In this document: positions 1-51,937 of the stretch, in pieces
How positions within the stretch are numbered: the first letter of the stretch is position 1
Layout of the letters: the number at the start of each line of letters is the position of its first letter
DNA from: Catajapyx aquilonaris
Taxonomy: Eukaryota
Direction: 5' to 3'
DNA length: 51,937 bases
NCBI GenBank assembly: GCA_000934665.2
Contig: JYFJ02002736.1
Span: 1 to 51,937, forward strand
Translations under genes and position numbers: made by a program
The notes under the pieces: generated by a model
What the model was told of the DNA's origin: nothing
The model's input: only the letters and a program-made list of their open reading frames with translations
The model's database searches: none

Positions 1-51
1 TAGCTTGCATCTCCCTTCATCGCTGACTACCCCTCATAGGGAAATGTCGTG

Positions 52-98
52 ATGTTGTTGTTGTTGTTGTTGTATTATTATTATTATTATTATTATTG
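52..98. repeat. Compound trinucleotide microsatellite (TTG)n followed by (TTA)n
   Basis: Directly visible: tgttgttgttg...ttgtattattattatt... Confidence 0.9.
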
Positions 99-741
99 GG
101 TGGAATTTTCGTCCCACTGCTAATTACTGCTAACTTAGTAGTAGGCCTACCATTGTTGGCACCGTTGGCAAGTGAGACGAAAATGCCACCCAATATTATT
201 ATGTAGGGTAATATGGGCTATTTATGATTGGAATGTTGTGTTTGTACCTGTGTGTATGTGAGATAAGCTGCACCACCTGCATCATCACTAAACAACCCCT
301 CCCCCTCCCCTCCTATTGTTGCATGACAGATTGATTCTGTTTATTATGTAGATTTATGCAGATGTGCGTTGGAGCTATGCTGTTGTTTCCCCTGCACTCT
401 GATGGGTGTGGTAATCAATTTCAATATATTTCATACCATTTAGCATTGCGTATGAAGTTGTAATTTCGGTTAGTACATTACAACAACGCAGTCTGTTGGT
501 TTCATCTGCCTCGAACCAGTTTGGTAGGGCAATTCGATCGCAAGGTCCCCTGCCAAACCCTCCCCCACCCTCCCCCACCCCCCCCCCTCTCTCTCTCGGT
601 GAATCTACTACTACCCCACCCCCACCTAGGCTATGCTTAGGTCCAATGGGCCGGCCTGCCAGCATCCAAAAGTGGCCTCTATGACACAAGTAGTGTTGCG
701 CCCGGCTCATTCCAGGGCCCCCACCCTCCACACCCGGCGCC

Positions 742-749
742 TATATAAA
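742..749 (+). promoter_or_regulatory. TATA box of the microprotein gene
   Basis: TATATAAA in a GC-rich context about 110 nt upstream of ATG 856; Inr-like TCAGT at 792-796. Confidence 0.6.
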
Positions 750-855
750 CCCGGTATTGCGCGTGAAACCGGGCGTTTACACACCAGACACTCAGTGACA
801 ACACATCAATCGTTTTTCCCAAAGAAACCACTGTTGAAGCTTAAAATCAGCAACA

Positions 856-1130
856 ATGGCCGGAGGAAAGAAGGGTAAGTGCGTCGTGGCAAAAAAAAAA
901 TAAGTGTGCGGTGAATCCGGCCAGCTATAAGTGACCTTTTGACCTCAGGTGGCAAGAAGGAGGATAAGTCCCAGCAGCAGGGGGCCAGTGAGGCTGGTGC
1001 CGAGAAGCAGAAGGGTGGCAAAGGGGGAAAGAAGGAGGCTAAGAAAGGTTAGTAATTGTGCCCCCCCCCCTCCCATTTTGTGACTGCCAAATTTACTGAC
1101 ATTTACTGAATTTTTGCAGAGACCAAGTGA
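856..1130 (+). CDS. Spliced 42-aa Lys/Gly-rich microprotein, MAGGKKGGKKEDKSQQQGASEAGAEKQKGGKGGKKEAKKETK
   Basis: Exons 856-874, 949-1047, 1120-1130 total 129 nt = 43 codons. Donors GTAAGT and GTTAGT, acceptors CTCAG and TTTTTGCAG, branch-like TACTGAC in intron 2, good start context (caacaATGG), AATAAA near 1518. Missed by the ORF track. Confidence 0.75.
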
Positions 1131-1990
1131 TAAGAGGCGTCTCCTGGAGATGACCTTCAATCTCCAACACCCTATGGACATATAAGCATTTTTTTTCGTT
1201 TGATATATCCAAAAAAAAAAAAAAAGAAGGGGAGGGAGCACTATGTTCTCTCTATTTTGTTTTGTAATTGTCGACGCACTATTTCGAGGGGTGGGGTTGG
1301 GGTGGGTTGGGTGGGATCACTGTTAGTAATTCCAAAAATTTCTAGTCTCTGTTTGGATCGGCTCCGATGATGACGGACTGAAATGTGGGGTGGGTGGGGT
1401 TGGGGTGGGATGTGCAAAAAAAAAAAAAAAAAAGAAATATGGGTGTTGGCAAGAGCTGTACATATTTTGAGTGACGGAGTTTGTAACTAAAAAAAAATGT
1501 GAGGGGGAAAACCTCAAAATAAATGACATACGTGAACTTCTCGTATTTTGTGTACATTCCGGTAGTTTTTTTTCAGGTAGATGAGTTGAAAAGGATTTTT
1601 GGGGTGGGGCCCGGGACGCCCTCCCACTGCGTACCCTCCTACCCTCCCCCCCTGTATTTTTTCTGCACAAAAATAACGGGAGCCCCTGAATGAGCCAAGG
1701 AAGTAGAATCCCAGCGCAGAAACGCGCAGATCAATGGCGAACCGGTGCAAACTGAACTGCGATGTTAGGATTTTATAGACCAGGGTTGGAGGTATGAAAA
1801 TGGCGGATATGTCATTCGCGAAAATTACAGCACATTTTTTTTTAAATGGCTATTTATTGAGTGGCAAGGTTGACATTTTCAGATTGGGGTGGGGTAGAAA
1901 TCAATCGTTGCTGCCAATGTGAGCTGAAATGGATGATTTATTTAGATAAGGTTCGCCGCGTCGTAATTTGACATCGATTTATATGTTACA

Positions 1991-4900
1991 TCAATGTGGA
2001 GGATGGGGAGAGCATATTACTGTGATCCAGTTGTTGCAACATGGGCATTGGACAGACATGCGTTTGCTGTCCATTTCCGGCTTCATATGCTCGATTCTCC
2101 TGAGGGCAGAGGTCACCCTGGATCTCCAAATAGCCCTGGATCGCTGGGCACTTGCTAACCGCATTTCCAGATTGGCATGCGATTGGGTCAGACGAGACAC
2201 CATCCGGTACAGAAGCCGAATTCCGACCTTGGACCTGTAGCGTCTTGATGGGGACGCCATGCCTGTACCGGAATGTCATAAATCAGCACCTGATCAGCAC
2301 ACAGGATGTAATAACCGGAGCATGTGATATGTTGCAATTTAAACAAAAAAAAAAGATCGTTACACATTCGGAGTTTATCAAGAGAGCTGCCCTCAGGTCC
2401 CTGAAATCAACACCCGGCAGATTATTTCTGGATATTACTGGAGGGCTTTGCACCGATCCATAAGCTGGAAACCGCATACCGGAGATTGATTTTTTTGTTA
2501 AACGGTGTGTATACCTGCATTGTCGGCTGGTTCCTTCCTGGTCTCGACCGCTGCTGGAACATCCTGAATGTCTTTTAACGGATCAGGTACTTTCAGGGTC
2601 CATGTCTCCTCAGTGGTGGCTGTGCAAAAGAGGGGACATGTTTAGGGAGACAGAAATAACAAGACTTTCCTCTCTGGCTTGGTCCCAAAAAGTACCGAAA
2701 AAAAGAGTAATGGGTAGAATTTTCAAGCGGCCAACAACCGGAGTCAAGGTGCGAAGTTTTTAGGAGCAGAGCCAAGGTTCGGGGTCAAGTGAAATTTTAG
2801 GGTGTCCATTCATCACAGGGGGCGCAATCACCTGATGGGTCTTGGACTGTTGGAGACATAGGCTCCTCCTTGATGTCAACCTCTTCGTCCAAGTCGTTCG
2901 CACTGCTGGTTTCAACCTCGACTGGCGAATCAGGCTCTTCGAAAACTGGCGAAACTGAAAATTTTAAAAAAAGGGCGATTTAATAATGAGAATTTATTCT
3001 CCCCATTGATCACAGAAGCACTCATAATCAAAACGCGAGCGCTCACCTGAAAGAGTCTGCGTGAATGCTCAATTAATTCCCAGAAAATAAACCGAAACAA
3101 CATTGGCTTAATAGGTTTAGGTCCTGGAAACTTTCAGGCAACTGCTAATCCCATTTATTATCGGTATATATACGGCTTCAAAGCCATTTTGGAACACTTA
3201 TCTTTACCGGTTATATGCTGTTGACAGGTGGAAGCGATGAAGGAAGGTAAAGGTGCGATAATGTTCACATTCTCATCAATACGGGGATAAGGGCACACCC
3301 AGAGTAAACTATTTATTGCTTTTTGAAGTAATTCATTTTGACAAAGGTTTCTGATTTTCTGAGGCGCATATACATTGGATGCTTGAGTATAAAGGCTCTC
3401 AGCCTTTCCTCTTTCCTGGTTGAATTTGTGCAGAACATTGGCATTTCCGAGCATACATTTGTATGCCATGACACGCAATTCATCCCGTGTTGGGACAAAA
3501 CCCTTCAGATTCCAATTTCTGGATGTGACGCACGAGTTGACCCCTTCGTTCTCTCTTCCTCCATCAGACTTCCTACAGGATTAATTTAAGTGAATCATAA
3601 TAAGTGATAGGAGAGTCGCAAATTAGGAAACTGCTCACATAATAGTCATCTGAACATATCACCGTATGATCTTAAAAGTGACGCCTACATTTTTAATGAG
3701 ATTTGAAATTATTCCACAAGGGGGGAAAAAAGCACGTACTCTGTAATTAATGTAATTAGTGTAGTCGGTAATGCATTAATGGTCTTACTCCACCAGACGC
3801 ATTGTAGCTCAGGCTATGAATAGTTCAGGTTCAATTTCGTCACATGAGAGACCGTACATCCATTATGCATTACTCTTCCCTGTGCAAGCTCGTATAAACC
3901 TTTTTAGGAAGCGTTGTTCCATTTTCTTCTTTTTTTTAAAAAATAATTTGCACCTAGATCTATACAGTACAACGGCCTCTTTAATAATACAAGACCCGGA
4001 ACTTCACACAGTACCAAGCTACATAATTTCGTCGTATAAAGGGCAAGTACGCATTACAATCTCCGGTCAATACGAGTTATGGATTTTACTCCAAACGACC
4101 TGATTGTTGCTTCTTCTTGGCGCAAATATTTGCACTGTGTGACTTGGGCAGTGCACCACCCTGTGTATGTCTAGGGTCGATTTTCCCTGCCGAGTAAATT
4201 CGTCCAAATATAGCACTGCAGCAAGAGAGAACTGCGCGGCATATATCACCCTAAGATTTTCCATCCGATCGTTATCAGGTGCTGATACACTTCTTAGAGC
4301 AATGAACCGAGAGATTACGCCTTTTTTTTCCAGTTGAAGCTGAAGCTTAAATATTCCAAGGTAGCCATGAAGCCTATTGTGTCCCAGCAGTGTGCTGTAT
4401 ATATACAGCTTATCCTGATATTCCAAGGTCTCCGCGTGGCTACAATGACCTCTTAACAAGCATGCGAAACAAGCGTACTTGGGCTCGACTATTTTTACAC
4501 CCATGATTGCGCTTCCGCTTTGCCGGCTTAGCAAGCCTTTACGACTATTGCTAGACAGTATGTACAGTTAGGCCTATGGATAGGAGCCAAAATATTAGGA
4601 CCAAGTGGAATCAAGATAGGCGGGGGGAGGCTGCAGGGCTTTTGAACTAGTTTGTTTGAAGGTGTCACATTTGATATAAATAGAGTACAGAGTACAGCAC
4701 ACTGTACAGGCGTTTTGCCAAGTGATTTGTTCGCAATAGTATCCGGAGTAGGCACTGGAGGCGGTGAGGCGGCTCAGTTGTGCGACATCTATTGGAAAGG
4801 GACGTGACTACCCTCGTTTTGCTATGTACTTAATAAACATGCATATTTAGTGCCAAAAAGCATACCATCCTCTCTATTCTTTTTGCCTTCGACTCGGTGT

Positions 4901-5223
4901 ATGATGTGGTAGTATGACCCCACTTTTCCCATGATTCCGGTACGTCTTGCTTGCCTGTACTTGCAGAGGAGGTTCTTGATTCGGATCCGACACTGTTTGG
5001 CTATGACCACGAACCCAAGACGGGTCATCTTGTCCGCTATTCCTTCCCAGACATTGCAGTTTCTGTAGGAGCTGTGCAGTTCGGACTGGAAAGCAGGTTC
5101 GGACCATAGGTTCAGGAGGACACGTGTGGCTTCCAGGCTCCAGACGTACTTTTGGTACATGCCGGACAGGGCTGGAGATGGAAGGGGTGAGACACACACA
5201 ACTTGGGGTGTCGGTTCCATCAT
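1991..5223 (-). CDS. Myb/SANT-like (Myb_DNA-bind_4 / MSANTD-type) DNA-binding protein, about 285 aa
   Basis: Exons 5223-4866, 2954-2832, 2619-2515, 2262-1991, all joined in phase 1 at GT-AG (858 nt). Exon 1 has the W..E.T..LL..W / VWE.IA..M / QCR.RIKNL..Y trihelix pattern, exon 2 an acidic IKEEP segment, and the last exon a helical stretch and CPCC. Minus-strand AATAAA near 1855. Extra exons in the 1.9-kb intron cannot be excluded. Confidence 0.75.
3313..3570 (-). mobile_element. Degenerate pogo/Tigger-like (CENP-B-type HTH) transposase remnant in the Myb gene intron
   Basis: GFVPTRDELRVMAYKCMLGNANVLHKFNQERGKA, then after a frameshift EERLRAFILKHPMYMRLRKSE; resembles the HTH_CENPB pattern GF..T...LR..AY....N...H.FN.E...AG..WL..FL.RHP.L.LRK.E. 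Confidence 0.6.
4019..4132 (-). pseudogene. Internally deleted second Myb/SANT-like fragment
   Basis: QIFAPRRSNNQVVWSKIHNSY*PEIVMRTCPLYDEIM*; the RR.N..VW.KI and TCP.YDE motifs are typical of this domain family. Confidence 0.4.
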
Positions 5224-6091
5224 GTCAATCTGGAAGCGAGTGTCAATATGTAGCAATTTTTTAAAAAAAATCTAAACACCCTGTACAAATGCTTGCGGCT
5301 ACCATATCGAAAATTATGTGACGTCACCTGCGTAGTAAAGCATGAAGTACTCTCATGCTCCAACCGCAAATCCTCGATGTACGTCATTATCTTCGTTACT
5401 ACGCAGACCTCGCGATAAAACACATGTAGACACGACATTCACTGGTAGTAAACCTAATCGCAAACCAATCTTGCTACTAATGCTTCCTAGCTACAGTATG
5501 ACGGACTTTGCTCTTTGTACCAGCGTATGATGACATGCTCACCTGATATTGTCTATTTTCTCAATTTTCGTGTCCTGTCCCACCGACCGTTGTCTACTGA
5601 TTGGAGATGCCAAATTTGAGGATCAAAATTTAATCCGGTTCTGCCAGAGCTCCGATGCCAAGTCCGGCAACTCTGGGGGGCTTTGACTCGGCTTAGCCCA
5701 GCTTCGATCCTCTTCGATTCACATGCGCTCACAACCCAAATTACTGGTTCATGCGCCGAGAATGAAAAGGACCCGGTTATTCCGGGCCACTAACATCTAC
5801 AGAACGATCCAAAAGAGTGGTCAGATTTCTGCGGAATCTAAGAATTTTTTTCCCCTCTATGAAGTTAAATGTATTAATGGGCATGTAGGTAATTGAAGAA
5901 TGGGACCAAACCATATCGAAGAATCACTGGGGTAATATCTGTTCAGAGGTACAGTAATATTTCCTAGTTAGGAATAAATGAGCCGCATGTCTGCTGAAAT
6001 TTTGTATAATAATCCGAACAGAAAAGTAAGTCTGACAGTAGGTAAACTTTATTTTCACATGTACGAGATTTAATAATATTTATCTAACAAT

Positions 6092-6903
6092 TCAACCAAA
6101 GGTCCTCTGAGGTCGTGGACCAGGAAAGTGGTCCCATTTTGGTGGCCTGCGTGGGTCAAACAGCTCCCTCCTCTTTCTCTCATCTTGTTGCGGTTGTTGC
6201 TGTTGGGGCTGCTGTTGTTGACCTGCATTGAACTTGGTGGCAATTTGATCCCATGACAGGAAGAAGATGCGATCCGGAAGACGATCTGGTGTTGTGGATT
6301 GTGGCTGTGATGGTGGGGGTGGTGCCTGTCGTCGGGTCTTTGATGACATGGACCAGGAGGACACCCTCATCACGTTCGACAGTGACCCAAGCTGCTCAGT
6401 GTTGAACCCTTCCCACGGAAGCACATTGGTCTCATCAGAGGTCAGCGAGGTCGGGGTCAGCTGAAGAAACCATTTCTCCATAGACGGGCTCCAGCGCAGT
6501 GGAAACCTCTCTTGGTTCCTGCAGCACACATAGTTGAAAGTGTTGGGCGTCCTTCCGCATTGGAACGGATCAGTCTGGAGGTCAAAATGCATTGTTAAAT
6601 ATGGGGCTATATGTCAAACAGGTCAAAATTACTTACGCTCAATTCTGCATCAAACACAGTGTCTTTAGTGACACAGAAGGAAAGAGGGGCGCAGAAGGTA
6701 GGTCGAGGACAAGCTATTTTTCCGGTGTCGGTCGAGGTGACAACCGTGGGCGGGATTGATGTCGGGGCTGTCGAAGACGATGCCAGAGGAGTCGTCTGGG
6801 TTACATTCTCCGACTGGGCCTGTCTTGGGTACCGATGCACGATGTATCCAGACGCTTCCGGACCACACACCACCAACCCCAGTAAGCACACCAGCAGCAA
6901 CAT
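6092..6903 (-). CDS. Secreted CLIP-domain protein without a serine-protease domain; propeptide-like precursor, 249 aa
   Basis: Exons 6903-6637 and 6574-6092, with a 62-nt GTAAGT..CAG phase-0 intron. Signal peptide MLLLVCLLGLVVC, Thr/Ser/Pro linker, six-Cys CPRPTFCAPLSFC...FQCG...YVCC, KTRR and RKRR sites. TATATAAA at 6959-6952, AATAAA at 6053-6048. Confidence 0.8.
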
Positions 6904-7372
6904 CCTTGGTCCTCAGATTCAAACAGGGGCAGATCAGACCAAAATCGTGCCTTTATATACTCTCAGGACAGGACCACGTGACTTATCAAAAAATACATAT
7001 GGCCCATTCGACATACACGCTGTAAATCTGGGCATTTATCTAAGGCTGGGATCCACGCCCGTAGCATAAGTGAAACAAGTCAGATGCAATGAAAAATAAT
7101 GAGAGGTCCGGTTGTGTTGTACGGTGGTGGTGCCAGAACCGTCTCACCACATCCGTTGCATAACCGCATCTTTCTTTCCTACCCCGATTTATTTCCAGGA
7201 GGGTGGGTGGACCTGCTTTGCCGGTACAGTACAGCCGCGGTTTTTTTCAGTCTGGGGAGGACCGAGCATGGTGACGCACGCTTCGGACATAAAAGAGAAG
7301 GATTTGCTCGAGGAGTCTTGCTGCGTTGATTCATAACTGAGAGGAGAGTGCGTGCGTGGGTGTGTGAATCAC

Positions 7373-7444
7373 TCAGTCGCTGCCAGGATATTCCCGCGGT
7401 CGGTCTCTGCACAGTCTGCTGTCCGTTACTGCAAGTCTGGACAG
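7373..7444 (+). other. Candidate non-coding first exon (possibly a distal p38 start)
   Basis: Inr-like TCAGT at 7373, strong donor CAG|GTATGT at 7445, upstream AP-1-like TGATTCA and TGAATCA. Confidence 0.35.
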
Positions 7445-8712
7445 GTATGTTCACTCATTTGGTCAAATAGTAGGTTGCTGGAGAGAACAATTCAATATTC
7501 CGTCCATTACTGGCTGCATGTTACATGTACGCAGATCGCAATGTTAAGTGTTCAATTGAAATTAGCCTTTTACAGTAATTGGCAAGCTACGTGCAACACA
7601 ATATAATACAAGTGGATAAAATCCATATCGAGATGTGCGTTTTTCTCTCTCTTGGAAACCGGGAAGCACCTGCGACTTCCCTGAATAAGGAACGTTCTGG
7701 GCGGTTCTGGAGAGTTTCAAGTACCTGATGTAAACATAAACAGACGTGTGTACATGCCATGTACTTGTATGATTGGGTGTGAGATCATACGTTCAGTTCG
7801 GGCAGTGTGTGTATTTGTTATTATTGACATTGCGCGTGTACACATAATGCAGCTTTGTATGAAGGAAGTGAACGACCCTTTGTACAGTACAGTGCAAGTG
7901 TATATGAAGGGGGCCAACACCTATTTTTGGCGTTCAAAGCACGGAAAATGTGTCGCAATATCATTTTCTCGTACAGTACATATATTTTTGTGTGGTGGGA
8001 GTAGCTGTGATTCACATCTACATATACCGGTAGCCTTTACCGTTACACAATCTCAAGATCTAAATAGGCCTACTACATCCGTACATGAGACATGTGTTAC
8101 AAAATGCAAAAGTTTATTCGTGGGATCTGTAATAAATTTACACTATAATATCTGCACACATATGTTGTGTTAGTATTGCAAATAGTAATGAACTTTTTAC
8201 GAGACCAGCTATGCCAGCTAAAATGTCTGGACGCAATTAAAATTTTACTTCTCGTTAAACTGTGGTTGCTGGAGTAAACAACTCGGAATAATTTCTTCCT
8301 CGTTGAACTGGGGGTAATACCACCAGCCATGTGTACCGATAATTTGTCTAAGGCCTAACCATGCTGCTGCGAGTAGGTTATTGCACAGTACTTGACACAC
8401 TTCGATCATTAGCCTGTAATATCGCGAGTGTTATTGATAAGACAAACATTGACGTAAGGCTTTGTAACTCCTCCCCATCTCCCACACATGGGGAGAACCA
8501 TACTGCATTTTTCCAAGGGAAGTTTACAGAGGTTTTCCATGCAATTTGCAGGGCGTATTTTTAGAATCTTGCTGGCGTATTTTATAGCGTCTAATGCACG
8601 TGATAATATGATTTCATGTCCGCACACCTGCTGAGTAATCATCAGTGGGGCAGGAAATGCAGTACAAAGACACCATCATTGGGTATCCATATATCCTTCA
8701 GTCACACACGCT

Positions 8713-8950
8713 GAGAAATCCCGAACGAATATGTACCACGCAATTACAGGGGGATTTTTGAGCGAATCCAACAAGAAAACCCCCAGATTAAACGCAAAGG
8801 GATTGAATAGAATCAGACCAAAGATAAACAAAAAAAGGCGGAAAATCCATGAGAGGGAAAGCTTTAAATTTTAATGACAAATAAATCCATGGTGTTCATC
8901 AAGCATCATTCCCGCGATAAGCCCTGAAAACCTCGCGTAATCCCAGATAA
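8713..8950. promoter_or_regulatory. Cluster of kappaB-like and GATA motifs (candidate immune enhancer)
   Basis: GAGAAATCCC 8713, GGGGGATTTTT 8749, GAAAACCCCC 8775, GGAAAATCC 8840, GGGAAAGCTT 8855; AGATAA 8822 and 8945, CGATAAG 8915. Confidence 0.45.
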
Positions 8951-9106
8951 ACAGCAGACACAATTCCTATGTACGAATGAGCCCAATCCTCCCATTGATG
9001 CTGTAGCCGCAATAATATAATGCCACAAAATCTGTCATCGGCGAGTCATCAGTATAGCGGGGAAGATGCGCCATCCAAATGAGAGATACGGTACTACGTC
9101 CACACC

Positions 9107-9985
9107 CCCTTGGGAGTGGGCAGTGTTGCATAATTTTAACAATTAGTTCACTCTCGTATAATACAATCATTTATTTCAAAACGCACCGCTTCCCTGACCG
9201 CCAATTTCATTTACCGCCAACACATTTTTCCTTTACCGCCAACACACATTTTCCTTTACCGCCAAAACGTAGTACGATAATCTACTACCAGTTGGCGTCT
9301 CTTTGCACACTCCTGTCACTCTCAGGGCACGGAGCATATTATACTACATAAGAGGCGCAAACATTCGATTTCCGCGTCTCTCTGTTTGGGGCGTTGCCAA
9401 GGCTGGCGGCCATTTTGAAGTGTGGGCAACGCCAACGAGGTATAAATAGGGTGCAGGCAAAAATAGGGTCCGCCATCTTTGATTCGCGCGTGTTCTTGCC
9501 GTGTAGTTGCCATGGCCGCCAAAACCATCAAAGATGGCGGACCCTATTTTTGCCTGTACCCTATTTTATACCTCGTCGTTGGCGTTGCCCACACTTCAAA
9601 ATGGCCGCCAGCCTTGGCAACGGCCCCAAACAGAGAGACGCGGACATCAAAGGCGCCGACAGAAGTTTGCGCCTCTTATGTAGTATATGCTCCCTGCCCT
9701 TGGAGTGGGCAGTGTTGCATAATTTTAACAATTAGTTCACTCGCGTGTAATACAAGCATTTATTTAAAACGCACCGCCTCCCTGACCGCCAATTTCATTT
9801 ACCGCCAACACACGTTCTTCCTTTACCGCCAAAAGGCCCGCCCACCAATTTCATTTACCGCCAACACACATTATTTTCCTTTACCGCCAAAAGTCCTGAA
9901 CGCCAATTTCCTTTACCGCCAAAACGTAGTACGATAATCTACTACCAGTTGGCGTCTCTTTCCACACTCCTGTCACTCTCAGGGC
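9107..9985. repeat. Composite repeat: direct repeat A (9107-9328), long palindrome (9324-9700), direct repeat A' (9697-9985); probably derived from non-autonomous DNA transposons
   Basis: A and A' align end to end and differ mainly in copy number of TTTACCGCCAA (3 versus 5). Palindrome arms 9324-9483 and 9527-9700 are near-perfect reverse complements around a 43-nt spacer. Confidence 0.9.
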
Positions 9986-10251
9986 GAAAGTTGCACGTTG
10001 GTGATGACTGATGAGTCACATCGCGGACAAAGTCCACCAGGGGTATGCGATTTTTCAAATTATTATTAATTTGTTTTTTTAATTTCCAAAAAATTTTTGC
10101 AGGTATCCTTGAGTGTGCAGTGCCGCACTTTGTCCCCGGTTAGGAACAAGGCAAAAAGTAGGAGATAACCCGCCGCATCATCCCCCTCGGCCATTCCACA
10201 CCTCCACCACAGTTTGGAACGCCCACGGATCTGTGTGGCTGCGTAGTTCGG

Positions 10252-16470
<6,219 letters not shown>

Positions 16471-18488
16471 TCTGTAGATTTGTCACAGGTCACACTCCCA
16501 GGCAACCGCCCATAAATGCACTCATCCAGGTGAACATACATTATGTTGCATTGCTGCCTCTGGTTACAAGCAGATAAATTGCAGTTAGGATTGTTCGCTT
16601 AAAAAAAAAAAGCGTTAGAGTAATTTATACAAGTGTATGTTGTGTTTTTTTTTGTCACCGTCACCAAATGCCGATTCCAAGATGAAATGCTCACTGAGGC
16701 TGCTGCTTTAATTTTTTAACTTAAAAATGGTCCACCTAATCAGTACGCCTGATTAGACATACAGTAACGCATCGTTGCCTGCAGGTCGGGGAGTTTGGAC
16801 CCAGTATTTCTGTTACCTGTGTGGCTGCATGGTTATGGCAGCCACGAAACATGTCTTGAGGTCTTCTGTAAATAGGCGACTTGTGGAGTACAAAAGTGCA
16901 GCTTGATCTTGTACGAAGGAGAATGAGTTAACTGTACACCGCAAAAAAAAAATAAGGTGAAATTTTTGAGTTACCTTTTTTTTTCTCGTGTAGATAGATA
17001 ACGTTGATGTGAGTATTGAAGTTCAGGTTACTTTTGCAAGTGATGAGAGCATAGTATTTGAAACTTTGTCCCGGTTTTTATTTTTTAGTCTACAGAAGGC
17101 GTTAATGGCGACCGCCCAAGATTGAGCCTAATGTTTCAGAATTTAGCTCACGTTCGCATCAATGGAAATTTCACCAATACTCGCCTGTGAAGCTCGGAAT
17201 TTTTGCAATGGCGTATGTAACTCACTGTCAGATTTGCAGGTGAGGCGACAGGAGCTAGTGGAAATGAAATGTGGGCTTTTTACTGTTAACGGATGAGAGC
17301 TTAATTCTGAAATGCACAATATGACTGTTGAAGTCCATGTGGTTCAAGAGTTGCCGTGTAGCAATGGCAACCTAGTGAAAGTTCCTTCATTCAAGTATGT
17401 TTTGAACAAGGCTGTTAAACACTCGAGGCTGTGTGTATGATCTGAGATGGACCTGCAAGTGAGAAAATTGGGCACCCATAATAGAATCCACTATTGCTTT
17501 TCTAAGTACCGCACTAGTGTGTGTAAGCCCACCGCACCTTGCCGTAAACGTGTCCATCTGAAAGATCCCATCTGAGCCCTATGAGTTCAAGGGTATCTCA
17601 GGTCACGTGCTTGTATGAAACACTTCCAATTTCAGAGCATAGAACAAGATTTTCAAAAAAGGCCGACAAATTAACTGTAGTGTTTCTGTCGCTGGTTTCC
17701 CTTCCCTCGGTGCCTGCCATGACCAGTGGGCCTTCAGGGTTGTCACTTTTTATTGTCTAACAAAACAACACAAGACTGGAGGTATTGTTAGGACCTTGTT
17801 TTTTTTTATTTCATAGTTTTTTTTTTGGGAGGAAGGGAATTTGGGGCTATTAGGATAACAAACTTAGTGTCCTGTTTTGTTTCTGCTGTAAAAACAATGC
17901 TTTTTGAGGTGCAATTTGTTGACATGGAGCATAATGGGAGAGATATTAACAATGTTGAATGACCCCTTTTTTTTATACAAAAAAAATAAAATGTTCAAAA
18001 TAAAGAAGTGCAATATAAAGGGAAGAATTTTATTCATACAGATTCTGCTCGTAAAGATTACTTACTCCACAACATGTGATGATGGTATCAGCACAACACA
18101 AATAAATTTTACAAAGTAATTAAAATTATTTGAACACTTCAAAATTTGCGACGAATGTACAACATGGTTAAATTTGTATCCCGTCCCTAAAATCCTGATA
18201 GAAAACTAATCCTAACACTTCAATTTATTGTTTCACAATGCCTCACATAAACACGAAATGCATTTCTCTTCCCCTTACCCCACCCATCTAAAATCAATCA
18301 ATCTCTTTTTTAACACAGCCATGGTTCAGCCTACTGCAATATTTACCATCCCACTTTTTTTTCTTTTCTGACACCGTATGAGTGTTTTGGAAAATAAATT
18401 AAGTGCAGACCATGGTAAAGGCTGCCAATTTTGGAATAAGTTAAGAGTCTGATCTCAGTGCGGATGGGTCCGTGCACAGAGATCGAGA

Positions 18489-20001
18489 CTAACACTGCGA
18501 GTTCTCGTTGCCCGTTCCATTTACAGCCCCACCCACAGCCCCTTCTTCCTCTTCGTCCTCCTCCTCTTCTAGTTCTTCATCGTCCATCTCTTCTTCACCC
18601 TCGCCATTCTCATCCGTGACCAACGGGCTTTCGTCCGTGCTTGAGCCACCTTCCCCTCCTTCGCCCGCTTCTCGATGGTTTGCCTGCTCAGTCCCTCTTG
18701 CTGCTGCTCCTCTGATCGGAGCCCCCTTCTCCCTGCATGTGTTGTATGAGCCGCAAAGGCTGCATTTCAGACCAACCACATGGTACTCTGTCAAGGTCAC
18801 CTGAAAAAGAGCCAAACGTCATGACTACATTTTTGATACATCGTATGCAAGCTGATGAAACTATCTCAATCAGCTGAGTGCATTAGTGGCTTCGTACGGA
18901 AAACATGTCTGCAATAATTTTTCTCTTAAGCTGTCCTTGTGCCAGTGCATTTTGAGTTCAATTCCGCCCACCTTTCCCCCGCCATCAAGGATGCCTATAA
19001 AAAGCCGCATTCATCATATATACACACGAAAACCTGGCACTGATTTTGGACGGAAAACGCTCAAGGCCACATCCAACCACATTTTCTTTTACCTGATGGC
19101 AGTCCCTACAAAGGATGTTGACGGAGTAGTTCTGGTACTCTGTTGGCATTGGCGTCATCTGGATCTCATCATCCAGCAGTGTCCACAGCTGTAAGAAACA
19201 ACGAATATCGTTTGAACAGTCCAAGACTCGGTGTAACGAAACATACCTTTGCCATATCGAACATAGAGACCTGGCATGTGGGACAAGCGTAATGTCCTGC
19301 CTTGAGAAGATCCTCAAAGCAATTCCGGTGAATAAGATGTCCGCATGGTGGAATGTGTGAGGGTATACGGGACGTATGGATGTCCTCCAGGCACACAGTG
19401 CAATTAGACCGAGACACTTTCTCAATACACTGGAACATAAAACGTGACACACTTAACACCAATTCTACTTGTAATATTTTCTGAGTGATCAGTCACTTTG
19501 TACTGTCGTGTACGACTGATTTCACGAACATACCTTGTGCTTATTTTGGAGCTTCAGAGGGAGGCACATATCGCACTTCTCGCAATGGAAGAACTTCTCC
19601 CTGCCTCCGATGCGGCATATCCCGCACCCATCGCAATGGAACTGCTGTTTGTCCTCGTCGTCAAACAGCTTACAAGAGGCGCAGAAGTACTCCCCAAAGA
19701 CGGTTCCGCACTTCTCACAATCCCTCCGTACCTCCTGGCGAGCCTCACACTTCAGGCAGATGACCTCCTGCACATCCCGACGGTTCAAAGTGTGGTCCTC
19801 GCGTTCATCATGGCAAAATCGACATGTGTAAACGGCTCCACAGCATGGCGACTACGGAACAAAAATTGTTTAAGATCTTCTAAACAACAATTATTGACTA
19901 AAATTACTCACAATGAGTTTGCATTTCCTTTTGTAATGAGTGCAACCCATTGGCACCTCCTTTTCCTCCTCCTCCGTGCTGATCAAAGGCTCCTCTTCCA
20001 T
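18489..20001 (-). CDS. RCHY1: RING finger and CHY zinc finger E3 ligase (Pirh2), about 332 aa, with an acidic C-terminal tail
   Basis: Exons 20001-19912, 19851-19534, 19429-19247, 19188-19093, 18800-18489. CHY (GCTHYKRKC..SPCC..CRFCHD), CTCHY, RING-H2 (CTVCLED..CGHLIHRNC..CPTC) and zinc ribbon (CRDC..HVVGLKC..CGSYNT). Confidence 0.95.
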
Positions 20002-20315
20002 GTCCAGCTGCCAGACGACTGAAGCAATTCTTCCTTGGCAACCTTCCCTTGCAATGTTTCTCTTTTCAAAAGGTTCTTTTGACACCCCCAGTGGCCCCCC
20101 CCTGCTCCTGGCACAAGTTCTCTCCTTTTGTTGAGCTGGTTTTGTCACCAAAGAGAGGCCACCATTTTGAAGGACTTACTGTGTGTGCCAATTTCATATT
20201 TATATAAAAATGTAACCGCCCTGATTAGGGCGTCATTTTTATTTAATTTTAATTTAAAAAGGATGGGTGAGGGTGGAAATTTCGTTAAATTTTTTTTTTG
20301 AAGCGGATTTGGGTG

Positions 20316-20357
20316 TGACGTCATGTGACGTCAGAGATTGGATTTAAAGATGGCGGC
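20316..20357. promoter_or_regulatory. Bidirectional promoter core between RCHY1 and the ISY1-like gene: tandem CRE plus YY1-type motif
   Basis: TGACGTCA at 20316-20323 and 20326-20333; AAGATGGCGGC at 20347-20357. Confidence 0.65.
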
Positions 20358-20449
20358 GCTCTCGCCGTGTTCTATTCGAATGATTGGAATTTGCGATTAT
20401 TTTTTTTGAAGGATTTGCGGATTTTTGAAGGATTTGCGAGCTTTACAAG

Positions 20450-21455
20450 ATGGCTCGAAATGAGGAGAAGCAACTAGGGAGGCTGAACAGGCTGTGGCTC
20501 CAGAAAGAACGGGACGGTAATGATAATTATAGCCATTGACATTTAAAAAGCAACATATGTTATGCTGAAGAATAATTGGAAGCTTAATTAAAGCTGACTT
20601 TAAAAAGCAACATTCAACTTAATGAGCTGTGGAATAATAATTGGAAGCTTAATTTTTCCCAGCTTACAATGCGAAGAATCCGAAGCGACCTCGTTTGTCT
20701 GATTTGAACACAGCGGATGAAATAAGCCAGTGGCTGCCTAGTATCAAGGATGAGATTGACTTTTATTTGAAGGTAAAATGCATGTGCAATCTGTAGAATG
20801 CGGTATCGCTCTCTTCAAATTTCAGTGTTTGACGGTACGTTATTCATTGCAGCAAACTGAATGTCCGGTGTATTCGGATCGCAAAATTAAGGAGGTGCAA
20901 TCTAAGATAAGTACGCTCGAGAGGCAGTATCATGCGTTTGCTAGGAAGCTGAGGAAAGTGGACAGCACTGTTAAAGTAACTCCATGGACACCGAGGCCGT
21001 ATGGTAAAACATGGACTCCAGGTATGTTATTGCGTAAGATCTGGACGATCTACAAGACATCTAAGTACCTTCTGTTTTCAGAGTCATCCAATCTTCCTGA
21101 TCTGAATGCAGGTTCTGCTGCATGCTTGTTTGAGAGGCTGCCAACACCTATCCTTGACTGCCATCCTCCTGCTGACTTTACAAGTTTGGTTCAGGTGGAT
21201 CATCCTTTGCAGGACGAACCACTTGAATTTGAGGTTCCGTCACCCAAGGAGGCAGAAGTCGTTGACGATGAAAGCAAGAGTGAGGAATCCACTGCCGCTG
21301 AGACTGAAAAAGCTGAAGTCGACCGACTCGGTGCAATACGAGACAGTCGGGAAGCTAAACTTCAGAGAGCACAGTTAGAAAGGATATTTGGAGTGGGTGA
21401 CGGTCATGGTGGGAATATACTGGGTATTGACTACAGTTCTTCGGACGAGGATTAA
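20450..21455 (+). CDS. ISY1-family-like protein (divergent paralog of splicing factor ISY1)
   Basis: Exons 20450-20516, 20663-20772, 20853-21021 (or 21003), 21082-21455. N-terminus MARNEEKQLGRLNRLWLQKE..KRP..W...I..EI parallels ISY1 MARNAEKA..RRP..W...I..EI; C-terminus LGIDYSSSDED. Confidence 0.75.
20538..20653. repeat. Imperfect tandem duplication in intron 1 of the ISY1-like gene
   Basis: Two copies of ttaaaaagcaacat...aataattggaagcttaatt. Confidence 0.75.
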
Positions 21456-22984
21456 AGCACTGGTACAAAAGTGCAAGGAAATTAAATGGACTTTATCAGT
21501 GCGGTCATCAAGGTATGTGAGCTAGACAATGTACCATATTTGACGGCATGTATCATTTCGGCAGATCATATTCAGGGGAAAAAAAGCCTCTATTGTATTT
21601 TCGCATATAAGCTATCCTGCAAGCGATTTTTGGAGAAAAAGTGTTACATGCCATCAAATACAGTAAATATCATTTAATGAAAAATGTGTAATGCATTTAT
21701 TTGGTGTAACATTGTGAAGGCCAAAAAATAGCAGTGAATAGATTATCAAGATATTTAAATATTGTTTCCTGCGATGGAGTAGTTCGTCTGAAAAGTAGAA
21801 CTATAGCAAGAGAATAAAAATATGAAAGGTACAATCCCTCTATCCACTTTAATAACCAGTTTCATATATATATTTTTTTGCAAGTGCAGTTACAATTTGA
21901 TATCTGTACACAAGTTTCAGTCCAAAATGAAACAGAAAAAGAATGTAATAATTGCAACAGGGCTCTCTTTACACATTACGTCATTACACCGGAAGGAATA
22001 AGTTTCTTTCGGGAACGCTGCTGCAACAATTGATTTCTCTTCCCCACGTTTTACGCTTCTCCTCACACATGTACAGTCTCCATAAAGAAATGCCACTCAC
22101 AAACAAGCGGAATGTATGAGAAAAGACTTTGAAATTGTTTTTTTTTTAAATACCTTGGATATCGAATGATATCGATATGTACAAATTGGCCAGGAGTGTC
22201 AAGGTGTTTTAAGTAACAGGGTATGCAATTTGAATATTCCTGTTGTTGTGCAGTGCAAACTCGATTTACATTACATTTTGGAGATGGTGTATGTTCATGC
22301 ACTTTATACAAGTGAAATATTGCGTTCTGGTATTTTCTTGAAACATTTCTCTCAGATTCTTTTGAGCTCGATTTTGAAATGCAAAAAAAAAGAAATCTTT
22401 GAGCAAAAATTGATAGCGATAACATATTTTTACATTGTTAATAATTTCAGCATAAATCTTCCCTGTCATATGCATTAATCTAATAATATATTTTTCTCCC
22501 CCCTGCATGATTGAAGTTTTGCACTCTTGACAAAATGTGGACGTTTTTGCGCAAAATAGAAAAATTGATAAAAGCGAAATGTATTCAGTCTATGCTAGAA
22601 GGAGAGTCTTTGGTTACATCTGAAACATCTTGAGACAAAAGAGGGATAGGAAAAAAACAACCAAGAACTCATTTGCATATTTAGTCTCCCAGAGATGGAA
22701 AAAAAAAACTCAATTAAAACTCCAAAACCGGGTTGGGGGGGAAAGGTTCTGCATCTTATAATAATCATTATTTTTCTTTTCCTCAAAAAACGGTGGGGTA
22801 TATCTATCCTATATACAAAAGACGAATCTGGCACGATGTATTATTATTTTTTAAACTGATGTACAACACCCGACACGTGAAAATTGCCCGGCGATAATTT
22901 TTTTTTCTCTCTCTCTTTCAAATTCCATCCACCAGACCATTTTACAACTTATTATCATGCTCTCAAACTTGTAACAAATTGGTG

Positions 22985-24834
22985 TTATTTATCACCATCC
23001 TCCTGTGGGATGGAGTTTGTTTGCGATTTTGGGGAGTCTGCCCCCCCATCCATTTCACCCACCCCACCATCCACGTCCTCGTCCCCTTCCCCCCTCATTT
23101 CATTGGATGGCGGGTACGCTGGCTGCTCCTGTTGCAGTGGAGACGACTGCTGCGCTGCTGGATGGGATGAATGCTGGTACTGCATTTGCTGCTGCTGGTG
23201 TAGGACTTGCTGGATGGGCTTCCGGGTCCTCTCACCTTTGCGCCACAAGGTGATCTCCTGGAGAAGCCAAAGTATTAATACCATGCAACTCTGGATTTCT
23301 GTACAAATGAAGGCGGTGTTCTAAGTAAATGTGGCACGAACCTGCTGCTTGAAATACCTCCGGTCCTCCTCATCGACGAGCACGAGATTGAGGTAGTACC
23401 TGACTGAGAACTTCTTGTTGATGTCCCGCATGCTTGGTGTGAGGTCGTATCCTGCCAAGAAGACCCGGATGGGAATGCTCTCTCCTCTGACTGGTGCACC
23501 ATCCATTATCTCGTACTTGGCTATAGTCTCATTCTCATTGAATATGTTGGGTCCAGAGCCGGTCGTCTCCCGTTTTATTATGGCTATCTCCATGTGTTTT
23601 ATCTTGATACGGACCAACAGAAAATAGATCTTGCCCACTATCACATCTTTCAAGTGGTATCTAGCGGAAGGAATGAACACAGTGTGTGATAAAGTCATTC
23701 TAAGCATTAGATGATTAGAAGAACAGTACTGACTTGGACTTGTTGTACTCAAACTCTATGTGCAAACAGTCTTCAATTCCAACCTCCATCTTGATGCTGT
23801 TATTCATTTCTGGGTATGATGAAAGAGTATGGACTATTATGTCCATTTCTTTCACCACATCAGACAGCCGCCGGACGATTGTTACCCGAAGAAAGTACCT
23901 GCAGCATAACAGTCAAATGTACCTTCACGTTTGGAGTACGGCAGATATTATGACCAATAAATCACAAAACACTAGTTGAACTAATCTCAAACAGCCAATA
24001 ATTCTATAGTTATCAGTCATATTTCACGACATATTTCATTTTAAAATACATGGAGACGCTACATACCGTAACCTGACATTGGTTCCTGTGTATGACTCGT
24101 AAGGTTTCTCTACGTTGATAAACTCAAACCCATAGCTGGAATTTTGTAAGAGGTCACCAGGTCGAGCCAGCTCCTTGACCAGAGATGTGAACTCGTAATG
24201 ATTACCTCGGTCATAATAGAGTTCGATCTGGCCGATGAACTCTATCTTGATTCCTTGATGCTCAAGCTTGGAGCCAGACTTCTTCAACGTTATATTCACC
24301 TGCGGAAAGACGTTTATTTAAGCGATCTTAACACATGTTCATGACCCTGCAGTTGTTTCTTAAATCTAACCTTTCCAGACACCGTTTCGCCATCGTAATA
24401 GAGGAAATGCCGCTCCTTCTTCCCATCCTCCCCTTTGATCTCAGCCATTTTCCTAACGTCAGCGCCATCGAGTACAATGTCGATCTCCGCACTCTGACCA
24501 AAACCGAAAAAACTCTGCAAGAAAACATTACAGTAGTTATTACATGAATTGCTGCCATTACTAGCTTTAACAGTGCATTATTTTTCAGTTACTTGTAGTA
24601 GCATTACGGCATATAGCGGAGTTGCTCAATTTCACTTTAAAAATGTTGCTGAATCAATTCGTTAACATGCCGAGGGTGGTTCATGATTATTTACTGAACC
24701 GGCCGGATTGCAACATTCTGATCCTTCGCGAATCACATGCCTAGTTTAATCCGGGGGAGGTCACCTGACTCCAGGTCAAGGCTGACCCCCCATCTAAGCA
24801 ACGAGAGGTTGTCATATATACACACACTCACCAT
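22985..24834 (-). CDS. VPS26: Vacuolar protein sorting-associated protein 26 (retromer subunit), about 378 aa
   Basis: Exons 24834-24832 (ATG only, then GTGAGT), 24514-24371, 24299-24067, 23898-23734, 23660-23342, 23257-22985 (1137 nt). Hallmarks [69 protein letters not shown]. Confidence 0.97.
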
Positions 24835-25366
24835 CCTGACCGACCGACCCTCTCCCAAACAGAGGTTGTCCCTCTCTCAGATGTCTCTCCTTCTCCCCCT
24901 ATATGACCTCTGACCCGATAAGCGAAACCGGTGACCCTTCCCTCTTTTCCCGACGACCGGAGAGTGGAGCCCACTCCCCCCAAAAATCCCCACTTTGCGA
25001 TTTGCAATATGGCAGTCAGGCGGATAGTCTCCAACCCATCTGGATCATTCCTCTCACCGGAACCTCCCAAATTAGCACCCCTGAAATTAGCATGTCCCGA
25101 ATTTTAATTTTTAAAAAATCTCGATTTAATTACGCCCTAATTAACCGCATTGTTGATTATCAACTGGGGGGGGCTTGAAATAGCGTCGCTGCTTTTTACT
25201 GTTTATAGCGGTTGGAATAAGCTGCTATGCGATGCTGTGTTCGAATCGGCTCGAATATTAATTATTGCGTGATATTAATTATGAAATTAATTTTGTTGCT
25301 GTGAGGGTACGATGGTGGGGGTTAATTTACGGTTTAGGGAGAGAAGTGGTTCCAAATATTTGGTTG

Positions 25367-25391
25367 TGTGACGTCAGAGGCTAATGGCGGC
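25367..25391. promoter_or_regulatory. CRE plus YY1-like motif in the VPS26/ORC1 divergent promoter
   Basis: TGACGTCA 25369-25376, ATGGCGGC 25384-25391. Confidence 0.5.
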
Positions 25392-25496
25392 AAACTGACA
25401 GTGGTTCTCGTGGTTCCTTTGTTGTGTGTGTTTTTTGGGGGGTGTTTCTTTATTAATTTTTTTGGGGGGTGTCCAGCCGGTCGAAGCAAGGTCAAG

Positions 25497-28400
25497 ATGA
25501 AGATCAAGTGGCTGGGGGAAGCGGATTCGGAACCAGAGGGGTTCAAAGGGCGATATGAAGTGAAGCAGATGTATAGGTAAATGCATGTGATGATATTAAT
25601 CCGGCATAAGCCTCTTTTTTTTAAAAAATATGAAAATTGCAGTGGATTTCAGTATGGAAAGCTGGAAGTACAACGGGGGGATCATGTGCTTATCAGAAAC
25701 TGCGACACTGCTGATGAGGACTCGTATGATACCGGAGATGTGGCCAGGATCGTCTGTTTGTATGAAACAGGTATGCATATATGGAAAGAATGCAGTCCAT
25801 TGCGATTACATATGTACTTTTTTTTTGTTGCAGACCAGTTGACTGTGAATGAGAGCGATTGCTTCCGTGCAACTGTGGAGTGGTACACGCGACCTAAGCA
25901 GATCCCAAAAAGTGCCAAGTTTACTAATAATGACAAGTTCAACCATGACAAGTTCCATCCGACAAGGGAGGTTTTGTTGGAGGGACGCAAGTTTGACAGT
26001 GATATTGATGTAGAGAGCATCTTCGCCAAGTGCCAGGTATGATTACGATATTATGGATTTGATACCAACATTTTATTTTATCATCATCAACAACAACATC
26101 ACGACATTTCCCTATGAGGGGTAGTCAGCAATGAGACGCCATTTTATTTTATGATTTGTTTATTTGCAGTTGGTGAAAGCCAAACCTGAGGATGACCCTG
26201 AGGAACTAATAACTCGTCACAGCAATGGTCTGCCTGTGTTTGTGTCCCGCTTTTGCCTGCAGCAGGCTGGTGGCAGGCTGACACTCTGCAGCTTGGAAGA
26301 GGGGGCCAACCGAGCTTGTAAGAAGGGCCAGGGAGCCAGGCGGTCCCTTGGGGGTCAGCTTCAAGGTCGGCGGGAACATGAAGCCACACCGAGTCCAATG
26401 AAGAAGAGCGTGGAGGTCATGTCACCGGAACTACCACGACTTGGTTTGTTTTTGCCAAAATTTGTTGCTTTCAAATAACTAATTGGGGCTGCAATTGAAT
26501 CAGGTCCTGTAGTGAAGTACAAAATGAGAGGCATTGGAATGTCGCCATTGAAGACACCTACTAAGACTCCACCGAAATCTGCCTCAAAAAGAAAGCGCGA
26601 CGTTGAAGACAGTTCTGCAAGGAAGCGATCGAAATTGTCAGAAGCAGTGGTGTCTCGCAAAGTGGTCACTGACGAGGACTACACGCAAGTGGAAGCTGTG
26701 ACCAAGTAAGACTTAGCGAAATTATATACAATGTCAGTGTACACTTATAGTTGCTCTGGTTAGCCCTCTTGTTCCAATAAAACATCTTTTACAAATTTCA
26801 CACATGCAAAACTTCGTTACTGCAGTGTTTTGAGGATTAATGCAACTAATTACTCTCAAGGCTTTAGTAATGGAATACTTTTGGTGACAGGTCAATGAGA
26901 AAAGTTCGTTTCATCTGCTATCGTGAGAACCGCAAACCTGCAGCAGCAGATCTTAAGGCGACGAGCAGGTCTGTCAAAGTGGGTGACGACGACATTTTAA
27001 ACCTGCTGAATGATGATGATGTGGGGCCTGTGGACACTCCAAGTCCAAAGAAGTCCTCTAAAAGAATAGCTCAGCTGGCATCTCCAGCTGATTCTCCAGT
27101 GACTAAAAGGGCATACAGATCTCCAAAGGTTGTGACACCTTCCAAGTCTCCAAAGTCTGGGACATCATCTCAGTCTCCGAATATTGTGACACCAAGGAAA
27201 AGAGGGAACGCTTCTACCCCGTCTCAGGCCAAGCGACAGCTGCTCTTAGATGACTATAATAGTGGTGATGAAGACTGGAGTGCTCCAAATCGGAAGAAGA
27301 AGAAGAAGCTTCCTGTGAGTTAATAATTGAATCAATTCCATTTGTCATTCGAAGTGTAGAGGTAGTGCGACTGATACCCTATTACCACATGCACTGTATA
27401 TCCTGGATTAAATGACTAGTATGGGTGGAATTTCCACCTTTTTGGTTAGCAGTGACTAATCAGTACTGCTACAGTGTGTTAGTGTGCTAGGAAGAGTTTT
27501 GGGAACCTCAGGAACCTCTTAGCAGTGGCTTAGAAGTAGCTAGAAATATGTTAGCAGAAGGATGCAAATTCCAAGCTATATATTTTCAGGCACCTCGGAC
27601 TCCGACAAGTCGTACTCCAGCTGGCACACCAACTCGCAACACTACTCGGACTCCGTCTAGCACTCGTACTCCATCTACTCCCCTTCCTTCTCGCCAAACT
27701 CCTCTAGCTGCTCCCCATACCCCCCTGGAAGCTGCCTCCCACTTTCTCCAGGTGTCCTTGGTGCCTCCATCTCTCCCTTGCCGAGAGCAAGAGTTTTCTG
27801 ACATCTTCAATTTTGTGAGCAGCAAACTGTGCTCAGGGACTGGCGGCTGCATGTATATCAGTGGTGTACCTGGTACCGGAAAGACTGCTACAGTGAAAGA
27901 AGTGGTGGCACAGCTGCAAGAGGCGGAGGGAGAGGACGGATTGCCTAACTTCCAATTTGTGGAGCTGAATGGAATGAGGCTGACTGCCCCGCAGCAGGCC
28001 TTTGTGGAATTGTGGAAGGCCATTTCCGGGCAGAAGGCCACTGCTGATCAGGCTCAGGGGTTGCTTGAGAAGAGGTTTCGGAATGGAGGAGGTGGAAGAA
28101 AAAACAGCATACTGCTACTTGTTGATGAGGTGAGTGGACCATGATCTGAAAGTCAGGATAAAAATCCTAAATTCTTCAATTAACCTCCTATGTTTAATTC
28201 TTCGTCTAAGACACTAATTTGTAACATCCCGCTGATTTATTGCCTTCTTCCACAGCCTGCACTGTCCTTCCTTGCCTATCTTTTGTTGCTTGTGCTAATA
28301 GATCTTGTGGAGCTTTCATCGCAAATCGGTGAACACCTTGTCTCGGCACTGATTTTTAATCCAGGTTTAACGAAGACTTTTTGCGGCTTCGCTGGGTGTT

Positions 28401-30309
28401 TTTTTTTTTTTTTTTTTTGCTTCGGACGGTGCCAGCGTCATGTTGGGCAGAAAAATGGTGTTGCTCTGTGACTTTGTCTGCAGTACCCTCTTGCCTATGC
28501 ATGGCACTGCTTGAATCACAGCATAGTACTGTCAGTTGCAGACACTGTCAAAGAGCACACAGCACACTCACTTCCAGAGTGCTAGTGAAGCTGTCCTGTG
28601 CAGCACATTGTTCCAGGCAACCTACCTGGGTTTGCGACCCACTCTGATCAGTCCATGAAGTGCTGCAAGAGCTGTCAGACATGCCACTGGAACTTCAAAA
28701 GCTTGACATACAGTAACACAATTCTCCTTGCAAATTTTGGAAATTCTGAAGAATAGTCTTGGGGAAAAACTCTCATTGGAACAAGGCACATTTCAGGGAG
28801 GCAAGTTTTCCAAAATTGATTTGATTGATAACGTGGCTTTGATTGAGAGTATTGTCGACAAAGTGAAGTCTACTCTGTCCAATGATGACGATGAAGTTCT
28901 AAGGTCATCCATGATACTGGATTATGACTCCGACCTGTTTAAACCGTGATCTAATTGAGCCGCGGTTTAAACCTCTCTCCAGGCTAAGCCTTGGGCTAAA
29001 CCTTGTGGGACACTATATGACAGTATGTGTATTCAAGTGTGGCATTGTTCTCTCTGTTTTCAGCTGGATCTTCTTTGCACACGTAAGCAAAGTGTGATGT
29101 ACAGTCTCTTTGAGTGGCCCTCCTGGAAGAGTTCCAAGCTGGTGGTGATTGCCATTGCTAACACAATGGATCTGCCTGAGAGGGTCATGATGAGTCGAGT
29201 TTCCAGTAGGCTTGTGAGTATGCTTTGACTTCACCAAAAATTACTTTGCCATTACACTTGCTAATTCCATCAATAACATCAATTTCAAATGCCTTTTACA
29301 TATTTTTACCAGTATGTGATGTGGCAGTCAGATCAGAATTGCTTGTGATGTTGCAATCATTTTTTTTTTATATATTTAAAATTTTGTTTACAGGGCCTTA
29401 CTCGAATGACTTTTCACCCATACACCCACGAACAGCTAAGGCAGATCATTGCATCCAGACTGGAGGGACTCAAAGTGTTTGACCCAGATGCTATTCAGCT
29501 AGTGTCAAGGTATGGTCCTCCGCTCAATGGGCTCAAGGGCTGTCATCCTCAATGGTGGCCTCCTTATCCATGTAGTGTGTAAAGGCCAAGGACATATGCT
29601 CCTACATGAACCAGCTAGACTCTTAAATTATGTGTGTGAAACATGACTCTGGTTTTTGTGAATTACACAGGAAGGTAGCTGCTGTGTCTGGGGATGCACG
29701 GCGAGCCTTGGACATTTGCAGGCGAGCTGTTCAAATTGCCGAGGAGAAGTCTGGTGTCTCTGCCTCCAAGTCGCCTCGAAAGAAACCCAAAAATGGCTTG
29801 GTGGCTGTGACTGTAGGGATGAGCCATGTGAATGCAGCTCTCCAGGAGATGTGCTCTTCTCCAACCGTGATGGCAGTGAAGCAGTGCAGCGAGATTGAAC
29901 AGCTCTTCATTGCTGCCTTGCTCTCCGAATTCAAGCGACGGGGCTTGGAGGAGGCTGTTTTTGGAAAAGCATATGAGATTCTTGTTTCACTTTGTGCTTT
30001 CGAAGGTGTGTAGGCTATTCACAACTCCAGTTTAGAATATTGGAAGAGTTCCTTGATGGTAGTGCATAAAATATTTGGTAATATTTTATTGACGTTAAAA
30101 GTCTATTAACAATAAATAGTTGACTGTAACTTCTTTTGGCAGGTTTGCGTGTTCCCAGTGTAACTGAAGCTTTGGAGATGTGTGCCCGGCTAGTGCTATG
30201 CAAGCTTCTTTTGAGTGAGCCTGGCAAGCGGGGTGAGGCTCAGCGGATATGGCTGAACGTTAACACTGATGATGTGACCTATGCACTTAGGAATGCTGGT
30301 GATATCTGA
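25497..30309 (+). CDS. ORC1: Origin recognition complex subunit 1
   Basis: Exons 25497-25576, 25643-25770, 25834-26036, 26170-26443, 26504-26705, 26891-27314, 27590-28129, 29064-29213, 29394-29509, 29671-30005, 30143-30309. BAH domain, SP/TP-rich linker, [21 protein letters not shown]alker A, LLVDELD Walker [25 protein letters not shown], winged-helix C-terminus. Confidence 0.95.
28651..28930 (+). mobile_element. Degenerate hAT-type (KIAA1586/ZNF862-like) transposase fragment in ORC1 intron 7
   Basis: [21 protein letters not shown], then after a frameshift [47 protein letters not shown]; resembles the L.ELS.LSL.LQK region of these transposases (from recall). Confidence 0.45.
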
Positions 30310-33142
30310 GGACGCCGGAATCGGGAATTGCTGAAATGCATCTGTGGTTTTATGTGCCTTAATTTTGGCGAACGTTTTCTGATAATAAAATGACCTTTAC
30401 AAAATTATTTGGATATGTTTATTTAATTTTTACCTTATAATGCGATCTGTTTTAAGGTTTTACTCTGCTTTGCAACCTTGAGGATTTTGAGTTGCATTCC
30501 TGGAGCTGGACAGAGGATTCTTATTAGCTGTGGAAGACTTCCGTCCATGCAATGTGGCCCAAAGACATCCAATAAAATGTTCTTGAAATAAGACCAACAG
30601 CTAATATTTTGAAATAACTAACATTCATAATAACTGTTTAAATACAAGCAGCTAGTGCCAAAAAGTCGCTAACAATTAACTGCAAGGATTGGAACACCAT
30701 TTTATATTGATCACTGACTCATTTTGGGAAATTGCATGCACATGACTGAGTCTTTGATCGTTACTATACTAATCATGTAGCTATTGCACATTCCCTGCTT
30801 GCATCACGCCACATCGCATGTGCAGGTGTTGGCTCCCAACATTTGACACTTCTGTCGCTTGTGTAAATGCAGATTTTTCCTATTTAGCATTACCTGCACA
30901 ATGTCATGATGTTGGGGAACGGGTTTCACTGAATAGAAAAAAGAGGAACTCGGGCATATGCGCCGCGTGCCACTTATCCTTGTTGTTCAGGGCTACCCAG
31001 GAGACTCTCCTGTCGAGTGGGATGTCTAACAGGCAGGATATAACCAGTGAAGTACCAGAGCAGCTGGACTTGAACTTCTTTTTTTTTCAGATTCCTTTAC
31101 AAAATTGAGAGGCCGTCATTATCACTGACTGCATGATGAGGATTATAGCTTGCATTATTTCCTATTTGACCCAGATTGACACGCAGATGGTCTCTGTTGA
31201 CACACGTGTTGAAATATACTGTTTTTGGCAGGACAGCTGAACATAACCTGTAAAACCACGCTAATGCCATGGCGATGGATCATTCACATTAATCATGTAA
31301 TCGCTAGATCTCCTGCCACGCAGAGAAATGGAGCGGATTTATTAAAGGGGACATATTTATCAACTAAAAAATAGTGCACTAATCTTCACTTCTTGTGTCC
31401 ATCTGTGTTTTGATGATAGATTTTTCACTTCATGCAATTATGCAAATTCCTACCATAATCGTTCTGAATTTTACGTGTCCACACGTATCCGACTGTAGTA
31501 AGTGCCTTGACATATTTTCCCTATTTGCAATGTTAACAGAGGACACATTAAAAACCCGGGTTTGACAATTTACTGGGACAATATTGTTCTTCAAACGCTT
31601 TTCATAATAATCCTATCAGCTGCGATTCAAACCCTGGTTTTCATCAATGAACTGCCGTAGTGGTGATGTGCCATTCAGTACGCAAAATGAAGCAAACACT
31701 CCTCCTGATGTCCAATGGAACGACATTAGCGACTGCTTTATACTATTCTGACCATTACTAATGGCCTACCAGATGAGACCAACACATTTCTCATCACCCA
31801 GGAAATTGTTAGATTTAAGCCCGTAACTACTGAGCATAACATGTTTTTGTGATGCGATGATGATGATGTCCCATGATGATGCGTCACCTGTTAGGTACGG
31901 TTATTAAAGCGGGGTCTGAAAATAATGGAAGGTGCGTCATTTAGTTGGGGATAAATTGGGTGACGCGTTGCAGCTGCAGAGGTTGATGGAAGTTTAGATT
32001 GAAGTGGAGATGATGAGTCCGCTAAAAGTGTCAAGCCTGAAGTCTAATGGATGAGCGGTGCATATTTAATGAAACTGAGTTATCATTGGATGGAGAAGGA
32101 TAGCATAAAAAAAATCATGTAGAGCGCTCCAAAGCCAGATGATACAGCTCTTATTTTGTACATGACGAGTCACAAGTTTTCAACAGTACAAAGATATGAT
32201 TAAGTTTTGATTATTTTTTAAACACACATACACAGATATTACGCTAGAAGTACACGGTACACATGTATGGAAACTTCATATTTTATTTGATACACTGTAC
32301 AGAAAATCCACATGTAACTATACAAATTGTCCGTAAAGAGACGCAGAATATTAAATGTTGTATTTTAACATTTTAAAAATTATTGCACCAGTCTTATTAT
32401 AGCCAATGAAAGCTGCGTTTATTTATGAACATCTTGTACACTGTATTTAACATTATTTTGTCCTATACCGGAATGACCCGGCGTGCAAGGACGAGTTCCG
32501 TTTCATAATTAATACACTATTGGAAATATTATAGAGTCAAAATTAAACAGCAGGACATTCTCACGGTATTTTGTTCTCTTTACATTATTATCGGAGAGCC
32601 TGCTCTTTTAACTACAATTTTGATGCAACGTTACAATAAATTTTTAAAATATACCTATATTTTTTTCTCGCCAGACACGCTGGTCAGTTTAAACAAGTAT
32701 ACTCTATCTACTGCAGCGGAAGTATGGCCGGAAGATCGCGATATCCAATCACGAAAGGGCCTTTTAGAAGCTTCCTTCCAGACATCCGCTGCATCACACG
32801 ATATATTTACTTACATGTCCCTCTTTTTTTCCCCAAAAAAATAATGTAATCTATGGACCCGCACTCTCACATAAGCTCAGTTTTATGAGTGCACCCTAAT
32901 TAAAATCCCACCCTTCCGATAGCCGCAAAATACTCGCATTAAAGTGGTCCATTTTGAGAAATATTCTCATTATACCCGCCGGTACAGTGCCTAGCCGATA
33001 CGAAGTTGGGGTTGGGGGGTTGTTGAGATAAGAAACTTTCTCGAGGGGGTTGTGTATATATAACTTTTGCCAGTGAAGATACTTAGTATCAGGCCTTGGC
33101 GGGGTTTATGCCCGGGTCTTTTTAGTGCAGCAGGCCATCATT

Positions 33143-36100
33143 TCAGAGGTAGTGGCGAAGGGAAAGGTTGAGCATGAGGAGGATGGTGGCCCCTGAGAGG
33201 AAGGGACTCGAGGGAACACATCCGGAGCAGACGTCCACGTTGATTCCCTGGCACTCGGCTTGGTGGACTCGGATGCTGGACAGTGTCTCGGCGATCTTTT
33301 TCAGGAAAAGGGCAGCTTCCTTGGTGCACTTCAGGTGACTCACCTCGTATGCGCAACGGAGAAAACCATGTTTGGCACTGTGAACATGAGGAAAAAAAAA
33401 ATGTCAATAAGGCTGATAAACTGCCTATGGTATTTGAGCAGAGTTGGGTTTAATCCCTTCCCCCGATCCACCCCAAGTCTTTTCCAATCACCTAATTTGC
33501 TTTCCACCTGCATGTTGGGCTCCAATTTATCCTCTTAGGACCAATCACATCCACTTGCAGTTAGCGCGGTTGGAACGAGATTTTTTTGGGGGGGACATTG
33601 TTCGATACAAAAGTTGTCGGATGTTACGAGCCCAGATTACGTTGCAAGCACAGGGTGGTATACATCGACCTATAATTATTTGCCCATAACTTTTTTAAAG
33701 ACTCAAAATGTCAAGTAATTTGCAAATCATAGCGAGCGTGATTCGAGTAGACTTTCTCTCAACTTCAAATTGTACATTCCCAGTTTGCACATTTCCCACC
33801 TATTGGGAACCATTGCTTTACGTTCAGAATATTAATTGGCAATATCTCATTTTGAGCTGTGTACTCGGTCAGTGCACCTCCCTGTATGTATTCAGCGCAT
33901 TATTGCAATGGGGGGTGTTCCTGTAAAACGACCTGCAGAAGAAACGCGAGATTCATCAAGCATTTGATGGCAGTAATTTTGCACTCGTTTCAGTGAAATA
34001 AACGGCCAATTTCCACGCCGCAAGGGTTACATGCCCTTCCGGGCAATAAGCGTCGCATATCCCCCCCATCTAAATCCGGCGCTTCCGTAATTAGCGTACC
34101 GAAATTAACATTAATTGTTACCTGCAAGGGAAGAAATTCCTTGCAAAAAAATTGTTTTTGTCGGGTTCGTTTCAAGCTTATCACCTCCGCTGCATTAATA
34201 ATTACCCGTCTTTTAATGAGCAAGGCAGAGGGTGGATTAAGGAGCACTTGCTCTCTCTACGCTATAGCTAAAGATGAGCTTTCCACGTTGTAATATAATT
34301 ACACGGACAGGCTGCTCAGGTATTTTTTAGAGCCGACGGTAGATGCATCTGGACAGTCAAGCGGAGTCATATACTCTGTATGGGAAAAGTACCGTGTGTA
34401 TACCAGCCAAGTTGGCAAGTTGGGGACAGTCGAGTGCGGTTTGTGGTGTATAAGCCACAAAAGGCCAACCACTTTGCAAATTACAAGCTAGAAACTGCAT
34501 AAAGGCAGAGCTGGCATGCTGGAGGCTGTTCTGGACCCAAACTTGGCGATAGTGAGAATGTACGCGATTACTGATAATGCAAGTAATTTGCCAGCATTTT
34601 AGTGAATGAATGATCTGAATATTCCTGAAAATATAGTTTAAAAATTTATTTTGGTTGCTTCCTGATGCCCAACTTAACGTCAATTATACGCCCGACGTTT
34701 TTAAATCTCGTTTGAAAGCAGCGTTGCATACCAGGGATAAAAAATGTAAGCCTGGAAAATGCACTGGAATTACTGTGTGTGGTTACGTATAGTTGAAGCC
34801 GTCTGGAAAACCCGGTGAATAAATCAATGATTTTACCAGCTGCGGACACACCACTGGACCAGCTCTCGGTTTGAAAGGATACCCCCGGAATTTTTGCTTA
34901 TGAAGTTATTAATTACAACTCTGTAAAATCACATCATTCCACGATCCTGGAATGCATCATTATTCTTGCATTACCAATTCAACATAGCCGCAATGCTTTG
35001 ATTAAATTCGTGGGATTTGCTTCACTGCATGGTAAAGTCCATCCGGGAGATTTTTTTTCTATCACTTTTTAGAAGCTGGTGATGAAGTGTCAGCTGTCAT
35101 CCGGACTGCTTTTAGCACGTTAATTCCCAGGATATTAAGGGACGCTTTATGTAATCCACACAAAAAAAGGAGTCCGGCGACAATTGTTGGCTCAGAGACA
35201 CACCAAAAAATGGGCTGTGGATTGCGGGGTTCACGATTTGCATAGGTTGCCGTTTTTGTAATGAAGTATTACGCAGTACTCTCCATAACTGAATTTGCTG
35301 CGGGCTAACGTCGTTTGCGGTGTGTTGGCTGATTCTGGATGGGTTTGGCATGGAAGGGAAAAGGAGGAAAATGGAAATGTGTTACTGATCTCATCCATGG
35401 CTCGACACTGTTTCACTTAATTTGATTTTACACCACCGTAACTTACCAGGTGTTTTGTTACCTATATAATTTTAGATCTTCTGAATAATTAGATTTGGCA
35501 CATTTGCTCGCGGGGTTGCACCTTTGTTAGTCTGGCGGTAACTTAATACTGAGTGTAATCTGCTGTAGGAAACTTGGCATCAGAAGGATTGGAGTCACAC
35601 AGTGATCAGATTATGTCATGTATAGTAATATTAACACGTCAGGTTCCCTGAAAACAGATGGACTCTGCAATGGAAGTGGATCATCTTTTGAACTATTTCA
35701 CATGAAATAATCCGCACATTTTCAGAATCGGATTCACCATGTTGTCTCCGGCTTCGTGTTGACAGCCCCATGTAAAGCTCACATGTTCAGTCGCCAGAAA
35801 TGATTACACCAGTCGAAATGCGTCACATGCTTATGGAGATTAAAAAAAATATACAGAAATTTCTGTGATATGCTAATAGGACTGAACCGTTCACCCGGAA
35901 TCTTCCGGATGCGGACGACAAATGGGAGCATAACGAATCTCCAGCCCGCGAAGGTATGGAGCTCTTTGAACCGTGGGTTAATTACGTATTCCAAAAGTAG
36001 ACTGGAAATGCAGGAGGAGGGAAGAAAACCCTCCATTGTGCAACCCTTTCCAGCGATAATAATTCATCTCGCTAACAATAGGTAGCCCGCGAAAAAAAAA

Positions 36101-39100
36101 AGTTGGTGACGGATGTACCTAGTCGCATTAAAGCCTCAATAATTCTCGTTTTTTTCCCCAACTCTCTTTGCTGCTCTTCCTGGGCTTTATTGTGGTGGCG
36201 GGGGCCTCTCGTCAGAGGATCCATCAAAATGGATTTCCTTTCCGACTGGGCACATGCCCCAGGATTTACTGACCCGTATCATTTGGCGCGAATGACACTG
36301 ACGGACGTGCCTGACATGTTTACACTTTCACTGCCCAATCCTCTCATTAGTTGCGTTTCAATCATTGTGTATGCAATGGCGGATTGCACAAGTTCGAAAG
36401 GGGAAAAAAATTAAAGTGTATAGCAATCACGATAAGTGACAATACGAATAAGCAATATTTGAGTAAATATTTTGTGTAATCAAATCAATTTTAGGACACT
36501 GCATGCCAATTGTAGTTCCAACGAATTTTTTCCCTCTTGAAGTAGCTGAACATGACATACGCAGTGAGTGAAGTAGCCTACAGCGCAATTGAACAAACTT
36601 TGAGGCTCTTGGTCGGCAGGTGGTCTTTTGGCCAACGGTCGCTTTGAGTGTAGGTACGTACCAGAGGTCAATAATGATGAAGGGCCCTTAAAAGGCAAAG
36701 GTGGAAAAGCAACTGCTTTAAACTTTCGGAGGGATGATTTAGTGCTCGGTTTGTGCTACAAAGGCCGCAAATGTATTCCGATGCAAAGAGGGGTGGAGCA
36801 TGAAACGCAAGGAGCGGAACTTTCACTTGAAGTAAGTGCTTCTAATGTACCGGTAACTAATTCGGCATAGCAGCGTACTTACTTGGAGCATATATAGGAG
36901 GGGAATAAATTATGCCCCTTGTTTAAGTATTCAGAGCAAGAATTATTTACACCATCATGCACCTGTGGCAAACCAATTATCTGTTTTTACTTCTCATACA
37001 ACACACCATTTCATTTTGTTGTTCATGAAAGAGTGAATTACTCCATTATCCAATGGGTTTTAAAATATTTACCACGCATACAAGGGATTAGGTAGAACAA
37101 AAAAAAAAGATCCCAGGATTGATCGATGCGACGCGGAATGATGAAGTGGCAGAAATTACACTGGTGAATAGAGTGGTTTGTTCTGTAATTTGTAAGAGTG
37201 GTATTCAATGAAAGGCTCGATTAGGAATTCTGGCCGCGTTACCATTAGGGTAATTTCCTTGTGATGATTCTCTCAACTTGTCATTCCAGTCGCCGACGAC
37301 GTCGCGTTTTCAGGCAGCGTTTCTCTGGAAATTTCGCGCGCATTACGTGGATGCCATTTCACTTATGCTCCTTGCTGGGAAGAAAAGATTATCTCTCACT
37401 GACGGTTGAGTGTCTAAGGCAAGATCTATATAGAGAGCTATAAAGGGGGTAAGTCGTTCTCGATTATAATTTATGGCGATATTATACTACCAGTCTGAGC
37501 TGAGTGAAATTTTTAAGTTAAGGAGATGAGATTCGTTGCAATGCAAAAATGGGACGAGGATTTGAAGGGTATAGGATGTGAAGGATCGATCTGGCCTCTG
37601 GATATTTTCGTTGGGGATTAATTCGAAGCCTACAAGAACAAAAACATCACAGGCATTCCATATTAAAGCTTGGATAGTTTGCGACGAAGAAGGAGACTCA
37701 AAGGGCACAATGCGGTGTTGTATTGCGTGATAATTGCGCAATGTTTTCATATACCACAAGGGGCGGTTAAATTATTCCGCATCCCTAATATTATTATTGC
37801 AAATAATAATCAATAGAGCTGGTTCTAGTAGATACGATTGTCCAATATCTGCATTTGGGATTTCAGTACAGCCATGATGTACTTTTATGTATACCGAACT
37901 TGCAGGGCCATACACAATAAAAAACGATCCGTTCTCATTAATTCATTAGCAGGTGATGAGCAACAGTTTTTTAATCCCGGTAATCCCAACTGTGCAAAGC
38001 GATTGCAATAATGCGGATGTCTTTTAATTAATTAATACGCGCGAGGGCGCATAATGGCCCTTTTATTGTTCGACAGAACTAGCTGCCTCATTAGCTAAAG
38101 AACCTGCCTTATCTAAAGCAAGCGAATTTAGAGTATTAGAGTTGGCAAAAAAAAAAAATTCCACGTCCTTTCCATGTTTGCCAAAGACTATTCTTTAGAG
38201 AATCCTCTCAGCGGTGACTGGTAATCGGAATTTGGAGTGGTGTAGAGAAGATGAATTACTTTCAACTGGCCCCAAGCCAGTTCACTATATACATGGTAGA
38301 ATAAGTTGATTAATGTCTGTATGTTCAGAGAAACTCCAGGCAAGTCTTTCGATCGTACCCTGCCTCTGACTACTCGATGGATTAGCCTCCAAGCCGAATT
38401 CCCACAACAAGGAGTGCTCAGTGTTTTATGCAAATAAGGCGTGTAATTAGAGAGAATATCGCCTTTTGCGAGTCTGGGCCGGAAAATCGGAGCGAAATGT
38501 GTCCTAAATGACAGGGTAGGCCCATTTCTGCTTGAATTAGTGGCCAAATTTTAAGTGAGTAAATGTGGGAGCCGTTAAAAGTTGGGTCAGGAAAATAATA
38601 TCCTTTCCCAACGATCCTGGGAATATGACATTAGCGCCTTGCTTGTATTTTTTTAACGAGAATTTCGTAACGAGCCTCGTGAAAGTTTTCGCATATTGCC
38701 TGATAAATGTGGGAGCGTGCCTACAAAAAAAATGCGATATTTCATCCAGTCATTTTGATGACTAGTAAAATTTCAAAAAAATATAAAAATAAAATGGCAA
38801 CTTACCAGCAAAGGGCTAGGGTCCGGGAATATCTGGTAATGTTTGGCCTGGAATATTCTTCACGCACTAAGTACGCGAAACGCTGAGCACAGTGCTCCCA
38901 ATGTTCAGAAACACCTCTGTAGCACGTCGTGTACTTCAGGTACTCTGAAAATATATTTTTTTGTATAATTTTAGTGCACTACTTACACTAAAGTATTTCA
39001 GAAAAAATTGGCATTAATCAGAAGGGAGTAGGCAGCAGTACTTTCTTTATCAGGCTGTACGTATGCCTTCCAAATTTAAAATTCAGTACTTGTACGTATT

Positions 39101-42100
39101 ATCAAATGTTATCATATCTTACAAGAAGTTCTGGTTTGCAAAATATGCAAATCACGCACCTTGCTGAAACGTAGGGTCGTCGCAAAGGAATGCGAAGGCT
39201 TCCTTAGCTCCGGAGACGCTATCTTGAAGTCCTTTTCTGTTTCTTTCGTCCAAACAGGCTTGAGCATAGTCGTCTATGCAGCTCATTCCAGTCTTGAAAG
39301 CCCTGAAAATATCAAAAAAAAAAGTCACGTCATTCTGCCAGTTTCTTTGTAGCCTTCTCTTGATGTCTCATTACGAGCGTTTTTTTAATGTACAAAAGGA
39401 GAACATGTCAAATGCACATGCACAGGTTATAAGTCATTCTAGTAAAGAAATGGCAGAGTTTAACAGAAGTGAATCATAATTTAGAAGACAACGCTTCTGC
39501 TGCTGGAAAACCTTCCAGTGTAATCATCTAACGTATAGGGAAATGTCGAAGGGTTTCCATGGCTGCAATCGGGGCCATGTCTCTCGGATTGCCCCGAAGG
39601 AAGCTGCCATTAGAGGAGCTTCTTTTAGTGCAAACATAACCAAGGGAAGTCGGCCACGGTAAATCTGAAATCCTGGCCTCGTATATGTCATAATGCTCCA
39701 AACATTTGCTAACTTATGAGTAATAAACAGCGCACCGTAAAGTTAGCCAAGCTATATCAATATTGATTCTTTCTCGGACTGATGTCTGTTCTTTTGCATT
39801 ATTATCAGTCCAAAATGATCACTCAGGTCACGTTAGATAAGCATCGTTTTTTTTTAAAAAGGGAGAGAACTTTTGATCATTACTGCATGACGAAGCGGTT
39901 GAAAACAGGTCGTGATTTTTTTATATTTTGTGACCTAATTTCCCTTGTTATTTCCTTTGTCAGCTGTAGAACCAAGTTTATGTTCCATTTTAGAAGGCCA
40001 AAAGAGCAAACGTTGGTAGGTCCCAGACCGTAAATGAGAATCTTCATTTCATTTCCGAGTGTGCCAGCAGTGGCCGGCAGCACACACGCCTCCCTGGCGC
40101 AATAAATAATTTTTAAATATCCCCAAGGGTTAACTGGCCTTAATGACTGTGCTTACACGACGCTGAGTCCACGCTTTTCGGTACGGACGAAATATTAGCC
40201 CGCTGTTTAATCTCCAGGGAAATAATCCACGGTACAGTACGCAGCAGGATTTTTGCCTGCCCTAAAGCACGTACTGTACAAGACAAGATTTTTACACCAA
40301 CTGCACAGATTGCAATTTACTCGTGCTGACCTTTTCTGCCCGAATGTTGCTTCGCAATACGTCAGTTGTATTTGCAAAACACTGTAAAGCCAATGACACA
40401 AATACGCAATGGTTGACCTGCAGAGTGCAGAAATAGGTGGAAATGCTTCTCCTAATATACAAATATTTTTTTCCAGATTGAGAAGTTCACAAGAATATCA
40501 CCGTCAGCCATTCAAAAAAACTTTCATTTGCAATTCATCATTTTTCTTCTTCTTCCTCCTCTTCTTCATTCAGTTCGTCAGACTCCTCGGAGCTTTCCAA
40601 ATTGAAGCGAAAGCATTTGCAGTCAGTCGAAATAATTTGGCTTTAGTCCTCCGTTGAATTTCCACCTTGAGAGAGGTTCGATTTGTCCTGTTCATGTATA
40701 TAGGGAAACGATTCCGGAACCCATTTGCAATTCGTGGCGTCTTGAAATCTGAGCTTGTTCGTTGTCAATTCCACGTCAATGGAAATCGACGAATCGTCTT
40801 TGTTCCCATCCGGACTCAGCACCTTTGTGAGCAATTTATTTCAGAAATAAAGCAACACTAGTCTTTGTGTATTGGATTCGAAAAGGCGGGTTCTTTTTAA
40901 AGACGAAGGTTTATTTTTACACTGCTCAAAAAAACTGCTATCTATGTACACAAGTTTTGTGTTCATTAACTTTAGGCAACGTATGCCAAGACCTTATGAA
41001 GCTGTCACTTTATCTTATCTATTTTTGGGGGAATAAAAATCATTGATGGAATGGTTATTAAATTTGGCTGCTATCAACAATTAATCTAGTAGAAAAGTAA
41101 ATATTTTCAGAGAAAGCCTCCGTACGAGCCTGGGGGATTACATAAGCTCAGCCAATGTTATGACAGGTTTTAATTAATTTTTGGGCCCAAAATTTACCGT
41201 AGCTTAATACGTCTCTCACATGAAAATTACTGGAGTGACGACACCGTGAAAGGTAATGAACGCAGCAAATGTTACATTTCTCTCTGATTGATCGTCGCCA
41301 AAAACACATTACGAATCCCAAGGCGGCAGAGGAGAATTCAATTGGGCTTACAGGCGGGATTAGATTGCTACCATTGCTGTTTAGGATTTATTTATGACCC
41401 CCCGACTCCTCCCAACTCGTGCCGACTCTTCGAGACATACGTTTCAATTGCGCACCACATACTTCCCCAGAAAAAAAGATTGGAGAAAAGCCCGAGCGGG
41501 ATAGATACATCTTACCTTAACGACTCTAGGAGAAGATAGAAGACGCGGTCTCAGTGTGGTCGTTTCAACACCGCGCAGAACTTGGGTGTGTAGCCAGCAG
41601 CGAGCTAGGAATTCACCATCTTGACTCATTTAGTTTGCAAATCTTTGGCCTGATTAATTATTCATCTCTAGAGAGAGACAGAGAAGCCCAATAGTGTTCG
41701 CGGCCTGAATTTTCCTACCAGCTTTTGTATGGAAGCCAAAACTGGGGAGCTGGTACTCGCAGTTTTGTGTGAAAGCGCGCTTTTGTGTGAATTGTGGCCA
41801 ATTAACGCGGTGTGCGGTGTAAAAGTGCGCACCTTTCATTGAAGCTGTGGGTTTTTTTTTGTTCACTATTTCATTTTGTCAGCGAGGCAGCGAGACATGT
41901 AGGTCTATACAATTTTATAATAAAAAAGTCATAAGTTTAAATTAATTCTGAAATGTTGCGTCATAAAACTGAGGGATTTTTTTTGGGTTATATTCCTGTA
42001 TTCAGAGCCATACTTTATCTATAGACCAGTACGGATCGTACAATGTGTTCCCTTGACTACTGCTTGTTTGATGTTGATTTGCGAAATTTGAACACAAATC

Positions 42101-45100
42101 AGTGCTCCTAAGTCTATCTTTAGCCAGCATGTAAGCCATGGATGGCTTACATGCTGGCTAAAGATAGACTTAGGAGCCTTTGAAAATTGCTTGCCTTACA
42201 ATTCTGTAATTGCATATTGCACGTAAACAGGATATCGCTAATACAATCGTCTTTCTGGCTTCAGGTATACATTAAACCGGCTTCCACTGAAAGCCCAATT
42301 TCACTCCGGAGATTGATCTGCCCAAAATAAAAATATCTCGGAAAAAAATATTGTAAGAATCCGTAGAAAATAATTTGTCACGATCCTGGTAATTATGTTA
42401 TGTGATCCTATTCCTCTGCATGGATTTGCATTATTTTAAGGATATCATATACGGAAGTGAATCTCTCTGTTCCGGAATGTTGCCAGTTGGCACCTGATGT
42501 GCAATTATAATCAGATTGCAAATTTGTAACTGGATACCCCCCATCTGCAGGTCGTCCCTGGGGAGGATTCAATCGTCGAAAGCAGATTACTGAGGAAGTG
42601 GGCGGAAAAAGTTTCGGGATTTAGTTTAACTGGAGTCCCTCGAAACTTTTGAATCCAATGGTCATAAAATAGAGACATCATTTTTTTATATATATATAAA
42701 GCTGCAGGTCGTTTTTCATTGCTGCTGTCAAACGTCGTGGACAGTAATGTCGACGGGCACGACATCAGCAATCTCAGGGGGAAAAAAATCAGATATCAAC
42801 TGTTTTGTTCCCGTTGTAGAGGCAAGATGCCAGATACGTGTTCAGTCTTCTGTCGAACCGGAAAATGGGTGTCTAGACAAGACAAGTGACAGCTATAGAC
42901 AACTGCTATATAGATATCCGTAGAATTATTGAAAAAAAACCTTTTTATGCTATATAGTGCTCAGAATTTGTGGTGTATATATCTTACACTGATGGAAGAT
43001 AGAGTACCCTTCTGGTAAAGGTTTATGTCACGTTATATCTGAATGATTGCAATCGTTAGCAGTTATACATCCCGGCTCCCCGAAGCCGGCAGAAGTGACA
43101 AATAAGAAACTCCAACTTGCCTCGAGGCCTATATAAATGTGGCAGGGCTCCACTCTCCTGAAAAGGGTGATTTCCGAGATGAATAGAGGCAGGACTCGGG
43201 GATTGAACCAATTGTATAGCCAAACACTCCGAAAATATATTGCTAGAAAATGTTGTCAAGAATAGCGGCTGTAGCAATGGCCACAAAAGAAAAAATTCAT
43301 GACATACTAGTGGACTTCCAATTCACAGTTAAATTGCAGATTAACATTGACAAAATGATTGTATTTTCTTTGAATGGACTGGTAAATATTAATGAACCTT
43401 TTCAGGACTTGTAAACTTTGGATCTGTAGAAGTTCAGTCCGCTGCATGATGGAAGTAAATTCCCAGCGGAGACCTACTTGGAACCGGATTTTAAGGAAAA
43501 AGCCGGGGTGGTATTGTAGTAGTGAACGAGAAGTTTTTTGGGGTTCTTTGAATTTGCCACGAGTTTTCCCCGTCACCTTTTCTGTTTGCTTAAAGGATTA
43601 AGGGATAACATCGGAACTGTTTCTCTCAATTCGGGGCTTCTCGAGGGGATTGCAGGCGTCATGCTATCCTTTTTCCGGATATTTAACCCGTCGTTCTTAA
43701 AAGAGGCGATAGTAGGTCGTTAACTCCTTCGTTTTTCAATGGGAATGAAAAAAAGGGGCGCAATTGTGAAATAATTGCAGTTCTGTAAGGATCGGAAATC
43801 GCCTTTAAAGCATAACACAATTTGTGTGGCATATCACGAACTATTTAAATCGTTATTAGAGTATATTTGCACAATTTTAATGATTTGCTCATTGCTTCTG
43901 TACGTTATGCACGTGAAACCAGTTGGACTTAATTGAATCGGCTGCAATTTTAGAAACACCCTATAGTTTAAAAGAATTACGCTGTATATTTGCTGAATGA
44001 TGTGCTATGTATTTAATTCTGATCATGTTACATGGTAATTGGAAACATCACGGGCCAAATCTAATTACTTATTAAATCGAAACCATATTCATGAAACGAG
44101 CTGTAGTCATCCGGCTGAAATATTCAGTCTAAAAATTCTTCAGTTTGGATGAACTAATAGTTAAAAAAATAATAAAGCAACATTACATGCATTTTAAATG
44201 AAGTTGAGCCAATTAGCTCAGCGTCACGCGCAGTATTTATTATTTTACACAACGAAAAACAGATATATTTGACATGCCAGGCATGCTTTGTAGATTTTAA
44301 TTACTGGAGAAAACTCTGTAAAATACATGCTATATAATTGGCTAGCCAGCCCGGAATTTCCGTGTAAAATACATGCTGTTCTGGATGAATTTGAAACAAA
44401 AAGTACCTTTTTTTTGAAGTTTCCATTCAAAATAGTATTTGCATCAGAACAAAAGAAATCGATTTTCTGCTTCAGAAATGTACCGACGAACAGTTTCTGA
44501 ATACAATGCAACAGCCACGATGGGATTAAATTAATTTTTGTTGAGTTTCGCAGCATTACAGTAGCCTACTCGCTAAGTATTGCACTACCTTTCCTGCATG
44601 TGAAGTCCAGCTTTCTCTTACAATTTGTTACAGATGTTCAGGTGCGCTGTAGCTCCAAACCGCTTCAAAGAGGTCATAGTGACACTTTTGATAATAGTGC
44701 AAAGGACCGAGAATATATGTAAATAGCAATTAGTATAGGAAGCTCCACTTAATCCTACAGCATAGCTAGGCACTGATGGGAGTAATTTTCCGTTTAAGCC
44801 CTTCCGGTTTTAGGTTTCTCTCGGCCTCAAACAAACTATACGGAATTCTGTATGCAGTGCCGGCCAGCACCAAAAGCAAGATTAGGCTAATGGCCGTCTC
44901 CTTCAGGGTCGCCAGAAGATACAGTATTTTGCAATACAATTTGCCCCAATCGACTGCGCACACATTTTTAGCGGTCGCCGAGGTCTAAATTAGAGAAATA
45001 TTTGCATGCAAGATGTGTGTCAGTTTTAGTATCGGGTGCGGTTTTCCGAGTTTCTGTAACTGACGTAGCCTGGTCTAGTGGAACGTAATTTGGAAGCCTG

Positions 45101-46977
45101 GTTGGTGTATAATGGGCGATGCGGAATTGTGTTTCCTGGAACTGTGAAGTCCCCAAGGGTATAGTAGTTCAACCCTTTTTTTTTCTGGTAATTGCAGAGA
45201 TTTCCTAGCTTCAGTGGAATTTTGCCAATGATATCCGCATAATTAACACGGAGATTGCGTCGCATAAAAAAAAGGTCCTGAAATGCACACAAATGTGGAA
45301 TTTTGCTATGACATGTCCTTCCAGTATTTTTGGTCCATAGTGCATTGCTTTCAGTAAAAATGAAATATGTCTTGTTAAAAGTTTTAACATTTTCAAGTCA
45401 GACTGCGCGGGGCCTTCAGCACAAATGGGCCGATTAAACTGCCTCGTTTCTTCAGAGTGGTCCAAATTCGCCTTATATGAATTTTTTTTTGAGTGAGTGT
45501 CTATAACTTTTTAAACACTATGCGGCCACGGAAATCGTTACGGCCACAGTCAGAAACTCTTTTGATAATTTTTTTTTCCAAATGCTCTGGGTTGATTCCC
45601 TGTATAGTTACAAAAAAGTGCGATTTCGAGAATTTTCTCATCAAATATTCTTCCATCTGACTATGGAGCATAATATAAGATATTCATAAACGCATCGTAT
45701 CTTGACACCAGACAGGAAGTCGTGCCATTAGCTACACAAACAAGCCCAGACTTCCAACTTGGGTGTCAAAGGGAGACTTTGTAATGTATCACCTTAGAGC
45801 ATTTAATTAGAAGGCAGGTGCGGATGCCATTGTCCTTCTTCGGGTTTCTCCTTGAACAGTGCACCACACTAACTTATAACACTTATAAGCTTCCTAGGGA
45901 GCGAATTTCAACCGCTTATTCATATACACGTTGGGTTTCTTGTCACTCCTGGGCCTTAACTATAACGAGCTGAGTGTTAACCCAATCTTCTTGGATTTCA
46001 GAATTATTAGAGTCGGTCTTCCGGTGCCCATTATAAAGTGAAATAAGGATTAGTCCCCGGACGAGATGCTTGTTTGGGCGGAAACAGACATTTTAAGAAA
46101 GTTTGGGGAGGCCTCTCTGGTGTGCTATGATTTACTTGCATTATAGATGCTTTTCCTGGTACAAGTTGCTTCCGCATTAATATTTATTAGCGGCTTCTTT
46201 AGCTGGGATGACAGTGTTTGAATCTGTAATCAACTCTTGATTGGTGTCTGTGGAATACAGAAACCACTTCCCCCATCCTTGCAATTAGGCGATATTATCC
46301 AGACTTGTTTTTGCGGAACCCCCGCGTTCATATATCACGCAGCTTCAGTTGTGCAGTGCTTGTAGTATATATAGCTGAAAATTGTTGTAAGCGTCAGATT
46401 TGACGAGCCGTTGCTTAAAATCTTTTGCGAGATCTGATTTCTGGAGCAGAACTTGGCAATGAGCCGGATGGGAATTCTTGCGAGATTGAAGCCTTGCTTT
46501 GAAGTGCACTGTACGGTGAACAAGAGCATAATTGGAAACTGGGCTTGCAAAAGGAATACTGCCGACAAGAAATTAGAACTACTTACTGATGGGACACCTA
46601 AAAGAGTGAGCCGGATAATTAACAAGCTGGTAAGCTCATTATGCATATTACACACTATAGTTGAAATGCAGTGTGACAATATTCTGCGCTGTTTGAGCTG
46701 AAAGTTCCATAGTGATTCACTATTATAATTAGTATACTTGCAATATTAGGAGTATCTTTCTAAGCCTTTTGCACATATGACTGTAATGGCGCAGTGTGTC
46801 AGTGAATGGTCATGCAAGAAAGTATAAGTAGTGGAAAAGTTGACCTGCAGGAGACGTTGATGGCTTCTTTGCTGGATGGAATCCCAGACAGGTCGGAAAG
46901 CGGCGGCAACTGCCCCAAGCAATCGTCCATCTCTGCTTTTCCTTTGCACTTTTTGTCCTCACTTCTGGCTGTGCTAC
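33143..46977 (-). CDS. Uncharacterised Cys-rich extracellular protein with a probable GPI-anchor signal; 5' end unresolved
   Basis: Phase-compatible exons 46977-46845, 39302-39160, 38944-38806, 33377-33143 give ...KKCKGKAEMDDCLGQLPPL..IPSSKEAINVSC|RAFKTGMSCIDDYAQAC..FLCDDPTFQQ|EYLKYTTCY..WEHC..ALC|CAKHGFLRC..KC..EC..CSG plus hydrophobic tail ATILLMLNLSL. The donor at 46844 (GTCAAC) is weak. Confidence 0.75.
42104..42177. repeat. Perfect inverted repeat, 36-bp arms with a 2-nt loop
   Basis: gctcctaagtctatctttagccagcatgtaagccat-gg-atggcttacatgctggctaaagatagacttaggagc. Confidence 0.95.
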
Positions 46978-49082
46978 CTGACAATAAGCAGAAACCAAGT
47001 TGTAAAACATGGAATATAAGACACACTTAAAATTATCATTAGGGGAAAAAACAGTAAGCCTATATATGCCTACTGTACCTTCGAAATTGTAATTAAGCAT
47101 TGCAAGCCAAATTTAGCTTTGTGACCCATCCTGTTAATTATGGCAGAGGATATTGATAATAATCCTTCGGTGAAATTAACAGTGGTCTGGTGGTATTGTA
47201 CAAAACCAAGCTTGCTTGCTGAGGTAGCCAATGCAGAATTTGTGGGTATACTGTGCACTCAAGGCCTTCCGGTGTAGCACTGTAAGCCAACCATGCCTTT
47301 GTTAGGTCAAGCTTTCAGCAAGACCGGCTGTAAAATCCCAGAAAGTTAACTGAAAGGTGCGAGAGGTTTTTACGACACTAAATCCTATTATGGTATAGAG
47401 CTTGCAAAAAAGCAGCAACTCGCATTGGACTCTGTACCACTACAGTTAATGTCATTCTCAAGTTTGGACAGCAGAATATGATTTGCACCCAAAGATCCAT
47501 AACATCCAACCAAATCCGCAACTTTTTTTTTTCTCCATCCGATGATGCCATTATTTTGGGATCATTGCCTTTGTGTCGATGCCAACAGAACAGCTTACAA
47601 CTCGTGCAAACGTCTTTTTTTTATCAAACCATGCTCCATTACCTTGAGTTACAATGCGGAAAAAATGGCTCCAGCTAATCCAGTTAATGACGTGGAATTG
47701 CGTTGATTGATTCTGGGAGATATGTTTTTCCTCCCTAACTAGATTTTGTAACGACCTCTCACTGAATCTATAGGAAACCCAAAGAAAGCACATTACCTTT
47801 TTGACCGATACGTTACTATAGTATTAAGGCGACAATGTTTTCATTTTCATGTAGATCTATTTGCTGCTTAAATTGAAAGCGAACATTATTTTCGACTCTA
47901 TTATCAGCTTGATTTGTAAAAGTATACTCAAAGACCTATTAACTATTTTCATCACGTACCATTGCATGGTACGCTGCCGTCTCTAATTACAAACCAATTA
48001 CTCACACAGACGAATTGGCAGTAGAGTATTATTTCAGATTTATTGCTTTTGGTGAAACCATAACTGCATTTTATGCAATATATTACACGTTAACAACCAC
48101 TGATTTATGATCGGATACTTGTAATGTTCATACCAAATGAATTTAAATGTGTAATCCTGGGTACAGTATAACGATGAGTTCAAGCATTCATTATGTCGAT
48201 CATAACGATATTCATTTTCCGCAGCACTCCACTCTTTCATATACGCATGTTTATCTACTTGTACAGTACTATCACTTTAATCCCTTTTCAAAACCCGCAG
48301 TGCTCGTCAACATCTCCTTCATAAATCATTCTTTGACATCCCACAGAGATGGATCTGCAAGATGATATTTTTAAAAAATTCCTTCTCGATCTCCCGCACT
48401 TTGATCGAAAACAGGATCCCGTTTCTCTCTCTCTCTCTCTAAAAAAAGAAACGAAACGAGGTTATCGCCACCTAAAACCTTTATTCGTAACTTGAGTTAT
48501 CTAATGCTCAAATTTGCTGCGGTCCGCTAGGAAATGTTTGATCTGATTTTTCTTTTCAAAACGACATTGCCTTTGATGGAGTCGGCCATATTCATACATC
48601 CTTTTGCGGGTTGGTCCCCTGCTTTTGGACTAATGGAACTAGCTTCTGTTGACATGCGGAAGCAACTTCATTCCGGCAAATGCAACTGTAAACGTCCCAC
48701 GGACCGGATTCTCCGAGTAACGTACGGCATTCATGCCTAAGGCCCATTAGAATTATTTCACACCTGGCTTGAGCTCCACATTCGTGAGATCATCAGGGGT
48801 AGTGTTGTGAGCGTCAATTCCATTACAGATGCCATAGTTTCTTCCATAAACTTCCGAAACGTCATTAAATCCCTGAAGATGAGGTTCCTGCACGGAAAAT
48901 GGGTCAATCTAGGGAGCAATTTGAAAAGTATGTCAGGTATGAACGGGTCAATTTGTTTAGTCATTTCGATCAAACTGATTGCACCTAAATTTGTTAAAGA
49001 GTTGGCGAGAAAATCGCTGGGAGCGGGGCTTGTGAATATGAAAATTTTTCATGTCAACGCTGCATTGTGGTTACTGTCGATC

Positions 49083-49192
49083 AAAATATTCAGGAAAAAA
49101 TTTCTGCGGAGAAATTTCATACCGTATGTAACTGTCTATAAATAGTTAGTTACGTATTTAATTTCCCCGGAGAAATTTTTCCTGAATATTTT
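49083..49192. repeat. Imperfect inverted repeat of about 110 bp (MITE-like hairpin)
   Basis: aaaatattcaggaaaaaatttctgcggagaaatt ... aatttccccggagaaatttttcctgaatatttt. Confidence 0.7.
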
Positions 49193-51067
49193 ATAGTTAG
49201 TTATAGCATGTAATTTCTGAGCAGAAATCAATGTACTCTGTAAGCTGAGGTTATAATCTAGCTTAATTAACTTAGGATTAGTGGTTGTGTCAGTGTGATC
49301 AATACATCTAATTATGGAAACTGTTTTATAGGGGCTTAAAAGGGCGTGATCATGTGTGAAAACAACATTATAATTACGCCATTAAAGTGAGATGAGTTAA
49401 GGCTAAAGAGGCCTGCCCGTGTCAAAAATTTATGTGCCTAAATAAAAAGGCTCGTGATTTATCCTGAAGGCAAATGACCTGAACTATTAATCTGTGGGAC
49501 GATCCACTCCATAGGCTTCCACTCTTCCAAGTGCCAAGTCCAGGAAAAATTATAGTCTTCTGTGTTCCACAGCTTCTAAAAGTTTTCGATCCGTAGTTGG
49601 ATCTCTGCCATCGAATTTTTTCCCCCCCCTCTTCTTATACGTGCACCTAGGTGAAGTTGTTCGCCTTTGCTCTGATCGCATTAATTGCTCTTTCCTTATA
49701 CCTGCAAATAATTGCGCCCTACTGCGCACTTGTTGTTGCAAGAAACTCATAAGACGCAGGTGTTTTATTTGTCAACAGGTCACGACCTCGTTGTAATTAC
49801 GGGGATTCCGAGAGCTGGGATTGTTAGGAGGAAACTTTTAGTCACTTCAGTGAACAATCTTAATGACAGCTTAGTACAGCTCGGAAATATTGCATTGTTC
49901 TGATACTCACTGATATGTATACCTGGTTAATTATGTTGCCGATCATGTTCTGTAATCAGGTCGAGTAGGTGAAGATTTCCTATACCTTGTTTGCTGGAGA
50001 GGCACCGAAGATTTTCGAACAATTTCTAATGAGCGCATGCTGTGCCTTTCAATTAGCTCTGAAGTTCTCATCACTAGGGGCTATTCCACAACTTAGAATT
50101 AACTGTAGAAAGCACGATGAGGTCTCGTTTTCTTAAAAGGTGATGGGATCACAGGAAAGGAGCTCTTCAGTTTTGATACATTCTACTATCAGACAAGAGA
50201 CATTGTATCATTTTCCAGAAACCTTCCCCTCTTTGAAAAGCGAAGTGGCCAAGAGAAAATTCTAGGGCACGTCTCTCATAGTCTATCCTGATAAGAGCAC
50301 CTCCAGCAGTCCTCAAAAGATAGGCCCAACTTAATGCAGGATCATCTTCATTCCCTTCTTCAAGCTGAAAGGAGCCAACTTCTTACATCCTAATTTGTAT
50401 AGCGAAGAAGATTGCCATAATATTTATACACTTTAGACGCCGCATCAAATGATGAATTTTGCATGATCCTGAATCAGTGTCAAGAATGCGGATCATGTCT
50501 TCTGGAAGTCAACACGTGTTAACGTCTCTCTTTTCCTCTAGCACCATTTCAAACTCCGAGCAGAACAAGGGTAGTAAAGAGGCTCTGGAATGTCATCGGT
50601 CCAACCAGCTCAAAAGAGTTTAATAATAAGAGTGCAGGAAGGACCTGGAGGAAGAGGAAGGGTATGACAGAGGAAGCTCGCAAAGAGCCCGACTTTCATG
50701 TCCTATCGATTTGGCGGTCCAACCGAACAGACGGGGGCTCGTAAATGCTCCTTTTCCCCCTACAAATATATATACCAGATGACAAGTGCACACAGCTTGT
50801 GTTGGCCCGGTCTAAACGCAGCTTGATGTCATGCAAGCCAACGTTTCGAGCTCAGAAGAATAAAAGATTGGAGAGGATATTACCCAGATATGATGGGAAG
50901 ATTGCGGTTGGAAATGTTCCATATACAATAGTCGCTGACAAAAATTACTATTATATAAAGCAGTAAGTTCGTCTGTATGTACTGGTATAGCGCTAGTTGA
51001 ACATAACCGCAAAAAAATGGTGCATTGATGGCTGACATTGGCAATGCAGATCACGAGATGAGTTCAT

Positions 51068-51130
51068 TACTGCCAGGAGGTAATAAATGATAACCATTAA
51101 GAGCCACATAGCCCTATTAATATTTCGCAT
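51068..51130 (-). CDS. Candidate signal-peptide exon of the Cys-rich GPI protein (MRNINRAMWLLMVIIYYLLA)
   Basis: Good start context (ccgccaagATG), hydrophobic core, phase-0 donor GTAATG; joins exon 46977 in frame only through an extra phase 0/1 exon such as 48887-48764. Confidence 0.3.
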
Positions 51131-51937
51131 CTTGGCGGAGCCACAGTTTAATGATAGTATATGGCGTAAAGTGAGACGCCCATAAATGATAATGAGATGT
51201 CTCACATTTTCCTTGTCCACTGCGCATATGCTTAGTGGTCCTAAATGTGTCGAATGACGCCAGATTTTTTTTACGACTTGTTTTGATATAAAGCTGAATA
51301 TTGACCTGAAGTTCTGACTCACCCTGTCGACACATAAGAAAAAGTAGTTGTTTTATTTAGTTTTTCCTTATTAATCATGCAGTGCAAGGTGACTAAAATA
51401 TGCATCTCACGAGATTAAATCTTCGGTGCAAGGAACAACACTCCGGTTCTTCGGGGATCGATTGTTTGTGGAAACTTTACGCTCTGCGCAAATATACAAC
51501 AGCTCACCCCAAAGTTTTACCCTTTAACCCGCACCTTGTTTGGAGCCGCACATTGAGAAGATTATTGCGGTCACGTTTACAACAGTTTTCAAATGTTTGC
51601 CTTTCCCGCGGCTTCCTGATGAGCAAGGAACTGCGGTGTTTGCTCTTTTTTCTCTGTAAGTTGCCCTCTTGCCATATTTTTTCATGTGCGAATATAACTT
51701 GCGCCAAACGTAAACAGCAAGCACTGGAAAATCCATTTAACGACGAGTCTTTTGCAAAAGAAACAGCCCGCAGGCTCCAGTTGGTGTCTGGACAAAAAAA
51801 AGCGAAGTTAAGACCAATCTAGAACACAAGTGTAAGTCACGTTCAGAGGTGGATTAATCAGAAGTTTGGAGAAAAAGTTGAGTAAATCCCAGCTTATTTT
51901 CACGTCCAGAAGTTTGCACACTTTTTTTTGCATTGTG

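Follow-up and report, generated by a model that had tools for sequence, protein, structure and literature searches.

The gene described here lies on the minus strand of the window (the whole stretch of DNA analysed, 51,937 nucleotides), and its coding sequence occupies positions 6092 to 6903, exactly the interval marked in a preliminary description of the same DNA. It is made up of two exons separated by a short intron, with the following flanking signals.

6637..6903, minus strand: exon 1, 89 codons, with the start codon at 6903..6901; encodes the leader, the linker and Cys1-Cys3 of a six-Cys module
6575..6636, minus strand: intron of 62 nt (GTAAGT...CAG, phase 0), located between Cys3 and Cys4 of the module
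6095..6574, minus strand: exon 2, 160 codons; its translation is referred to as P0001
6092..6094, minus strand: stop codon TGA, after exon 2
6952..6959, minus strand: TATA box TATATAAA, 49-56 nt 5' of the ATG, by reading of the sequence
6975..6980, minus strand: E-box CACGTG near the TATA box, by reading of the sequence
6982..6987 and 7035..7040, minus strand: GATA motifs, by reading of the sequence
6069..6074 and 6048..6053, minus strand: polyA signals ATTAAA and AATAAA, respectively, 18-44 nt past the stop, by reading of the sequence

The unspliced frame of exon 1 reaches a stop nine codons past the donor, and the spliced product is 249 aa long. The splice was confirmed by two database proteins, P0003 and P0005, which align gap-free over the exon junction. 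The GC3 of the gene is 0.58, a value included in the range of the neighbouring genes. As judged from the sequence, the gene is genuine and intact, and its two exons encode a secreted protein of 249 aa that belongs to a small, unnamed arthropod family. The layout of the protein is given below, the leader and the cleavage sites being assigned from the sequence and established consensus rules.

6847..6903, minus strand: hydrophobic leader, residues 1-19 (Kyte-Doolittle mean 3.33 over residues 2-13)
6712..6846, minus strand: S/T/P-rich linker of 45 aa, residues 20-64, with one NVT sequon
Residues 25-29, minus strand: YPRQA, by reading of the sequence
6521..6711 (a span that includes the intron), minus strand: six-Cys clip-like module, residues 65-107, C-x5-C-x5-C-x17-C-x10-CC
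6365..6520, minus strand: residues 108-159, a conserved Trp-bearing extension that follows the CC doublet, the best-conserved part in comparison with P0003 and P0005
6329..6340, minus strand: KTRR dibasic (convertase-type) site, residues 168-171, with no alignable site in the relatives
6179..6328, minus strand: Gln/Pro-rich low-complexity stretch, residues 172-221, with 14 Gln and 9 Pro among its 50 residues (composition, entropy)
6167..6178, minus strand: RKRR furin-consensus site, residues 222-225, located 24 residues from the C-terminus
6092..6166, minus strand: C-terminal 24 residues (23 and a terminal Gly) and TGA, the Gly being directly before the stop

All features that the preliminary description had listed are present in the sequence, on the minus strand. 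Monobasic cleavage between Arg and Gln of YPRQA was rejected, being pure conjecture with nothing supporting it. The cysteines of the module are residues 65, 71, 77, 95, 106 and 107, and the remaining cysteines of the 249-aa protein, residues 6 and 13, are both located in the leader. Hence, the mature protein would contain exactly six cysteines, none of which is spare for pairing with a protease domain, and the stretch of 60 residues between the module and the KTRR site is free of cysteine. The extension that follows the CC doublet includes the motifs QE-x-(L/F)P, (E/K)W(F/Y) and V(V/L)PW-x-G.

The preliminary description had stated that no trypsin domain follows the module, and this was borne out: the gene encodes a stand-alone secreted protein with a clip-like module, and P0003 and P0005 are likewise protease-less. 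The motifs GDSGG, DSGGP and R-[IV]-[IVL]-[GN]-G are absent in the six frames of the whole 51.9-kb window, AAHC has a single match in the window (28360-28644, plus strand), no trypsin family is matched by any of the 96 stop-to-stop ORFs in 1..7454 that are 45 aa or longer, and the coding sequence is followed by a stop and polyA signals. The downstream sequence examined past the gene amounts to 6.1 kb, and a protease exon farther downstream is argued against by the stop, the polyA signals and the protease-less relatives. The absence of a protease domain, together with the low-complexity tail, might also be taken to mean that the gene once encoded a clip-domain serine protease and has been decaying since the loss of its protease exons, i.e. 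a pseudogene or a non-functional ORF. This is very improbable in view of the intact ORF, the canonical splice sites, the TATA box and the polyA signals, the retention of six of six cysteines, and the existence of two distant relatives with the same protease-less design and an extension after the module.

When exon 2 was searched with HMMER against 1.84 billion representative proteins, three matches with E <= 0.001 were found. Two of these are true relatives, namely P0003, with 305 aa and E 2.9e-8, and P0005, with 294 aa and E 1.2e-5. The third, P0004, a repetitive protein of 1709 aa, was dropped as compositional, its 18 matching stretches falling on the S/P/Q-rich low-complexity part of the query. 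The spliced 249-aa protein scores 63.6 bits against P0003 and 57.6 bits against P0005. In both cases the alignment starts shortly before Cys1 and ends ~50 residues beyond the CC doublet. The relatives are distant, with an identity of 28% overall and ~40% in the core. In tblastn searches with P0003 and P0005, the sole match in the window was the clip-like gene, with no paralogue, and residues 22-43 of P0005 matched positions 6720..6652 in exon 1.

The layout of P0003 and P0005 consists of a leader, module 1 directly after it, the extension, module 2, an acidic tail and a polybasic run. Both proteins therefore contain two six-Cys modules and no protease, as compared with the single module of the protein described here, and in both the second module occupies the place that corresponds to the KTRR region. 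The polybasic run (RRKRR or RRRRR) is followed by 12 residues in P0003 and by 8 in P0005, and the tails past it have EGVYR in common and end in Asn (...SGN and ...YRN). Across the three proteins, the core is conserved and the tails are not. The conserved core of the family consists of one or two protease-less six-Cys modules with clip spacing and a Trp-bearing extension of ~50 residues after the first or only module. The linker of the 249-aa protein (6712-6846, minus strand) starts with TTPLA, similar to the TTPLS that closes the extension before module 2 (P0003 residues 107-134). This weak five-residue match hints at an ancestral tandem repeat of module plus extension, of which a remnant of the preceding unit would have been kept.

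P0003 and P0005 each form a single-member, unnamed cluster and are located on contigs of ~1.08 kb. In word-indexed protein searches, none of the 57 candidates obtained with P0001 was related, profile A1 found P0003 alone among 3062 candidates, and P0005 retrieved only itself among 418 candidates. A metagenome scan for further relatives gave 134 pattern matches, of which none was confirmed. The ESM Atlas gave no usable match with P0001 and, with residues 18-190 of P0003, only a 0.75 match to an unnamed cluster. As there are just two relatives, both unnamed, any role of the family is assigned wholly by analogy. The gene is a plausible member of a fast-evolving secreted family.

A family so sparse and divergent, with two relatives in 1.84 billion proteins and none more in the word-indexed searches, and with low-complexity tails, is also consistent with a fast-evolving secreted protein that has a non-immune role, e.g. 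in reproduction, saliva or cuticle, for which the module would serve as a generic scaffold; the basic sites and the terminal Gly would be incidental. The promoter points in the same direction, as the proximal region (6904-7400) includes no kappaB-like motif GGGRNWYYYY or other immune-type motif. The window as a whole contains 13 kappaB-like matches, fewer than the shuffle mean of 23. Three distinct kappaB-like motifs, accounting for 5 of the 13 window matches when overlaps are counted, are found within 72 bp at 8713-8784, in the first intron of the plus strand neighbour and ~1.8 kb upstream of the ATG of the clip-like gene. As read from its motifs, this cluster could be an immune enhancer for the clip-like gene or for the neighbour. 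Both the cluster, though it may serve the neighbour, and the similar placing of the polybasic site in all three proteins speak against a non-immune role, which we regard as rather unlikely but as an appreciable alternative.

The clip-like gene is arranged head-to-head with this plus strand gene, whose first exon ends at 7444 with the GT donor at 7445. The two starts are at most a few hundred bases apart, which suggests that both genes use one bidirectional promoter region (6904-7444). The element GGAAAATCC and a GATA motif occur near the kappaB-like cluster (8713-8850), and the ORF at 10162-10632 of the plus strand neighbour contains what appears to be the start of a kinase, for which the Pfam match on the short exon was not significant.

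The sequences of clip domains are hypervariable, and it is the cysteine pattern by which they are recognised: six cysteines in three disulfides, Cys1 and Cys6 being separated by 30-70 residues and Cys2 and Cys3 by exactly five (PMC1761132, in part). The distance between Cys3 and Cys4 is <16 residues in group 1 and longer, with a mean of ~23, in group 2 (PMC1761132, in part). In the module the spacing is 5-5-17-10-0, so that Cys1 and Cys6 have 41 residues between them, which is within the published limits for clip domains. The four modules of P0003 and P0005 all have the spacing 5-5-(16 to 24)-10-0, so that the five modules of the family conform to C-x5-C-x5-C-x16-24-C-G-x9-CC, in which a Gly follows Cys4. 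The module thus shares with clip domains the six cysteines, the CC end, the five residues between Cys2 and Cys3 and the span of 30-70 residues (PMC1761132, in part), as well as the long Cys3-Cys4 segment of group 2, the CG at Cys4 and the occurrence in secreted arthropod proteins.

The preliminary description had called the module CLIP-like, which agrees with the cysteine spacing in 5 of 5 modules; the match to the Pfam CLIP profile is not significant. The Pfam CLIP profile (PF12032) gave no match at E <= 10 on the exon pieces, between which the module is split, and none on P0005. On module 2 of P0003 it gave 10.7 bits (E 0.67, profile positions 10-54 of 54), as compared with a gathering score of 20 bits; P0003 has five weak Pfam matches, of which this is one. 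No clip protein was found when PDB sequences were searched with a profile, and the one match, at E 1, was unrelated. An AlphaFold2 model of P0003, built on a 4-row alignment, had a mean pLDDT of 38 and a pTM of 0.22 and was too poor for fold comparison. As the Pfam match is below threshold and the model is unusable, the module is called clip-like here; its membership of the clip domains is unproven and is proposed from the cysteine spacing.

Relative to clip-domain proteases, the protein has neither a protease or protease-like domain nor a linker cysteine, and its Pfam match is sub-threshold. Where clip proteases usually have a linker and an activation site, this protein has the Trp-bearing extension and a disordered tail that bears convertase sites.

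The cysteine order C...C...C...C...CC is also that of beta-defensins and big-defensin type peptides, and the recombinant clip domain of the crayfish prophenoloxidase-activating enzyme is reportedly antibacterial. Since the removal of pro-regions at polybasic sites is usual for antimicrobial peptides, the six-Cys module could itself be the effector, a defensin-like, disulfide-stabilised antimicrobial, with the tail as a pro-region removed by furin. However, the net charge of the module is -1, as is that of the extension, unlike the cationic defensins, the loops are far longer than in defensins, and no match to any defensin family was found. We consider a defensin-like effector distinctly unlikely. 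As both the module and the extension are non-cationic, a binding role fits them better than direct killing, and a clip-domain homologue that binds microbes has been described (PMC3665817, in part).

In the tail of the protein, RKRR fits the furin consensus R-x-K/R-R, and the Gly immediately before the stop would be suited to act as an amide donor, as C-terminal Gly residues do. The preliminary description had inferred from these features a polyprotein that couples a free CLIP module to an amidated antimicrobial or signalling peptide of 23 residues. In this model, cuts at KTRR and RKRR and conversion of the Gly to an amide would make the Pro/Arg-rich peptide the main product, with the clip-like module as a carrier or a second product. 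As to the conservation of RKRR, a furin-type polybasic site followed by 8-24 C-terminal residues is present in all three proteins; KTRR has no counterpart in the relatives. The terminal Gly, by contrast, occurs in the clip-like protein only (1 of 3), as P0003 and P0005 end in Asn. The same is true of the Pro/Arg-rich tail, also found in 1 of 3 proteins; the 12- and 8-residue tails of the relatives, with their common EGVYR, are unrelated to it and not Pro-rich. The family thus conserves the cut and not the peptide. Given that P0003 and P0005 are distant, this weakens the idea of a peptide product and does not refute it.

As a post hoc test, residues 108-249 were shuffled 200,000 times with their composition preserved. 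A furin-type site (R-x-[KR]-R) fell 8-40 residues before the end in 4.4% of the shuffles, a terminal Gly was present in 3.5%, and both in 0.15%. RKRR together with a terminal Gly is therefore uncommon in shuffled sequence, which leaves room for a real peptide product. The 23-mer contains 6 Pro (26%), 4 Arg, 1 Lys and 3 Asp+Glu, with a net charge of +2 and one PRP. Proline-rich antimicrobial peptides (PrAMPs) are defined by at least 25% Pro and a net charge of at least +1, with a PRP motif being indicative, and the essential rows of the definition also ask for activity against microbes and for DnaK or the 70S ribosome as the target inside the cell (PMC7736402 Box 1, in part). The 23-mer falls narrowly within the thresholds for composition, and its likeness to PrAMPs (26% Pro, net +2, one PRP; PMC7736402, in part) is one of composition only. 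It is unlike them in its low charge, as compared with a mean of +5 in known PrAMPs (PMC7736402, in part), in its three acidic residues, and in having no similarity to any listed PrAMP. Furthermore, the richness in Pro is not specific to the peptide, as the entire tail is Pro-rich (9 of the 50 residues upstream).

Insect antimicrobial peptide genes often encode several furin-cleaved products (PMC9246212, PMC9233930, in part), and the conserved position of the polybasic site would agree with release of a peptide. Nevertheless, the limited distribution of the Gly and the Pro/Arg-rich tail, the low charge, the acidic residues, the Pro-richness of the whole tail, the lack of a match to a named peptide family in any search, and the lack of a kappaB-like motif in the proximal promoter all count against the amidated peptide as the main product, and we hold that reading to be unlikely. 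A small probability is likewise given to the proposal that the three proteins represent an undescribed class of protease-free clip-like pro-proteins, in which the furin site would free a lineage-specific bioactive tail, here the amidated 23-mer, acting as an antimicrobial or as a signal. The antimicrobial identity of the last 23 residues is possible but unsupported.

Furin-processed antimicrobial polyprotein genes of insects, such as Baramicin and Drosocin, are immune-induced and are not known to encode a disulfide-knotted clip-like domain. The clip-like gene resembles Baramicin and Drosocin, the latter giving two peptides, in the signal peptide and in the segments separated by R-x-K/R-R (PMC8423362, PMC9246212, PMC9233930, in part), and with such segmentation it could yield several secreted products. 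It differs from them in that P0003 and P0005 have no counterpart of the putative peptide; its processing is predicted from the sequence. The penaeidins, which are peptides of shrimp, are comparable as secreted arthropod proteins with a Pro-rich segment and a six-Cys domain (PMC7736402, in part). In penaeidins, the Pro-rich domain precedes the Cys-rich domain (PMC7736402, in part), whereas in the clip-like protein the order is reversed, a furin site lies between the two, the cysteine pattern is another one and there is no detectable homology.

The best reading of the gene, to which we give about an even chance, is that it encodes a secreted, convertase-trimmed clip-like protein with a binding or regulatory function. 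The leader would be removed during secretion, and the six cysteines would form three disulfides as in clip domains, in which they are C1-C5, C2-C4 and C3-C6. The S/T/P linker is probably O-glycosylated, and a furin-type convertase of the secretory pathway would cut at RKRR and perhaps at KTRR, the cleavage at RKRR trimming a short, fast-evolving tail. The folded module and the extension would then be the working part, engaged in extracellular binding or regulation, for which they could serve as a free adaptor or decoy. By analogy with the usual setting of clip domains, the likeliest arena would be the haemolymph protease and phenoloxidase network. For such a secreted regulatory protein, the released C-terminal peptide would be either a by-product or, at best, an addition confined to its lineage.

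Nearly all known clip domains are found at the N-terminus of immune and developmental proteases of arthropods, which they regulate. In the open-access literature searched, neither a stand-alone clip gene nor a clip-plus-peptide precursor is described. The phrase 'clip domain only' occurs once in PMC4553444 (in part), which by its title deals with a parasitoid venom protease homologue that needs both its clip and its protease-like domain. A conserved family of secreted proteins that have clip-like modules only, with a convertase site near the end, would, if true, suggest that free clip modules work as adaptors or decoys in protease cascades. If the reading as an amidated peptide were true, it would represent a new packaging of a peptide effector, in which a clip module and a peptide are derived from one precursor.

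Directly downstream of the clip-like gene and on the same strand, an intronless Myb/SANT-like ORF is present at 4825-5271 (minus strand, ATG at 5223), which matches Myb_DNA-bind_4 with E 3.1e-16 and encodes the only real domain downstream. This ORF may be a separate small gene or transposon-derived. Elsewhere in the window, two housekeeping neighbours were identified: a Vps26 exon (E 1.5e-54) at 23321-23755 on the minus strand and, at 25581-30013 on the plus strand, an ORC1-like gene that matches BAH, AAA and Cdc6_C.
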